NCBI GenBank assembly: GCA_038887515.1
Contig: JAWAKK010000003.1
Span: 1-64,000 of the forward strand
Direction: 5' to 3'
DNA: 64,000 nt
Origin: Candidatus Nezhaarchaeales archaeon
GTDB taxonomy: Archaea > Thermoproteota > Methanomethylicia > Nezhaarchaeales > WYZ-LMO8
Each line of letters opens with the position of its first letter. Positions within the stretch are counted from its first letter, which is position 1. A program made the translations under genes and the position numbers. The notes under the pieces were generated by a model. The model did no database searches. It saw only the letters and a program-made list of their open reading frames with translations, and was not told the origin of the DNA. Positions 1-64,000 of this stretch are shown here, piece by piece.

Positions 1-80
1 TATATCCGCAGTCACATTAAACTCTGTACCTGAAAACTTAAAAGTTGGGCTTATGGTAACCGCACCAGAACTAGGGGTAT

Positions 81-194
81 TGGTGCGGGGGGTGGGATTT
101 GAACCCACGAAGGCCTACGCCACGGGATGACCCATCAAATATCCGCGGCCTGATCTTGAGTCCCGCCCCTTTGACCTAGCTCGGGCACCCCCGC
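81..194 (-). tRNA. tRNA-Leu(CAA) with 26-nt intron (129-154) at 37/38, CCA encoded
   Basis: Reverse complement GCGGGGGTGCCCGAGCTAGGTCAAAGGGGCGGGACT-CAA-G[intron]ATCCCG...GTTCAAATCCCACCCCCCGCACCA; BHB central helix CTCA/TGGG. Confidence 0.95.
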
Positions 195-241
195 ATAAGC
201 TACTTTATGATTGTTTGAAGTGCGATTTAAAGGTGTTCTCT

Positions 242-469
242 CTAGTCTGGCGCTATTAAAGTTGAAGTCAAAGCTACACCATCTATCTTCCTTATCTTAG
301 TAACTATTTCGTCGAGCTTCTTTACGTCCTCTACGTGAACTTTAGCCACTATATCATACTCGCCGAATACTACCTTTACCTCGACAACTTCTTCTATTTC
401 CTGGAGGGCTTGCGCGACTTCATACTCTTTGGCTATGACCGTTTTGAGGAGAATGTACGCTGTCATCAA
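242..469 (-). CDS. Stand-alone Lrp/AsnC ligand-binding (RAM) domain protein
   Basis: AYILLK...VFGEYDIVAKV...TSTLI pattern, 75 aa. Confidence 0.85.
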   Translation of the reverse strand: MMTAYILLKTVIAKEYEVAQALQEIEEVVEVKVVFGEYDIVAKVHVEDVKKLDEIVTKIRKIDGVALTSTLIAPD

Positions 470-589
470 AACTACTTCACCAGCATAGTTGGTAGCCTTA
501 GACTTTATTTCTTACGCTCTGCATATTGTTTTAGACACAAGAAAAGCTTTGTGAAAGCGAGTGGAAGTAACAATCTAGAGGTCTGTGGC

Positions 590-1519
590 ATGATTGGCGA
601 GAAGATACATGATGTAGTGATTGTCGGCGCGGGTCCAGCAGGATTGACCGCAGCTTTAATATGTGCTAGGTCCGGTCTGAGCGTCCAAGTCATAGGAAAA
701 ATAACCGGTGGACAAGCCGCCGAAGCACCACTAATCGAGAACTATCCGGGTTTTAAGTCGATTACTGGAATAGAGTTAACAAAGATTTTTGCCGAGCAAG
801 TAGAGTCAGTAGGGGTTACAATTTTAAACGACGAGGTCTTAAAGGTGGAGCAAGTAGGCGATTTATTTGAGGTCAGAACATCATTTAATGGCGACTTTAA
901 ATGTAGATCTGTTATTTTAGCTATTGGAGCTGAACCTAGAAAACTTGGTGTTAAGGGTGAAGAGGAGTTTAGTGGAAGAGGAGTTTCGTATTGCGCTACT
1001 TGTGATGGACCATTATTTAAAGGAAAAGACGTTGCAGTTGTAGGCGGAGGCATTCCCGCGTTAAGCGCAGCGCTCTATTTGAGTGGTCTTGCTAAGAACG
1101 TATACTTAATCCACGATAAGGGTACGTTTAGGGCGTTCAAAACTTTAGTAGATAAAGTCAATGAGAAAGCCAATATCGTTAAGAAGCTTAACACCACTCT
1201 ACTTGAGATAGGTGGTAAGAAGTTTGTAGAGTGGATAAAGATTAGAGATAACGAAAGTGGCAAGGAAGAGGAGGTAAAAGTCAGCGGGGTGTTCGTAGAA
1301 ATAGGGAAGAGGATAAACAGTGATTTCCTAAGAGGATTTGTTGAGTTGGATAGTAGAGGTCAAATAGTAATAGATTCATTGTGCAGGACCTCTAGAAGGG
1401 GGGTCTTCGCTGCAGGTGATGCAACTACTACACCATACAAACAAGTGATAATAGCTGCGGGTGAGGGGGCTAAGGCAGCCATGTCGGCGTACGAGTACCT
1501 GAAAGGCGCTATGGTTTAG
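590..1519 (+). CDS. trxB: Thioredoxin reductase
   Basis: GAGPAG, IENYPGF, GVSYCATCDG, GVFAAGD; start moved to ATG 590. Confidence 0.9.
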   Translation: MIGEKIHDVVIVGAGPAGLTAALICARSGLSVQVIGKITGGQAAEAPLIENYPGFKSITGIELTKIFAEQVESVGVTILNDEVLKVEQVGDLFEVRTSFNGDFKCRSVILAIGAEPRKLGVKGEEEFSGRGVSYCATCDGPLFKGKDVAVVGGGIPALSAALYLSGLAKNVYLIHDKGTFRAFKTLVDKVNEKANIVKKLNTTLLEIGGKKFVEWIKIRDNESGKEEEVKVSGVFVEIGKRINSDFLRGFVELDSRGQIVIDSLCRTSRRGVFAAGDATTTPYKQVIIAAGEGAKAAMSAYEYLKGAMV

Positions 1520-2697
1520 ACGCTTAAATTTACAACTCCACTTAAGGAACTGTTAATTAAATAATCTGTAGCAAGGGCCTTCTCGGCTTCGATTACTTCT
1601 TCAAATCTTGCAGAAATTGTTGGCCTGGTTGGAGCTGCTTTACATCCTTCATCGGGTCTTACCGAAATTTCGTAGGTCCCTATTTCTTTCGCCATCCTTA
1701 CGGTCTCTGGTTTGTCGAAGCATGCTAACGGTCGGTAAATCGGGAGCCTCTTAGCCGCCTCACTTATGACAGCCATGTTGCTGATCGTCTGACTTGCTTG
1801 CTCACCTATGGAGTCTCCAGTCACTATACCCCTAAGCCTCAATTCTAAGGCGACTTTCTCGGCTATTCTCAACATCATCCTCTTACATAGTACACATGTG
1901 AGTTTTCTAGGGCACTTTTCAATTATTTCTTTGAGTACTTCGCCGAAGGGCGCTATCATCATTTTGACCTTGTAAGCTGGAGACCATTTTGCAAGTACTT
2001 TAGCCAAGTCGATTACCTTCTCTATAGTCTTTTCTCCAGAGAATGGTTGTAAGTTGAAGTGTAAGAGGGTAACCGTACAGCCCTTCTTCATTGCAAGCCA
2101 TGCAGCCACTGGGGAGTCGATGCCACTACTTATGAGACATAAAAGTCCTCCTTGAGAACCTTGCGGTAGCCCTCCAACACCCTTTATTACATCGAGATAT
2201 AGGAAAGCATCTTCGCCCCTTATCTCGATGTTTATTGTGAAGTCGGGTTTTTCTAGATCAACGAGCCAACCCTTATCTTTCATGGCTTCTAAGACCTTAG
2301 AGCCAACATGCCTAGAAACGTCCATGCTAGTAAACTGATGCTCGCCAACCCTTCTACAGCGAACGGCAAATTTTACTCCACAACCTCCTCTATTTTCAGC
2401 CATCTTAATCGCTATACGCGAGATGGTATCCAGATCGGCTTTACAAGATATGGCGGGCGACGTCGAGGATACCCCGAAAACCCTAGAAAGCGCTCTAGCA
2501 ACCTCACTAGACATCGTCGTCTTAATGTATATTCTACCGAATCTCCTATCGATTCTACTCAGGCTTAAGCCTTCAGCCATGAGCTTGGCGCTTATATTTT
2601 TTAGGAGCAATTTATCGTATCTCGCTCTCGTGCGAGAGCCCTTTACCCCTATCTCGGCTCCATGCCTTACAATTACGGTATCAAATTCTAAGCTCAT
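1516..2697 (-). CDS. thiI: tRNA 4-thiouridine synthase ThiI
   Basis: THUMP domain, GGLPQG, SSGIDSPVA PP-loop, CxxCKR, ASQT. Confidence 0.92.
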   Translation of the reverse strand: MSLEFDTVIVRHGAEIGVKGSRTRARYDKLLLKNISAKLMAEGLSLSRIDRRFGRIYIKTTMSSEVARALSRVFGVSSTSPAISCKADLDTISRIAIKMAENRGGCGVKFAVRCRRVGEHQFTSMDVSRHVGSKVLEAMKDKGWLVDLEKPDFTINIEIRGEDAFLYLDVIKGVGGLPQGSQGGLLCLISSGIDSPVAAWLAMKKGCTVTLLHFNLQPFSGEKTIEKVIDLAKVLAKWSPAYKVKMMIAPFGEVLKEIIEKCPRKLTCVLCKRMMLRIAEKVALELRLRGIVTGDSIGEQASQTISNMAVISEAAKRLPIYRPLACFDKPETVRMAKEIGTYEISVRPDEGCKAAPTRPTISARFEEVIEAEKALATDYLINSSLSGVVNLSV

Positions 2698-3902
2698 TAT
2701 CTAATCTCAACCCCATACTTTCTCGCTATATCGTGAAAGCTCTCTACGAAGTATTTCACCTGCCTCCAAGTTAATCCATATACATTAAATTTGAAGTGCT
2801 TGGTAAGGCCCGGCTGAATTCCCACGATCCCCTTAGCCTTCAGTTCATCGTAGAGAAAGAAACCCTTCCTCTTGTGCCTCTTTGATACTTCGTAAAAACT
2901 TTGTGCCTCCATGTGTATAAGGGTGTGCATTTTAGGTTTAATCCCCAACTGCTTAAAACCATCAATCCTCTCTAGCTCCCTAACAACAAAGCGAGCCTTT
3001 TCAAGCTCATCATTCCACCTCTTAACCCTCTCGACAACGTGAGGAAATGAGGCCATTAAAGTTACCAGTGGAGCACCCATAACTGTACAGCCCAACAGGG
3101 CAAGCTCCTTTATCGCAAACTTTCTTCGTGATACGTCGCCTTCTATACTCGATGCCCTTAGAACCTTCTTCGCTACTTCCTCCGTCATTGCTAGTATGCC
3201 TGTTGGGGCACAGGCCGCCCAACTTTTATGCCCACTACTAACTATGACGTCAACTCCTAGCTTTCTGCCGTTTACTGGACTCACTCCAGCGGTATAAGCT
3301 GCATTAAGTACAACTGGTACGCCATACCTATGACACACCTCGGCTACTTTTGTGACATCGATCATATTACCGTAGAGATAATCTACGTGAGTTACAAGCG
3401 CAAGAGCAGGCGGCTTACCCGTTTCCCTAATTACTTCCTCTATCTTAAGCGCATAACCTTCTGGGTCTACCTTAAACTCAGGGTAACCCGAGTTTGGGAC
3501 CTCTTTAACTCTCAATCCTGCTACTTCTGCAGCAAGATAACTTGTATAATGAGCTAAACTATCTAGAACCAAATAATCTCCAGGCTTCGACATCATCATA
3601 AATGTTATCATTTTTGCCTCTCTGCATCTGGTTACGATCCGAGCTTCGTCCATGCCAAGAAAGGTTGCAACATCCTGATAAAAGTCGCCTATAGGAGGGG
3701 TTGTAATCCTATCTAAGCGAGGTGTTTGTGGAGGGCAGAAATCACATATCGAGTAGCCATCTCCCCATTCAATCAACGCCATTCTAGCCTCTTTACTTAA
3801 GACTCCTCCACGTTGTATTGGATTTACGTTGAGGTACCTTGATTCAGCGAACTCCCTCCTAATGTTTAGGTACTTACTGAGCTTATCCTTAGCCAACTCC
3901 AT
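2697..3902 (-). CDS. pscS: O-phosphoseryl-tRNA:Cys-tRNA synthase (SepCysS)
   Basis: NPIQRGG, GDGYSICDFC, AHYTS, SGHKSWAA PLP lysine, LLGCT. Confidence 0.92.
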   Translation of the reverse strand: MELAKDKLSKYLNIRREFAESRYLNVNPIQRGGVLSKEARMALIEWGDGYSICDFCPPQTPRLDRITTPPIGDFYQDVATFLGMDEARIVTRCREAKMITFMMMSKPGDYLVLDSLAHYTSYLAAEVAGLRVKEVPNSGYPEFKVDPEGYALKIEEVIRETGKPPALALVTHVDYLYGNMIDVTKVAEVCHRYGVPVVLNAAYTAGVSPVNGRKLGVDVIVSSGHKSWAACAPTGILAMTEEVAKKVLRASSIEGDVSRRKFAIKELALLGCTVMGAPLVTLMASFPHVVERVKRWNDELEKARFVVRELERIDGFKQLGIKPKMHTLIHMEAQSFYEVSKRHKRKGFFLYDELKAKGIVGIQPGLTKHFKFNVYGLTWRQVKYFVESFHDIARKYGVEIR

Positions 3903-4479
3903 GTATTTCTCTGCCCCTGTAGGGTTTAATAGCTGATATTATGTCGATCTTAGTTATTATACCTATAGGTCTACCATTGCTTATGACGAGGACAGCAGGT
4001 TTTTCCCCGCTTAATAGTGCAAGTACATCGCTTATGGGAGTTTGCGGGGACACTATTGGGAGGGCTTCGTCCATAATCTCGCGTACTGGCTTGTTAAAGA
4101 GCTGAGAAGGGTTTTTGCTTTTAAGAAGGTGCTTTAATATCGTTGACTCGTATACGGTTCCCACGACGTTGTTCCTCTCAAGTACTGGGATCTGAGATAT
4201 ACCATAACTCTCCATGAGTTCTACGACGTTCTTTACAAGTTCGTCAGCGTTAACCCATATCACAGGCTTGTGCATCACTTCCTCCGCCTTAAGGCCCCCC
4301 ATGGACGGCATAAGAGCTTTTAGTATCTTTCTTAAAGTTGAAAGTCTTGGATCCACCGTTCCGGCTTCTATTCTAGCTATTAGTGATTGGCTTACTCCTG
4401 CTCTTTCTGCGAGCTCCTTTTGAGTTAGTCCTGCCATGATTCTCATTCTTCTTATATCTTCAGGTGTCGGGAGGCTCAT
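3889..4479 (-). CDS. XRE-type HTH plus CBS-pair transcriptional regulator
   Basis: LTQKELAERAGVSQSLIARIEAG HTH followed by two CBS domains. Confidence 0.88.
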   Translation of the reverse strand: MSLPTPEDIRRMRIMAGLTQKELAERAGVSQSLIARIEAGTVDPRLSTLRKILKALMPSMGGLKAEEVMHKPVIWVNADELVKNVVELMESYGISQIPVLERNNVVGTVYESTILKHLLKSKNPSQLFNKPVREIMDEALPIVSPQTPISDVLALLSGEKPAVLVISNGRPIGIITKIDIISAIKPYRGREIHGVG

Positions 4480-4561
4480 GGTTTTAACCTTGACTTTAAG
4501 ATTACGAAGCCTTCAGTTAACTTATTTTAATAAGTCTACGATATTTCTTTTCTAGGTCATA

Positions 4562-5767
4562 ATGTCAAGCTACGATGTTTACAAGGTTAGACTAGACTTT
4601 CCTCTCCTCTCAAGGAACATCATATATTTTGATAACGCCGCTACGTCACTAACGCCAAGACAGGTAGTAAATGCCATGGTTAGCTATCTGTTGGAATGTA
4701 GAGCAAACGTTGGTCGAGGGTCTTATAGACTTGCTTACCAAGCCACGAGCATGTACGAAGAGGTTAGGAGAAAGGTCTCTAGGTTCATAGGTGCACGACT
4801 AGCTAGCGAAGTGGTTTTCGTTAAGAACACCACGGAGGCTATAAACATAGTAGCTATGGGGCTTAAGTGGCGTAGGGGCGATAATGTAGTAACTACAACT
4901 TTAGAACACCACTCGAACATGTTACCTTGGATCAAAGCAAGTAACCTTTATGGGGTTGAGGTGAGGTTCGTAAAGCCTCGAAGAGATGGTACACTGGCCC
5001 CCGAAGAATTCGAACGCTTAATAGATGAAAATACGAGAATAGTGTCAATAACTCACGTTTCAAACGTCTTGGGTACTATATCTCCAGTAAGAGAAATATC
5101 GAAAATAGCTAAGTCCAGAGGGGCACTGTTACTAATTGATGCAGCTCAATCAGCTCCTCACATGCCGATAAGCGTCAAAGAAATAGACTGCGACTTCTTA
5201 GCTTTTTCGGCGCACAAGATGTGCGGACCACCTGGTGTAGGCGTTCTGTACATTAAAGACGAAGTTCAAGTGGACGAGTTCATGGTCGGTGGCGGGATGG
5301 TTTCCGATGCCTCCCTTAACGGCTATAAGCCCTTAGATAAACCGTACGTCTTTGAAGCCGGCACACCGCCTATAAGTGACGTGATAGGCCTTGGAGCAGC
5401 CATTGATTACATATCAAGACTTGGGCTTATGAACATCATGGAACACGAGATAAGAATAGCTAAGATGCTTAGAAAGCTCTTAGAGGATGTACCTGGTATC
5501 AGAGTTCTAGGCCCTCCAGAACCCCAGACAGGTATAATATCTTTCGCCGTAAATGACATTAAAGCTGAAGACGTAGCTTTAGCTTTAGGTAATCTGGATA
5601 TCTGCGTTAGGGCAGGTTTCCACTGTGCTATCCCCCTTGTCCGAGACTTTTTGAATGAAAAGTTAGGGGTTATTAGAGCTTCCTTATATCTTTACAATAC
5701 AGAAGAGGAGGTAGAGAGATTTATATCATCGCTAAGGGAGGTCATACGTCTCTTCAGAGCTTCCTAA
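4562..5767 (+). CDS. sufS: Cysteine desulfurase, SufS type
   Basis: YFDNAATS, EHHSN, DAAQS, SAHKM, RAGFHCA catalytic Cys. Confidence 0.88.
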   Translation: MSSYDVYKVRLDFPLLSRNIIYFDNAATSLTPRQVVNAMVSYLLECRANVGRGSYRLAYQATSMYEEVRRKVSRFIGARLASEVVFVKNTTEAINIVAMGLKWRRGDNVVTTTLEHHSNMLPWIKASNLYGVEVRFVKPRRDGTLAPEEFERLIDENTRIVSITHVSNVLGTISPVREISKIAKSRGALLLIDAAQSAPHMPISVKEIDCDFLAFSAHKMCGPPGVGVLYIKDEVQVDEFMVGGGMVSDASLNGYKPLDKPYVFEAGTPPISDVIGLGAAIDYISRLGLMNIMEHEIRIAKMLRKLLEDVPGIRVLGPPEPQTGIISFAVNDIKAEDVALALGNLDICVRAGFHCAIPLVRDFLNEKLGVIRASLYLYNTEEEVERFISSLREVIRLFRAS

Positions 5768-6551
5768 CATAATCGACCACAGACTCTAATATAATCCTCC
5801 CATCACCATAAGTGGTGGGCCCATCTTGAAGGGTCCAATCAGGCATCTGCCATCCAAAATAAGCTCTTTCTGGATGCGGCATCATTCCCATCACGTTGCC
5901 TTCCTTGTTACATATTCCAGCTATATCGAGCATTGAACCGTTGGGATTATAAGGATACTCTCCATTTGCTGAAGAACCGTCAGGCTTGCAATATGTGAAG
6001 ACGACGAGGCCTAGCTCAACTATTTTATCTAAAGTTTCTCTTGAAGCAACGAACTTGCCCTCGCCATGACCTACAGGGATCCGAAGAATTGTCCTTTCTG
6101 CTAATTTCGAGAGGAGCTTACATCGAGAAGAGTGATGCTTAAGGTGAACCCACCTGCATTCGTACTTGGCTGAAGAGTTCGTTGCCAACGCAGCTTCTGG
6201 ATAATCGCTTAACCCGCTTAAGCCGGGTAAGACTCCAGCTTCTACGAGTACTTGGAAGCCATTACATATGCCAATTACCGCCTTCCCCTCTTCTATGAAC
6301 TTCTCGAGGTCCTTCCTCATCTTGAATGCAAGCTTCTTTCCCCATATAGCCCCCGCTCTAACGTAGTCTCCATAGGAAAAGCCTCCAGGGATTACGAGTA
6401 GGTTATAATCTTCGAGGTTTACGCGTTTTTTAAGTAATTGATTCATGTGTACGATATCGGTTTCCACACCTAAATCTTCGAGTGCGACCTTGGTTTCAAA
6501 ATCGCAGTTTGTGCCACCAACTCTTATAATGCAGGCTCTTAAGCCTATCAA
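5754..6551 (-). CDS. purQ: FGAM synthase glutaminase subunit
   Basis: GTNCD, PGGFSYGD, GICNGFQ, MMPHPER; TTG start after GAGGTGA SD. Confidence 0.95.
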   Translation of the reverse strand: MIGLRACIIRVGGTNCDFETKVALEDLGVETDIVHMNQLLKKRVNLEDYNLLVIPGGFSYGDYVRAGAIWGKKLAFKMRKDLEKFIEEGKAVIGICNGFQVLVEAGVLPGLSGLSDYPEAALATNSSAKYECRWVHLKHHSSRCKLLSKLAERTILRIPVGHGEGKFVASRETLDKIVELGLVVFTYCKPDGSSANGEYPYNPNGSMLDIAGICNKEGNVMGMMPHPERAYFGWQMPDWTLQDGPTTYGDGRIILESVVDYVRKL

Positions 6552-6559
6552 GGCTTCTG

Positions 6560-8935
6560 TCACCTCAGCACTAAAGCTTCTCTCCAAGCTCTCCACATAT
6601 CGTCCACGCCTAGATCTATCAAGACCCTACCATCGTATCCTCTTATGACTAGACTCGAACCCTTAGTTACCTTACCTACCTTAGAGCACGGCAAGCCGTT
6701 CATAAGTTGCTTAAACTCTTCTTCTTTATCAGCCTTGACTTCAACTATGAGCCTACTATTGGATTCAGAGAATAAAGCTAAGTCTTCCCTCATGGGTTCA
6801 CCTAATGGCACTTTTGAGAGCTCTACTTCGGCCCCTAAGCCTGAGGCCAACGACATCTCTGCAATTGCTACTGCAATGCCTCCCTCTGAGGGGTCATGGC
6901 ATGCCCTTACTAGGCCTAAGTCGATCGCCTTAATGACTCTGTCGTAAATTATCTTTGCATGCTCGTAGACTTTCGGCACAAGCCCACCGCGTATCCCCAA
7001 GAACTTGTAGTATTCAGAGCCTCCCAGCTCTCTCTTAGACAAACCAACTACGTACAGCGGGTTACCGGGGATCTTAAAGTCCATACTGACTGCCTTTCTC
7101 ACGTCCGGTATTATACCGATGGCGGTTATGAGTAGGGTTGGCGTTACGGGACCTAGAGGTGATTCGTTGTACAAACTGTCCTTGCCAGATATAAATGGAG
7201 CACTGAAAAGTCTTGCTGTGCGATAGCAAGCCTCAACAGCTCTTAGCAAACCGCCCATCCTGTCGGCTTTCTCTGGGTTGCCCCACGTAAAATTGTCTAG
7301 CAAAGCCCACCTTCTTCCTCCAACACATACATTGTTTCTTATAGCTTCATCGATGCTCGAAGCTGCCATCCAATAGGTACTTATCTTCCCATAGCTTGGC
7401 TTTATACCGCAAGATATAACGATGCCTGCCCAAGATGATGGTAGGGGCTTAAGAACTGCTGCATCGTTCGGACCACCCCTCCACCCATTGAGGGGCTTTA
7501 TAGCCGTCATCCCCTTGACCTCGTGATCGTAAGTCCTTATTACGGTCTCTCTACTGGCAATGTTGGGTCTTCTGAGTAGCTCCAGTAAAACTTCATTCAA
7601 GTCTTTAGGCATCTGGAATTCAACTTCGTATTCCAAGTCCTCCTCAACTTTAGCTACCCGTGTTACTTTAGGTGGATTAAACAAGAAGCTTAGAGAGAGA
7701 TCCGCAACTCTATAACCCTTATAGAAGGCCTTAAGTCTTCCATCGTTAGTGAACCTACCTATCTCAACAGCCTCCACTTCTTCTTCTTCAAATACCTCAA
7801 GAACTTTCTTCACTTTATCCGGTGGCGATGCTAAAAACATCCTTTCCTGCGATTCAGAGATCCATATCTCCCACGGTCTCATGTCGGGATCTTTCAATAT
7901 CACCTTTGAGAGCTCGACCACTGCACCACAACCGTACTTATATGCCATCTCACCAGTGGCACACGAAAGCCCTCCTCCGCCAAGATCAGTTATTCCGGAG
8001 GCTAGGCTCTCATCCCTTATCCTTATTATCGCTCTCTTCAACTTCTCTTCCTCTATCGGATTTGGTATTTGTACTGCAGATCTTGACTTCTCTTCAGATT
8101 CTTCAGTTAACTCAGCCGATGCAAAGGTAACACCGTGAATTCCATCTTTTCCAGTTCTGCCTCCGGCTAAGATTATTGAATCGCCTGGCTTTATTCTCTT
8201 AAAGTATTTGTCCTTGGGTAAGAGTCCTACACAGCCGCAGTAGACTACTACGTTGCCTACGTAGCCTTCATCGAAGTATATTGCTCCACAAACCGTAGGG
8301 ATTCCCATGTTATTACCGTAGTGAGCTATCCCCGCCACAACCCCTTTAAAGAGGTATCTTGGGTGCTTAACCCCTTGAGGTAGCTTAGAGTAATCGTAGT
8401 CCAATGGTCCAAAACAAAGTACGTCTATGTTAGCTATGGGCTCGGCCCACACACCAAGTACGTCTCTTATCACGCCTCCTATGCCGGTTGCAGCCCCTCC
8501 AAAGGGCTCTATTGCTGATGGATGGTTGTGGGTCTCAACCTTAACGGCTACGGCGAATCCATCAACAAAGTCTACTATCCCTGCATTGTCTTCAAAAACT
8601 GAAACACACCATTCGGGGTTCAGCTCTTTAACGACTGAAGCTATGTAAGTCTTAAACATGTTGTCGATAATCTTTCCATCAGTCGTCCTTATTACGCCTT
8701 TAAACGTCTTGTGAAAGCAGTGTTCAGACCATGTTTGACCTATTGTCTGAAGCTCTACGTCTGTGGGGTTCCTTCCTTCAGCTTGAAAGTACGTCTTTAC
8801 AGCCCTCATCTCTTCAAGGCTTAGCCCAATGCCGGTTTCGCTGCTTATCTTCATGAGGGCAGCGTCGTTAGCTTCTATGACGTTTATCTCGTAAACTTCA
8901 AATGGGAGGCTCAGCTTCCTATAGAGGTTAATCAG
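6560..8935 (-). CDS. purL: FGAM synthase subunit PurL (probable CTG start)
   Basis: WSEHCFHK, KVETHNHPS, DLGGGG, SESQERM, SGKDSLYN; frame open upstream to CTG 8935 with GGAGGTG SD. Confidence 0.95.
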   Translation of the reverse strand: MINLYRKLSLPFEVYEINVIEANDAALMKISSETGIGLSLEEMRAVKTYFQAEGRNPTDVELQTIGQTWSEHCFHKTFKGVIRTTDGKIIDNMFKTYIASVVKELNPEWCVSVFEDNAGIVDFVDGFAVAVKVETHNHPSAIEPFGGAATGIGGVIRDVLGVWAEPIANIDVLCFGPLDYDYSKLPQGVKHPRYLFKGVVAGIAHYGNNMGIPTVCGAIYFDEGYVGNVVVYCGCVGLLPKDKYFKRIKPGDSIILAGGRTGKDGIHGVTFASAELTEESEEKSRSAVQIPNPIEEEKLKRAIIRIRDESLASGITDLGGGGLSCATGEMAYKYGCGAVVELSKVILKDPDMRPWEIWISESQERMFLASPPDKVKKVLEVFEEEEVEAVEIGRFTNDGRLKAFYKGYRVADLSLSFLFNPPKVTRVAKVEEDLEYEVEFQMPKDLNEVLLELLRRPNIASRETVIRTYDHEVKGMTAIKPLNGWRGGPNDAAVLKPLPSSWAGIVISCGIKPSYGKISTYWMAASSIDEAIRNNVCVGGRRWALLDNFTWGNPEKADRMGGLLRAVEACYRTARLFSAPFISGKDSLYNESPLGPVTPTLLITAIGIIPDVRKAVSMDFKIPGNPLYVVGLSKRELGGSEYYKFLGIRGGLVPKVYEHAKIIYDRVIKAIDLGLVRACHDPSEGGIAVAIAEMSLASGLGAEVELSKVPLGEPMREDLALFSESNSRLIVEVKADKEEEFKQLMNGLPCSKVGKVTKGSSLVIRGYDGRVLIDLGVDDMWRAWREALVLR

Positions 8936-9194
8936 AGGCTTGCACCTCCACTTCGTAGAGGTCTTTTGTAGGGTTAGCGAGCAACCTCCTACACATTTCG
9001 TCTACAAGTCTCTTGGCGTTATCAAGGGAAGGTGCTTCGAACTCTATAAAGTAGAGCTTACTTGCCCTTACACTATACACTTTATAGCCTAAGTCGTTCA
9101 ATGCCTCCTTAGCAGCCTCGCCTTCAGGGTCAAAGAAGCCAGGTTTAAGCTTTACAGCTACCTTAGCTTTGAACTTCATGCTCTCGCCACTCAA
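8928..9194 (-). CDS. purS: FGAM synthase subunit PurS
   Basis: LKPGFFDPEG, LLANP; purSLQ order. Confidence 0.92.
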   Translation of the reverse strand: MSGESMKFKAKVAVKLKPGFFDPEGEAAKEALNDLGYKVYSVRASKLYFIEFEAPSLDNAKRLVDEMCRRLLANPTKDLYEVEVQASD

Positions 9195-9235
9195 ACATGT
9201 TTAGGAGATCCTTCCTCACGAAAATAAATATGTAG

Positions 9236-9322
9236 TGGGCCCGCCCGGACTCGAACCGGGGACCACCCGCGCTCTGAGGAGCCACGTCAGGCGGGTATCC
9301 TAACCATCTAGACGACGGGCCC
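9236..9322 (-). tRNA. tRNA-Val(GAC) with 13-nt intron (9272-9284)
   Basis: GGGCCCGTCGTCTAG...CCCGCCT-GAC-G[TGGCTCCTCAGAG]CGCGGG...GTTCGAGTCCGGGCGGGCCCA; BHB helix CTGA/TCAG. Confidence 0.93.
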
Positions 9323-9438
9323 ATCTCGCTAGATGAAATACCTTCAGTTGCTTAAAAGAGTTTTTCAGAATTAACTTAAGCTCTTTTCACGTAATACATA
9401 CCTTTGAGTACCCAATAATTAATTGGAGCTGAAGAAAG

Positions 9439-10065
9439 ATGAAGAAGGTAATCCAAGGTTTTGTCTATGTTGATAGACTTGATGATTTATGGATTGCAGT
9501 AATAATAGACGAAGAGGAAAAGGTTGTTTCCGTTAGCTTGCCAAGAGGGAGCGAGAATGAGGCCGTTAATGAAGCAAAAAGTAACGTTAGAGCTGAGGTT
9601 AGCTACAAGTTTAGATCGGAAATGAACCCCTTCGTAAAAAGGGTTGGAAAAGAAGTCGTTAAGTCTATAAGCTCGTATCTGAAGGGAGAAAAAACAAAGT
9701 TTGAACTTAAGTTAAATACTGATGGGTTATCCGAGTTTATGAAGAAGGTCCTATCTATTGCTACTATGATACCTCGAGGCTTTGTTACATGTTACGGTTG
9801 CGTAGCTGAGGTTCTTGGAAAGCCGAATGCAAGTAGTGCTATCGGATATGCTCTTGCCGAGAATCCTTGGCCAATAATTGTTCCTTGTCATAGAGTTATT
9901 AGAAGCGACCTTAGTTTGGGAGGCTATAAAGGAGGAGTTGAAATGAAGAAGATGCTATTAAAAGTTGAAGGAGTAGCTGTAACGTTAACAAACAAGGTTT
10001 TACCTTCACACTTCTTGAGGGCTGAAGAACTGAAAAAGTTGAGCCGAGATGTGGGAAAAACTTAA
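9439..10065 (+). CDS. ogt: Methylated-DNA-protein-cysteine methyltransferase
   Basis: NPWPIIVPCHRV active site, GGYKGG..K..LL..EG. Confidence 0.9.
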   Translation: MKKVIQGFVYVDRLDDLWIAVIIDEEEKVVSVSLPRGSENEAVNEAKSNVRAEVSYKFRSEMNPFVKRVGKEVVKSISSYLKGEKTKFELKLNTDGLSEFMKKVLSIATMIPRGFVTCYGCVAEVLGKPNASSAIGYALAENPWPIIVPCHRVIRSDLSLGGYKGGVEMKKMLLKVEGVAVTLTNKVLPSHFLRAEELKKLSRDVGKT

Positions 10066-10118
10066 TTTGCAAACTTCCTCCGAAGCTAAGGAGGACCCTC
10101 AGCAAAGACCTTAGAAAG

Positions 10119-11282
10119 GTGATAGGTATGGAGAAATTATTGATGATACCAGGCCCAACGAATGTCCACATAAGGGCCCTTGAGGCGATGTATAGACCTA
10201 TGACAGACCATAGAGGGCCAGAGTTTGAAGATATATATACTGAGCTCTTTGAAAACTTGAAGTACTTCTTCCAAACTAGAAAGTGGGATGTAATACCTTT
10301 TACCGCGTCGGGTACCGGGGCAGTTGAGTGTGTAGTCAGTAATACTATAGCCCCTGGCGACAAAGTGCTGGTTCCATTGTATGGGAACTTCACAAATAGA
10401 ATAAAGGAAATAGTCGAGATTTATGGTGGCAAAACCATAACAATTCAGGTACCTGAGAGAGAGGCAGTTACTGCACAACAGGTAGAGGAAGCTTTAAGGC
10501 GTGAAAAGGTGAAGTTAGTTTTCGTTGTATTTAATGAGACGTCTACAGGCGTAAAGCTCAGAGACTTAAAGGAAATAGCTAAGGTTGCCCACGAACATGG
10601 AGCCCTCATCGCTGTTGATGCCGTTTCAGGCTTGGGCGGCGACGAGCTCCCAGTAGAAGACTGGGAAATAGACCTGTGTGCCTCAGCAAGCCAGAAGTGC
10701 CTTGCAGCCCCTCCGGGCATGAGTATGGTATCTGTCAGCGATAGAGCATGGGAGGTAATAAACTCCATGAAAGCTAGGAGCCACTACTTCGACCTAAAGC
10801 TCTACAAGAAGTTCTTCGTCGAGAGACATCAACCACCATTCACTCCTGCGGTCTCAATATTCTACGCGGTTAACGAGGCCTTAAAGATCCTCAAAGAAGA
10901 AGGTTTAGAAAATAGGATTAGGAGGCATAGAATATGTGCCGAGGCATTCTACGAAGCAGTGAACGCTATAGGGCTACGTTGCTACGCTAAGCCTGAATTT
11001 CGATCAAATACTGTGATAGCCATCGAGGTACCCGCTAACTTAAAGGAGTCCGACATAAGAAGGATTATGAGGGAAAGGTACGGGATATACATAGCCGGGG
11101 GGATGGCCGATCTCAAGGGCAAGATAATCAGGATCGGTAGCATGGGTGTTGTAGATCGACGAATAACTATGATCACCCTCAGCGCTCTTGAGTGTACACT
11201 TAAAGAACTTGGCTGGACCTTCAAGATAGGTTCTGGTATCGAGGCAGCTCTCAGCGTATTCTCTAAGTATTCGAATCTCTAA
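10119..11282 (+). CDS. Class V aminotransferase (alanine-glyoxylate/serine-pyruvate type)
   Basis: LMIPGPT, SGTGA, NETSTG, DAVSG, SQKCL, RIGSMG. Confidence 0.88.
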   Translation: MIGMEKLLMIPGPTNVHIRALEAMYRPMTDHRGPEFEDIYTELFENLKYFFQTRKWDVIPFTASGTGAVECVVSNTIAPGDKVLVPLYGNFTNRIKEIVEIYGGKTITIQVPEREAVTAQQVEEALRREKVKLVFVVFNETSTGVKLRDLKEIAKVAHEHGALIAVDAVSGLGGDELPVEDWEIDLCASASQKCLAAPPGMSMVSVSDRAWEVINSMKARSHYFDLKLYKKFFVERHQPPFTPAVSIFYAVNEALKILKEEGLENRIRRHRICAEAFYEAVNAIGLRCYAKPEFRSNTVIAIEVPANLKESDIRRIMRERYGIYIAGGMADLKGKIIRIGSMGVVDRRITMITLSALECTLKELGWTFKIGSGIEAALSVFSKYSNL

Positions 11283-12416
11283 TTTAACAACGCCTCAGAA
11301 CTTTTTGCTCCATGCTTCATCGCTATATAGCATGCGCCTTCCACGCTAACAGCGCAAGGTCCTATAGGGTTTACAGGTGTACATGCATTATTGAAGAGGG
11401 GGCACTCCCAAGGATATATCAGTCCTCTGATGACGTCGGCACACCTACAACCCTTCGGGAAATACTCTTCAGCCGAAACCTCAACGTCAAATTTTTCTAA
11501 AGCATCGTAGTGCTCGAAGTCCTTCCTAAGTCTAAGTTTGGACATCGGTATAACGCCTATACCCCTCCAATCACCATCGCAAGGCTCAAATACCTCCAAC
11601 ATAATCCTCTTCGCTTTAACGTTGCCCTCTTTCTTAACGCTTCTTGTATACTCTATCTCAACGTCGCACCTGCCCTCTTTTATCTGTTCGAGTATCATGG
11701 CTAAAGAGGCCAAGACGTCCAATGGCTCAAAGCCGCTTATAACCATAGGCTTCCCATATCTTTTTGCTATAGGCTCATAAGGCTCTGAGCCTATAATCGT
11801 CGATACGTGGCCAGGACATATGAAGCCTCCTATAGCTAGATCGGGCCTCTTGAGTAGATGTTCCATGGCTGGTGGTATGAGCCTATGACTTACTATTAAG
11901 CTAAAGTTTTCAGGGACACCTTTAATTAGCTCTATAGCTGTCGTGGGAGCTGTAGTCTCAAAACCTATGGCAAAGTGTACAACTTCAACGTCAAGCTTCT
12001 TGGCTAAGTCTATTGAATCCGATATGCTGTAGACTATCCTGATGTCAGCCCCCTTAGCCTTAGCCTTCATAAGTGACATGCCCCCAACAGCGGGTACTCT
12101 GAACATGTCACCATAGGTTGTAAGTACTACTTTTTTAGAAATGGCAAGGTTTATGGCAGCTTGTATCTCAGTTACGCTAGTGACGCAGACCGGACACCCT
12201 GGACCCGCTCTAACCTCAAGTCCTCTAGGTAGTAGGCTTCTTAGCCCAAATCTCGATATGGTCCATTCATGGTTCGGCCGGGGACTAGCCCCGTGTACCG
12301 CATACATGCATTATTATCAAGCGATCTAGGGCTAGCTCCTTAAAGAGTTCGTGTAGACGCTTTGAAAGAGCCTTTGCGACCTTCTCGTCTCGAAAGGGCT
12401 CAGTTACCACACTCAT
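11279..12416 (-). CDS. hypD: Hydrogenase maturation protein HypD, two exons (12416-12295 and 12272-11279), 371 aa after splicing
   Basis: Exon 1 ends IMHVCG-T, exon 2 begins HEWTI; GPGCPVCVT, GFETTAP, PGHVS, C-terminal Fe-S cysteines. Confidence 0.93.
12273..12294 (-). other. 22-nt BHB pre-mRNA intron in hypD
   Basis: ATG CGGT AC|A CGGGG CTAGT CCCCG GCCG AA|C CAT; removal restores TGC GGT ACC CAT (CGTH) and the reading frame. Confidence 0.85.
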
Positions 12417-12474
12417 AACTTGATGTAAGGTGAAGCATAAAAATTAACTTAACCATTCTTAGATATGGGCTCGT

Positions 12475-13032
12475 ATGGTTAAGAAAGCCCTGGCAATAGG
12501 CGACTTTCACATACCAGAAAGAGCATACTGGATACCCGAAGAGCTGGAGAAGGAAATATTCAAGGAAGCCTATGATGTTGTATTCTGTAGTGGCGATTTA
12601 ACAAGCGAAGACGTGATTTTGTGGCTTAAGAAACTGTCAAGAGAGGTCTACGTAGTTAAGGGCAACATGGACCATTTGAAGCTACCCACTTACTTGGTGG
12701 TAAACGTAGAGGATCTAAGGGTCGGGCTGTATCATGGATCTGGAGTACACCCTAGAGGCGACCTGTTTAAGCTGGCAGTTAAGGCTAAGCAACTAGGGGT
12801 CGAGATCTTAGTGACCGGTCATACCCACTATTCTAAGGTAGCTTTTCTAGATGAATTTGGGGTTGTCATAGTGAACCCTGGCTCAGCTACAGGGGTGTGG
12901 GGTGGCGATGAAAGAGCTTCGCTCATACCTAGCTTTGCAATCATGAGGATAAGCGGTAGGAACTTAGTTGTCGAGGTAAAGGAAATTGCAGAAACTAGAA
13001 TTAAAGTAAACAAATTCGAGTTCCAACTATAG
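12475..13032 (+). CDS. YfcE/Vps29-family metallophosphoesterase
   Basis: GDFHIP, CSGD, VKGNMD, HGS, GHTH, NPGSATG. Confidence 0.88.
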   Translation: MVKKALAIGDFHIPERAYWIPEELEKEIFKEAYDVVFCSGDLTSEDVILWLKKLSREVYVVKGNMDHLKLPTYLVVNVEDLRVGLYHGSGVHPRGDLFKLAVKAKQLGVEILVTGHTHYSKVAFLDEFGVVIVNPGSATGVWGGDERASLIPSFAIMRISGRNLVVEVKEIAETRIKVNKFEFQL

Positions 13033-13260
13033 CTCTATGTCCATGGTCTTAGCTATCTCCTTCCAAAGTTTTAGGGTCTCTTCGGCCTCTTTTTGATCTA
13101 ATACTTGTATGGCATAGCCTGTATGAACTAGAACGTAACTTCCCGGGGTTACCTCTTCATCGAGGAGAGTCAACATGACCTCTCTTCTAACGCCTCCAAA
13201 GTCTACAAGGGCTTTATCCCCTTTAACCGCAACTACCTTGCCTGGTACTGCTAAGCACAT
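13027..13260 (-). CDS. hypC: Hydrogenase chaperone HypC
   Basis: MCLAVPG N-terminus, YVLVHTGYAI. Confidence 0.95.
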   Translation of the reverse strand: MCLAVPGKVVAVKGDKALVDFGGVRREVMLTLLDEEVTPGSYVLVHTGYAIQVLDQKEAEETLKLWKEIAKTMDIEL

Positions 13261-13336
13261 CGCAACAAGAAAAATAAATAGAATAACTTATAAGTATAAC
13301 TGCCGACCTTCTGCCCTAAGAACGCGGGGTGCAACG

Positions 13337-14095
13337 ATGCCGTTTCAGAAGGGCGATTTCATACTTGTGGACTATGTAATGAGAGTTAAGGATACTAATG
13401 AAATTATAGACTTGACGATAGAAGAAGTCGCAAAGAAAGAAAAGGCTTATCGAGAAGATGGGCTCTACGAACCTGCGCTGATAATCTTAGGCGAAGGATT
13501 GATATTAAAGGGCATAGAGGAAGAACTCTACAAAATGGAGGTAGGCGAAGGCCGAGCAATCGAGGTACCTCCTGACAAAGCCTTTGGGGAAAGGGATCCG
13601 AATAAAGTTAAGATAATCAATGCAAGGGAACTAACGAAGCGCGGAATAACTCCACGGGTGGGGGCTAAAGTCGAGCTAGACGATGGAGTAGCAGTAATAA
13701 GGAGGGCTGAGGGGGGAAGAGTAATTCTGGACTACAACCATCCACTAGCTGGTAGAACGATTGTTTGCGAAGTTAAGGTAGTGAAGAAAATCGAGGACCT
13801 CAAGGAGAAGATAAAAGAACTCGTCCACACAAGGATTAGAAGGGTGGACAAGGAAAAGTTTAAGATAGAGGTCTCGGACGACGGCATCTTGACGATAGAG
13901 GTACCGCCCGAAGCCTTTACCTACGAAGGTCTTCAATATGCTAAGAGGGGCATAGCAATTGATGTTGCTCGCTACATACCTGGGATAAACGTCGTGAGAT
14001 TCGTAGAAACCTATAATCTAAGGCAGGCAAAAACTGAGAAAGGTGAAGAAAAGGCCGGACAGCAGGTAGCTGAGAAGAGCGGTGAAAATGTATAG
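13337..14095 (+). CDS. Long-type archaeal FKBP peptidyl-prolyl isomerase (SlyD-like)
   Basis: KGDFILVDY, PPDKAFGER, DYNHPLAG; start moved to ATG 13337. Confidence 0.9.
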   Translation: MPFQKGDFILVDYVMRVKDTNEIIDLTIEEVAKKEKAYREDGLYEPALIILGEGLILKGIEEELYKMEVGEGRAIEVPPDKAFGERDPNKVKIINARELTKRGITPRVGAKVELDDGVAVIRRAEGGRVILDYNHPLAGRTIVCEVKVVKKIEDLKEKIKELVHTRIRRVDKEKFKIEVSDDGILTIEVPPEAFTYEGLQYAKRGIAIDVARYIPGINVVRFVETYNLRQAKTEKGEEKAGQQVAEKSGENV

Positions 14096-14183
14096 TTGCT
14101 TCGTTGCACTTCAAAAAGAATTTTAACTAGTATGCATAAAAGCATTTTAGCGTTCTAAACCTTTCTCTACTAAGTTAACTACT

Positions 14184-14693
14184 ATGTGGAGAAACATAGT
14201 CAATAAGTTCGAGGAAGCCCCTGCGAAGCTTAAGGTCGTCAGATTGCTTGTAGAGAGCGGTTTGAGAATAGGTAGTGATGGTAAGATATACTGTGGAGAA
14301 GTTGAGATACCCGACACAAAAATAGCGAGGGTCTTAGATGTCGACCGGAGAGTTGTTAGGGAAACAGTTAAGTACATAATGAAGGATGAAATCTTGCAGA
14401 AAGTATTTACACGACTAAAACCTGCAGGGGCATTGCTAAGGGATGTGGCAGCTCTTTTTGGCTATGGGGTCCTCGAAATTAGAGCTGAGCCAAGTGCTGT
14501 TGGAATAATAGCAGGTGTTGCACAAGCCTTGGCTAAGGCCAACATAAGCATAAGACAAATTCACGCTGAAGATCCCGAATTAAATCCAGATCCTAAGCTG
14601 ATAGTGATAACAGAGAAACCTGTACCGGGCGACATTATCCAAGAAATATTGAAGGTACCTAACGTTAAGAGCGTAACTATAATTCAAGGTTAA
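14184..14693 (+). CDS. Archaeal ACT-domain amino-acid metabolism regulator
   Basis: IYCGEVEI, VDRRVV, GIIAGV...ISIRQ...DPEL. Confidence 0.8.
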   Translation: MWRNIVNKFEEAPAKLKVVRLLVESGLRIGSDGKIYCGEVEIPDTKIARVLDVDRRVVRETVKYIMKDEILQKVFTRLKPAGALLRDVAALFGYGVLEIRAEPSAVGIIAGVAQALAKANISIRQIHAEDPELNPDPKLIVITEKPVPGDIIQEILKVPNVKSVTIIQG

Positions 14694-14694
14694 G

Positions 14695-17016
14695 GTGGAC
14701 TTCGTGGCTTTGAACAGGGATTTAGCTGAGAAGATCATTTACAGCATAGCTGATGGAATTAAGAGCTTCCAAAGAAGAATGGTAGTCCTCTGCGCCTCCG
14801 ACGATCGCAAGATAGACGTTGCGGCCCAAATAGTCGATATGTACGTTGAGAATATCAATAGAACCCCTTCAATGTTATACGTCGTAGACTCCCTCAATGA
14901 AGGGGCTCCTGGAGTACAAGGGCTTAAGAAATTTTGTGAAGTTAGGAGAAATAAGCTCGATTTTAGAGCAATATCATATCTAGATACAGAGACGGTAATG
15001 GGTTTAACATTCGACATACTGATATTGGATGTCGTAGAGGAGCTTAGACCTAACGATCTTGGAAGGCTTATTGAAACAGTCAGAGGAGGAGGGCTTATAG
15101 TCTTATTAGCGCCATCGTTAAGTACTTGGATTACAAACGTTACTCGTTTCCAAAGGAAGCTATTGGTGCCGCCGTATACAACTGAGGATTTAAAGAGGTT
15201 ATTTACTCGTAGATTCATAAGCAAGCTTAAGGAACATAGAGGAATTTGGGTGATAGATCTAGATACAGACCTCGTTAACTACAACAAGCCCGAAGAAGTA
15301 AAAGTCGCCGAAAGAAGGATAGAGTTGCCGTCGAGCTCTATCTTTCCGAAAGAACTCTACTTGATGTCAAGGACCGACGACCAGGTTAAGGCGCTATTGG
15401 CTATGGAGGCCTTTCTAAAGGAAAGGAAGTACGTTTTGGTCATAACTGCCAACAGAGGGAGAGGTAAGAGTGCTGTTTTAGGTTTAGGATTAGCCGGCCT
15501 TCTTTGTAGCACTAAGAATAGGTTTAACGTTGTAGTAACAGCTCCGTCGCTTTACAACGTCCAGGTACTCTTCGAGTTCCTTAAGAGCGCTCTCGAAAAG
15601 TTAGACTTAAAATATGAAGAAGATAAGAGACAAGAACTAGTAAGAGCCATATACACTCGGAAGGGTAAAGTGGAATATGAAGAACCTTACGAGGCTACCT
15701 TTGCAAGAGCTAAAATGGTTGTAGTTGACGAAGCGGCAGGTATACCCGTTCACTTACTCTTGAGGATTAAGAGGAACTTTAAGAGAGCTATCTTCTCTTC
15801 GACAGTTCATGGGTACGAAGGAGCTGGAAGGGGCTTTAGCGTGAGATTTCTGTCAGCCCTTCGTAGAGAAAGTACGACACCTTACCTCGAAATATTGTTA
15901 AGGGATCCGATAAGATATGCTCCCGAAGATCCCATTGAAGCATGGTTATATGATACACTCCTCCTCGACGCTGAGCCAGCAAAAATAGAGGGCGAACCAG
16001 TCTCCTTTATCTATGAAGACGCTGACTTAGAAAAATGGTTTACAGAAAAAGAGAATGAATTGAGGGAGTTTATAGGAATTTACGTCTTGGCCCATTACAG
16101 AAACAGGCCCGATGATGTTGCCTTGATAGGGGAAGCCCCCCATCATTTTGTGAGACTACTAAAGACCAACGATAATGCGATAGTGGTCGCCCTACACTTA
16201 GCCAAAGAAGGGGGACTAGAAGAAGAACTAATAGAGCAAATACTGGCTGGGTATGAGCCCTCCGGAAACGTTGTACCGTCATTGATCGTAAAGTATTACC
16301 CTCCATATAAATACTTTGCCGAATACATTGGCTGGAGGATAGTTAGGATAGCAGTGCACCCGCAACTCACAGGTAAGGGTCTAGGGAGTCTCGCACTTCA
16401 CGAATTATGTGATGAAGCTATAAAAGCGGGAGTCGACTGGATTGGGGCCGGATTTGGCGCTACAAGGGAGCTGTTGAACTTCTGGATGAAGAACGATTTC
16501 ATCCCTGTACACATAAGCCCAACTAGGAACCCAGCTTCAGGCGAGTTTAGCGTTTTAGTAATAAAGCCCATCAGTAGAAGAGCTAACAAGCTTATAGAGT
16601 CCATAAATGTGGACTTCAGGGAAAGACTTCTTGAAAGCATGTACGACGCGTACTTCGACCTCGAAGTCGATGTAGCAAGACTTCTACTTCACTCGCCCTA
16701 CGGTAAAGGGGAAGCTGAGCTAAGCTTGTCTAAAAGTCAGAAGGCGAGGTTGAAGGCTTATGTTGAGGGTATCGTGACCTATGAGGCGGCTAACGATGCC
16801 ATAGAAAGGCTTGTGAAGGCTCACTTCACGCTCAAGAATGATAGGAGGATTCATCTCGATGAAGATGAAGAAGCCCTTCTTATAGCTAAGTGCCTTCAGG
16901 GTAGGGGTTGGAGTGAGACGGCAAAGGTTTGCAATTTTCCTTCATCAAAAGTTAAAAGCGCAATACGTGGAATTGTAACGAGACTTTGGGAGGGCTATAG
17001 GGTTGAGGAAACTTAA
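14695..17016 (+). CDS. tmcA: RNA cytidine acetyltransferase TmcA/Nat10
   Basis: ETVRGGG, TANRGRGKSA, VDEAAGIP, STVHGYEGAGRGF, AHYRNRP, RIAVHP. Confidence 0.93.
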   Translation: MDFVALNRDLAEKIIYSIADGIKSFQRRMVVLCASDDRKIDVAAQIVDMYVENINRTPSMLYVVDSLNEGAPGVQGLKKFCEVRRNKLDFRAISYLDTETVMGLTFDILILDVVEELRPNDLGRLIETVRGGGLIVLLAPSLSTWITNVTRFQRKLLVPPYTTEDLKRLFTRRFISKLKEHRGIWVIDLDTDLVNYNKPEEVKVAERRIELPSSSIFPKELYLMSRTDDQVKALLAMEAFLKERKYVLVITANRGRGKSAVLGLGLAGLLCSTKNRFNVVVTAPSLYNVQVLFEFLKSALEKLDLKYEEDKRQELVRAIYTRKGKVEYEEPYEATFARAKMVVVDEAAGIPVHLLLRIKRNFKRAIFSSTVHGYEGAGRGFSVRFLSALRRESTTPYLEILLRDPIRYAPEDPIEAWLYDTLLLDAEPAKIEGEPVSFIYEDADLEKWFTEKENELREFIGIYVLAHYRNRPDDVALIGEAPHHFVRLLKTNDNAIVVALHLAKEGGLEEELIEQILAGYEPSGNVVPSLIVKYYPPYKYFAEYIGWRIVRIAVHPQLTGKGLGSLALHELCDEAIKAGVDWIGAGFGATRELLNFWMKNDFIPVHISPTRNPASGEFSVLVIKPISRRANKLIESINVDFRERLLESMYDAYFDLEVDVARLLLHSPYGKGEAELSLSKSQKARLKAYVEGIVTYEAANDAIERLVKAHFTLKNDRRIHLDEDEEALLIAKCLQGRGWSETAKVCNFPSSKVKSAIRGIVTRLWEGYRVEET

Positions 17017-17323
17017 CTTCTCTAAGAAGTATAAAAAGAAGATTCAGGAAGGGCTTAAGAGACAAACGATAAGGCTGAATACGAGCCTGAAAGAAGGTGA
17101 CGTTGTGGAGATAGTAAGCGGAGGAGAGGTTATAGGGATAGCGAGGATAACCAAGGTCGAAAAGAAGATGCTGGGAGACCTAACGGATGAAGACGCTAAG
17201 AAGGACGGCTTTGAGAATGTGACTCAACTATTTAAGGCCCTTCGAAAACATTACGGTAAGATAAGCAATAAGAAAGGAGTATGTATAATAGGCTTCGAAA
17301 TGGAGGTGAAGGAAGAACATTAA
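17003..17323 (+). CDS. ASCH domain protein
   Basis: LNF...I..GLKRQTIR and LT.EDAKKDGF motifs. Confidence 0.85.
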   Translation: MRKLNFSKKYKKKIQEGLKRQTIRLNTSLKEGDVVEIVSGGEVIGIARITKVEKKMLGDLTDEDAKKDGFENVTQLFKALRKHYGKISNKKGVCIIGFEMEVKEEH

Positions 17324-17328
17324 ACATC

Positions 17329-17823
17329 TCAGTGGCACTTTATTGAGCTTACTACATGTTCAAAAGTCTTAACGAGCATGTTTTCTTGCGATGGGTTCAC
17401 TGAATAAGCGACAAGACACCTGTCGCTTTCATCACAATGAACGTAAAGAGCTTGAATGTTGCTTAAGAGCCAAGTCCTTGAAAAGAGGCTTACCTTCAAC
17501 TTCGCTCTGACTCTGACTAGGACAGCTTCATGACCATTGACAATCAACTCTTTCTTTTCTAGAACTTCTAGCTCCTTAACTCCACTCTTGCTCTTAAATC
17601 CCTCAAGAACCTTCTCTACATGTTCTTCGGGGCTACTAAACTTCTTTCGGACCTCTTTGAGCGGAGACCAAGTCAACGTGAAAGAGTTCTCATCGACTCC
17701 GGACTTAAACGATACGACACCTCGCTCTCTCTTCAAGACCCTGACGTCTAGGTTCCAACCAGCAGGATACTCGACTGCCACCCCATAAGCGGCAAACATT
17801 TCATATTTTTGATCCTCCTCCAT
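17329..17823 (-). CDS. Hypothetical protein, possibly PsbP/DcrB-like fold
   Basis: YGVAVEYPAGW, VNGHEA, FEHVVSSIKCH. Confidence 0.55.
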   Translation of the reverse strand: MEEDQKYEMFAAYGVAVEYPAGWNLDVRVLKRERGVVSFKSGVDENSFTLTWSPLKEVRKKFSSPEEHVEKVLEGFKSKSGVKELEVLEKKELIVNGHEAVLVRVRAKLKVSLFSRTWLLSNIQALYVHCDESDRCLVAYSVNPSQENMLVKTFEHVVSSIKCH

Positions 17824-17904
17824 ACCTATCCATTACTGTTTAAACGTTTCTGCCTTAAAAAGGGGTTGGTTTTAACTGGAATGACAAAGAAACATTTTGA
17901 ATAG

Positions 17905-18015
17905 CGCCGGGGGCGGGATTCGAACCCGCGTGCCCCCGAGGGGCACCGGCTTTCTAGCCTCAATCTTACATACGAGATCTCGAGGCCGGCGCTTTGACCA
18001 CTCAGCCACCCCGGC
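17905..18015 (-). tRNA. tRNA-Ser(CGA) with 27-nt intron at 37/38
   Basis: GCCGGGGTGGCTGAGTGG...CCGGCCT-CGA-G[intron]AGCCGG, long variable arm, GTTCGAATC. Confidence 0.92.
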
Positions 18016-18076
18016 TCGTTGGAGTTTAATTTCTATGAGGAGGTTTATATTTCTAAAGCGTAGGAGGGAGTTTGTA

Positions 18077-19447
18077 TTGAAAGGCCTCTTTAGCACTAGT
18101 GGCATTAGAGGAGTTTACCCGCGTGAGTTATCCCCCTTACTTGCATTTAAGTTGGGTTGCGTTCTAGCCAACGTTTTCGGAGATAACAGCGTCGTTGGCT
18201 TAGATTGTAGGCTTTCATCGCCCGTTCTAGAGCATGCTTTATTGTCAGGACTCTTGTACTCCGGTTGCACCATAAAGCGGATAGGGCTCGCTCCTTTACC
18301 GGTTGTAGCTTATTCAGTTAAGGAGTGTGATGCTAAGTTCGGCGTAATGATAACGGCGAGCCACAATCCTCCCGAGTACAACGGATTTAAGATATTCCGA
18401 GATGGTGGATGGGAGCTTATGCCGGAGGACGAGGTAGTTATAGAAGAGAAACTCTCAAAGGACATTCAAGTCTCAGCCTCGTGGAACAACGTTGGTTTAT
18501 GCATCGATTACAAGAAAGCTTTAGATGACTACATAGACGGTGTACTCGATTTCTTAATGATAGATGATTTAAAACCATTTTCTCAAGACTTTAAGGTCGT
18601 AGTTGATTGCTGTAATGGTCCTGCGGCCTTCGTAACTCCGACGATATTGTCGCGGATGGGAGTAAGAACCATAGCTGTAAACGCAAATATCGATGGCCTC
18701 TTCCCAGGTAGACCTCCTGAGCCTAGACCAGATGTGTTGGCAAGTCTAGGATACTTCGCAAATAGCATAGGAGTACGCATGGCGTTCGCCCACGATGGTG
18801 ACGCCGATAGAGTAGCGGTAATAGATGAGGGTGGAAACTTCGTGACCAACGACAGGATAATAGCCTACATGGCCAAGAGGGCCCTAGAACGTGGCGAAGG
18901 CAAACTTGTCATTACTACCATTGACACGTCAAGATGTATTGATGAGGTCGTTGAAAGGTATGGTGGGGGAGTTGTCAGGACTAAGCTCGGGAAAATTCAT
19001 GTTGAGCTTAGGAATCGTTATAACGTAGCCCTGGCAGCTGAACCTTGGAAGATAGTTAATCCTCGTTGGGGTCCCTGGGCTGACGGTATATTGGCAGCAG
19101 CCACGCTAGTTAAAGATGCCATAGACTCTGGAAAGGGCCTGAGCCATCTTCTATCGGATATACCAAATTATCCTCAAGTCAGAGAAAGCTATCCGTGTAG
19201 TGGGGAGAAGAAATTAGAAGCGATGAAGATAATTAACGAGGAGTTGGAAGGCGCGATTGGCGAGGTAGACGAAGTTTGGAGGTATGACGGTATAAGGGTC
19301 AATTGTAAAGATGGCGCTTGGATTTTAATTAGAGCATCGGGGACAGAGCCTAAGATAAGGCTCTACGCTGAAGCTAAGAGTGCTGACAGGCTTAGGGACC
19401 TAGTTGAGAGAGGAAGGAGAATAGTTTTCAAAGCCATCAAGTCTTAA
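18077..19447 (+). CDS. Phosphoglucomutase/phosphomannomutase family
   Basis: TSGIRG, TASHNP, DGDADR, RASGTEPKIR; TTG start after GGAGG. Confidence 0.9.
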   Translation: MKGLFSTSGIRGVYPRELSPLLAFKLGCVLANVFGDNSVVGLDCRLSSPVLEHALLSGLLYSGCTIKRIGLAPLPVVAYSVKECDAKFGVMITASHNPPEYNGFKIFRDGGWELMPEDEVVIEEKLSKDIQVSASWNNVGLCIDYKKALDDYIDGVLDFLMIDDLKPFSQDFKVVVDCCNGPAAFVTPTILSRMGVRTIAVNANIDGLFPGRPPEPRPDVLASLGYFANSIGVRMAFAHDGDADRVAVIDEGGNFVTNDRIIAYMAKRALERGEGKLVITTIDTSRCIDEVVERYGGGVVRTKLGKIHVELRNRYNVALAAEPWKIVNPRWGPWADGILAAATLVKDAIDSGKGLSHLLSDIPNYPQVRESYPCSGEKKLEAMKIINEELEGAIGEVDEVWRYDGIRVNCKDGAWILIRASGTEPKIRLYAEAKSADRLRDLVERGRRIVFKAIKS

Positions 19448-20429
19448 CTACTAGATCCGCTATGTCTACGCTTATTTCTCCAATTATTCGTAGGCTCGTT
19501 ATTATTGAATTTACGTGAAATGCTATCTTTGTAGGAAGTTTAAATGTTTTTGCGCTGATCTCATCGGCTAGGCTCCTCATCTTATTGCTAAGATCTATCA
19601 CCTGTGTTGCAAGATCGTAATCGACTTTCATGAAGGCCCTAAAGGACTCACAATGCATCTTATCAACTAGAGAACTTAGCTCGATTATGCCCGGCTCTAT
19701 TTCAAGCTTTGACTCGCAGGGCAATAGCCTTATCGTGCTGGTAGCTATCGACACCGCTTCGTCGCCCACGCTTTCGATGGACTTAGCGGCAAGCCTATAG
19801 TCCAGGCATTCGTAAAGCTTTATTCCGGCTCTCTCCGCCAGCCTAGGATTCCTTATAATCGTTCGTAGTTGCCTAACTATCAAGAAGTATATCCTATTTA
19901 GGTCCTCATCTCTCTTAACGACGCTTTGAGCCAACTCTACGTCCCGCTCTATTAGCGCTTTTATGGAGTCTCCGTGCATCTGTTGCGCTATAACGTCGGC
20001 CCTCTTAAACAGGGTTTTAATAGGTACTGCTAGCGGCGATAAAAGACATTGTAAGACTATTTCACTAGCCTTTTCTTCGATTACCTCGACCCCTATCAAC
20101 GGGGCTACGGCCCTTTTTATCCTCTCTTTGTTCTCTAGCGTTAACTTAGACTTAGATGTAACCCTGATAATATCGTAACCCATGAGGTATCGGCCAAGTA
20201 TATCTCTCTCAAGAGTCTCTCCATACTCTATGTTTGCCTCGCTAACCTTCTCACCTTCATTTTCGACTTCAGCTCGCATCCTTATAGTTAAGGAGCCGTT
20301 ATCAAGTTCCTCTACGACCACTTGATCTCCGCCTTTTAGGTTCATCTTCAAGGCCCAGCTCTTAGGAATTGCAAGTAAGAAGCTTCCGCCCTTGGTCTTT
20401 AGCACCTTCCTAAGATACGTTATAGGCAT
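19437..20429 (-). CDS. phoU: AbrB-PhoU phosphate uptake regulator
   Basis: RKV...GGSF.LAIPKSW AbrB domain, two PhoU repeats (DEDLNR, IESVGD). Confidence 0.85.
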   Translation of the reverse strand: MPITYLRKVLKTKGGSFLLAIPKSWALKMNLKGGDQVVVEELDNGSLTIRMRAEVENEGEKVSEANIEYGETLERDILGRYLMGYDIIRVTSKSKLTLENKERIKRAVAPLIGVEVIEEKASEIVLQCLLSPLAVPIKTLFKRADVIAQQMHGDSIKALIERDVELAQSVVKRDEDLNRIYFLIVRQLRTIIRNPRLAERAGIKLYECLDYRLAAKSIESVGDEAVSIATSTIRLLPCESKLEIEPGIIELSSLVDKMHCESFRAFMKVDYDLATQVIDLSNKMRSLADEISAKTFKLPTKIAFHVNSIITSLRIIGEISVDIADLVVKT

Positions 20430-20477
20430 TTTGCAGGCACCCTAATAAACTCCAGTACAATAATCCTACTTTTAACC

Positions 20478-21065
20478 CTAATTTATATCAAGAATCGCCC
20501 TAGAAACTGTCTTAGCTATTCTATTAGCTATTCTTAGAGGTTCAGGTGTCCTCCCTATCACGGTGACCCTTTTAAGAGCTTCAATGGCCTTCTCAACTTC
20601 TATACCCACAATCTCTAAGAAAACAGCCTTCTCTTTCGGATTAAGCTTTGTCTCATATATAGGGCTTACAGAAGCAAGCTTTTCAAATATTCGGTAACGT
20701 ATCTCCCAATCATCGAAGTGCTTCTTCAATGCGTTTAGAACTGCCTCGTTATCTGGCTTCTCCGTTGTAACGACAACCACGGGGGTACCAAGATCTTCAT
20801 GAAGTGCGATAGGATCTATGATGTTGAATCCCCCAAATGTCACGCCACCTAGCACTATCATATTCAATGGACGCAACCGCTTAGCTACATCTAACAGTTT
20901 ATTCATCGCATCTAGACCGTCGACGTCTATCAACCTCAAAGAGACAGCTTCTACCCTTAAGCCTATGGTCAACACTGCACATAGGATAGTTTTGCCTTTT
21001 CCTTGGAACCTATGAGGTGAAAAGGAGCCATCCTCTACTCCGAGCAATCTAGCTTTACTCATCAT
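20478..21065 (-). CDS. DUF99 / endonuclease dU family protein
   Basis: LGVEDGSF, VDGLDA, GVTFGGFN, PEPLRIA. Confidence 0.85.
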   Translation of the reverse strand: MMSKARLLGVEDGSFSPHRFQGKGKTILCAVLTIGLRVEAVSLRLIDVDGLDAMNKLLDVAKRLRPLNMIVLGGVTFGGFNIIDPIALHEDLGTPVVVVTTEKPDNEAVLNALKKHFDDWEIRYRIFEKLASVSPIYETKLNPKEKAVFLEIVGIEVEKAIEALKRVTVIGRTPEPLRIANRIAKTVSRAILDIN

Positions 21066-21066
21066 T

Positions 21067-22299
21067 CTACACGCTATCGACTAGTATAATTGAAGATAAC
21101 ATCATATCGCTTTTTAAGCCTTCTAACAGGGCCCTTTCACTTATCGCTAACTTAACGATCTTCGTCCTTCCGTACCTTCCCTTACTAGTTACCCTAGCAT
21201 TAACAATCCCAAGCATGTCTAGATCGTTTATTATATCGCTTACCCGCCTCTGCGTTAATTCGTCTATCAATAGTTTCCTACATAGATTCTTGTAAGTATC
21301 ATATATCTCACCAGTAGTAGCTTCACCCTTTCTTCTCTTCACAAGGTAAACAGCTAGGGCTACGAGCTTTGTGTGTAGGGGCATCGATTTTACAACTTCG
21401 ACCGCTCTATCCTTCTCTATCTCTTTATAGGCCTTCCTAACGTGGTCCTCGAGAACCTTAGGAGTACCCTCTCTTTCAGCTATCTCGCCGGCTACTCTGA
21501 GAAGATCTAAGGCCCTCCTAGCATCTCCATGCTCACGAGCAGCTAGAGTAGCACATAAAGGTATTACAGCTTCGTCGAGGATGCCATCATAAAAGGCCAT
21601 CTTAGCCCTTTCAGCTAATATATCGGCTAACTCCTCTGTCGTGTATGGTCGGAAAATTAACTCTTCCTCGCTTAAACTGCTTTTAACTCTAGGGTCTAGG
21701 TACTCAACAAAGTTCAAGTCGTTCGTTATCCCTATTATGGAAACCCTAGCGTTATGTAGATCCGGGTTTATTCTTGTAAGCTTGTAGAGAACGTCATCTC
21801 CACTAGCTTTGACTAGGAAGTCTACTTCATCTAAGACTGCAAAGAGAAGAATTCTATCCCTATCGAGAGACCTAATGAACCTCCTAAATAGTTCGGCTGT
21901 CGAGAGCCCCGTAAAAGGTACTTTCTCATTTAAATAGCTACATAAACTGAAGAGGACTCTGTAACTGGTGTTTTCGTTTCGACAGTTTATGTAAGCAATC
22001 TTCAATCTTAAATCTTGAGAGTAACTCCTAGCGTACACATCTATCTTCCTTAAAACATACTTTGTTACGGCAGTTTTACCGGTCCCCGGGAGACCGTATA
22101 TGAAGACGTTTGACGGCCTAGCCCCTTTAACCGCTGGGGCCAATATCTTAGCGAGCTTATCTATTTCCTCTTCCCTGTGTGGGAGGGTTTCAGGAACATA
22201 GTCTGGCCTAAGCTTCTCTCTATCCTTAAAAATCCTCGCTGACATTACCTTATGTATTATTTCGTCGATAGACAATATTGACACCACAGTCGTAAACAA
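21067..22299 (-). CDS. cdc6: Orc1/Cdc6 replication initiator
   Basis: YVPETLPHRE, GLPGTGKT, LDEVD, GDARRALDLLR, winged helix GRYGRT. Confidence 0.95.
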   Translation of the reverse strand: MFTTVVSILSIDEIIHKVMSARIFKDREKLRPDYVPETLPHREEEIDKLAKILAPAVKGARPSNVFIYGLPGTGKTAVTKYVLRKIDVYARSYSQDLRLKIAYINCRNENTSYRVLFSLCSYLNEKVPFTGLSTAELFRRFIRSLDRDRILLFAVLDEVDFLVKASGDDVLYKLTRINPDLHNARVSIIGITNDLNFVEYLDPRVKSSLSEEELIFRPYTTEELADILAERAKMAFYDGILDEAVIPLCATLAAREHGDARRALDLLRVAGEIAEREGTPKVLEDHVRKAYKEIEKDRAVEVVKSMPLHTKLVALAVYLVKRRKGEATTGEIYDTYKNLCRKLLIDELTQRRVSDIINDLDMLGIVNARVTSKGRYGRTKIVKLAISERALLEGLKSDMMLSSIILVDSV

Positions 22300-22425
22300 A
22301 AGTGGATAGCATTAAGGTATGTATATTAACGCCTTAATAACCCTTAGTACAAAGATCCATCCTCGCAGAGTAACACTCTAAAGTTATAGAACGCTCGTCA
22401 TATCCATAGGTCGTGTGTGAACAAT

Positions 22426-23385
22426 TCATTGCCTCCAATTTTTCAGGCCCTCCTTGAGTCGACACATACCGCATAACTCTTTCTTTGATGGCATACCACA
22501 TTTTAAACAACTTCTCCAATTAATGGTCGTCGGAACTAGTGAGCTCGATAGCAACGGTGACACCCTCTTGACGTGGCTCTTAAGGAATGTGTGTTTAAAA
22601 GCTGGGTACATGGACTCTATGAACTCCATAAGCTTCTTTCTCTTATTCAACTTGGACTCACGACCTAAAGAACACTGAATAGAAGCGTAGGGCAACGATT
22701 TAATATCTACATAAAGCTTAAGCTCAAAGTCCGTTAATTCAATGAGGGGCTTTATCCTAGGTATTGCCTTAGGGTGTATTAACTTAGTAACCGGCTGGAA
22801 CTTCAAAGCTTCAAGCAAGTCCCCTCTAACGTAAAGGTCCCATAGAATTGCAACCGCGTCGTCTAGGTTATGACCTGTAGCTATTTTAGTAACGCCATAA
22901 GCTAGACCATAGTAATTCAAGATGTACCGCCTAACTAAACCGCAAAGCGAACATATCTTTCGATGCCTTAATGCTAGCGCATCCAATCTATAACCTAGAA
23001 GGCTCTCTAAATCTACTATCTTGAGCTCAACGTTCTCGCATTTTGCCAACTCTTCGGCTTTATTTCGACACTCTTCAGAAAAACCTGCAATGCCTAAATC
23101 TACGTGTAAGCATACAACTTCAACTTCAGGTACAACCTTCTTAGTTAGATGTAGTAGCGCTGCACTATCCTTGCCCCCAGATACGGCTACTAGGATCTTA
23201 TCGTACTTCTCTATCATGCGGTATTCATTGATGGTTCTCAAGACCTTACGCTCGACGAACTTAACAAAGCAACTTTCACATAAGCTAAGTCTCGCATAAT
23301 TAAGTCTGACCTTAGCCTTCTCTACATGACAGTGTCCACAAACCCCTAAACTTTTTGATGTTGCTTCCTTCTTCATAAAATACAA
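22426..23385 (-). CDS. TtuA/Ncs6-like tRNA thiolase (PP-loop)
   Basis: N-terminal Zn finger, SGGKDS, CSLCG, TGHNLDD, RIKPL, C-terminal CxxC pairs. Confidence 0.82.
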   Translation of the reverse strand: MYFMKKEATSKSLGVCGHCHVEKAKVRLNYARLSLCESCFVKFVERKVLRTINEYRMIEKYDKILVAVSGGKDSAALLHLTKKVVPEVEVVCLHVDLGIAGFSEECRNKAEELAKCENVELKIVDLESLLGYRLDALALRHRKICSLCGLVRRYILNYYGLAYGVTKIATGHNLDDAVAILWDLYVRGDLLEALKFQPVTKLIHPKAIPRIKPLIELTDFELKLYVDIKSLPYASIQCSLGRESKLNKRKKLMEFIESMYPAFKHTFLKSHVKRVSPLLSSSLVPTTINWRSCLKCGMPSKKELCGMCRLKEGLKNWRQ

Positions 23386-23545
23386 TAGCTATACTTCGTC
23401 CAAGTCATTAAGCTTTTCTTAACATTGGTAATTATAGCTGAGGGTAACGCGTTACATTAACGAGAAGTTCTTAGAGGTGATAGGCTTGAACATCTACGAA
23501 TGTAGACCATAAATTTTCTATTAAAAGACTTGAATCATGGGATAA

Positions 23546-23619
23546 TGGACCGGGCGGGACTTGAACCCGCGACCTCCCGCATGCCAAGCGGGCGATCCAC
23601 CAGGCTGATCTACCGGCCC
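23546..23619 (-). tRNA. tRNA-Ala(GGC), no intron
   Basis: GGGCCGGTAGATCAGCCTGG...CCCGCTT-GGC-ATGCGGG...GTTCAAGTCCCGCCCGGTCCA; G3-U70. Confidence 0.95.
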
Positions 23620-23671
23620 CCGCCATAATTATTAGGGGGCTGGGTATTAATGTTTCCATAGATTAACGATG

Positions 23672-23863
23672 TTAGATGAGACGATATGCTCTATTCAGCG
23701 GTTTATTCTGCCAAGAATATTTTCTAATTCGACTTGACCTACCAAATCCACAAGCAGCACAGTAATGCTTCTTTTTGTTGTACGCCCTCCTACCACATCT
23801 TCTACACTTAATGTGTGTTGCTCCTTTATTCATCTTTCCAAAAGATGTAGTGCCCTTAACCAC
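23672..23863 (-). CDS. rpl37e: 50S ribosomal protein L37e
   Basis: [26 protein letters not shown]; GTG start after GGAGGT. Confidence 0.95.
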
Positions 23864-23877
23864 TAGCTTAACCTCCG

Positions 23878-24105
23878 TCACTTAGATACGGGGCTTATCA
23901 AAACTATGCTGTCGCCCCTAATTAGTATTAAGCCATGCTTTTTTGATTCTCCGTCTTGCTTTATCTCTTCGGCGTCTTCTAGGACTATGTTGAGGTGTTG
24001 ATCATAACTTCTCAATTTGCCTCGAAATTCTTTACCTCCCTTCAGCCTAACGAATATCTGGTTGCCTATAGACGAAGACAATATTGCTAATGTTGCTTCA
24101 GACAT
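23878..24105 (-). CDS. Sm-like archaeal protein (SmAP1/Lsm)
   Basis: [21 protein letters not shown]; adjacent to rpl37e. Confidence 0.93.
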
Positions 24106-24203
24106 AATGACCCAACCGAATGGAGTCTTTTCCGCTTTTGCTTATAAGGATATACACGCTATGTATTTAAACCTTAGCAGTTAGTTGTTTAAGGTGATGA
24201 TTA

Positions 24204-24704
24204 ATGCCAAAAATACGCATGCATATTTTAAGCAAAAGCGAGGCTAAAGAAGTTGCATCTATGATTTCGAAGAATTTTAGGTTCAAGGTCCCTCTAGATC
24301 ATAAGTCCAAGTGGGAAATCATCGAATTAGGAGGAGAACTCGTATATTTAGTGAACGGTATGCCGATGGTCATAGAGTCTTCGGGCAAGCTAGTACCATT
24401 CCTAAAGGCGCTAATTGATGGATTAATTGAGCTCCCTAAGATTATCGTTGACATGGGAGCAGTTAAGCACATAGTTAATGGAGCTGATGTTATGGTCCCA
24501 GGCATAGTGAAGATCGAGGGGGACTTTAATAAAGAGGACTTAGTCGTAGTAGTCGACGAAAGATACAGTAAACCTCTATGCGTAGGCATCGCGCTACTTA
24601 GTAAAACGGAGATAGCGAGCTTGTCGAAAGGGAAAGTTGTGAAAAATATACACTACGTGGGCGATAAAATTTGGAAGGCGATAAAAGATTTAGGCTTGAT
24701 ATGA
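24204..24704 (+). CDS. PUA-domain RNA-binding protein (MCT-1-like)
   Basis: VDMGAVKHIVNGADVMVPGI, HYVGDKIW. Confidence 0.88.
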   Translation: MPKIRMHILSKSEAKEVASMISKNFRFKVPLDHKSKWEIIELGGELVYLVNGMPMVIESSGKLVPFLKALIDGLIELPKIIVDMGAVKHIVNGADVMVPGIVKIEGDFNKEDLVVVVDERYSKPLCVGIALLSKTEIASLSKGKVVKNIHYVGDKIWKAIKDLGLI

Positions 24705-24717
24705 TTAGATGCTTTAC

Positions 24718-26631
24718 TCATTGAATCTTGAGGGAATCTAGGTAGTCGGGCGCTTCAGTAGGTACTTTATAGGTCCTCTCTATGCTTGAAGCTAAGCCCA
24801 TAATCTTTTCGCTCTCCCCGTGACACAAAATTATTCTACGAGGTTTCGGCGAAACCCTTTCCACAAACCTTAACAGTTGTCTCCTGTCACTGTGACCACT
24901 AAATCCCTCACATGTATGAACTTCCATATTTATCCTGACGCTTACGGGCTTACCATCGACATAATCGACGACTACTTCCTTAGCGCCCTCTTGCACTACT
25001 CTGCCGAGTGTCCCCTCAACTTGGTAAGAAACGAAGATGAGAGAATTTCTTTCATCCTCAGCCATAAGCTTAAAGTACTCTAGTGCGGGCCCCGCGTTTA
25101 ACATACCTGACGTTGCCAATATTATGCACGGTTCGCCCTCAACCACGTCTAGGCGCTCTCGACCTTTGGACAACGTTACGAAGTTTTCGGCTAGGAATGG
25201 ATTTACATCTTCATAGAATATTTTGTCTCTAATCTCTTTGGCTAGGCTTTCTGGGTACGCGGTATGTATAGCCGTCGATTCCTGTATCATGCCTTCAATG
25301 TATATCGGGACTGAGGGGATAAGCTTCTTATCGACTGCGTCAGCCAAGACCAGCATTATCTCTTGGGCCCTACCTACAGCCAAAACTGGGATTAAGGCTT
25401 TACCTCCGCGCGCAAGAGTTCTACTTATTATCTCTATGAGTTTTGCTTCCGTCTCTTCTCTTGAAGGCATTACATCGTTAGGGCCACCATACGTTGATTC
25501 CATAATTAGTGTTTCAAGCCTAGGGAATACATATGTCGCTGTTTCAAGTAGCCTCGTCCTACCGTACTTGAAGTCGCCGGTGTATACTATATTGTGGAGC
25601 CCCTCGCCTATATGTAGGTGGGCCATTGACGAGCCGAGAATGTGGCCAGCGTTGTGAAGTGTTAGCTTCACGCTAGGAGCTATATCCGTAACCTCGCCGT
25701 GGTTTAGTGTAATGGTGTGAAGGAGAGCCATTTTTACGTCCCTAATCCCATATATAGGTGTTCTTCCTTCCTTATCGGCTACGTCTAGGTAGTCCTTTAA
25801 TATCAGTGCCATGAGCATCTTTGTCGGTTCGCTACAGTAGACTGGTCCTCGATAACCATACTTAAAAAGTAGGGGTAAAGCACCACAGTGATCCAAGTGT
25901 GCGTGAGTTATTACTACCGCGCTCAAGGAATCTATATCGAAATCTTCGACCCAAAAAGCTGGAAACTCATTTATATAATCCTTAGTACCGGGCTTGACCC
26001 CGCAGTCGAGTAGGATCTTGTCCTCTCCTATTTCAACAAGTATCGCAGAGCGCCCGACCTCTTTAAAGCCTCCTAAACCCGTTATCCTTACGCTGTCTAT
26101 TCTATAAAGTAGGGGTCTATGAATCCTCCTCCCAGTCTCTCTCAGCATTTTCAGTCTGTAGCTACTATTCTTGTGCATTAACATCGATACTGACTCAATA
26201 AACCTAGATTTCAACGGGGGTGTCCTGATGGGTATGGGTCTCCATAATGTATGTGCAAGTAGTTGCTTAAGCAGTGAGCTATTCTTTCCTATCACAATGC
26301 CGGGCTTCTTAGCTTCTATAATCATTTCGCCCATAACGTCGTCAAAATACACGTTTGTTATACCAGCTTCGGGTGGAACCAACTCGTAAACTATCCTCTT
26401 AGCCTCTTCCTTATCTTTTCTAACTTCCGGATCAGGCCTCAAGACTATCCTTTTTCTTAGGGTCTTAGCGGCGACCTTGATGACGCCCCCATTTGATAGT
26501 AGGACCGCTGGGTTCTTAACATAAACTGCTATCTCGGGCCCCTCGAATTCTATCCTACTTATTCCTGCTTCTGACGGTATACTCTTTAATATTCCCTCTT
26601 TAATCGAAGCCAAATGATTTACTTGTACCAA
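24718..26631 (-). CDS. fttA: Beta-CASP ribonuclease aCPSF1/FttA
   Basis: Two KH domains, THAHLDHCG, AGHILGS, MESTYG, GFSGHSD. Confidence 0.93.
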   Translation of the reverse strand: MVQVNHLASIKEGILKSIPSEAGISRIEFEGPEIAVYVKNPAVLLSNGGVIKVAAKTLRKRIVLRPDPEVRKDKEEAKRIVYELVPPEAGITNVYFDDVMGEMIIEAKKPGIVIGKNSSLLKQLLAHTLWRPIPIRTPPLKSRFIESVSMLMHKNSSYRLKMLRETGRRIHRPLLYRIDSVRITGLGGFKEVGRSAILVEIGEDKILLDCGVKPGTKDYINEFPAFWVEDFDIDSLSAVVITHAHLDHCGALPLLFKYGYRGPVYCSEPTKMLMALILKDYLDVADKEGRTPIYGIRDVKMALLHTITLNHGEVTDIAPSVKLTLHNAGHILGSSMAHLHIGEGLHNIVYTGDFKYGRTRLLETATYVFPRLETLIMESTYGGPNDVMPSREETEAKLIEIISRTLARGGKALIPVLAVGRAQEIMLVLADAVDKKLIPSVPIYIEGMIQESTAIHTAYPESLAKEIRDKIFYEDVNPFLAENFVTLSKGRERLDVVEGEPCIILATSGMLNAGPALEYFKLMAEDERNSLIFVSYQVEGTLGRVVQEGAKEVVVDYVDGKPVSVRINMEVHTCEGFSGHSDRRQLLRFVERVSPKPRRIILCHGESEKIMGLASSIERTYKVPTEAPDYLDSLKIQ

Positions 26632-26671
26632 GACCCCCTACCTTCCGTCTTAACGGAGATGCAGCTTTCCG

Positions 26672-27319
26672 TCAAAGTTTCTCAAGCTTTTCTTGAGGAA
26701 TTTCTTCGACGCCCTCCTTAGTTATAGCCACAACATCAAATCCTTCACCAGACCCAGGATCCCATTTCATGGCGGCCTTTATGGCTTCGATGGCTATTGG
26801 TATCGCCTCTTTAACCTTTATGTCGCCTCTATATCGAGATTCGAGAATCGCTAAAGCTAATGGTGAGCCTGAACCGGTCGCTATATATTTTTCTTCAGTT
26901 AAAGTCCCGAAGAAATCTATGTTAAACATTCTTGGGCCTTCATGATCTATACCGGCTACTATGACTTGGACTATGTACGGGAAGAACCTTGAAGAGGAGA
27001 AAATAACGTTAGACATCAGGTTTGCTACCGCTCTGACTGATGGGGCTTGCTTTGTAACGACCTTTAGGTACTTTACCTGAGCTCTTATGCTATCAACAAG
27101 CATCTGCGCATCAGCTACTACGCCAGCTATTGTAGCATAGATTGCATCGTCTATCTGGAGAATCTTTCTACCCCTCTTATTGGCGATGTAGAACCCTGAC
27201 GTCACGCGCCTATCGGTTGCTAGCAATATTCCGTCAGCACATCTTATCCCTACTGTCGTAGTTCCCTTAAATAAGGGTCTTTCCATTTCTCTCATAATTG
27301 ACATCTGCTGGCACACCAC
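26672..27319 (-). CDS. psmB: Proteasome beta subunit
   Basis: KG|TTTVG propeptide junction, ATGSGS. Confidence 0.93.
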   Translation of the reverse strand: MVCQQMSIMREMERPLFKGTTTVGIRCADGILLATDRRVTSGFYIANKRGRKILQIDDAIYATIAGVVADAQMLVDSIRAQVKYLKVVTKQAPSVRAVANLMSNVIFSSSRFFPYIVQVIVAGIDHEGPRMFNIDFFGTLTEEKYIATGSGSPLALAILESRYRGDIKVKEAIPIAIEAIKAAMKWDPGSGEGFDVVAITKEGVEEIPQEKLEKL

Positions 27320-27425
27320 AAAGCGGATAACTTTCTAAAACGTATTAGTTGGTAGAATGCTACTGTGCGAACAACAAGAGAGTATACATATTTAAAAGTT
27401 TTACTGAAACTGTCAGGGGATAATC

Positions 27426-28463
27426 TTGTTAGATCCTCATGACATAGAACTCCCAAGGAGAATTCTGATAGGCAAAGGGGTCATTAAGAATGTCGGTGAT
27501 GTAGCTAGGTCTCTTGGACTTTCGGGTAAAGCTTACGTCTTATTGGGAAGGACTGGGCGCAACCTTGTAAGAGAAAGTGTACTAAACTCTCTTTCAGCCT
27601 ATGGGTTCGACGTAGTCGATGGTAACGTTAAAGAAGATGATGAGCTTCTTAACGAGGTGTTAAAGGCTAGACCCAATTTCGTAGTCTCAGTAGGTGGCGG
27701 AATGACCATAGACTTAGGTAAGTACGCGGCCTTTAAGTTGGGCGTCCCGTTTATAAGCGTCCCAACCGCGGCTTCTCACGATGGTATAGCTTCGCCTATG
27801 GTGTCCTTGAAGAGTCTTAAGTCTCCCTATTCGATCAAGACAAAGCCACCTATGGCCGTCATAGCCGACGTAAGTGTAGTCATGGACGCACCTCACAAGC
27901 TTTTAGCAAGTGGTTGTGGAGATGTACTAGCTAAGCTTACAGCGGTTAGAGACTGGAAGTTGGCCCATATATTAAAGAACGAATACTACGGCGAGTACGC
28001 GGCATCTCTTGCCGAGATGTCTGCCATGCTGGTCATGAAACATGCTAAACTCATAGGGGCTCACAAGGAAGAGGGTGTGAGGGTCGTCATCGAAGCTTTG
28101 GTTTCTTGCGGGGTAGCTATGTGCATAGCGGGTTCTTCAAGGCCTTGTTCTGGCTCTGAACATATGTTCTCGCACGCGTTAGATATGATAGCACCTAAGC
28201 CGGCTCTTCACGGCGAACAGTGCGGTATAGGAACCATAATGATGGCCTATATTCATGGAATGAAGTGGAAGAAGATCAAGAAAGTATTAAAGACTATAGG
28301 AGCTCCCACTACAGCAAAAGAGCTAGGCATAGATGACGAATACATAGTAAGAGCGCTTGTTGAAGCGCACAAGATTAGGCCTAGGTACACTATCCTTGGT
28401 GATACTGGACTGACTTGGGAAGCTGCTATGAGGATTGCTAAGGATACGGGGGTTATTGATTGA
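27426..28463 (+). CDS. egsA: sn-glycerol-1-phosphate dehydrogenase
   Basis: VGGG..IDLGK, PTAASHDGIASP, SRPCSGSEH, LHGEQCG. Confidence 0.93.
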   Translation: MLDPHDIELPRRILIGKGVIKNVGDVARSLGLSGKAYVLLGRTGRNLVRESVLNSLSAYGFDVVDGNVKEDDELLNEVLKARPNFVVSVGGGMTIDLGKYAAFKLGVPFISVPTAASHDGIASPMVSLKSLKSPYSIKTKPPMAVIADVSVVMDAPHKLLASGCGDVLAKLTAVRDWKLAHILKNEYYGEYAASLAEMSAMLVMKHAKLIGAHKEEGVRVVIEALVSCGVAMCIAGSSRPCSGSEHMFSHALDMIAPKPALHGEQCGIGTIMMAYIHGMKWKKIKKVLKTIGAPTTAKELGIDDEYIVRALVEAHKIRPRYTILGDTGLTWEAAMRIAKDTGVID

Positions 28464-28909
28464 GCCAAGAACCAATAATAACTCTCGTGGGGGAATTACA
28501 AGCTAAGCCCGGGTTTAAGTTCGTCTTTAAGGGGGCTACGGATGTATGTACCCTATGCAAGTTAAAAGAGGTATGTGTAATGAAGCTGGAGCCGGGCATC
28601 ATGTATAAAGTCGTTGAGACTTTAAAGAAGAGGCATAAGTGTCCTCTAAGAGAAGGTTCGGTCGTAGTAGTTCGAGTAGTAGAGACCGAAGTGGACGCTC
28701 TCATTGACGCGAAGGTAGCCGTAGAGGATGCTATATTAACGTTAAGGCGAAAGTCCTGCAATAATCGTAATTGCAAGTTATGGAGTTTATGTCAAAACGA
28801 TTACGTAAAAGACGGAGAAAAGTATAGGGTTTTAAAAGTTTGGGAAGAAAGCGTTACTTGTGATGGAAAGAAGATGGTAAGGGTAACGCTGGTTAGAGTA
28901 AAGGGTTAA
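28460..28909 (+). CDS. UPF0179 family protein
   Basis: ITLVG..AKPG..F, CxxC, H.CPL; follows egsA. Confidence 0.8.
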   Translation: MSQEPIITLVGELQAKPGFKFVFKGATDVCTLCKLKEVCVMKLEPGIMYKVVETLKKRHKCPLREGSVVVVRVVETEVDALIDAKVAVEDAILTLRRKSCNNRNCKLWSLCQNDYVKDGEKYRVLKVWEESVTCDGKKMVRVTLVRVKG

Positions 28910-28924
28910 TCGAGCATCGCGTCA

Positions 28925-30400
28925 TTAAGCGTCGAAGTACAAGAAGAATTCGTAGGGATGAGGTCTTATAGACACTTGAATATAGTTTTCTCTCACTATT
29001 TCTACATGCTTCTCTAAGATTTCGTTAGTAAATATGGGCTTTAGGTACTCCATGTCTGAGAGCAGTTCTTCTACAGCTTCCTTGAGACTTCCGGGCAACT
29101 CTTTAATGCCAAGAGCTCTTCTCCTCTCAGGAGATAATAAGTAAATGTTCTCGTCTACAGGATCTCCAGGATCTATCTTCTTCTTTATTCCATCTAAGCC
29201 AGCTGCCAGAATGGCTGCAAAACATAAGTAGGGGTTTGAAGAGGGGTCTGGGGGCCTGTATTCTATTCTCTTACTTACCGAAGCCTTCAAGCCCTTCCTG
29301 TAGTATGCTGGTACTCTTATACATGCCGATCTATTAGCCCTACTCCAAGCTATATATACGGGGGCCTCATAGCCAGGTACAAGCCTCTTGTACGAGTTGG
29401 TTGTAGGGTTTGTGATGGCTGCTAGAGACCTCGCGTGATCCATAAGCCCTCCAATGAAATACCTACCGGTTTGACTTAGTTCTGCGTAGTCGTCGCTGGG
29501 GTCGTAGAAGGCGTTGCCTTCATTGTTCCATAAACTTACGTTTACATGCATTCCAGAAGCGTTATCACCAAATATTGGTTTTGGCATGAAAGTTGCTATG
29601 AGACCCATGGTCTTTGCTACATTCTTGACCACGAACTTATACGTCATAACATTGTCAGCCATGTTGGTTAGCGTATCTCTGTACATGGTTATCTCACATT
29701 GTCCTGCTGTTGCAACTTCATGGTGGTGAGCATCACTCAAAATTCCGAAATACTCCTCGAGGGTTTTTACGCATTTACACCTAAATTCCATCAAAGTATC
29801 CTGTGGCGGGATTGAAAAATAACCATCTTTAAACCTTATAGGATAGCCTACTTGCACCTCGGTATTCCAAGGAGCCTCTTCAGACATCAGGTAGTACGAT
29901 TGACCCTTATACGAATCGAGCACGTCCCATTCAACTCTTTTGAAGACAAAAAATTCCACTTCGGGACCCCAATAGGACGTCGTAAATCCCTCATTCTTCA
30001 AGAACTCCTCAGCCCTTTGAGCTATATACCTTGGATCCCTTTCAAGTCTTCCACGACTAAATCCCCAGTATACGTTACAGATGAGGCGAGCCGTCTTTAA
30101 TTCTCCACTAGACCAAGGTATAACAGCATACGTGTTCGGGTCGGGTTTCAACAACATGTCAGAGTCTTGGACTTCAGCAAACCCTTTTATTGATGATCCG
30201 TCCAGTTTAGATAGCCCTTCGCTAAAGACCTCTTCGTTTATCTCTCTCCTAGGCACAGTAACGTGGTAAAATTTGCCAGTTAAACCTGTGAATTGAAGAT
30301 CAACAAATTTTATATTATCGCTACTTAGTAGCTCTAAGACTTCTTGAACATTCCTTGTAACTTGCTCGCAAGATCCGTCGTCTCTTATTTTGAACGGCAA
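28925..30400 (-). CDS. glnA: Glutamine synthetase type I
   Basis: DGSSI.GF, GPEVEFF, HHEVA, ATFMPKP, NSYKRLVPGYEAP, RIEYR. Confidence 0.95.
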   Translation of the reverse strand: MPFKIRDDGSCEQVTRNVQEVLELLSSDNIKFVDLQFTGLTGKFYHVTVPRREINEEVFSEGLSKLDGSSIKGFAEVQDSDMLLKPDPNTYAVIPWSSGELKTARLICNVYWGFSRGRLERDPRYIAQRAEEFLKNEGFTTSYWGPEVEFFVFKRVEWDVLDSYKGQSYYLMSEEAPWNTEVQVGYPIRFKDGYFSIPPQDTLMEFRCKCVKTLEEYFGILSDAHHHEVATAGQCEITMYRDTLTNMADNVMTYKFVVKNVAKTMGLIATFMPKPIFGDNASGMHVNVSLWNNEGNAFYDPSDDYAELSQTGRYFIGGLMDHARSLAAITNPTTNSYKRLVPGYEAPVYIAWSRANRSACIRVPAYYRKGLKASVSKRIEYRPPDPSSNPYLCFAAILAAGLDGIKKKIDPGDPVDENIYLLSPERRRALGIKELPGSLKEAVEELLSDMEYLKPIFTNEILEKHVEIVRENYIQVSIRPHPYEFFLYFDA

Positions 30401-30542
30401 CTCTATAACCCTCCCAATATCTCACATCTCTCTTAATGAGTCTTTATAAGCTTTGCTAATTTTAACACTTGATAAGATCTATTCATAAATTACTAGGCAA
30501 TAGTTTAAGTTAAGTGACGATAATTTATACTTTCAACTAGTA

Positions 30543-30586
30543 TTTAATAATGTTTGTTAAACATATGTTTAACAAACATTATTAAA
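30543..30586. repeat. Perfect 44-bp palindrome
   Basis: TTTAATAATGTTTGTTAAACAT-ATGTTTAACAAACATTATTAAA, no spacer. Confidence 0.95.
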
Positions 30587-30655
30587 CTACCATGGTGGCA
30601 ACTTTAGAGAGTTTTAGAGAACGCCTTTTATGTTTCGCTTACAATAACTTCGACC

Positions 30656-31309
30656 GTGTATCAGGGTCTAGAAGTCAAAGTAATCTCACTCGATGTTGCC
30701 GGAACCCTCGTTAGCGATAGCTTCATAGATTATTTTTGGCTTGAACTGATACCACAACTATTCGCAGAAAGGCATGGTGTAACTCTCGAGGAATCCAAGC
30801 GCTTCGTTTATTCAAGCTACGATAAGATCGGTAGGAATGATTTGAGGTGGTACCTTCCTAGCTTCTGGTTCAAGTCATTCGACTTAAATCTAAGTGTTTC
30901 TGAAGCCCTCAACTCTATTCGTGATAAGGTAGAAGTTTACTCGGACGTTAGGAAGGCCTTAGTAAAGTTGTCGAGTAAGCGCGATCTTGTCATCTCAAGT
31001 AACTTAAGTAAAGATTTCATAGACGTAGCTTTGGAGGCTATAGGCTTCCGCAACTTTAAGGCTATTTTCTCTTGCGTCACCGATCTAGGTCTCATAGGCA
31101 AGACTCCAGAATTCTACACTTTCATCCTAAAAAGGTTAGGAGTTCCTCCTAGAGCTGTGCTTCACGTAGGTGATGATCCCATTAAGGACTACGAAAACCC
31201 GATCAGAGTTGGCATGAAAGCCATCCTCATAAAGAGGAGTGGGAATGCTACTTACCCTTACGTGAGGGATTTAATGGAACTCCTAAACATTTTAGACACG
31301 TCACCTTGA
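30656..31309 (+). CDS. HAD-superfamily hydrolase
   Basis: SLDVAGTL motif I, ISSN, K, HVGDD...D. Confidence 0.82.
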   Translation: MYQGLEVKVISLDVAGTLVSDSFIDYFWLELIPQLFAERHGVTLEESKRFVYSSYDKIGRNDLRWYLPSFWFKSFDLNLSVSEALNSIRDKVEVYSDVRKALVKLSSKRDLVISSNLSKDFIDVALEAIGFRNFKAIFSCVTDLGLIGKTPEFYTFILKRLGVPPRAVLHVGDDPIKDYENPIRVGMKAILIKRSGNATYPYVRDLMELLNILDTSP

Positions 31310-31615
31310 TACCATCTTAAATGCTGGAGACGTTATCCTCTCACTCTTACATTTAGGACACCTGCTAGGCTTTTTCGGCTTATCGAGATTAGTAAAGATA
31401 AAGCCGCATTGCTTACAAGATGGAGGGATCATCGCCAAGACTTCGTTGCCTTGAGCTCTAACGGTCTTAGCTACGTGCCTTAAGTGTTCGTACACATCTT
31501 TAGGTTTAAGGTTCTTTAAGTCGAGTAGAATAATTATATCCTCCACTGTAAGAGGCTCTTTGCGACTTTTCAAAAGTCTTACTATTCTTTCTCTGATAGT
31601 CTCGTCGAGGCTCAT
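31301..31615 (-). CDS. HTH plus Zn-ribbon transcriptional regulator
   Basis: TIRERI, VYEHL.HVAK, CKQCGF, PSRCPKCKSE. Confidence 0.82.
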   Translation of the reverse strand: MSLDETIRERIVRLLKSRKEPLTVEDIIILLDLKNLKPKDVYEHLRHVAKTVRAQGNEVLAMIPPSCKQCGFIFTNLDKPKKPSRCPKCKSERITSPAFKMVSR

Positions 31616-31806
31616 TGTTTTCACTATAAGACCTATCTGGAGAGCCAAGATTTAGTTATTAATTGTATTTTGGATATAGATCGTAGTCTATGTTTAAATG
31701 TCCCTTAACACTTTTACGTTTTGAAATATTAAGAAAATTTAATAATTGAAAAGATCTCTCGAAGTTTGGAATACAACAACGCTTAGAAAGAAGTAAGGGT
31801 GATCAC

Positions 31807-32676
31807 TTGATATCAGGTCTTTTACCAATACTACTATTTTTAACATCATTCTCTACAGGTTTTTTAGGAGCTATATTCGGCATCGGTGGTGGGGTTGTAC
31901 TCATCCCTGTACTCTCAGTTTTCTTGGGGATGCCGATCAAAAAGGTAATAGCGGCAAGCCTTATATGTGCAGTTGCTACGAGTGTTGCTAGCACCCGAAA
32001 TTACTTATCTCAAGAGCTAGTAAATTTACGCTTAGCCCTCTTCTTAGAAAGTAGTGCAATGGTTGGATCACTTCTTGGGGTCTTCTTAGCAGTTATTGCG
32101 CCTTCAAGCGTGCTATACATAGTTTTGGGGTTGGTGTTGCTGATGATAGCTATAATCCAATTCAGGGGTTATCGAGCTGAAGACGACTTAGAAGTCGGTG
32201 GTTCGATTAAGAAATCTAAAGATCCCTTAGCCGAGAAATTGAAGCTTGCACCTGAATATTACAATTCCAGTATCAGCAACCTAATAGGGTACGATGTCGT
32301 CAACAGTCGACTAGGGTTAATGGCATCTTTACTGGCTGGAATGCTGTCGAGCAGTGTTGGCTTAGGAGGTGGGGCCCTCAAGGTTCCAATAATGAATAAA
32401 ATCATGAAGGTCCCAATGAAGGTCTCAATTGCTACTAGCACATTTATGGTAGGGTTAACGAGCTCTGTAGGTGTCATAGCTTACTTCTCGTCAGGATTAT
32501 TAGACTTAAGTATCGTACCCATAATGGTATTAGGCATCACGCTAGGCTCGACAACGGGCACAAAAGTTATGACTAGGTTAAGAAGTTCAAAGCTCGCTTT
32601 AGCCTTCGGACTTCTACTAATTTACCTATCTTATATGGCTTTTAGCGAGGGATTTGAGCTAATATTTAACGGTTAG
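31807..32676 (+). CDS. TauE/SafE sulfite exporter family permease
   Basis: GIGGGVVLIP and GLGGGALKVP repeats, ATSTFMVG. Confidence 0.88.
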   Translation: MISGLLPILLFLTSFSTGFLGAIFGIGGGVVLIPVLSVFLGMPIKKVIAASLICAVATSVASTRNYLSQELVNLRLALFLESSAMVGSLLGVFLAVIAPSSVLYIVLGLVLLMIAIIQFRGYRAEDDLEVGGSIKKSKDPLAEKLKLAPEYYNSSISNLIGYDVVNSRLGLMASLLAGMLSSSVGLGGGALKVPIMNKIMKVPMKVSIATSTFMVGLTSSVGVIAYFSSGLLDLSIVPIMVLGITLGSTTGTKVMTRLRSSKLALAFGLLLIYLSYMAFSEGFELIFNG

Positions 32677-32678
32677 AC

Positions 32679-32966
32679 GTGAGAATCATGATTAATGAAA
32701 AGCTTCTAAAAAAGTTTTTAAATATAGGTATTACGATTAGCGTTGCAATCTTCGCTTTAAGCTACGTCATGAGTATATTCGAATATAAGTCGTTTAGTAG
32801 CTTTACATCACTTCTCGCCACGTTCATGCTCGTCTTCACACCTTTAGCAGTGGTTTTAGCTATAGCTGTAGAGATGGCAAGAAAGAAGGACTTCAATGGA
32901 TTATTTATGTCCGTCCTAGTAATAGTCGTCATAGCTATCTCCATAGTAATGGCATACCTTAAGTAG
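32679..32966 (+). CDS. Small 3-TM protein (DUF1634-like partner of TauE)
   Basis: Three hydrophobic segments, TP motif, directly after tauE. Confidence 0.55.
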   Translation: MRIMINEKLLKKFLNIGITISVAIFALSYVMSIFEYKSFSSFTSLLATFMLVFTPLAVVLAIAVEMARKKDFNGLFMSVLVIVVIAISIVMAYLK

Positions 32967-32969
32967 CAC

Positions 32970-32983
32970 ACCCCTTAAGGGGT
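32970..32983. terminator. 14-bp palindrome between convergent tauE operon and tRNA-Leu
   Basis: ACCCCTTAAGGGGT; terminator function is inferred. Confidence 0.3.
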
Positions 32984-33029
32984 AAGAGACCTCCTTGTCC
33001 GTCATAGTAGGAATATACAGTTAAATTAG

Positions 33030-33114
33030 TGCGGGGGGTGGGATTTGAACCCACGAAGGCCTACGCCAGCAGGTCCTGAACCTGCCGCCTTTGACCTAGC
33101 TCGGCCACCCCCGC
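33030..33114 (-). tRNA. tRNA-Leu(CAG), no intron
   Basis: GCGGGGGTGGCCGAGCTAGG...GCAGGTT-CAG-GACCTGC...GTTCAAATCCCACCCCCCGCA. Confidence 0.95.
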
Positions 33115-33228
33115 TCCTTGCAGTACCAAGTTTATCGTGAGCATTATAAGCTTGCTTTAGGCATCTTTGTGGTTAAAATTTATTATCCAAGATGTTTTTA
33201 TTTCTGTCTTCTTAAAAGTTGAGGTAAG

Positions 33229-34551
33229 GTGATTAGATCAATGGAGGTTAGGTACTGGGAGCCGCACATTGAGACTGCTCCTAAGAAAGTTATTCAAAAG
33301 GTACAGTTAAAGAGACTGAAGCACATGATCGACTACGTGTATTGGAAAAGCCCCTTCTACGGTCGCAAGTTTAGAGAGGTTGGACTGCATCCTTCAGATG
33401 TAAATGATTTAGATGACATACGTAAATTCCCCTTTACAACGAAGGATGACCTTAGGAACCATGGCTATCCACATGGTGGCGACTTTCTTTGCGTCCCTAG
33501 AGAGAAGGTAGTCTGCTGGCATATGAGCTCTGGAACTACGGGCATCCCAATTTTAGGTGGTTACACTAGGCACGACTACGATACTTGGATGAATTTAATG
33601 GCACGTTGCTACACAGCCGCTGGGGTTGGACCCGGCGATGTCGTAATGAACCTCTACGGTTACGGCCTATTTACTGGCGGCCTGGGGTTCCACGAGAGCG
33701 CTTTTCTCGTAGGCGCTACCGTCATACCTTGGGGTACGGGTAGGACGCAAGCTCTAATTAAGAGCCTAATAGACTTTAAAGCCACGGCCATGACCGGCAC
33801 TCCAAGCTACCAGTATTACATAGCTAGCTTGATTAAAGATATGGGAATAGACGTTGAAAAAGACCTCTCTCTAAGGATCACAATCCCGGGAGCCGAAATG
33901 TGGACTGAAGAAATGAGGAAGAGAATTGAAGATTGGCTTGGACTTAAAGCTAAAGGTGGAGGCGCTCGAGACGTTTACGGTGCAACTGAGCTCTGTGGCC
34001 CAGGTGCAGGGCAGGAATGTGTCTACGAGAAGGGCTTCCACTTCTGGGTAGACCACTTCTTATTAGAGATAGTCGACCCGAAGAGCGGCGAACCTGTTGA
34101 AGCTGGCGAAGAGGGTGAAGTAGTATTTACCCACTTAGTCAAGGAGGCCACCCCTCTCGTCAGGTATAGAATGGGGGACATAACCGTATTAGACGACGAA
34201 CCTTGCGAATGCGGCAGGATAGCATTTCCTAGATGTCTTAGGGTTAGGGCTAGGGTCGATGACGTGATTCACTTTAAGGGCATCAAGATAGTTCCATCGA
34301 TGATTCAGGAAACTATATTAAAACATAAGGAAGTTATTGAGTACCAGGTGGTCATAGATAAAACTAAGTTGCCCTACGACTTCATAGTCAAGATTGAGGT
34401 ATCGAAAAACCAGCAAACGCCAACCTTAATAGGAAAGCTCCTCAGCGAATTCAAGAACAACTTGTTCATAGAGCCTAAGATAGAAATTGTAGAACCAGGA
34501 ACGTTACCTAGATTCGAAGGCAAGTCTAAGAGGATCATAGTTAAGGAGTGA
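33229..34551 (+). CDS. Phenylacetate-CoA ligase family protein
   Basis: PFTTKDDLR, SSGTTG, YGLFTGG, YGATE, RYRMGD. Confidence 0.88.
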   Translation: MIRSMEVRYWEPHIETAPKKVIQKVQLKRLKHMIDYVYWKSPFYGRKFREVGLHPSDVNDLDDIRKFPFTTKDDLRNHGYPHGGDFLCVPREKVVCWHMSSGTTGIPILGGYTRHDYDTWMNLMARCYTAAGVGPGDVVMNLYGYGLFTGGLGFHESAFLVGATVIPWGTGRTQALIKSLIDFKATAMTGTPSYQYYIASLIKDMGIDVEKDLSLRITIPGAEMWTEEMRKRIEDWLGLKAKGGGARDVYGATELCGPGAGQECVYEKGFHFWVDHFLLEIVDPKSGEPVEAGEEGEVVFTHLVKEATPLVRYRMGDITVLDDEPCECGRIAFPRCLRVRARVDDVIHFKGIKIVPSMIQETILKHKEVIEYQVVIDKTKLPYDFIVKIEVSKNQQTPTLIGKLLSEFKNNLFIEPKIEIVEPGTLPRFEGKSKRIIVKE

Positions 34552-34557
34552 GAAATT

Positions 34558-34752
34558 ATGTCTCAAGAGAGAACTAGTAGTTTATCTAGGATCTCGAAGC
34601 TCATAGAGGAACTCGATGCAAAGATCTTCGAAGCTCTAGAGGAGGCTCGACAAGCAGAATTAGCTCAAACCTTAAGGCTGCTCGAAACCGTCAAGAGCTA
34701 CGTAGAGCTGTTAAAGAGAGGGTTAGAGGTCAAAGCCGAGGATCAAAGCTGA
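34558..34752 (+). CDS. Small helical hypothetical protein
   Basis: 64 aa, GGAGTGA SD, follows the ligase gene. Confidence 0.5.
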   Translation: MSQERTSSLSRISKLIEELDAKIFEALEEARQAELAQTLRLLETVKSYVELLKRGLEVKAEDQS

Positions 34753-34887
34753 AGGTTACTACGTATAAAAGGCAACTATGAGGCTCTACAACTTCTCTTA
34801 ATCCTTAATGCTAGCACTCTGAAGGTCCTGCACGCTACTTAAAATAGTAGTAGAAAGATCATTTTATTTTTGAAGTTTTGATTTAGC

Positions 34888-35331
34888 CTACAGGGTTCCT
34901 ACGATTACCTTGACGTCTTTAGGTTTTGAGGACCTATCGCTTAGGTACTTTGTATACTCTTTCGGTTTTAACTGTGAGACTATGAAGTCAAATGCTGCTT
35001 CCGGGTTAGAAGACTCGCCACAAGTATAAACGTCTACTGTTGCGTAGACGTAGTTTACCCACGTATGAATTGCTATGTGGCTCTCAGTAACTAGAGCTAT
35101 TACTGAGACACCGCCTTTTTCTCCACCAAACTTCCAAGACTTAATTTCATGGAGGTTGCACTTTGATATCTTTACGGCCTCTTCGACTATGCATCTCAAA
35201 AGCTCTTCGTTAGAAAGAATGTTGGGATCGCAATCGTACAGGTTGCCGTAGACGTGTTTACCGATTACCTGCTTTGCTAAACAATCGTCTTCGACCACTT
35301 CTGATCTTAAACCTCCAAACAGTGGAGGCAT
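34888..35331 (-). CDS. Pyruvoyl-dependent decarboxylase of the AdoMetDC fold, probably arginine decarboxylase
   Basis: [24 protein letters not shown]|SHIAIHTW cleavage site, VYTCG. Confidence 0.8.
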
Positions 35332-35584
35332 GGATTGCGCTTAAAAAGTTTTCTAAATATTGCTTAAGCCATATCTTGCTTCTTTATATGTAGATCCCCA
35401 TCTATGGAACTTATTGGCTCAGAATATGTGCGGGCCCCTGTAGCCGACACCTTACGTGAAGCAAAGGCGATAAAGCTTAAGTTTTGCTCCGACAGTTAAA
35501 AACCGTATTTTTAGTCACCATCATATATTACTACTAGTAATAATAAAATTAAAGTAAAATTACCCAGAGTTTTTGAGGGGGATT

Positions 35585-36739
35585 ATGCCTAGAGAGGCAA
35601 CTAAGGCTATACATGAGGGGGAAAACGTAATAGAGAACGTTAGTACCTTTATAACTCCAATATATCAAACTGCCGTATTTCCCTACCCTCTCGATACGGT
35701 GCAGTCTTTTAGGGGGAAGCCTTTAAAGTACTCTCGAGAAGATAACCCAACTAATATAGTTTTGGAGAAGAGGTTGGCAAGTCTAGAAGAAGGTGAGGAT
35801 TCTCTCGTTTTTTCGTCAGGTATGGCCGCTATATCTTCCTGTTTCTTCCATGTGCTCAGAAGCGGTTGTAAGCTCGTCTTATCTAGAGACGTCTATGGAG
35901 CAACGATACCGCTAGCTCAAACCTTTGAGAAATTTGGTGTAAAGGTCGAGCTTAGAGGGCCCGATACACAAGATATAGCTGAGGCTATTACGGATGAAAA
36001 TACGGTAACCTTTGTTGAATCCATGTCTAATCCGCTTCTTAGGGTTGTGGACTTAGACCTGCTTTCATCCATATGTAAGGAGAAGGGGGCCCTTTTAATA
36101 GTTGACAACACGTTTGCTACTCCGTTGAATCTTAAGCCTCTCCTCCACGGAGCTCATATCGTGGTACATAGCTTAACTAAATACTTAGCAGGTCACAATG
36201 ATGTTGTTGGTGGAGCGGCGATTTCGAATTCAAAGTTCATAAACGAATTATGGTATACAAGGGCTAGGCTAGGGTGCGTGCTAGACCCTCACGCCTCGTT
36301 CCTTGTGCTTAGAGGCCTCAAAACTCTTAGCATTAGATTAAAAGTGAGTCAAGAAAGTGCTAGGGCCATAGCTGAATACCTTGAAGGACATAGTAAAGTC
36401 TCTAAAGTCTATTACCCTGGCTTACCATCTCATCCAACGCATCACATAGCTAGAAAGCTACTAAAAGGCTATGGATCGGTTCTAAGCTTCGAGTTAAAGG
36501 GCAATGGGGATAATGCTCGGAAGTTTCTTAGGAACTTGAAGATAATTAAGCCTTCGCCGAGCCTAGGTGGGTGTGAAAGCCTAGCATCGCACCCAGCCTC
36601 TTCTTCGCATAAGGACATCCCTCCAGAGGAAAGAGAGAAACTGGGAATAACGGAGAACCTTGTAAGGATATCGGTTGGTCTTGAAGATGTAAATGATTTG
36701 ATAGAGGACATCAATCAAGCTCTCAAACTTCTCTGCTAA
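35585..36739 (+). CDS. Cystathionine gamma-synthase/lyase family PLP enzyme
   Basis: PIYQT, YSR..NPT, FSSGMAA, VDNTFATP, HSLTKYLAGH, RISVGLE. Confidence 0.88.
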   Translation: MPREATKAIHEGENVIENVSTFITPIYQTAVFPYPLDTVQSFRGKPLKYSREDNPTNIVLEKRLASLEEGEDSLVFSSGMAAISSCFFHVLRSGCKLVLSRDVYGATIPLAQTFEKFGVKVELRGPDTQDIAEAITDENTVTFVESMSNPLLRVVDLDLLSSICKEKGALLIVDNTFATPLNLKPLLHGAHIVVHSLTKYLAGHNDVVGGAAISNSKFINELWYTRARLGCVLDPHASFLVLRGLKTLSIRLKVSQESARAIAEYLEGHSKVSKVYYPGLPSHPTHHIARKLLKGYGSVLSFELKGNGDNARKFLRNLKIIKPSPSLGGCESLASHPASSSHKDIPPEEREKLGITENLVRISVGLEDVNDLIEDINQALKLLC

Positions 36740-36776
36740 CAAAAAATTATAAATAAGGATGGTCTGGCCCACCGTC

Positions 36777-37133
36777 TTAGCCTATCCATAACAGTAACGC
36801 TACAACTAGTCCATAGATAGCTACCGCCTCTATGAAGACTACGTAAATGATTGTCCTGCCAAATAACTCAGGTTTTTCGGCTACTGCACCTATAGCTGCA
36901 GCTGACGCTGTACCTAAACCTAGTCCTGCACCGAGCGCGGCAAAAGCGATCGCTATGCCTGCACCTAGTTTGCTAAGATCCATGGTTGCCGCCTGCTCTT
37001 CAGCGCTGGCCTGAACCGGTCCATTGTTTACCGTAGCATAAGCCCCTCCTATGCTCATGGTAACCAAGGCTAAGCACAGTATTATTGCTACTAAGCCTAC
37101 CACAAAGAGCCTTTTCATAGGTTCACCCCTCAT
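36777..37133 (-). CDS. atpK: A/V-type ATP synthase proteolipid subunit K (single hairpin, N-terminal leader)
   Basis: [24 protein letters not shown] ion-binding Glu; lacks the ET/ES Na+ signature. Confidence 0.9.
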
Positions 37134-37206
37134 CCAGAGTTTTTCTTAGACATAAGAGTTTTGATATTAGCTTTATATCAATTTCTACGCTTTAAAGAAA
37201 CTTTAC

Positions 37207-37476
37207 TTAATCCGTTCGCTCTCTATTCTCTTCAAATCGAGGAGTTAAGCGCATCTTCTTCAGAACCTTAAGGAAAAGCGCTGTACCAACCCCAAAACCG
37301 GTTAAGCCGAAAAGCGTCATTAAGAAAGCCTTAACGAATATGTTGAGCGCTTTAAAAATGAAAAGTGCTATCAGTGTTGATAGGATGGTAAATGATGGAA
37401 CGATTAATCCAACAACCATTGCCTGCAACATAGCTATTGTTATAGCTCGCCTTCTCGATTCATGGTTCCTCCGCAT
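37207..37476 (-). CDS. Small 2-TM membrane protein in ATPase locus
   Basis: Two hydrophobic helices, 89 aa. Confidence 0.55.
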   Translation of the reverse strand: MRRNHESRRRAITIAMLQAMVVGLIVPSFTILSTLIALFIFKALNIFVKAFLMTLFGLTGFGVGTALFLKVLKKMRLTPRFEENRERTD

Positions 37477-37537
37477 TAGGTACCGATTTGAGCGTTATGT
37501 TGAGTAAACTTTTACACTTTTTGTTTAAATCTTTCTG

Positions 37538-38674
37538 TTGAGGGGCATGAAAAGCTATGGTAGGGACGTTAGGAAAGCGCTTATAGCATTAAGTTTCGGG
37601 TTAGAGCCTGTAATCTTCGCCATAGTCGGATGGTATGCTGCCCCTTATTTTGAACTTAGTAATGCGGTGGGGGCTCTAATAGGAGTCTTTATAGGACTTG
37701 GAATGATGTTTTGGCGTATTTGGAGGTTTACTTCAACAATAGAGTCAAAACCGACATATGATATCGAGAAGGAAGACCTAAGATTATTAGCTTCAATTGC
37801 AGAGGTCGAACGTCGTAAATTTGTGAAAAGAGAAGATCTTATGAAGGTTATGGGATCCCAAAGTCCCTTACAGCTCTTAAACGTGTTAAAGGGTCTATCG
37901 CTAATCAACTCCGACTTCTACGACTTGAATAAGCTTAATGAGGTCCTATGTGAAATAACCGATTTTTCGAAGGTCTTTATTGAAGTCCGAAGTCGATCGC
38001 CCTTCGACTTCTTAAGAATACTAGACGACTTTAACGATTTTTTAGCATGTTTATGTGCTAGCTACGCCTTTCGTTCTGAAGTTTATGATGACGAAATTTC
38101 TAGAGGTTACATAGTTTTACCCTTCAAATTGCAGGGTTCCCAAACCTTCCTACGTGAGGAATTTAAGGAGTACCTAGCTCATAACGAAGTTAGAGAGCTT
38201 TACCCTAAAGCTCTTGACGAAGCTCTAACTCTCAACTCAAGGGCACCGCTTCTAGCACTTGCAGCACATTCTTTAATGAATATGGCGAGGGACCTGAAGG
38301 CAACGGGCTATTCGAGAACGTTTTCCAAGGATCTAGAGAACCTTGCACTTAGACTCCTTCTAATAGCTACTAGAGACATAAGGGGAGTAAAGAGAACTTC
38401 TGAGGTTGTGGTAATGACGTTACGGAAATGGAGAATCGACAAAATAGAGGTTGAAGGTGTTGATGAGACCGAAGAAGGTGTTTTAAGGTCATTCATAAAC
38501 GAAGCTTACAAGAACCTGGTAACCCCAGTCAGAGTTCCTCCTACTGCTAAGTCAGTCATATATTACCTCTTCGTTAAGTGGGGCGAGAAGGTGAGCTTGA
38601 AGTTAGCTATAATGGCTACTAATAGCGGTATTGAACCTCAAAGAGCTTATTCTGCGCTCCTAGTCCCACGTTAA
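37538..38674 (+). CDS. AtpZ/AtpI-like TM hairpin fused to a divergent A/V-ATPase subunit C-like domain
   Basis: N-terminal 2 TM; RKFVKREDL and VIYYL..KWGE..SLK...SGIEP resemble subunit C termini. Confidence 0.5.
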   Translation: MRGMKSYGRDVRKALIALSFGLEPVIFAIVGWYAAPYFELSNAVGALIGVFIGLGMMFWRIWRFTSTIESKPTYDIEKEDLRLLASIAEVERRKFVKREDLMKVMGSQSPLQLLNVLKGLSLINSDFYDLNKLNEVLCEITDFSKVFIEVRSRSPFDFLRILDDFNDFLACLCASYAFRSEVYDDEISRGYIVLPFKLQGSQTFLREEFKEYLAHNEVRELYPKALDEALTLNSRAPLLALAAHSLMNMARDLKATGYSRTFSKDLENLALRLLLIATRDIRGVKRTSEVVVMTLRKWRIDKIEVEGVDETEEGVLRSFINEAYKNLVTPVRVPPTAKSVIYYLFVKWGEKVSLKLAIMATNSGIEPQRAYSALLVPR

Positions 38675-41100
38675 GGCTTAATCATAAATGGTTGGAACGG
38701 TACTCCGTCAATCAGTAAGAACTTCATTCCATGCTCTACCCAGTGAAGCCTTAGAGCCTGTAGGAACACGAATATTATTTCGAAGAATACAAAGAATAAT
38801 GTTCCAGCGACCACGCCTACAAAGGGTATTCCGGCAATTTTCTGTAACCCTCCATCGACTAACAAGAACACGTGAGAGAGGACGGCGTGTATTATTGCGA
38901 AAGCAAAGAGTCTTGCGTAAGATATAGTGTTTGAAAGTGATGCTATGAGGGAATCAAGGCTCTCGCTAAAGCCCTCTAGCATCCCCATGCATATCACTCT
39001 AGCAATTATCATCACTATGAATGGTAACCATAACACAATTATGCTTAAGAATATATCTCCAAATATCACCTTTATTAGTCCTCCACCATAAGTCATAAAT
39101 GCGATAGCTGCACTGACATACAGCCAAAGCCATAGTCCCGGACCTACGATCGCTTCCTTATACTCCTTAAGCCTTACCTTATTTATTACCGATATTACTA
39201 ATCCTAGAACTATGTGAAATATCGCTACATGTATTGAGAACTTCAAGAGAGCCTTAGCCCCTTCAGGCTCTAATACGTGGAACTCATGACTAGCCGAGAG
39301 CCCTAAAGCTTTCAGTACTGTTGTCCTAAAGCTGTTTAACGCCGCGTTGTCAAAAATGTTTGGAAGAGGATATCCCGGAGTGGAAGGGCTTCCAAAGAAC
39401 TCTCCAAAGATTATACCGAAGAATATGGAGGCAATGGAACCTGCTATTAGTATTGGTGCCCCTTGAATTATATAGTTTGCCAGCTCTCCTGCTTTAAACC
39501 CCTTTTTCTTTAAGTAGTATAGAGGTATCGATAACGCTAGGAGGACGATTCCGTGTCCGGCGTCAGGGAACATTATCCCGAAGAGTATTGGGAACGTAAA
39601 GAACCATATAACTGTAGGATCTATTTCCTTGTAATTGAGGGTTCCCAAACCTCTTACAAGGCTTTCATATACTTTTGACCATCGTGGGTTCTTCATGAGT
39701 GAGGGTATCTTAACTTCTCGAGGCGTCTCAGCGGCCACTTCCTTTTTTACCTTAACTTTTGTGGGGCGTCCTACTTCTCTATAGGAGAAGTTGTTGGAAG
39801 AAGCTTCTTTAACTAATGAAACCATCTTTTCGAGGTCTTCTTTTGCTACAGCGACTTGGAGTATAGCTATATTGTCGGTTGCAACCATTCTCAACTTCTT
39901 CTCTTCGACAATCCTTGCCCCTTCAACTATCTTCTTTAATTCCACTAATTCAGCCCCTTTCTCGTCCTTAATTCTATCAAGCATGGCGCGTACATTAGCT
40001 ACCTCGTCGGATAGCTGAAGCACAATACTCTTTATCGATCCTTTAACGCCGTGAATCACCACTTCAGCTAGCTGTGCTTGCGGGATAGCTATTGTAGAGA
40101 TATCGCTCTCAAGCCTTGAAACTACTTCTACAGATTTTTTCATAGATTCAAGTCTTGAGTGCAGATAGAATACTTCCTTTTCAACTGAAGAAACAGTAGC
40201 ATCTATTTCGTTTAGCTTTTCATCAGATAATGGCTCACTAAGCGGTCTTATATCTTCAGGTGGGTGCAAGTTTAGCGTGGAGAGCAGTACGTCAAGTCTC
40301 GATGAAAGTGAGGATAGCTTAAATAGTCTAGGCGAAGGTTCAAGCGGCTTAACATTCTCCTTGAACTCTGTATAGATATAATCCCTGAGGTCGACTATTG
40401 AATGCTTAATCCTTGATAACGAGTATACGACGTTCTCTACATAATCTTTAGGCAGGTAGAATCTCACATTTACGATTTCATATTTTTCTTCCTCTAATTC
40501 TTCATGCGTAGGGACCTTTAAGTGGAACTTCGGTTCCTCGTACTTAACAACGCTATAGCCACTACTAGCCCTCTCTACTATGCTGATGAACGGTTTAAGT
40601 AATTCCTTCGGCAACCAACCTGAGAAGACAGACACAGTTGCTGTTTCCGCGATTTTTGTTTTGATGGATTCGAGAGCCTCCAATACCTTTAATGAGACCC
40701 TCAACTTAGAAACTTTCTCCTCATGCTCTCTTCTCACTCTCTCTATCGTAGATTCATCATTAATGCTTAACATCCTTTCCAAAGCGTCAACGTACGCTTC
40801 TATGTCTGGCAAAGATAGGGAGAATATCCCCTCCTCCTCAATATCCTCAAGAGAATACCGTGAGGGGAGCTTCAGTACTGATGCTAGCTTCTCAATTTTT
40901 AGGGTTAAAGACGAAATTCTATAGAGGCGAGACGAGACGTCGAGGGGCCTTAGTATCCCCTTAGCTACCTCCTCTCCAAAGTCCTCCTTCAAGTCTACTA
41001 TGTGGAGCATACCTTCCTTGCCTATTCGGAATAGAACCTTATCGAGATAATCCTTATGGACGTAGACCTTGACTTTTACCAGCGGCGCTAGCGTGAGCAC
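38671..41100 (-). CDS. atpI: A/V-type ATP synthase subunit I, extended (809 aa)
   Basis: YKEIDPT, FGIMFPDAGHG, GEFFG, NTISYARL essential Arg, LRLHWVE. Confidence 0.92.
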   Translation of the reverse strand: MLTLAPLVKVKVYVHKDYLDKVLFRIGKEGMLHIVDLKEDFGEEVAKGILRPLDVSSRLYRISSLTLKIEKLASVLKLPSRYSLEDIEEEGIFSLSLPDIEAYVDALERMLSINDESTIERVRREHEEKVSKLRVSLKVLEALESIKTKIAETATVSVFSGWLPKELLKPFISIVERASSGYSVVKYEEPKFHLKVPTHEELEEEKYEIVNVRFYLPKDYVENVVYSLSRIKHSIVDLRDYIYTEFKENVKPLEPSPRLFKLSSLSSRLDVLLSTLNLHPPEDIRPLSEPLSDEKLNEIDATVSSVEKEVFYLHSRLESMKKSVEVVSRLESDISTIAIPQAQLAEVVIHGVKGSIKSIVLQLSDEVANVRAMLDRIKDEKGAELVELKKIVEGARIVEEKKLRMVATDNIAILQVAVAKEDLEKMVSLVKEASSNNFSYREVGRPTKVKVKKEVAAETPREVKIPSLMKNPRWSKVYESLVRGLGTLNYKEIDPTVIWFFTFPILFGIMFPDAGHGIVLLALSIPLYYLKKKGFKAGELANYIIQGAPILIAGSIASIFFGIIFGEFFGSPSTPGYPLPNIFDNAALNSFRTTVLKALGLSASHEFHVLEPEGAKALLKFSIHVAIFHIVLGLVISVINKVRLKEYKEAIVGPGLWLWLYVSAAIAFMTYGGGLIKVIFGDIFLSIIVLWLPFIVMIIARVICMGMLEGFSESLDSLIASLSNTISYARLFAFAIIHAVLSHVFLLVDGGLQKIAGIPFVGVVAGTLFFVFFEIIFVFLQALRLHWVEHGMKFLLIDGVPFQPFMIKP

Positions 41101-41214
41101 TAGCTTTCGCCCCTTGCATCGTTCATGCGCTATCTCCGTTAAAATAAAAGAATTTATAAAGTTTGCTAGACGTAAAGGGGAGGTAGTCCGTTCAGCTGGC
41201 CGGGGGCACTCGTC

Positions 41215-41538
41215 TTGGATGAAGTTTTAAGTCGCATACTGGAAGCAGAGAAAGAAGCTAGAAGAATTATAGAAAACGCTTACGAAGAGGCTAAGAGGAT
41301 AGAATCAGAAGCGAGAGTTAAAGCGGAGGAGCTTGCGAAGGCAACGTACAATGAGATCATAGAGAAGGCGAAAAAGGAGGCTCAAGAAGAAGTTAAGAGG
41401 ATAGAGATGGAAACCTCAAGCGAGATAAAGAAAATAGAAAACACCGTGCTTGCCGAGACTAAACGTTTAGAAGCTATCGCCTCAAAGAACATGGATAAAG
41501 CCTTAGAGCTAATATTAACTGAAATACTAAGACCTTAA
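41215..41538 (+). CDS. atpH: A/V-type ATP synthase subunit H (G)
   Basis: ILEAEKEA..II..A..EA coiled coil, directly upstream of subunit E. Confidence 0.75.
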   Translation: MDEVLSRILEAEKEARRIIENAYEEAKRIESEARVKAEELAKATYNEIIEKAKKEAQEEVKRIEMETSSEIKKIENTVLAETKRLEAIASKNMDKALELILTEILRP

Positions 41539-41555
41539 TATCGTGGAGGGATCCT

Positions 41556-42197
41556 ATGTCGCTTGCTGGAAACCTAGACAAACTTACGGAAACGATTTTG
41601 CAGAAAGCCGAAGCAGAGGTCAAGAACATCATAGCTAAGGCTAAGGAGGAGGCCGAGAAGATCATAAGGAGCGCAGTAGAAGATGCTAAGAGAAAGGCTG
41701 AGTTAGAAGCATCGGGAATCATAAAGAAAGAGAGGGAAGAAGCTCTTAGTCGAAAGAGGAGCGAGATCGCTAAAGCTCGTATGGAAGCCTTTAGGAAAAT
41801 ACTCGATCACAAGGAAGCCCTCATAGAAAAAGCACTTGAGGAAGCTAAGAGAAGGACGCAGATGATCGTTGAAACCAGGGAGTACGAAGAGAGACTCATA
41901 GAAATGCTTAAAGAGGCCGTAAGGGTCCTTGGAGGAGGGGTCATCGAAGTAAAGCTCAATAAGAAAGATGCAAAACTCGAGCCTAACTTGGCATCTATAG
42001 CTGAAGAGCTGGCTAGAGAGCTGGGGAAACCGGTAGAATTAAGGTTAGCCAGAGAGCAAGGAAACTTCATAGGCGGGCTCATAGCCAAGTCACTTGATAC
42101 TGGAATCGAAGTGGACTATACAATTGAAGGCATACTTGAAAGGAAGTGGAAGAGGTTGAGAAGTGAGGTTGCAAAGCTACTGTTCTCAGAGACATAA
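41556..42197 (+). CDS. atpE: A/V-type ATP synthase subunit E
   Basis: N-terminal coiled coil, IGGLI...VDYTIE...VAKLLF. Confidence 0.88.
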   Translation: MSLAGNLDKLTETILQKAEAEVKNIIAKAKEEAEKIIRSAVEDAKRKAELEASGIIKKEREEALSRKRSEIAKARMEAFRKILDHKEALIEKALEEAKRRTQMIVETREYEERLIEMLKEAVRVLGGGVIEVKLNKKDAKLEPNLASIAEELARELGKPVELRLAREQGNFIGGLIAKSLDTGIEVDYTIEGILERKWKRLRSEVAKLLFSET

Positions 42198-42343
42198 ACT
42201 ATCAATAGCTCTTGATTGCATGACTAGAGGAGTAGGCTGTTTAGAAAGCCGTAGAACGGAGGCTTTTGCTTAAGGTAAACCTGCTTATCGAACAGCAGGA
42301 TCTTTAAGTCATGTTATGAGTAACAGTTATTTTACACGCTTTA

Positions 42344-42820
42344 GTGCAGATAATTCTGATGCAAGTAAAGCTTGACGAAGTAGAAAAGGCCATAATAAGA
42401 GAGCTACTCGCTAACGCTAGGTTATCATTTAGGGAAATAGCGAGGAGAATAGGTACTTCCACCGCTACGGTCGCCAATAAGGTTAAGAAGCTTGAGGAAG
42501 AAGGCGTGATAAAAGGTTACACGGCCGTAGTTGATGCGGAAAAGCTTGGCTATGACATTGCTGCTGTAATTGAAATCGTAATTTCGAGAGGTAAGGTAAC
42601 GGAAGTTGAGGAGGATGTTGCAAGAATGCCTAATGTACAAGCAGTCTACGATGTTACTGGGCAAAGCGATGCGATTGTAATTGCTAGGTTTAAGTCAAGG
42701 ACCGAGCTAAGCAAATTCATAAAAAAGTTGCTATCGATGGAACACGTCGAGAGAACCATAACACATATAGTCCTAAACGTAAGGAAAGAGGAGTCCTTAT
42801 CGCCGCACTTAGTGGAATAA
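42344..42820 (+). CDS. Lrp/AsnC transcriptional regulator
   Basis: NARLSFREIA...LEEEGVIKGY HTH, YDVTG. Confidence 0.92.
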   Translation: MQIILMQVKLDEVEKAIIRELLANARLSFREIARRIGTSTATVANKVKKLEEEGVIKGYTAVVDAEKLGYDIAAVIEIVISRGKVTEVEEDVARMPNVQAVYDVTGQSDAIVIARFKSRTELSKFIKKLLSMEHVERTITHIVLNVRKEESLSPHLVE

Positions 42821-42828
42821 GATTTGTT

Positions 42829-43551
42829 TTACCTTATAACGCGGTAAGTTCCATGGCTCTTCTTGGTCGTGAGGTAGTCGATGACCATCCCAATTATTCT
42901 AGCAGTCTCTACGATGTCCAACTTACCCTCCCTCATCCACCTTCTAGTGTCGCTATAGACTACTAAGTCTCTAGGGTATAGAAGCTTGGTTAACCTTGAA
43001 GCTCTAACTATAAGGTCTAGATCCTCGCCGTAAGCTAAACTTGGATTAAAGCCTCCGATTTTTTCGAAGATACCCCTTTCAATGAGTATTCCCATGTACC
43101 CTGGAAAGGTCGCTTTTAACTTGCATAGAAGCCAGCCAAAAGCGAAAGCAGCTCTACCAAGCTTAGTACGCGCTATGGGTTCTGGCCTTCCTAGGATGCA
43201 CTTCACTCCTTTAGGGTCATACTCGTCAAATAATTCTTTAGCTTTTTCTAGAAAGTCAGCATCAATTGCAGCGTCAGCATCTAAGAACACCAAGTACCTT
43301 CCAGTTGAAACTCTAGCCCCTAGATTTCTAGCTTTGGCTTGATTGCCCTCTTCTACGATTACCTTGTCTGCATATTCCAAGGCTACTTCAACGGTTCTAT
43401 CTGTACTACCACCATCAACTATTATGGTTTCAAAATCTCTTAGAGTTTGTTTTCCTATGCATCGAAGAAGTCTCGGTAAGTACTTCTCTTCGTTTAAGGT
43501 CGGTATTATTAGAGAAAAGAAGGTCTTCATTCTGCCCACCGAGAGAAGCAT
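42829..43551 (-). CDS. GT2-family glycosyltransferase
   Basis: IIPTLNEE, VDGGSTD, ARNLGA, FLDAD, GED. Confidence 0.9.
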   Translation of the reverse strand: MLLSVGRMKTFFSLIIPTLNEEKYLPRLLRCIGKQTLRDFETIIVDGGSTDRTVEVALEYADKVIVEEGNQAKARNLGARVSTGRYLVFLDADAAIDADFLEKAKELFDEYDPKGVKCILGRPEPIARTKLGRAAFAFGWLLCKLKATFPGYMGILIERGIFEKIGGFNPSLAYGEDLDLIVRASRLTKLLYPRDLVVYSDTRRWMREGKLDIVETARIIGMVIDYLTTKKSHGTYRVIR

Positions 43552-43567
43552 TATTATTGTTATTACA

Positions 43568-43624
43568 CAGCTCAGCCGGTTGATCCTTCTTCATCGTTCC
43601 GTCAAGGCTGAACTCTTCATCGCC
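43568..43624 (-). ncRNA. C/D-box guide sRNA targeting 16S rRNA
   Basis: C ATGAAGA, guide GTTCAGCCTTGA, D' CGGA, C' ATGAAGA, guide AGGATCAACCGG, D CTGA; guides are antisense to conserved archaeal 16S CAAGGCUGAA and CCGGUUGAUCCU. Confidence 0.85.
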
Positions 43625-43755
43625 AAATGATTAATTAAGTGGCGGAAACTTAACCATTTCTCCTAGTTCCTTAGTGTACTTAATTCTTGAAGACAATTAC
43701 GTTTAACTACTCGTGAAGTACTACGTTAATTATCTCTCCTCTTAATTTAGGCGGG

Positions 43756-43831
43756 TGGTAGCCCGGGGGAGATTCGAACTCCCGTCGACGGGGCCAAAGC
43801 CCGCCATGCTTGGCCGCTACACCACCGGGCT
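43756..43831 (-). tRNA. tRNA-Gln(TTG), CCA encoded
   Basis: AGCCCGGTGGTGTAGCGG...GCGGGCT-TTG-GCCCCGT...GTTCGAATCTCCCCCGGGCTACCA; A1-U72. Confidence 0.95.
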
Positions 43832-43918
43832 TCATTATTCGTCTAAGAAGGAGGGGCGATTTAAAGTTTAACGTTTAGAAAAAAGGAGATAATGCATTGT
43901 CTTAAATAAAGTCCTTAC

Positions 43919-44101
43919 TCACTCTATAATTTGTATCGCTTGGTTGGGGCACTGAGATTCACATGCTCTACATGCAAGGCAGGACTCTTTATTTACTATT
44001 TCGACTCTTCCACCTTTCATCTCATAGACGCCCACTGGGCATACCGAAGCGCACGTGCCGCAGTTTGTACATTTCCCTCTATCTATAATTATCTCTACCA
44101 T
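43919..44101 (-). CDS. 2[4Fe-4S] ferredoxin
   Basis: Two CxxCxxCxxxCP motifs. Confidence 0.92.
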   Translation of the reverse strand: MVEIIIDRGKCTNCGTCASVCPVGVYEMKGGRVEIVNKESCLACRACESQCPNQAIQIIE

Positions 44102-44138
44102 GGCTGGTCCCAGAGCTATCTCTTCTTCGTTCGTTTTT

Positions 44139-45749
44139 TTAAGCTGTTGCTTTGCTCACCTTCAAACTCAATTCGCGAACTTCTAATTTGAGATCTTCTA
44201 TCTGTTTCATCAAGGCTTGTTCTTTCTGAGAAACTTCGGCCCTAGCAATTCTTTTGCCCATCTTCATTTCCTCGATGTGAGTTACTTCTTCTTCAACCTT
44301 TAGGGCCCTGTCCACGTGGTCTCTAAGCTTTTTAGCTAGCTTGCTAAGTCTTGGACGTTGCCCTAAAACGCTCAAGGAATCTATCAACTTCTTAGAAGTG
44401 TCGAGAAATAGTGGCTTAAGCTCCTGAAGTCTCTTTTTATAAGTTGAGCTCTTTATCCTACCCTTCATGTAGTCTTCATGAATCCTCCAAATTCTGCGAG
44501 CAACTTCTATGTAACTGCTGAAAACTTCTTTAAATGCCTTAATTTTTATGTCGAGCTTAGCTTCCTCTCTCCTCCTAGCTATTAAGCTTCTCCCGAAGAT
44601 GACGCCTACGACTATCACCGCTACGACGATTACTAATCCAAGAACCATTGCTATCAACGATGGGATCAGTGGAGGGGAATACTTTACTACTATACGAAAG
44701 TTTTGAAGAGGAGTTGCTTTATACAGCTCGTAGATAAGCGTTGAACCCTCAATAAAGTTAGGTCTCGGCTCTGCTACCGTTATCGATGACCCTGAAGGTA
44801 TGTGAACCCTCACCTTGACTTCGTCGGCGTAGTTAACGTAGCTAGGCAAAGCATCCAAGACGCGTGAATTAAAAAGCAAATACTTTATGTATATAGTAGT
44901 CCTTTCACCTGCAGCTAAGGACACCCTTGGGTTGACCTGTAACGTTGAGAGACCATTAACTGTTGAGGTATAGTATTGCGCAAAACCTAGTCCAGACGAC
45001 GTTTTAGTAAAACTACCAGCAGAATCTCCTACCTCTAGTACATTGAAGTTTGAGATGTTGAAGTTAAAGACCCTCTGCCTCATCCAAGTGGTTGGTTGTA
45101 GGCTCTCAACGGTTATGTAGTCGACTACTGTACCTGAATCCAAATATATGTCTCTCACTATCTTCTTGATTTTAAATAGCCATGGAGATACTGTGTTGTT
45201 GAACACGAAGTCCATGTTTAATATCCTTGTCTGCTGCAGTGATACGTTGTATAAAACTATGCTCAAGGCATCATCAATAATTGTATAGTTGAAGTTACGT
45301 ACGCTAACGTTAACAAGACTTGGCGGTAGACGTACAAAGACCGCGGCTTGACTAACGTTTAATGCGACTCGAGGGTTCAGTGGCACGTTTAAAACGTTTT
45401 TTCCTTCTTCGACGCTCATGGACCACCAAGTATCTATGGTTACGTTGTATATCTCGTGAGGTGTAAGGCTAGGTATATTTATCATCCAGGGCTTAGAGTA
45501 TTGTCCTTCGCACACTGAGACATAAAGGTTATTCATGCTCTCAACGTCAATGGTAGTCGTATGAGAGCTTGTGGGACCCTTAAATTGAAGCACGTAACTC
45601 GCACGTGCATACGTGTAATACACTTGAATGTTTACGTAAAGAGAGACATTCGTTGTTTCTAGAGAACCTTTCGCTAAGGCTTGAGGTGCAGACAACAGCG
45701 CCAGCGCTAAGATAACGATAGCTAGTGTAGCCTTCCCCTTAAGGTTCAA
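44139..45749 (-). CDS. Type I membrane protein, ribophorin-I-like
   Basis: Signal peptide, beta-rich ectodomain (NPRVSLAAGERT, VKVRVHIPSG), one TM helix, basic helical cytoplasmic tail. Confidence 0.5.
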   Translation of the reverse strand: MNLKGKATLAIVILALALLSAPQALAKGSLETTNVSLYVNIQVYYTYARASYVLQFKGPTSSHTTTIDVESMNNLYVSVCEGQYSKPWMINIPSLTPHEIYNVTIDTWWSMSVEEGKNVLNVPLNPRVALNVSQAAVFVRLPPSLVNVSVRNFNYTIIDDALSIVLYNVSLQQTRILNMDFVFNNTVSPWLFKIKKIVRDIYLDSGTVVDYITVESLQPTTWMRQRVFNFNISNFNVLEVGDSAGSFTKTSSGLGFAQYYTSTVNGLSTLQVNPRVSLAAGERTTIYIKYLLFNSRVLDALPSYVNYADEVKVRVHIPSGSSITVAEPRPNFIEGSTLIYELYKATPLQNFRIVVKYSPPLIPSLIAMVLGLVIVVAVIVVGVIFGRSLIARRREEAKLDIKIKAFKEVFSSYIEVARRIWRIHEDYMKGRIKSSTYKKRLQELKPLFLDTSKKLIDSLSVLGQRPRLSKLAKKLRDHVDRALKVEEEVTHIEEMKMGKRIARAEVSQKEQALMKQIEDLKLEVRELSLKVSKATA

Positions 45750-45862
45750 GCTTCTCCACCTGAAATAACCTGTTTAACAGGTAATGCTTCGTTTATTTTC
45801 GCTTAAATTTTTAAGTTTGCTCACAGAGCTAACCTTCTTGCAACTGTGAGGAGACTTCTGGT

Positions 45863-46159
45863 ATGAGCAGTCTCGAAAGAAAAGTTAGAGCCTCGCTGGA
45901 AAAGGTCATCGATCCCGAGACAGGGATGAGCGTCGTTGAGATGGGATGTATTAAGAGTATTACTGAAAGAGATGGTGAAGTGATAGTAGAATTTACGCCT
46001 ACATCGCCATTCTGCCCAATAGCTTTCCTCCTAGCCCATTCAATTAAAGAGGCCGTAGAGAAGGTTGAAGGCGTTAAAAATGTGAAGGTCTTTAGCCGAG
46101 GCCACATAATGGATGAGCAGATAAATGAGTACGTTAACAAGCCGAGGAGTAGCTCATGA
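45863..46159 (+). CDS. DUF59/MIP18 Fe-S assembly protein
   Basis: VIDPETGMSVVEMG, PTSPFCP. Confidence 0.88.
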   Translation: MSSLERKVRASLEKVIDPETGMSVVEMGCIKSITERDGEVIVEFTPTSPFCPIAFLLAHSIKEAVEKVEGVKNVKVFSRGHIMDEQINEYVNKPRSSS

Positions 46160-46437
46160 AGGTCAAGGTCAAGTTCTTTGCCTTCATAAGGGAAGTCGCC
46201 GGAGTCAATGAAGTTGAGGTAGAGATAAAGGAAGGCATGACTATCATGGACCTAATTAAAAAGTTGAGCGAGAGGCTACCTCAAAAGTTTAGAGACTTTG
46301 TTTTCGAAGGCCACGAGATATCAAAGAACATTATAATACTAGTAAACGGTAAAGGTATAAGCGAGCTTTATGGCTTAGAAACTAAGCTTAAAAGTGGCGA
46401 CGAGGTTGCGCTCTTACCTCCTGTAAGTGGAGGTTAG
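46156..46437 (+). CDS. MoaD/SAMP ubiquitin-like sulfur carrier
   Basis: VKVKFFA, ILVNG, PPVSGG C-terminus. Confidence 0.9.
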   Translation: MKVKVKFFAFIREVAGVNEVEVEIKEGMTIMDLIKKLSERLPQKFRDFVFEGHEISKNIIILVNGKGISELYGLETKLKSGDEVALLPPVSGG

Positions 46438-47705
46438 ACTAATCTGCCGAGCAGGACGTGAGGTTTTGCTTCTTCAATAACTACAGTCGCCCTAGTCCAA
46501 AGCATATCGGAGTCGCACCTAACCACTACTGGCCTGTAGTCTATCATTCTCCCTAAAAGCCCCCCTCTTGGAGCTACTTCAGTAAGTAGAACCTCAACCT
46601 CTTTGCCCACGTATCGCATATTCCTTTTTAACGTGAGCTCTTGAACTAACTCGTTCATTACACGCGACCTAACTTTCTTAACATAGTCCGAGAGCTGGGG
46701 AAGCGATGACGCCCTAGTAAACGGTCTCATAGAATACCGAGCTACATGAACCTTGTCTGGACTCAGCTTTTCTAGAAGCTTGCACGTCTGCTCGAAATCT
46801 TCGTCGGTCTCGGTGGGGAAGCCAACGATGACGTCTGTGGCTAAGAAAACGTCCACTTCAGACCTAAAGGAAGTTGTAAGCTTCAGGAAGGCTTCGCTCG
46901 TATACCTCCTATTCATAAGCTTCAGTATTCTGTCGCTCCCGGACTGTAAAGGCAAGTGCAGATATTTGTAAATGTGAGAATCCGAGTATAATGGTCTTAA
47001 CTCGGTGGCTATTGTAGCCAATGTAGAAGGCTCCATCATACCGAGCCTTATCATGTACTCACCTTCATGCTTAAGCAGCTCTCTGAGGAGGTTTGGAAGG
47101 TTTGTACCTATATCTAAACCGTAGGAGGCTAGATCTTGAGCTACTAGGAACACCTCTTTTACGCCGCTCGCTATGGCGTCAGAAAATAGCTTTACAATCT
47201 TCTCAGGCGGGTAACTGGAAAGTCTCCCCCTAGATATGGGCATAATGCAGTAACTGCACGAACCTAGACAGCCTACTGCAACAGGTATTAGGAGCCTCTT
47301 GTTTATGCCATCATGTGATGGTAATATAAAGGCGTTTCTCCTTTCAGGTCCTACGTTTATCACCTTACGCTCTAGGGCCTCTAAGATCATGTGAAGGGCG
47401 TTGGGTCCAAGTATGCTAGTTGAAGGAGAAAGTGAAGCGATGAAGGCCGGCCTTGCCCTTGCGAGGCAGCCAACTACAACGATTTTCTTATTGCAGTGGC
47501 TTTCCTTCCACTTCTCGACTTCTCTAAGTCTCTTAGCTATTTTTCTCTCGGTCTCGGTCCTAACCGCGCAGGTATTGATGATTATAGCGTCGGCGGACAT
47601 CAAGTCACTGACTATTTCGTGCCCACTCTTTTTTATAATAGAAGCTATAGCTTCGCTATCTGCCTTATTTAACCAGCAACCATAAGTTTCTATATAGACC
47701 TTCAC
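46434..47705 (-). CDS. tRNA methylthiotransferase (MtaB/MiaB-like radical SAM)
   Basis: TYGC..N..DS, NTCAV, GCLGSCSYC, QSGS, VGFPTET, TRAM domain. Confidence 0.88.
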   Translation of the reverse strand: MKVYIETYGCWLNKADSEAIASIIKKSGHEIVSDLMSADAIIINTCAVRTETERKIAKRLREVEKWKESHCNKKIVVVGCLARARPAFIASLSPSTSILGPNALHMILEALERKVINVGPERRNAFILPSHDGINKRLLIPVAVGCLGSCSYCIMPISRGRLSSYPPEKIVKLFSDAIASGVKEVFLVAQDLASYGLDIGTNLPNLLRELLKHEGEYMIRLGMMEPSTLATIATELRPLYSDSHIYKYLHLPLQSGSDRILKLMNRRYTSEAFLKLTTSFRSEVDVFLATDVIVGFPTETDEDFEQTCKLLEKLSPDKVHVARYSMRPFTRASSLPQLSDYVKKVRSRVMNELVQELTLKRNMRYVGKEVEVLLTEVAPRGGLLGRMIDYRPVVVRCDSDMLWTRATVVIEEAKPHVLLGRLV

Positions 47706-48054
47706 TACAATACCGCCCTAACCCCTACTTAAGAAAGAAGAAAACGAAGCATTAAAGATAGAGGTAACCGCCTTACAAAACCTTGAAATCACTCGTCGAA
47801 ACTGTTTCCTCCATTTAACTTGATCGCTCGTCCTTGTTAAAACGAGCCAAGTACGTGACCTGTATGACCTAACCTTAAAAAGCTGGCTTCTAAAGACCTT
47901 CATAGAGTGGAGGGCTATGTGCGAAAGGCATGAAAACAGCGTAACCGAGGCGTTTGCAAAAGGCTTAGACGCTATATCTGAAGATAAGGGGCCTAGGTTT
48001 TCAGCTAAAAGCAAGGATGCCAAAAGTATGGTCAAAGAAGGCCTTTCTTAGGCT

Positions 48055-49686
48055 TCACTTAATTTTAGTGAAGAGTGGCTTAGGCGCAGGAATCTCCTTG
48101 CCAGGTTCTATAGGCCTTATAGCCTCTTCCCATTTCTCGCCGTGAACGCTAGTAGCGTATCCAAGGCTTCTCCAAAGTTCATCAGCAACGTTCGGTGTGA
48201 AGGGGGCAAGCATTACCGCTAAAGACTTTATTGCATTTAAACAAACGTAAATGCTCGTTGAAACCTCTTTCATCCTACCCCTCCGTAGTGCATCCCATGG
48301 GGCCTTCTCATTCAAGTACCTATTACCTTCTCTAGCTAGGTCTATGATCTCTTGTAAAGCATCTTTTATTTTGAAGTTGTCTAGGTTTGACGTACAACGT
48401 TGGAACTTCTCTAAGACCACGTTCCATAGTTCTTCGAGTACCCAGTCGCTCATTGGACTTGGAACCCTTGAGTTTAAAGCTCTTGATGTGAAGGTCAATA
48501 CCCTATAGATGAAGTTTCCAAGAGTATCGTTAAGATGAGAGTTTACAAGCTCTCTAAAGAGCGCCCACGTGAAGCTGATATCTTTTCCTTCGGGTCTCAA
48601 GTATAGCAAAACGTATCTCCAATAGTCTACCGGGCACATTTCTAAGGCTTCGTCAATCCACACGCCTATACGCCTACTCTTCGAGAACTTATGGCCTTCA
48701 AAGAGCAGGTACTCGGTGGCTGAGACACCCCATGGGAGGACGTAGCCCTCCCCTGACGCCATGATGAGGGCTGGCAATATTAGCGTGTGAAACGGTATAT
48801 TGTCCTTACCTATGAAGCAAAGGAACCTCGTGTCACTATCGAACCAATAATCCTTCCATTTATCTGGCTCTCCCTTCTTCGCGAAAAGCTCTATCGTAGC
48901 TGATATGTAGCCAAGAACTGCTTCCATCCATACGTAGATGGTCTTATCTTCAGCGCCAGGGAAAGGAGCTGGTATGCCCCACTTGTTGTCTCTTGTCACT
49001 GATCTGGGCTTTAATCCTTCCTTAAGCAAACTCAAGCTAGCATTTCTAGCATTCTCCGTCAAGAAGGGCATTTTATCTATGAAGTCCTTCAGTTTGGTCT
49101 CAAGTTTTGGTAGGTCGAAGAACCAATGCTTCGTCTTCTTAAATTGAGGGGTGGAGCCGCAAATTGTGCACCTCAACCTAGTTAGCATGTGGGGTTCGAG
49201 GAGACTACCACATTGATCGCATTGGTCCCCTCTTGCATCCTCGAAGCCGCAGTGCGGGCATCCTCCCGACACAAACCTATCAGGTAAGAATATTTGGCAA
49301 TTAGGGCAGAAGGGTAGTTCCACTTCCTCTTCGTAGATGTAGCCCCTCTCGTACACCTTCATGTAAAAGGACTTTACGAACTCCTTGTGGTACAGGCTCT
49401 CAGTTCTAGAATAGTTATCAAAAGATATGTTCCATCTCTCGAATAACTTAGCTATCTTCGAATGATTCTCGTCGCACAACGTCTTTGGGTGGACGCCCCT
49501 TTTTAGCGCCTCCACCTCTATTGGTGTTCCATGCTCGTCAGACCCGCTCACGAAGAGAACGTCTTCGCCCTTCATCCTCAAGTACCGTGCTATAACGTCG
49601 GCTGATAGCGCGGAACCTATCATGGTACCTAAGTGTGGCACGTAATTAACGTAAGGCCAAGCACATGTTACTATCCACTTAGCCAC
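48055..49686 (-). CDS. metG: Methionyl-tRNA synthetase, short form
   Basis: PYVN..PHLG, SDEHG, Zn knuckles, GKDNIPFH, KFSKS. Confidence 0.95.
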   Translation of the reverse strand: MAKWIVTCAWPYVNYVPHLGTMIGSALSADVIARYLRMKGEDVLFVSGSDEHGTPIEVEALKRGVHPKTLCDENHSKIAKLFERWNISFDNYSRTESLYHKEFVKSFYMKVYERGYIYEEEVELPFCPNCQIFLPDRFVSGGCPHCGFEDARGDQCDQCGSLLEPHMLTRLRCTICGSTPQFKKTKHWFFDLPKLETKLKDFIDKMPFLTENARNASLSLLKEGLKPRSVTRDNKWGIPAPFPGAEDKTIYVWMEAVLGYISATIELFAKKGEPDKWKDYWFDSDTRFLCFIGKDNIPFHTLILPALIMASGEGYVLPWGVSATEYLLFEGHKFSKSRRIGVWIDEALEMCPVDYWRYVLLYLRPEGKDISFTWALFRELVNSHLNDTLGNFIYRVLTFTSRALNSRVPSPMSDWVLEELWNVVLEKFQRCTSNLDNFKIKDALQEIIDLAREGNRYLNEKAPWDALRRGRMKEVSTSIYVCLNAIKSLAVMLAPFTPNVADELWRSLGYATSVHGEKWEEAIRPIEPGKEIPAPKPLFTKIK

Positions 49687-50299
49687 TCTCTTCACCCTTC
49701 CCTTCTTCTTCGTCTCCAAGGTCTGAGGACTTCGGCTCCCAAAGAATGAACCCTTTCCTCTTTAACCTCCTCCTCATCGAGAAGAGGTATTTCCAAACCA
49801 CGCTGTGGGGGCTACCTGATATCAGCATTTCGATAGCTCTACGGGCAATCTCTACGTTTTCGAGCTTACCGGCTATAGCTACTGTGTGATCTGATATCGA
49901 TATAGCTGTACTAGTGAGCTCTTCTATTAATCTTCTAGCTTTGCCCTTCTCCCCTATGAGCCTACCCTTAACGCGAACCAAGTTGTTCCTAGAATCGCCT
50001 AAGATCTGCTTTAAGTCTATCACGTGAAGAGCTGCATCTTCCTCACTGAAGATCTTCAAGGCTTTTTCGGGGTTTATACCGTGGCCTATCGCTTGAACTA
50101 TGTTTTTGACAGTCAATATATTGGCGGGATCTGAGGTCTCTAAAAGTCCTATGCCTACCCTTCCCGTAGAACTTTCAACTTCAAGCTTAACGCCATAAGT
50201 CTCCTCTATTTCCCTCTTAGTGCTCCCCCCTCTGCCCAAGAGGGCGCCAATTCTCTCAATTGGTATTTGAACGTAGTCTCTGTAGATTATGGTGGACAA
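49679..50299 (-). CDS. KH-domain pre-rRNA processing protein (Dim2/Pno1)
   Basis: RIGALLG.GG, AIGHG, RVKGRLIG, GSPH. Confidence 0.88.
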   Translation of the reverse strand: MSTIIYRDYVQIPIERIGALLGRGGSTKREIEETYGVKLEVESSTGRVGIGLLETSDPANILTVKNIVQAIGHGINPEKALKIFSEEDAALHVIDLKQILGDSRNNLVRVKGRLIGEKGKARRLIEELTSTAISISDHTVAIAGKLENVEIARRAIEMLISGSPHSVVWKYLFSMRRRLKRKGFILWEPKSSDLGDEEEGKGEESG

Positions 50300-50387
50300 T
50301 TGTTATCACCAGTTCATCCACTTAAGCTAATACATAATCAATGAAAGGTTATATATAAGCAAGACCCTTCAAATAGCTTGATATATA

Positions 50388-51146
50388 TTGGTCGAGGACT
50401 GGATAGAGGAAGAAGTTCCTAGGAAAGAGGAAAAGAGGAGAAAGGACGAAGACTTGCTGAAAACCGTTGAAGAGGTTTTCGACACATTAACTCTAGAAGC
50501 ACTCTATAAACTTATAAATAAAAAAGTCATAGACGTCCTTTACGGCGTTGTTGATACCGGAAAGGAGTCTAGGGTATACTGGGCTAAATCTCCAAATAGA
50601 GAAGATTTAGCGGTTAAGATATTCCTGACGTCTAGTAGGGAATTCAAGAAAACTATTTTACAGTACATTGAAGGAGATCCCCGATTTAAAAAGATTAAGA
50701 GGGCCACGAGACCATTGATATATAGCTGGGCTCTAAAGGAATTTAAGAACCTAAAAAAAGCCTATGAAGCCGGCGTCAGCGTCCCAAAACCTATAGCAGT
50801 GTATAGAAACGTGCTAGTAATGACGTTCATAGGCGAGGACGGCGTCCCAGCTCCACTACTTAAAGATGCAGAGGTCAACGACTATGAAAGTATTTTCAGA
50901 AAGATCGTAGAAAACATGAAAATCCTATACCGTTATGCCAGGATAATTCACGCGGATATGAGCGAGTACAACATTATGGTCTGGAGAGACGAGCCCGTAT
51001 TCTTCGATTTCGGTCAAGCCATTGTAACCGATCATCCAAACGCTTACGTATTCCTTGAAAGAGACGTAAAAAACGTAGTAAATTTCTTCAGAAAGAAGGG
51101 GATAAAGATTGACGTAAAGGACGTGCTACTAGAAATAACGGGTTAA
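50388..51146 (+). CDS. rio1: Rio1 kinase
   Basis: TGKESRVY, AVKIF, KEFKNL, IHADMSEYN, DFGQA. Confidence 0.93.
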   Translation: MVEDWIEEEVPRKEEKRRKDEDLLKTVEEVFDTLTLEALYKLINKKVIDVLYGVVDTGKESRVYWAKSPNREDLAVKIFLTSSREFKKTILQYIEGDPRFKKIKRATRPLIYSWALKEFKNLKKAYEAGVSVPKPIAVYRNVLVMTFIGEDGVPAPLLKDAEVNDYESIFRKIVENMKILYRYARIIHADMSEYNIMVWRDEPVFFDFGQAIVTDHPNAYVFLERDVKNVVNFFRKKGIKIDVKDVLLEITG

Positions 51147-51156
51147 GTTAAGCCGA

Positions 51157-51459
51157 TTAAGCCTCTTCGATTAAGCCTCCCAATAATCCTTTTTGCTTTA
51201 ACTCTTCAACCTCATCCTTTGTATATCTCCACAACAAGTCGCCCCTATTAGCTTGAAAATTCCAGGGGGCAACTAGAACATAGTCTCCTTCCTTGAACCA
51301 TAACCTCTTCCTTAACTTACCTGGTATCCTACACTGCAAAGTTCTCCCATCGGCCGTCTTTACCTCAACTCTATCATTCCCTAACAGCTTCTTTATAATG
51401 CCCACAACCTCTCCTTCAGCCGGAAGGCGTAACTCTCTCCTTTCCTCTTTCTGTTTCAA
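51157..51459 (-). CDS. eif1a: Translation initiation factor aIF-1A
   Basis: LLGNDR, RIPGKLRKR.W, VAPW.FQ..RGD. Confidence 0.93.
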   Translation of the reverse strand: MKQKEERRELRLPAEGEVVGIIKKLLGNDRVEVKTADGRTLQCRIPGKLRKRLWFKEGDYVLVAPWNFQANRGDLLWRYTKDEVEELKQKGLLGGLIEEA

Positions 51460-51494
51460 GGCTATCCAAAGTGAGTAGGCAGAGGTATCAGCTA

Positions 51495-52262
51495 TTAAGC
51501 GTTTCGAAATCTAAGAAGTATTGTTAGCTTTCGGAGAGGTTTACCCCTACTTTTATCCCAACCCGAATCCTTGTAGGACTCTTTAACCTTAACACCAAAG
51601 CTCTTTTTGACGATGTTGGCTATTTTTCGCGCAAGGTCGGTTGAAGGCAGTTTTACGTCCACTCCACCGTCAACTTCTTCCCATATAGCGCTAGTTCGTA
51701 TATTGTGCGAGCCGCCAGACCTTTCGACTATGACTCTATTTACGATTGCTTTTATCTGCTCCAGCTCTTTACTACTAAAGCCCCTCAACTGTATGGTAGC
51801 TTCGAAGCTCTTGCCTACCATTTTTAAGCATACAGGACAAATCGAGAAGCGGGGTTTAACCTCTAAGCTCCTCGACTCCTCTATGGACTCAAGGGATGGG
51901 TGAACTTTCTCCCTAAAGTTGATGATTAACGTTATTCGCTCGCCTGAAAGGATCTTGTAGACTTCTTGAGACGTGAGGGTAAGTGATGTTTCTAATTTAC
52001 ACGCTCTTTCGACCTCGCTTTTTATGACGTATATGAACTTTTCGATAACTTCCTCTTCAGACGACAAGTCGAGCGGTAGCCATAGACCCTTAAACTTTAC
52101 AGAAAGACACTTCCTGCACAACGTCAAAGACACTTCACGTAAAGATATGTCCGCCTTGTATACCTCCAAGTAGCATCTAGAGCATAGGTTTCTCAACTTT
52201 GCAGTCTCGAAGAAACCTATTTTGGCACCGCATCTCGCGCAAAACCTTTCCAAGAAGCTCAT
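51495..52262 (-). CDS. NMD3-family ribosome maturation protein
   Basis: FCxxCG, LCxxC, CPVC...FEATIQLR, GVDVK. Confidence 0.85.
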   Translation of the reverse strand: MSFLERFCARCGAKIGFFETAKLRNLCSRCYLEVYKADISLREVSLTLCRKCLSVKFKGLWLPLDLSSEEEVIEKFIYVIKSEVERACKLETSLTLTSQEVYKILSGERITLIINFREKVHPSLESIEESRSLEVKPRFSICPVCLKMVGKSFEATIQLRGFSSKELEQIKAIVNRVIVERSGGSHNIRTSAIWEEVDGGVDVKLPSTDLARKIANIVKKSFGVKVKESYKDSGWDKSRGKPLRKLTILLRFRNA

Positions 52263-52277
52263 ACCACCGTAAAATTG

Positions 52278-52604
52278 TCATACTATCTTTATCATTTGGG
52301 CATGCGGGATAGAGGCTACTACTACGACCGCATCTTTATGCACTAGCTTGCACCTAATAGCATACTTAACGCTGTTCTTACCTAGAAAGTTAGCTATGGA
52401 AGCCCTCTTAGCTATCTTCATAGCCTCCTTGACGTCCATCTTCTCTCCTCCGTAAAACCTTTCACTGACCTCTATTTTTACAGCTCCTTCCGAAAAGGTC
52501 TTACCTAGGAGGTCCTCATCACATATTGCTACAATCAAATCTTTCCCGTGCTGATGGACCTTTACGTACACCTCTATTCCCGAGTCTGGGTTAGAAGCTG
52601 ACAA
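52278..52604 (-). CDS. DUF424 family protein
   Basis: VAICDEDLLGK.F, FYGG, ANFLG, IPHAQ. Confidence 0.85.
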   Translation of the reverse strand: MSASNPDSGIEVYVKVHQHGKDLIVAICDEDLLGKTFSEGAVKIEVSERFYGGEKMDVKEAMKIAKRASIANFLGKNSVKYAIRCKLVHKDAVVVVASIPHAQMIKIV

Positions 52605-52605
52605 A

Positions 52606-53037
52606 TTAAGTCCCTCTTGCAGGGCTTATGGCACCGCAAGCGCTACACTGTATCATTAGAACTCTGCCTTCCTTGCGCAGTATCGTATCGACTCCCTTAC
52701 ATACTGGGCATATTATATAGAGCTTAGTGTATATCTCTATTAAACCGTCTATCTTGTCCTTGGTAAACCTACCGTGTAGGACTGCCCTAGTATCTTCAAT
52801 TGTACCTGCTGTTCCTAGCTCATGGAGTAAGAAGTTAAAGAATTGCTCCGGTTGCCTGTTCAAGGTTGAAACAATTTCCTTAAAGTTTTGTATTATAGTT
52901 CGGTTGCCCATAACAATTATTTTAGCTTCAGGTATCTGGAAGCGCCCGCCAGTCGAAGGCTTTGTTGGAACTTGGCTTAGAGCCCTCTCAAGTAATATCA
53001 AGTACTCCCTGAACTTATCGTCGTTAGTCCCAGACAT
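52606..53037 (-). CDS. eif2b: Translation initiation factor aIF-2 beta
   Basis: RFQIP, NF..I...LNR, ELGTAG, CPVC...CSACGA. Confidence 0.93.
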   Translation of the reverse strand: MSGTNDDKFREYLILLERALSQVPTKPSTGGRFQIPEAKIIVMGNRTIIQNFKEIVSTLNRQPEQFFNFLLHELGTAGTIEDTRAVLHGRFTKDKIDGLIEIYTKLYIICPVCKGVDTILRKEGRVLMIQCSACGAISPARGT

Positions 53038-53098
53038 TACTACTCTCCCCTAGTCCTCTGATTTAATTGCTGGATCAGAACTATAATATTTGTCAGGG

Positions 53099-54400
53099 CT
53101 AAGTCCCCACCTTCCAACTTTCAAGATAAGTCTTTTGCTCTTCTGTGAGGACGTCAATCTTGATGCCCATAGATTTCAGCTTTAGCTTAGCCACTTCGAT
53201 ATCTATTTCCTTGGGAACTGGGTACACGCAAGGAGCTAGGTCCTTGCCCCTCTTTGCTAAGTATTCTACTGAAAGCGCTTGATTCGCGAAAGACATGTCC
53301 ATAACCTCGCTTGGGTGGCCCTCCGCTGCAACAAGGTTCACAAGCCTACCTTCAGCTAGAAGGTATAACTTCTTACCATTAACTAAGACATGTTCCACCA
53401 CATTAGGCCTTATCTCCTTCTTCTCCCTCGTTATCGCTTCAAGGTCATTCAGGTTTATCTCGACATTAAAGTGCCCGCTATTAGCTAGTATCGCTCCATC
53501 TTTCATCTTGAGCATATGCTCTCCCCTTATGACGTTGGCGTCTCCCGTTACGGTTATGAAGATGTCTCCATGCTTGCAGGCCTCTGACATAGGCATAACG
53601 GTGAAACCGTCCATTACGGCTTCTAGGGCTTTTACGGGGTCTACCTCTGTAACGATAACGTGAGCCCCCATGCCTCGAGCCCTCATGGCTACACCTTTTC
53701 CACACCAACCGTATCCAGCTACTACGACAACTTTCCCAGCCATTAAAACGTTGGTCGCCCTAAGTACACCATCGATAGTACTTTGACCTGTACCGTACCT
53801 GTTGTCAAAGAGGAACTTCGTGTACGCGTCGTTGACTGCTACTATCGGATAAAGTAATTTACCTTCTCGCATGAGAGCTCTCAACCTCATAACTCCAGTC
53901 GTTGTTTCCTCCGTCCCCCCTATGACTTTGAACTTGGGTGCATGGCCGAGAACCCTCTTTACTACTTCAATTTCTTTCGACGTTTCTCCAAGGCTTAGCT
54001 TGTGAATCGTTGAAACCAAGTCAGCACCGTCGTCAATAGTTAGGTCGGGGTCCTTCGATAGAACGCTCCCTATAGCTTCATAGTAGCCTTCAAAGTCCAT
54101 GCCTCTCCAAGCATAGACACTCACTCCTATCGATGCTAGGTAGGCCGCTACTTCATCCTGCGTTGATAGCGGGTTGGATGCGCAGAGAGCAACCTTCGCT
54201 CCACCTTCAAGTAAAGTTTCGACAAGTATAGCCGTCTCTTTAGTTACATGTAAGCAAGCCCCTACAGTCAAGCCTTCTAGAGGTCTCTCTCGCCCAAACC
54301 GTCTCCTTATCTCTGCTAGAACTGGCATATGGTCTCTAGCCCACTCGACAAGAAGAGCCCCTTTATCTGCGAGAGAGGGATCCTTTACTCTGAAGGACAT
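53099..54400 (-). CDS. ahcY: Adenosylhomocysteinase
   Basis: [39 protein letters not shown]. Confidence 0.95.
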
Positions 54401-55194
54401 TACACCAAGGCCTCCTTAAGAGCTTCGCCACACTTACAAGTCCGTTCAGCAGGTATTCGAGGTATTAACTCTACCAAAAGCTTCTTGGCTTTATCTACGT
54501 TCTCGGCCATAACCTTCGAGACCTCTTCAGCTGTAACGTGTTTAGGTGCCCAAACATCATAGTCTGTAACCAAGGTTATCGCTAAGTAGCATAGCTCTGC
54601 TTCTCGCGCGAGATTGACCTCCGGTACTAACGTCATTCCTATGACGTCAGCACCCCAGCTTTTAAATAGTCGCGACTCAGCCCTTGTAGAGAATCGAGGG
54701 CCTTCGATACATATGTAGGTCCCCTTCTCATGGAAGCTAAATTTTAGGTCTCGTAGAACGTTAATCGCTATCTCTCTTAACTGAGGGCAGAAGGGGTCAG
54801 CGAGAGATACGTGGCATACAAGACCACCATCGTAGAAAGTGTAGCTTCTACCCTTTGTATTGTCTATGAATTGGTCTATCACTACTATGTCGCCGGGCGC
54901 GTAATCCTCCCTTAGACTGCCAACAGCTGATACCGCTATAATCCTCTTCGCTCCAAGCTCTTTAAGCGCCCATATGTTCGCTCTGTAATTTATCTTGTGA
55001 GGAGGAATCTTATGCCCCCTTCCATGCCTTGGGATGAAGGCTATCTTCTTACCTCTAAATTCGCTGAGAAATACGGAATCTGATGTTGGACCATACGGCG
55101 TGTAGACCTTGACTTCTTGAGGTGATCCGAACATGAGGGGATCGTAAAGACCAGAACCTCCTATAATACCTATTTCAGCATTCCCTTCGAACAT
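54400..55194 (-). CDS. mtaP: 5'-methylthioadenosine phosphorylase
   Basis: [33 protein letters not shown]; start ATG 55194. Confidence 0.92.
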
Positions 55195-55300
55195 ATCAAC
55201 CACTACACAACGTTTAGAGCTCGACTTAAAATCGCTTACGCATTTAAAAACGCTAAAACAAATAAGTCTTGAATTTAAGAAAAAATAGCGGGGTTGAAGT

Positions 55301-55969
55301 TTGCCGCAGAAAATGAAGGTCAAGGTGGTCACTTGGTTTGACGTTGTTGGCTGGTGTAAAGAGCTATCTAGGAAGATTAGAAGTAGCGGGTTTAAGCCAG
55401 ACATAATTGTAGCTATAGCAAGAGGAGGGTTCGCTCCAGCAAGGCTTCTATGCGATTACCTTGACGTTGTAGATTTACTTAGTATAAAGGTTGAGCACTG
55501 GATAGAGACTGGGAAGCACAAAGAGGAAGCCACGATAAAGTATCCCTTCAACTACGACCTTAGAGGCAAGAAGGTGCTACTAGTCGATGATATAGCTGAC
55601 ACGGGTAAGAGCATCATAGCAGCCAAGAAGCACATAATGGAAGTATGCAGGCCATCCGAATTAAGAGTTGCAGCTATGCAACTTATACCGACTACATCAG
55701 CTATAGTCCCTGATTATTATGTCGATGAAGTCAAGGAGTGGACGTGGTACATGTATCCATGGAATTACACCGAAGACATGGTCAACTTAACTATGAGAAT
55801 AGCGAAAGAGGAACCAAAAGAAGAGTGGAAACCCGAAACCTTAGCGTTAAAGTTCAAGGAGTGGTACGGAGCCGAGCTCCCTCTTGATGCATTTAGAGAA
55901 GTGCTTGAAGAGATGGTAATCAGGGGGAAGATGATAAAGACTAGCAATGAAGGCTTTAAGGTTGTATGA
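55301..55969 (+). CDS. Purine phosphoribosyltransferase
   Basis: [22 protein letters not shown] motif, YPW. Confidence 0.87.
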
Positions 55970-56006
55970 CGTAGAGAGCCATAATTCTATGCTACGCTGA
56001 GGCAGA

Positions 56007-56903
56007 TTAATTATGGCGTTGATTACAAGTCTTGAAGTATAGGTCCCTTCTATGAGCCTCCAACATTTCTATTGGCTTGCCTTCATACTCCGCTGCCGAA
56101 AGAACCTCTACGCCCTTATCCTCGGACTCCTTGAACACTTCTTCAACCTTCTTTTTATAGTCCAAGTCCCTCATTAAGTGGTGTTCGAGTATCATAATCT
56201 TTAAAGGCGTTTCGCATATTGCCTTAATTAAGTTACTTATAGACTTCCTTAGATCCTCGTAGGAGTACCGGTAGCCCAACATGTACGTCATGGGACCGTC
56301 GACTATCAATATATCTGCCCTCTCCCTCAATATTACGTTTAACTGGCTTTCGAGCGATGGACCCTCGACGTCTGACGTGAATAGCACTTTCTCATCACCA
56401 TCACTTACTGAAACCATAACGACGTAGCCCAACTTTGCGTTAGTGCCGTGGGGTACTGGTTCTGAAATCTTTATGATAGTGGAGCCTACTTTTATTTCCC
56501 TTCCGTCAGCGTACTCGTAGGAGCCACCTGATTCGCTTATCTTCGATAAAAAGTAGCTTGCCCTTCTCCTTTGACTAAAATTTATGTTTTGAGTTGGATG
56601 TTTAACGTAGACTATCTTATTGGCTAGCAAGTTAGCGGCGTTGGGCTCATGATGGTCGTAGTGGTAGTGGGTCACTATTACGTGTGTGCAATCCATAAGG
56701 TTATCCTCTATGACCTCCCACATTTCATTGAGCCTTTTTATCTCTAATGGGTGGGGCGGAAGACCGTAGCGGTAGGGTGCCAAAGCTATCCCGGGATCTA
56801 TCATTAATCTGACATCTCTGGTCTCTACAAGTGTCGCCATCGATCTTACTCCCATGCTATCGTATGCAAGCAACTTTATTTCCAACGATACATCACCTTG
56901 CAC
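56007..56903 (-). CDS. Metallo-beta-lactamase fold protein (UPF0282)
   Basis: DSMGVRSMA, THYHYDH, SDVEGP, EHHL.RD. Confidence 0.85.
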   Translation of the reverse strand: MQGDVSLEIKLLAYDSMGVRSMATLVETRDVRLMIDPGIALAPYRYGLPPHPLEIKRLNEMWEVIEDNLMDCTHVIVTHYHYDHHEPNAANLLANKIVYVKHPTQNINFSQRRRASYFLSKISESGGSYEYADGREIKVGSTIIKISEPVPHGTNAKLGYVVMVSVSDGDEKVLFTSDVEGPSLESQLNVILRERADILIVDGPMTYMLGYRYSYEDLRKSISNLIKAICETPLKIMILEHHLMRDLDYKKKVEEVFKESEDKGVEVLSAAEYEGKPIEMLEAHRRDLYFKTCNQRHN

Positions 56904-57071
56904 GGGGGCACGATTGCTTACATCAATATTAAGTAGAGATAGTTGTAGCTTTTAACCCCTATAAAAAGGAAGACCAATTGCGACCCCCTCACCGTTGCGA
57001 ACGTCGGAAGGCTAGGGGCATAACGCTTAATAACGTCATATTTCGAAGACACATTAAAGAAGGGGACACTA

Positions 57072-58850
57072 ATGGCTGGCTGGTGGTGTAAGGTTCTTCG
57101 AGTCGATCTAAGTAGAAACAAGGTTTTCGAAGAACGTTTGGAGCTTGACCTTTTAAAGCTGTTCCTTGGCGGTACGGGATTAGGAGCTTACTGGCTGTAC
57201 AAGCACTTAAAGCCCGGCGTAGAACCTTTGTCGGAAGAAAATATTGTAGTCCTAGCATCAGGTCCCCTGACTGGAAGCAGAGTTTATGGGACATCTAGGA
57301 TCGCTTTAATCTCCAAGTCGCCCCTAACATCAACTTTATTTGATTCTACTTGCGGAGGACTTTTCCCAATGTACTTCAAGAGATGCGGCTTTGACGCTGT
57401 AGTAATATATGGCTCGTCAAGGAAGCCCGTCTACATACATATACAAGATGATAAAGCAGAAGTTTTGTCGGCCCAAGATATATGGGGGATTAAGGTTACG
57501 GAGACAATCCAAGAGTTGCGGAAGAGACACGGCTTCAATTGTTCAGCCATAGCTATAGGTCCCGCCGGAGAAAATTTAGTTAGGATAGCTTCAGTCATGG
57601 GGGATAATGGACACGCCTTTGGTAGAGGAGGGCTTGGATCGGTTTTCGGATCTAAGAAGTTGAAGGCAATAGTGGCTAGCGGAACCAAGCCCATCGAAGA
57701 GGCTAAGAGCGAAGAACTAGAGATGCTCCTCGAAAATATGCGCGTTAGAATTACTTGGAATCCTTATCTAGGTAGAACCCTTAAGAGCATTGGAACTAAC
57801 GCTCTACTAACAGTGATAAATGAATGGGGTCTCTTGCCCACAATGAACTTCTCGAAAAACATGTTTGAGAAAGCCGATAAGCTATCTGGCGACGAACTCT
57901 TAAAAATGGTGGTCGGCAAGAAGGGGTGCTACAACTGTCCTATATCCTGCAAGAGGGTTACTAAAACCGATAAGATGAGTGGGGAGGGCCCAGAATATGA
58001 AAGCGTAGCTAACCTAGGTAGCATGCTCGGGGTCGACGATTTAAACGACGTTGCCGAAATGAACTATCTATGTAATGAACTTGGGCTTGACACGATTTCA
58101 ATGGGTGTTACACTTGCATGTTTCCTAGAGTTGATAGAGAAAGGAAGGATAGAGCTCGATTTAAAGTGGGGCGAGGCTGATAAACTGAAGGAATTAATAA
58201 TCGAGACGGCTTATAGGAGAGGTCACGGAGACGAGATAGCAGAAGGCTCTTTGAGGCTAGCTAAGAAGTATGGAGAAGAAAAGTTGTCTATGAGTGTGAA
58301 GGGGCTAGAAATACCAGCTTACGACCCTAGAGGAGCTTTCGGTATAGCACTTTCATATGCAACATCCTATCGAGGCGCTTGCCACTTGAGGAGCTGGACA
58401 ATAGCGTTTGAAATTATAGGCGTACCAAACCTAGTCGACAGGTTCTCTACTTTTGAAAAACCGGCCTTAGTTAAGTACACGCAAGACTTAGCTTCGGTCT
58501 ACGACAGCCTAGTTATGTGCAAACACTTCGCCATAGAATTTGACGAAGAACCCCTAAGCGCTATGTTAAGTGCCGTTACAGGAATCGATTTCCCTAAAGA
58601 GGAGCTTTTGAAAGTTGGCGAGAGGATATGGACTGTAGCCAGGCTTTTCAATTTGAGGGAAGGGTTTAGCTGCAAGGATGATACGCTACCTGAGAGACTT
58701 TTAACACCGTTGGATGGTGGTCCTTTGGCAGGCAAGGTGCCTCCAATTAACGATATGATCAAAGAGTATTACTCGGTAAGAGGATGGAGCCCTGAAGGGG
58801 TCCCCACTAAGGATTGTATAGTCAGGTTAGGCTTAGAAGGGGTCGTATGA
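57072..58850 (+). CDS. Tungsten aldehyde:ferredoxin oxidoreductase family
   Basis: KSPLT, IGPAGEN, GRGG.G.V.GSK.LKA, CxxCPISC, PEYE, DTIS, GACH. Confidence 0.9.
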   Translation: MAGWWCKVLRVDLSRNKVFEERLELDLLKLFLGGTGLGAYWLYKHLKPGVEPLSEENIVVLASGPLTGSRVYGTSRIALISKSPLTSTLFDSTCGGLFPMYFKRCGFDAVVIYGSSRKPVYIHIQDDKAEVLSAQDIWGIKVTETIQELRKRHGFNCSAIAIGPAGENLVRIASVMGDNGHAFGRGGLGSVFGSKKLKAIVASGTKPIEEAKSEELEMLLENMRVRITWNPYLGRTLKSIGTNALLTVINEWGLLPTMNFSKNMFEKADKLSGDELLKMVVGKKGCYNCPISCKRVTKTDKMSGEGPEYESVANLGSMLGVDDLNDVAEMNYLCNELGLDTISMGVTLACFLELIEKGRIELDLKWGEADKLKELIIETAYRRGHGDEIAEGSLRLAKKYGEEKLSMSVKGLEIPAYDPRGAFGIALSYATSYRGACHLRSWTIAFEIIGVPNLVDRFSTFEKPALVKYTQDLASVYDSLVMCKHFAIEFDEEPLSAMLSAVTGIDFPKEELLKVGERIWTVARLFNLREGFSCKDDTLPERLLTPLDGGPLAGKVPPINDMIKEYYSVRGWSPEGVPTKDCIVRLGLEGVV

Positions 58851-59458
58851 CCTTGTTGAGAAGCATAGATCGTGAGGTCTACGAAGTTTTAAGAAGATAC
58901 GCTTTGAGGATCGCTAAGAGGGGATACGTTACAGCACATGGCGGCAATTTAAGTGTGAGATCTGGAGATTTCATGTGGATAACCAGGCATGCTTGTTCTC
59001 TTGAGGATCTAAGGAGAGAGGACGTGGTCAGGGTGCCGATAAGTAGACCTTCTAGCCATGACATAATAGCATCTACGGAAACCCCGATTCACAGAGAGAT
59101 ATATCGGAGGACCAACAACCTTGTCGTAATGCACGCTCACCCGCCATACTCTGTTGCGATATCCTACTTTATCGATGAACTGATACCGCTGGATTCAGAA
59201 GGCTATCACGTTTTAAGGAAAGTACCGGTTGTCGAAGGTAGGCCCGGCTCTTCGACTTTAGCTAATGAAGTAGCCAACGGCTTAATGAAGTGTTGGGCAG
59301 TAATAGTTAGGGGTCATGGGGTCTTCGCGTCTTCAAAGTTCATAGACCACACCTACCAGATATTGTGCATGGTTGAGCACTCAGCTAAAATACTATACTT
59401 GAAAGCCATGTGCGAAAAGACCCTTGGAATAAAAGCTAGAGCACCCAAGGAATTCTAG
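58847..59458 (+). CDS. Class II aldolase/adducin family protein
   Basis: GGNLSVR, STETPIH, HAHPP, RGHG; ATGA overlap with AOR gene. Confidence 0.85.
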   Translation: MTLLRSIDREVYEVLRRYALRIAKRGYVTAHGGNLSVRSGDFMWITRHACSLEDLRREDVVRVPISRPSSHDIIASTETPIHREIYRRTNNLVVMHAHPPYSVAISYFIDELIPLDSEGYHVLRKVPVVEGRPGSSTLANEVANGLMKCWAVIVRGHGVFASSKFIDHTYQILCMVEHSAKILYLKAMCEKTLGIKARAPKEF

Positions 59459-59512
59459 TTTTCACGAACTCCAGTAAAGTTTTAATGAGGCAGCCATAGT
59501 ATGCTAATGGAA

Positions 59513-59602
59513 GCCCCGGTAGCTCAGTTAGGCAGAGCGGCGGGCTGTTATCAACGGACAGAGACCCGTAGGTCGGAGGTTCGAGTCCTCCCCGGGGCGC
59601 CA
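59513..59602 (+). tRNA. tRNA-Asn(GTT) with 13-nt intron (59551-59563), CCA encoded
   Basis: GCCCCGGTAGCTCAG...GCGGGCT-GTT-A[TCAACGGACAGAG]ACCCGT; BHB helix CTGT/ACAG. Confidence 0.93.
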
Positions 59603-59679
59603 AATTCTAATCCTTAATAGAGAGCGTTAAGTTATGACGTGGACATAGACGGTTAACAACAAATAATGTAGGACTCTAC

Positions 59680-59958
59680 TTACGGCCCCCTAAGTTTAAC
59701 TATGATTTTACGTACTAAGTAAGCGAGGGCAGCAATTACTATTGTAGTTAAAGCTATAGAGCCCGTCCAAACCCAAAAGAGTAGCGCCCTTGCCAACGCA
59801 TAGTCGTTTCCAACCATTCTAGCTAAGATGTGTATATTTAGAAATCCTCTATTAACCGTGAATATTAAAGGGGTAGCTGTGATGACTCCTATGACTATGG
59901 AAAGCAGTATCAAACCTGCACCTGAGAGTAGGGACTTTAGCTTCATGAGGGCTAGCAC
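59680..59958 (-). CDS. Small 2-TM hypothetical protein
   Basis: Two hydrophobic segments; lies between two tRNA genes. Confidence 0.55.
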   Translation of the reverse strand: MLALMKLKSLLSGAGLILLSIVIGVITATPLIFTVNRGFLNIHILARMVGNDYALARALLFWVWTGSIALTTIVIAALAYLVRKIIVKLRGP

Positions 59959-60049
59959 CTTTATGTTAGCTCATGTTGTATAAGTACTTAAAGAGTTTGT
60001 TGTTAAGTAAAACTTAAGAGCGCCTTTAAAATATTGGTACTCTCGAAGG

Positions 60050-60179
60050 CCCCGGGTAGCTCAGTGGTAGAGCGCTCGGCTGTAGCTTTGTGCGCGGGTC
60101 GAGGGGCGCGTCTCGCCACAATGAAAGCCCGTCGGCCGAGACCGAGTGGTCGCAGGTTCAAATCCTGCCCCGGGGACCA
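60050..60179 (+). tRNA. tRNA-Tyr(GTA) with 55-nt intron (60086-60140), CCA encoded
   Basis: C1-G72 acceptor CCCCGGG/CCCGGGG-ACCA; CTCGGCT-GTA-G[intron]ACCGAG. Confidence 0.9.
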
Positions 60180-60180
60180 T

Positions 60181-60894
60181 TCACTTCTTAATGCAGTGGA
60201 AGACAAGTATCGGAGAGTACGGTATAGGTTTCGAAGCGACTGATAGACCTAGGACTTTAAGCTCGCGATACAGCTTGTCTTGCCATTTCCTATTTTTACC
60301 TCCGAATATGGACAGAGTTCCCGTAGGCTTTAGTATAGATACGAGTTTTTCCAGAAATTTTCTAGAAAAGAGTGCAGGGTTCTTATTCGGGTTAGGTCCT
60401 CCGTCATGAATTATATGGTCGAAGGAATCGTCAATGTAGAGTATCGCTTCCGTTACATCGCATAGGCAAAGCTTTACCACCGGGTTTGAGAGAGCCTCTT
60501 GAAATGCTGCGTAGGGGTTCCTATAAAGGGCTATTGCCAGAATCTCTGGAGATACGTCTATAGTCAGATAGAGTGATGGAGTTGTAATGGATAATACGGA
60601 GTAACACGTCCTACCTAGCCCAGTTCCTATTTCAAGGACTTTAGAACCATGTTTAACTGCTTCAGCCCACGAAATGTACGTCCCATATATCACTAACCGC
60701 GTTACTTCCTTATCTTCCATAGTGTAACCCAGGCCACCGGTCACCTCATCTATTAGGCGCCATAGGCTCTCCTGACTCATCGATAATACGAGCCCCTTAA
60801 ACGAAGAAACTATATCTCTACTGATCTTATCGACTTCAGAATACTTCTTTTGCTTCAATAACTCTTTTACTAGGCTCTCCGAGAAGTAAGTCAT
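60181..60894 (-). CDS. Archaeal SAM-dependent methyltransferase
   Basis: VLEIGTGLG, FDHIIHD, LKPTG. Confidence 0.78.
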   Translation of the reverse strand: MTYFSESLVKELLKQKKYSEVDKISRDIVSSFKGLVLSMSQESLWRLIDEVTGGLGYTMEDKEVTRLVIYGTYISWAEAVKHGSKVLEIGTGLGRTCYSVLSITTPSLYLTIDVSPEILAIALYRNPYAAFQEALSNPVVKLCLCDVTEAILYIDDSFDHIIHDGGPNPNKNPALFSRKFLEKLVSILKPTGTLSIFGGKNRKWQDKLYRELKVLGLSVASKPIPYSPILVFHCIKK

Positions 60895-60972
60895 ACGTTT
60901 TAAATCTAGAGAGAGGACTTAAAGAGGTGCCCCTTTAATAGTTCGAGGTGAGGCTCGAATAGGGGTAATTGC

Positions 60973-61932
60973 ATGGAAGAACTGACCACCACTACTATAG
61001 GAAGCTTTCCTCTTCCGATGGGGATTGATGGATTCAAGCGTAGCCTCCAAGTCCAGGTTAAAGCTGGAATAGATTATCCTGCGGTGCCCCAACTTGAAGA
61101 TTTTTGCATCATGTTCCTTAGGGAGATAGCTGAGAAAGGGAAGGGCATTGAGAGAAGGGGGGAACATTTTATTCTAAGTGGCCCTATTGAACCCCCCAAA
61201 GAACCGTCGATAGTACGGGACGTATCTTTTGCAGTAACCGTACTCAAGGGCATGAACGTGGATAAAGGTCTTAAAGTTCAGGTCACAGGTCCCTTTACGC
61301 TTTCATCTTCAGTAAAATTTTTAGATAAAACTGTCATGTCCTATCCGGACTTAGTTGAAAACTTCGCCGATGCCATAGCCGAAATGTTAATTTCGACCCT
61401 TAACTTCGAGGAGGTAGAAGTAGCGTTCGTAGACGAGCCAGCTCTACGTTATGCGTTATGGTACGGATACGACGACAACTTCGTAGCAGGGATACTAAAT
61501 AGGATCTTCAAGAGACTCGGTCAAGATGTAGAGAGGGGATTACATGTATGCGGCGATGCACGGGGGCTTTCGGTAGTAACCTTAAAGCTAGACGTCGAAA
61601 TACTACATCACGAATTTGCTGGCTTTCTCAAGAACTTTGAGGCCTACAGCTTAGCTGAGTTGATAAGTGCAGGTAAAATGCTCGGGATAGGGGCTGTAAC
61701 TACAAGACCTGTAGACTCTATTCTAAAGATTGAGAGCGTCGAAGAAGTCGAAAGATTGTTGAAAAAGGCACTAGTGACTTACGGTCCCAGGATAGTTGTG
61801 GCACCTGACTGTGGATTTAGGGGTCTCCTCGAGTTTTGGAGATTTGACGAAGCCATTGACGTTACGTTCCGGAAACTTAAGGTTATGGTTGAAGCCTCTA
61901 AAAAAATAAGAAAAGAAAATTCTTACTTGTAA
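60973..61932 (+). CDS. Cobalamin-independent methionine synthase core-domain protein
   Basis: TTIGSFP, TGPFTL, VDEPAL, LHVCG, APDCG Zn ligands. Confidence 0.8.
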   Translation: MEELTTTTIGSFPLPMGIDGFKRSLQVQVKAGIDYPAVPQLEDFCIMFLREIAEKGKGIERRGEHFILSGPIEPPKEPSIVRDVSFAVTVLKGMNVDKGLKVQVTGPFTLSSSVKFLDKTVMSYPDLVENFADAIAEMLISTLNFEEVEVAFVDEPALRYALWYGYDDNFVAGILNRIFKRLGQDVERGLHVCGDARGLSVVTLKLDVEILHHEFAGFLKNFEAYSLAELISAGKMLGIGAVTTRPVDSILKIESVEEVERLLKKALVTYGPRIVVAPDCGFRGLLEFWRFDEAIDVTFRKLKVMVEASKKIRKENSYL

Positions 61933-61940
61933 ATTGTAAA

Positions 61941-62180
61941 TTACAGCTTTTCTATCTTTATAGCATTGACTGGACAACTATCAGCAGCCTCTTTTGCACA
62001 ATTGTATAGAGAATCAGGAATTTCACCTATTGAAGTCTTTTCGTCAAGATGCTTACTATATTTATCAACAACTCTCGCCTTGTATATGTCGGACCCCATA
62101 ACGAAGACTTCGGGACAAATAGCTGGAGCGGCTCCGCAAGCGACACACCTTTCTCTATCTACGATTACTTTGTAGGGCAT
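61941..62180 (-). CDS. Monocluster ferredoxin
   Basis: CVACGAAPAICPEVF ... CAKEAADSCPVNAI. Confidence 0.85.
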   Translation of the reverse strand: MPYKVIVDRERCVACGAAPAICPEVFVMGSDIYKARVVDKYSKHLDEKTSIGEIPDSLYNCAKEAADSCPVNAIKIEKL

Positions 62181-62310
62181 AAGAAAAGTGTCCCTCAGGA
62201 AGTATATTAAGAGAGCTCGCGTTTATTACTAGGGAGAAAAGGTCTCTCAATAACGGCTGAAGCTCCATAGATTCGAGAGCTTATAGACCTTCAGTGATCT
62301 TTTGCAGGTC

Positions 62311-63648
62311 TCAGAGACAAGTTACGCTACCTTTAGACCATGAATTGAATGCTCGCTTGAGGGTTTCTATAAGTTTTTGCAAGTTCACAACGTGTTCTTC
62401 TCGGCTCTTCATGTCCTTTAATCTATAGACGCCACTCTCAACTTCCTGGGGACCTACCACAATTACGTAGGGTACACCTTTTACATCTGCATATTTTAAT
62501 TGTCTATCCAATTTTCTTCCCATGAGGTCTACTTCGACTCTAATCCCTTCGCCCCTCAATCTCTCGGCCACGATTAGAGCTTCCTTTTTTGCGAGGGGGC
62601 TCGTATATGCAATGAATACCTGAGTTGAGGTCCTGAAACCTGGAAGCATGCCAGCTTCATCCAATACTTCCACTAGCCTATCTATACCCAACGATATTCC
62701 CGTTGCAGGGGTCGGAGGTCCGCCCAATAACTCTATAAGATTATCGTATCTCCCCCCTCCGGCTACGCTACCTACGTTCACGGTTGTTTCAGCTGAAACC
62801 TCAAATATTGGCCCGGTATAATAGTCTAAACCTCTTGCAAGGCTCAAGTCTATGACCACGTACTCAGAACAACCGTAGATTTCAAGGTTGCTTACTATCT
62901 CAGCAAGTTCGTTAATTCCTTCCCTACCCCTATCCGTCAGGATATGGCTTAATTCTTTTTCCACTATGTCTATGCTACCACGTATAGATATTAACTTTAT
63001 TATAGCCGATGCTTCATCATCCGCTAGGCCAAGCTTTTTCAGCTCTTGCTTAACTCCTTCAAGCCCAATCTTATCCATTTTGTCTATAGCTCTAAAGACG
63101 TTTAGCGAGATACTACCGGTAACCCCAGCATACGTAGCCATGGACTCGAGTATCTTTCTGTTATTGAGCCTGACCTTAAAGTTCTTCATGCCCAGCTTCT
63201 TCAGGCACGATACTGCAACTGCTATGACTTCAGCGTCGGCATCCATTTTTGCGCTACCAACTACATCAGCGTCCGCCTGCCAGAACTCTCTAAACCTTCC
63301 GCTTTGTGGTTCTTCATACCTCCACACTCTAGATATGCAATACCTCTTGAAGGGTTTAGGGAGGTCAGGATGACTGGCAACAACCCTTGCTAGTGGGACT
63401 GTAAGGTCGAACCTCAGTCCAAGCTCTCTGCCACCTTTATCCTTAAAGGCATATATTTGTTCCCTAACGTCTGGCCCACACTTGGCCGTTAATACCTCTA
63501 AGAATTCAAATGCAGGTGTTTCAAGTTCGTCGTAGCCATAGAGCTCGAAAACCGACCTGATGGTCTCTATTACATGACGCCTTTTAATCATGTCCCAAGG
63601 AAATAAGTCCCTAGTACCTCGAGGTCTTTTCAAACGAGCCTTATCCAA
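62311..63648 (-). CDS. hisS: Histidyl-tRNA synthetase
   Basis: PRGTRD, LRFDLT, GRFREFWQAD, RGLDYYTG, GGGRYD. Confidence 0.95.
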   Translation of the reverse strand: MDKARLKRPRGTRDLFPWDMIKRRHVIETIRSVFELYGYDELETPAFEFLEVLTAKCGPDVREQIYAFKDKGGRELGLRFDLTVPLARVVASHPDLPKPFKRYCISRVWRYEEPQSGRFREFWQADADVVGSAKMDADAEVIAVAVSCLKKLGMKNFKVRLNNRKILESMATYAGVTGSISLNVFRAIDKMDKIGLEGVKQELKKLGLADDEASAIIKLISIRGSIDIVEKELSHILTDRGREGINELAEIVSNLEIYGCSEYVVIDLSLARGLDYYTGPIFEVSAETTVNVGSVAGGGRYDNLIELLGGPPTPATGISLGIDRLVEVLDEAGMLPGFRTSTQVFIAYTSPLAKKEALIVAERLRGEGIRVEVDLMGRKLDRQLKYADVKGVPYVIVVGPQEVESGVYRLKDMKSREEHVVNLQKLIETLKRAFNSWSKGSVTCL

Positions 63649-63663
63649 GGCAATTTTACCTCC

Positions 63664-64000
63664 CTATAGTTCTGAGAGCGTCACCGTGTAATAACATACT
63701 TCCCCTTGAGAATCTATGACAGCTATTATAAGCTCTTTCCTCAGGTTTCTAGCTTCTCTAGCTTTATCAATTATCGTTCTAAGGTCTATAGGTTCTCCTT
63801 CTACTACTCCGAGTACTAGATACTTAGCTCCTTCTCGACCCACTTCAGCCCCCCTTCTATAAAGCCTAAACTCTACATGTTCTTGAGAAAAGCCTAGCTT
63901 AACGGCGTAACCTCTCCTTTTAAGATCAGAATATATGAGGTATTTCAGCCAGAATTTAGGGTCCTTATTAGACATTAAGCTTGAGAAATCCGAAAGACTC
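63664..64000 (-). CDS. endA: tRNA-splicing endonuclease subunit, 5' part outside the window, probably the structural beta type
   Basis: YLIYSDLKRRGY, LIIAVIDSQGEVCYY; catalytic His position appears to read Gly (REGAKY); frame open to the window edge. Confidence 0.8.
   Translation of the reverse strand, partial: SLSDFSSLMSNKDPKFWLKYLIYSDLKRRGYAVKLGFSQEHVEFRLYRRGAEVGREGAKYLVLGVVEGEPIDLRTIIDKAREARNLRKELIIAVIDSQGEVCYYTVTLSEL

What the first reader, a model, noticed from the sequence alone, without database searches (positions are those of the whole stretch)
12264..12416. Candidate archaeal pre-mRNA intron interrupting the CGTH motif of hypD
Seen: the called ORF lacks the HypD N-terminus. An upstream frame from ATG 12416 encodes MSVVTEPFRDEKVAKAL...IIMHVCGT and then hits TAG. 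Removing 22 nt (12294-12273, ACGGGGCTAGTCCCCGGCCGAA) gives TGC GGT ACC CAT GAA = CGTHE and a 371-aa HypD. The junction folds into a canonical BHB: outer helix ATG/CAT, 4-bp central helix CGGT/GCCG, 3-nt bulges AC|A and AA|C cut after the second base exactly at the required boundaries, and inner helix CGGGG/CCCCG. Established: BHB motifs are cut by the tRNA-splicing endonuclease; the well-known archaeal mRNA intron is in cbf5, also near a catalytic motif; the CGxH Cys is needed for HypD to build the Fe(CN)2CO cofactor. Inference: [NiFe]-hydrogenase maturation here depends on mRNA splicing, the unspliced mRNA gives only a 43-aa peptide, and this may be a post-transcriptional switch on H2 metabolism. 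Pipelines would call it a truncated gene or a pseudogene. I know of no described hypD intron but could not search.
Basis: partly seen in the sequence, partly recalled or inferred. Interest (0 to 1): 0.92.

Follow-up and report, generated by a model that had tools for sequence, protein, structure and literature searches.

The report
Spliced mini-intron inside archaeal hypD gene
A 22-base insert that breaks the only hydrogenase-maturation gene hypD of this hot-spring archaeon has the shape cut by the tRNA-splicing enzyme, is kept with matching base-pair changes in many relatives, and is one of at least seven such inserts in this genome's protein genes, a kind of intron so far reported for only one archaeal protein gene.

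Summary
hypD on the minus strand is split into exon 1 (12416-12295) and exon 2 (12272-11279) by 22 nt (12294-12273). The insert carries an in-frame TAG and shifts the frame. Its borders lie after the second base of two 3-nt bulges flanking a 4-bp helix, a canonical bulge-helix-bulge (BHB).

The motif alone is common by chance; the comparative data decide. In an unbiased sample of 130 hypD loci from the phylum, 13 carry an insert at exactly this site, all in the window's class. A pattern scan of metagenomes added 55 more. The 48 distinct junctions are 16-37 nt long. Each one shifts the frame or holds an in-frame stop. The helices are kept by compensatory changes. Both exons are under purifying selection, and hypD is single-copy beside intact hydrogenase, hypC and hypF genes. 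Two EndA paralogues and RtcB are present.

The same genome has like introns in cbf5, uS5, aIF5B, aIF2-gamma and pyrG (two). A hydrogenase-specific switch is therefore unlikely.

No RNA evidence was obtained: 0 reads were laid. My literature searches found only cbf5 and one 5'-UTR case described.

Verdict: a real BHB mRNA intron, very probably spliced by EndA and RtcB; a new member of a known but very rare kind.

The parts
12295..12416 (-). hypD exon 1: ATG 12416, 40 codons plus the first two bases (AC) of the Thr codon of the CGTH motif
   Evidence: tblastn of this peptide finds the matching exon in all 8 other hypD loci of the window's family (62-78% identity). Against 8 relatives pN is 0.11-0.23 and pS 0.52-0.96.
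12273..12294 (-). 22-nt BHB intron. It holds the third base of the 5' bulge, the inner hairpin CGGGG-CUAGU-CCCCG, the 3' strand GCCG of the central helix, and the first two bases of the 3' bulge.
   Evidence: An insert of 16-37 nt sits at the same site in 13 of 130 hypD loci found by homology and in 55 of 63 metagenome pattern hits.
12285..12287 (-). In-frame TAG in the hairpin loop. It ends translation of the unspliced message after 43 residues.
   Evidence: ORF 12285..12416. 39 of 48 distinct junctions have a stop in this frame inside the intron, against 6 and 1 of 48 in the other two frames.
12268..12304 (-). Whole BHB motif. H1 is 12304-12301 with 12271-12268. H2 is 12300-12297 with 12278-12275. 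The 5' bulge is 12296-12294 (cut after 12295). H3 is 12293-12289 with 12283-12279. The 3' bulge is 12274-12272 (cut after 12273).
   Evidence: The same geometry is found at the ARAGORN borders of this genome's own tRNA-Gly, tRNA-Ile and tRNA-Val introns.
11279..12272 (-). hypD exon 2: the last base of the Thr codon, 330 codons and the stop codon. It contains GPGCPVC, GFETT, PGHVS and the C-terminal Cys cluster.
   Evidence: Pfam HypD 6e-129. Translation. pN 0.08-0.16 against pS 0.66-0.84 for 7 relatives.
12438..12447 (-). A/T-rich TATA-like box (TTAATTTTTA) centred about 26-27 nt upstream of the ATG. This suggests a leaderless hypD mRNA.
   Evidence: Read. The spacing rule is recalled knowledge of archaeal promoters, so this is inference only.
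13027..13260 (-). hypC, upstream on the same strand. It is separated from hypD by an opposite-strand metallophosphoesterase gene (12475-13032, +).
   Evidence: Pfam HupF_HypC 5e-28 and Metallophos_2 9e-23.
63667..64000 (-). Second EndA paralogue (189-codon frame, beta-like). It runs past the window's end to G000:C3:64233.
   Evidence: tRNA_int_endo 3e-19 and tRNA_int_endo_N 2.8e-13. The reading as the non-catalytic subunit is by eye against a recalled catalytic triad.

Best explanation
The 22 nt at 12294-12273 are an archaeal bulge-helix-bulge intron inside the coding sequence of the genome's only hypD gene.

In the transcript, the exon-intron borders fold into helix, 3-nt bulge, 4-bp helix, 3-nt bulge, helix. 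The splicing endonuclease is probably an (alpha-beta)2 enzyme made from the two EndA paralogues. It cuts after the second base of each bulge, that is after 12295 and after 12273. RtcB joins the exons.

This recreates the Thr codon of the CGTH motif and a 371-codon HypD. Unspliced messages are translated only to the in-frame TAG in the intron loop, giving 43 residues.

Shown: the structure, its conservation and covariation, the coding constraint on both exons, and the presence of the enzymes.
Inferred: cleavage, ligation, and that splicing is constitutive rather than regulatory.
For: 1. Anatomy. The frame-restoring borders coincide exactly with the canonical cut sites. The same geometry holds at the predicted borders of this genome's tRNA-Gly, tRNA-Ile and tRNA-Val introns.

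2. Unbiased survey. Among 130 hypD loci found by protein homology in the phylum sample, 13 have an insert at exactly this site, and the remaining 117 loci are contiguous. The sample was 30 loci plus 100. All 9 hypD-bearing genomes of the window's family have the insert.

3. Pairing in those 13. H2 pairs in 13/13 at all four positions. H3 pairs 1-4 are 13/13 with changes on both sides, for example GC 8, AU 4, GU 1, and GC 8, CG 4, GU 1.

4. All 48 distinct junctions (67 loci).
- H2 pairs in 48, 48, 48 and 46 of 48. The fourth pair is CG 35, UG 8, GC 3.
- Lengths are 16-37 nt.
- 30 are not multiples of 3. The 18 that are multiples of 3 all carry an in-frame stop. So 48 of 48 break the frame.

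5. The count of structure pairs on 25 sequences.
- 97.2% of cells are paired, against 30-43% when partners are slid.
- 26 cells are changed on both sides, against 9.4 in shuffles (0 of 500 reach it).

6. The spliced Thr codon uses all four third bases: ACT 22, ACA 12, ACC 9, ACG 5.

7. Both exons are under purifying selection.

8. hypD is the only copy. The genome also has hypC, hypF and three [NiFe] large-subunit-like frames.

9. Two EndA paralogues and RtcB are present.

10. Six more introns of the same build sit in essential genes of the same genome. Three were checked in relatives: uS5 in 14 of 30 loci, aIF5B in 16 of 30, cbf5 in 21 of 30. Pfam domains are split across each break.
Against: - There is no RNA evidence. 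Read laying placed 0 reads or contigs from 3 runs, so splicing, the cut sites and a circular intron are unobserved.
- The fold energy is not unusual (z -0.40).
- A lenient BHB occurs 20,366 times in the genome, so the motif by itself proves nothing.
- Three of the four outer-helix pairs never vary because they are coding-constrained, so they are uninformative. The fourth is unpaired in 8 of 48.
- The 55 metagenome examples were found with a pattern that forced the two middle pairs of H2.
- Two of 48 junctions have a mismatch in the fourth H2 pair. The HEAS type (2 of the 48 junctions) also has an extra unpaired A between H3 and H2.
- The assignment of the two EndA paralogues to alpha and beta rests on a recalled catalytic triad read by eye.
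Confidence: 0.9

Rival explanations
1. The intron is spliced as above, and splicing is also used as a conditional switch. Hydrogenase maturation would then be turned on or off after transcription.
For: Without splicing no HypD can be made: there is an in-frame TAG and hypD is single-copy. The intron lies about 123 nt from a probably leaderless 5' end (read), so ribosomes and the endonuclease would compete. No call gives direct support.
Against: Introns of identical build interrupt constitutive genes of the same genome: uS5, aIF5B, aIF2-gamma, cbf5 and pyrG. That argues for a general, not hydrogenase-specific, phenomenon. Within the intron-bearing HypD clade, 7 of 50 rows lack the intron, with at least three losses needed on the tree. 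No ligand- or protein-binding element is evident in 16-37 nt of variable sequence.
Confidence: 0.07
2. The 22 nt stay in the mRNA and the ribosome passes them by programmed recoding. This would be a hop from the Thr codon over the hairpin, as in phage T4 gene 60, or a frameshift.
For: A stop codon and a stable hairpin directly follow the last sense codons. That superficially resembles the gene 60 bypass signal, which I know from recall.
Against: The inserts are 16-37 nt and fall into all three length classes modulo 3. The triplet before the His codon begins with AC, which a Thr tRNA would need to land on, in only 8 of 48 junctions. What is conserved is the 4-bp helix flanked by two 3-nt bulges, which recoding does not need. 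The same structure sits at six other sites with different codons.
Confidence: 0.02
3. hypD here is a decaying pseudogene, or the 22 nt are an assembly or sequencing artefact.
For: The called ORF lacks the N-terminus and the upstream frame ends in a stop. The DNA run that holds the stretch may be the window's own source and laid nothing, so there was no independent read-level check of this very sequence.
Against: Inserts at the same site but of different sequence are in 12 other genome assemblies and 55 metagenome contigs. pN is far below pS in both exons while synonymous sites are near saturation. Exon 1 is open for at least 34 codons upstream of the junction in 66 of 67 loci; the one with 19 lies at a contig end. 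hypD is single-copy beside intact hydrogenase, hypC and hypF genes. Essential single-match genes (uS5, aIF5B, cbf5) are broken the same way.
Confidence: 0.01

Closest known systems
cbf5 pre-mRNA intron of Crenarchaeota (Watanabe et al. 2002, seen only as a reference; Yokobori et al. 2009, PMC2738675, abstract and passages read)
   Same: It is a short BHB-type intron inside a coding sequence. The paper gives 16-44 bp; here the range is 16-37 nt. It disrupts the codon of a functionally critical residue. It is tied to a hetero-oligomeric EndA. It shows lineage-specific gain and loss. Pipelines miscall it as a truncation or frameshift. This genome has that very cbf5 intron too, at the catalytic Asp codon.
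   Different: The host gene (hypD) and site (Thr of CGTH) are different. The motif here is a strict hBHBh' rather than the frequently relaxed motif the paper describes. It is not experimentally confirmed.
Archaeal tRNA introns cut by EndA and joined by RtcB
   Same: The geometry is identical: a 4-bp helix between two 3-nt bulges, cut after the second bulge base. This was verified on this genome's own tRNA-Gly, tRNA-Ile and tRNA-Val genes. The same enzymes are encoded.
   Different: The host is an mRNA, so the exon side of the helices is built from codons (Val-Cys-Gly-Thr and His-Glu) and must satisfy both the protein and the structure. There is no tRNA body to aid recognition.
BHB intron in the 5' UTR of HVO_1309 mRNA, Haloferax volcanii (Schwarz et al. 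2020, PMC7714728, passages read)
   Same: It is an mRNA substrate of the splicing endonuclease outside tRNA and rRNA.
   Different: It lies in the untranslated leader and does not interrupt a reading frame. The host is a euryarchaeon with a different EndA type.
IRE1-dependent unconventional splicing of HAC1/XBP1 mRNA with RtcB ligation (recalled; RtcB-XBP1 link seen in the abstract listing of PMC8718801)
   Same: A very small intron is removed from a mature-looking mRNA by a protein endonuclease at paired stem-loops. The exons are joined by RtcB. Removal changes the reading frame and hence the protein made.
   Different: The endonuclease and cleavage motif are different. It is eukaryotic and is a proven regulatory switch, which is not indicated here.

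Membership tests
Archaeal BHB (bulge-helix-bulge) intron | Two 3-nt bulges on opposite strands separated by a 4-bp helix and flanked by helices (hBHBh') | tested here: met
   for the window. H2 is paired in 13/13 of the unbiased set and in 46-48 of 48 junctions overall. 97.2% of cells are paired against 30-43% when slid.
Archaeal BHB (bulge-helix-bulge) intron | Cuts after the second base of each bulge give a functional mature RNA | tested here: met
   At sequence level only. These borders, and no others within the bulges, restore the Thr codon and the HypD frame. The same rule restores the frame at six other introns of the genome. Actual cleavage was not observed.
Archaeal BHB (bulge-helix-bulge) intron | Base pairs maintained by compensatory change in relatives | tested here: met
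   Five of 13 pairs have changes on both sides. 26 such cells are seen against 9.4 expected, and 0 of 500 shuffles reach that. The fourth H2 pair is CG, UG or GC.
Archaeal BHB (bulge-helix-bulge) intron | The genome encodes the splicing endonuclease and the RtcB ligase | tested here: met
   There are two tRNA_int_endo matches (5.8e-31 and 9.6e-20), each with N- and C-terminal EndA domains. RtcB matches at 5.2e-181.
Archaeal BHB (bulge-helix-bulge) intron | Spliced RNA, and a linear or circular intron, observed | not testable with these tools
   Read laying placed 0 reads from two metatranscriptomes, with about 3 in 100 of each read, and 0 contigs from the DNA run.
HypD ([NiFe]-hydrogenase maturation protein) | Pfam HypD profile over its full length, including the N-terminal CGxH motif | tested here: met
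   Exon 2 covers profile positions 29-350 of 351. Exon 1 aligns with the N-termini of uninterrupted relatives and ends in ...MHVCG. The joined protein itself was not submitted to a tool because joined sequences may not be typed.
HypD ([NiFe]-hydrogenase maturation protein) | Conserved GPGCPVC, GFETT and PGHVS motifs and C-terminal Cys residues for the Fe-S cluster (motif list recalled) | tested here: met
   All were read in the exon 2 translation.
Programmed translational bypass (T4 gene 60 type) | Matching take-off and landing codons, with a fixed gap | tested here: not met
   The landing triplet begins with AC in 8 of 48 junctions. The gap varies from 16 to 37 nt.

The most novel reading that the evidence does not exclude
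In this order of hot-spring archaea, splicing of messenger RNAs by the tRNA endonuclease and RtcB is an obligatory, genome-wide layer of gene expression, not a one-gene curiosity. (Relatives' records are titled Candidatus Nezhaarchaeota or Nezhaarchaeales; the neighbouring families carry the names Methanomethylicia and Culexmicrobium.)

- Ribosome function (uS5), translation initiation (aIF5B, aIF2-gamma), rRNA and tRNA pseudouridylation (Cbf5), CTP synthesis (PyrG, two introns) and hydrogenase maturation (HypD) all depend on it.
- The introns sit in the most conserved motifs.
- They are selected to carry an in-frame stop or a frameshift as a fail-safe.
- They spread to new sites that can pair with the 3' arm of the intron. 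The two pyrG introns suggest this: both follow ACCCAU and share their helix and end sequences.
Probability: 0.35. Interest if true: 0.9.

Novelty: new member of a known kind. Interest (0 to 1): 0.8.

Why it matters
The papers I could read describe BHB introns in archaeal protein-coding sequence for one gene only, cbf5. PMC7714728 (2020) says so in a passage I read, and it adds one 5'-UTR case.

- A second host gene would show that the tRNA-splicing machinery serves mRNAs more widely. That holds all the more for a set of at least six, including a ribosomal protein and two initiation factors, conserved across families.
- It bears on how protein-endonuclease splicing of mRNA arose. The eukaryotic IRE1/RtcB pathway is the obvious analogue.
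- It bears on how introns settle in the most conserved motifs.
- It has a practical side for annotation. Pipelines will call these genes truncated, frameshifted or pseudogenes. They will then wrongly score such genomes as lacking HypD, uS5 or aIF5B, which distorts metabolic reconstructions and completeness estimates.
- The strong excess of in-frame stops inside the introns is a testable hint of a fail-safe against translating unspliced messages.

Tried and rejected
RNA and DNA reads. The look-up of sequencing runs listed one DNA run, which may be the window's own source, and two metatranscriptomes of the same study. No RNA holder was listed. Read laying placed 0 reads or contigs in all three, with about 3 in 100 of each RNA run read.

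Loose pattern over the phylum. TGYGGNAC...CNNNNCAYGA matched about as often as its reversed control, so it was useless. It was replaced by fetching the junction of 100 hypD loci directly.

Genome-wide BHB scans.
- The lenient scan gave 20,366 motifs and 645 ORF-joining candidates, far too many.
- A strict filter gave 7. hypD, uS5 and aIF5B were confirmed. C1:727287-727265, C1:196208-196186, C5:4414-4435 and C7:641-663 gained no support.
- A second scan gave 28. cbf5, aIF2-gamma and pyrG intron 2 were confirmed as new, and hypD, uS5 and aIF5B were found again.
- By reading the translations I rejected C2:211843 (ThiC coding sequence), C1:748763 (a gene start), C1:264255 (HisF coding sequence) and C1:216301 (a read-through frame). 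The other 18 were not followed.
- These scans are not exhaustive. pyrG intron 1 was found only by eye.

Alignment and parsing problems.
- MAFFT of 29 junctions (A1) misaligned the 16-24-nt types. Only 25 sequences (A2) went to the count of structure pairs. The counts over all 48 are from my own script, anchored at the splice sites.
- The script missed L067, which one search shows to be a hypD with a 23-nt insert. I did not trace why.
- The L009 exon 2 figures (pN 0.547) come from an indel in an ungapped comparison and were ignored.
- dN/dS could not be computed for 4 of 8 pairs because synonymous sites are saturated. I give pN and pS instead.

tRNA control. Only 5 of 16 ARAGORN-predicted tRNA introns of 11 nt or more showed the strict geometry near the predicted borders. 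The other 11 may be relaxed motifs or wrong ARAGORN borders, and this was not resolved.

Tree bias. The metagenome rows in the tree were chosen by the intron pattern, so intron-less metagenome relatives are missing. Of 67 intron-bearing loci, 43 distinct rows of at least 250 residues were used, plus all 17 intron-less loci. The root is at the midpoint only.

Rejected readings: pseudogene, artefact and translational bypass (see the rival explanations). A group I/II intron or an intein is also rejected, because the insert is far too short and shifts the frame.

Literature.
- Searches found no paper with a BHB intron in hypD, uS5, aIF5B, aIF2-gamma or pyrG, and none linking Nezhaarchaeota, Verstraetearchaeota or Methanomethylicia with such introns among those listed.
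- The library lacks most subscription journals, and supplements were closed.
- References 39 and 50 of PMC2738675 are said there to predict introns in other protein genes. I did not see them.
Full report
WHAT IS IN THE SEQUENCE.

On the minus strand, the ATG at 12416 opens a frame that reads MSVVTEPFRDEK...LIIMHVCGT. It stops at TAG 12287-12285 after 43 residues.

The long ORF that a gene caller would take is 11279..12307 (342 aa). It matches Pfam HypD at E 6e-129, but only from profile position 29 of 351. The 43-aa frame matches no family.

Taking out 12294-12273 (22 nt) joins AC to C. That gives a Thr codon, the motif C-G-T-H-E, and 371 codons in all.

Around the insert the RNA folds as follows:
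- a 4-bp helix CGGU/GCCG (12300-12297 with 12278-12275);
- a 3-nt bulge A-C-A on the 5' side and A-A-C on the 3' side;
- an inner hairpin CGGGG-CUAGU-CCCCG;
- an outer helix.

For the outer helix, the minimum-energy fold uses CAUG 12308-12305. The canonical register UAUG 12304-12301 pairs with the same CAUG 12271-12268.

The frame-restoring borders fall after the second base of each bulge. I checked this geometry, which I first recalled, against the organism's own genes. At the ARAGORN borders of tRNA-Gly(UCC), tRNA-Ile(GAU) and tRNA-Val(GAC), the four bases 32-35 form the central helix. The cut lies after the second base of a 3-nt bulge, and the anticodon stem is the outer helix. That was 3 hits with zero shift and 5 of 16 overall.

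IS IT MORE THAN CHANCE?

Not by itself.
- The energy is ordinary: z -0.40, and 63 of 200 shuffles fold as well.
- A lenient version of the motif occurs 20,366 times on the two strands of the 1.29-Mb genome.

The case rests on three things: the coincidence with the reading frame, comparison with relatives, and the parallel cases in the same genome.

COMPARISON, UNBIASED SET.

A protein search with the hypD ORF in 41 related genomes found it in 35 and returned 30 loci. tblastn with the two exon peptides and direct reading of the junctions show an insert in 13 of the 30. It lies between the second and third base of the same Thr codon.

The 13 comprise:
- all 9 hypD-bearing genomes of the window's family (f1);
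- two of family f7;
- one of f8;
- one of f4.

The other 17 read ...CGT|HE... without a break.

A search over 401 genomes of the phylum found hypD in 265. I fetched the junction of 100 further loci taken from the listed top 150. All 100 are uninterrupted.

So 13 of 130 loci examined carry the insert, all in the window's class.

A strict DNA pattern over one genome per species of bacteria and archaea gave 20 hits. Eleven are these same hypD inserts. Their records are titled Candidatus Nezhaarchaeota or Nezhaarchaeales, Methanomethylicota or Methanomethylicia, Candidatus Culexmicrobium, 'Thermoprotei archaeon' and 'Nitrososphaerota archaeon'. Nine are chance hits elsewhere.

COMPARISON, WIDER SET.

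A looser pattern over metagenome contigs gave 63 hits. By their flanking translations:
- 55 are hypD with an insert at this site;
- 3 look like uninterrupted hypD;
- 5 are unrelated.

They add at least five further intron types, of 16-17, 24, 28, 32-33 and 37 nt, in HypD lineages with HEQ, HEH and HEA after the junction.

This set is biased: the pattern forced the two middle pairs of the central helix.

STRUCTURE COUNTS.

I anchored positions at the splice sites, which needs no alignment.

The 13 unbiased junctions pair as follows:
- 13/13 at all four central-helix positions;
- 13/13 at inner-helix pairs 1-4, with both-sided changes: pair 2 is GC 8, AU 4, GU 1; pair 4 is GC 8, CG 4, GU 1.

Over all 48 distinct junctions (67 loci):
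- The central helix pairs in 48, 48, 48 and 46 of 48.
- Its fourth pair involves the wobble base of the Gly codon. It is C-G 35, U-G 8, G-C 3, so the intron side follows the codon.
- Inner-helix pairs 1-5 are formed in 46, 46, 34, 45 and 42 of 48.
- Three of the four outer-helix pairs never vary because they are fixed by the Cys, Val, His and Glu codons. They therefore say nothing. The variable pair (Val wobble with His wobble) is formed in 40 of 48.

The tool count on a clean alignment of 25 sequences of the two commonest types (A2) gives:
- 97.2% of cells paired, against 30-43% when partners are slid by 1-3 columns;
- 26 cells changed on both sides against 9.4 in shuffles (0 of 500 reach it);
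- a covariation score of 0.257 against 0.127 (0 of 500).

THE INSERTS CANNOT BE TRANSLATED.

Lengths run from 16 to 37 nt. Thirty of 48 are not multiples of three. The 18 that are multiples of three all hold an in-frame stop. So 48 of 48 break the frame. L067, missed by the script, is 23 nt and fits.

A stop lies inside the intron in the exon 1 frame in 39 of 48. In the other two frames the figures are 6 and 1 of 48. The stop itself varies: TGA 22, TAA 13, TAG 4.

After splicing, the Thr codon is ACT 22, ACA 12, ACC 9, ACG 5. That is what a synonymous site should show.

THE GENE IS ALIVE.
- Against eight relatives of the family, exon 1 has pN 0.11-0.23 and pS 0.52-0.96.
- Exon 2 has pN 0.08-0.16 and pS 0.66-0.84 in seven of them. 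The eighth comparison is spoiled by an indel.
- hypD is the only match in the genome, which is 94% complete.
- hypC lies just upstream.
- hypF and three [NiFe]-hydrogenase large-subunit-like frames are present.
- MCR alpha was not found.

THE MACHINERY.

The genome has two EndA paralogues, each with both EndA domains, and RtcB.

By eye, the 195-codon paralogue keeps residues at the places of the catalytic Tyr/His/Lys that I recall from the M. jannaschii enzyme. The 189-codon one lies at the end of this window and lacks the His. That would fit the (alpha-beta)2 enzyme that the cbf5 literature ties to mRNA introns (PMC2738675, passages). This assignment is inference.

ARAGORN with introns allowed predicts introns in 18 of 46 tRNA genes.

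HISTORY.

I built a maximum-likelihood tree of 60 HypD exon-2 proteins: 43 intron-bearing rows and 17 without.
- One clade of 50 rows (support 100/99) holds every intron-bearing row and 7 intron-less ones.
- The 10 rows of family f5 fall outside this clade, and all are intron-less.
- Four changes of state are needed. One gain and three precise losses would do.
- The root is only the midpoint, and the metagenome rows were picked by the intron.

Synonymous saturation within the family shows that the intron is old.

THE SAME GENOME HAS MORE OF THEM.

Looking for cbf5, I found its TruB domain broken by an in-frame TAA. A 21-nt BHB insert splits the Asp codon of GTLDP. [quoted passage not shown]

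Scans for strict BHB motifs that join open frames, and reading of the hits, gave these further inserts:
- uS5: 30 nt, G000:C1:3267-3238;
- aIF5B: 29 nt, C2:21722-21750, just before the TQH of switch I;
- aIF2-gamma: 32 nt, C2:24144-24175, just after DCPGHE;
- CTP synthase: two inserts, 20 nt at C2:221611-221630 and 32 nt at C2:221664-221695, each splitting a Tyr codon.

In each case one Pfam domain continues across the break:
- Ribosomal_S5 restarts at profile position 17;
- GTP_EFTU covers 4-31 then 61-183 in aIF5B;
- GTP_EFTU covers 4-80 then 85-187 in aIF2-gamma;
- CTP_synth_N covers 1-40 then 54-265;
- TruB_N restarts at 17.

All seven introns share these features:
- a 4-bp central helix;
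- a 5' bulge NN|A;
- a 3' bulge AN|N;
- an in-frame stop.

In relatives, the intron is present at the identical site, with varying length and compensatory changes, as follows:
- uS5 in 14 of 30 loci. The central helix changes from ACGG/CCGU to ACAG/CUGU in two of them.
- aIF5B in 16 of 30 loci.
- cbf5 in 21 of 30 loci.

Each of these three genes has a single match in the window's genome. An organism cannot do without uS5 or aIF5B. So removal of such inserts must work in these cells. This is the strongest indirect argument that the hypD insert is removed too.

WHAT IT DOES NOT SHOW.

No transcript was seen. The cut sites, the ligation, the fate of the intron and the efficiency of splicing are all inferred.

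- the intron type is shared with constitutive genes;
- relatives have lost it from hypD.

A TATA-like box is centred 26-27 nt upstream of the ATG. It suggests a leaderless message in which the intron starts about 123 nt from the 5' end. Ribosomes could then reach it before the endonuclease does. The conserved in-frame stop would release them. This is a speculation of mine, not a result.

WHAT IS KNOWN.
- PMC2738675 (2009; abstract and passages) says that no archaeal pre-mRNA splicing other than cbf5 was confirmed, though introns in other protein genes had been predicted. I did not see its references 39 and 50.
- PMC7714728 (2020; passages) adds a BHB intron in the 5' UTR of one Haloferax mRNA. 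It states that only the cbf5 case had been reported besides.
- A 2026 review of non-canonical splicing (PMC13149111; passages) mentions archaeal BHB only for tRNA.
- Six full-text searches found nothing on BHB introns in hypD, uS5, aIF5B, aIF2-gamma or pyrG. They also found nothing linking the Nezhaarchaeota or Methanomethylicia lineages with such introns.
- The library is incomplete and supplements were closed, so a prior report cannot be excluded.

VERDICT.

This is a BHB intron in the coding sequence of hypD, removed by EndA and RtcB. It is conserved for a long time in the Nezhaarchaeales-like family and scattered in neighbouring families.

It is a new member of a known but nearly empty class. 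It comes with at least six siblings in the same genome, which is the more important finding.

Noticed in passing
G000:C2:333915-333935 (+); L118 about 1547-1567: cbf5 carries a 21-nt BHB intron with an in-frame TAA that splits the catalytic Asp codon (GA|T) of GTLDP. The same site is interrupted in 21 of 30 relatives' loci and uninterrupted in 9 loci of family f5. This extends the known crenarchaeal cbf5 intron to this class.
   Followed up: yes
G000:C1:3267-3238 (-); L120: The ribosomal protein uS5 gene is split by a 30-nt BHB intron (10-bp inner helix, in-frame TAG) between ...VQRQTD and AGESSRFK.... The site is interrupted in 14 of 30 relatives' loci (families f1 and f3), with covariation that includes the central helix.
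   Followed up: yes
G000:C2:21722-21750 (+); L121: The translation initiation factor aIF5B gene is split by a 29-nt BHB intron between ...REVGAM and TQHIGAS... (switch I of the GTPase). The site is interrupted in 16 of 30 relatives' loci (f1, f2, f3 and one f5 genome).
   Followed up: yes
G000:C2:24144-24175 (+); L315: The aIF2-gamma gene is split by a 32-nt BHB intron with an in-frame TAA directly after the DCPGHE (G3) motif. Pfam GTP_EFTU continues across the break. Relatives were not examined.
   Followed up: partly
G000:C2:221611-221630 and 221664-221695 (+); L316: The CTP synthase (pyrG) gene has two BHB introns 33 nt apart, each splitting a Tyr codon. Both follow ACCCAU, share the central helix ACCC/GGGU, begin AGGC and end GCCGGGUA(A/U). 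They look like copies of one intron at two like target sites. Relatives were not examined.
   Followed up: partly
All 48 distinct hypD junctions (loci L002-L114) and the 7 introns of G000: There is a strong excess of stop codons in the upstream reading frame inside the introns. For hypD it is 39 of 48, against 6 and 1 of 48 in the other frames. All 7 introns of this genome have one. This may be a fail-safe against translating unspliced mRNA. It was not tested against base composition or phylogeny.
   Followed up: partly
window 63667-64000 (-), running on to G000:C3:64233: A second EndA paralogue (189-codon frame) lies at the window's end. The other one (195-codon frame) is at G000:C1:132415-132999. 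By eye, only the latter keeps the catalytic His.
   Followed up: partly
window 9235-9322, 17904-18015, 59513-59602, 60050-60179, 81-194: tRNA calls differ between the plain ARAGORN tool and ARAGORN with introns allowed. For 9235-9322, one search gives tRNA-Ser(tga), while one search gives tRNA-Val(gac) with a 13-nt intron whose BHB fits. Several window tRNA genes appear to hold introns. 59513-59602 was unassignable.
   Followed up: partly
window 12475-13032 (+), between hypC (13027-13260, -) and hypD: A metallophosphoesterase gene on the opposite strand separates hypC from hypD, so the two hyp genes are not one operon here. A class-V aminotransferase gene (10119-11282, +) converges on the hypD stop and overlaps it by 4 nt.
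   Followed up: no
G000 whole genome: No MCR alpha subunit (PF02249) was found in this 94%-complete genome, although some relatives' records carry names of lineages described as methane or alkane metabolisers. Three [NiFe] large-subunit-like frames and hypF are present.
   Followed up: no
G000:C5:4414-4435 (+); L123: A glycosyltransferase gene starts in mid-domain (Glyco_transf_4 profile 126-169 at its first residues), directly downstream of a strict BHB-like 22-nt element. The upstream frame does not look like the missing part. This is unexplained.
   Followed up: partly
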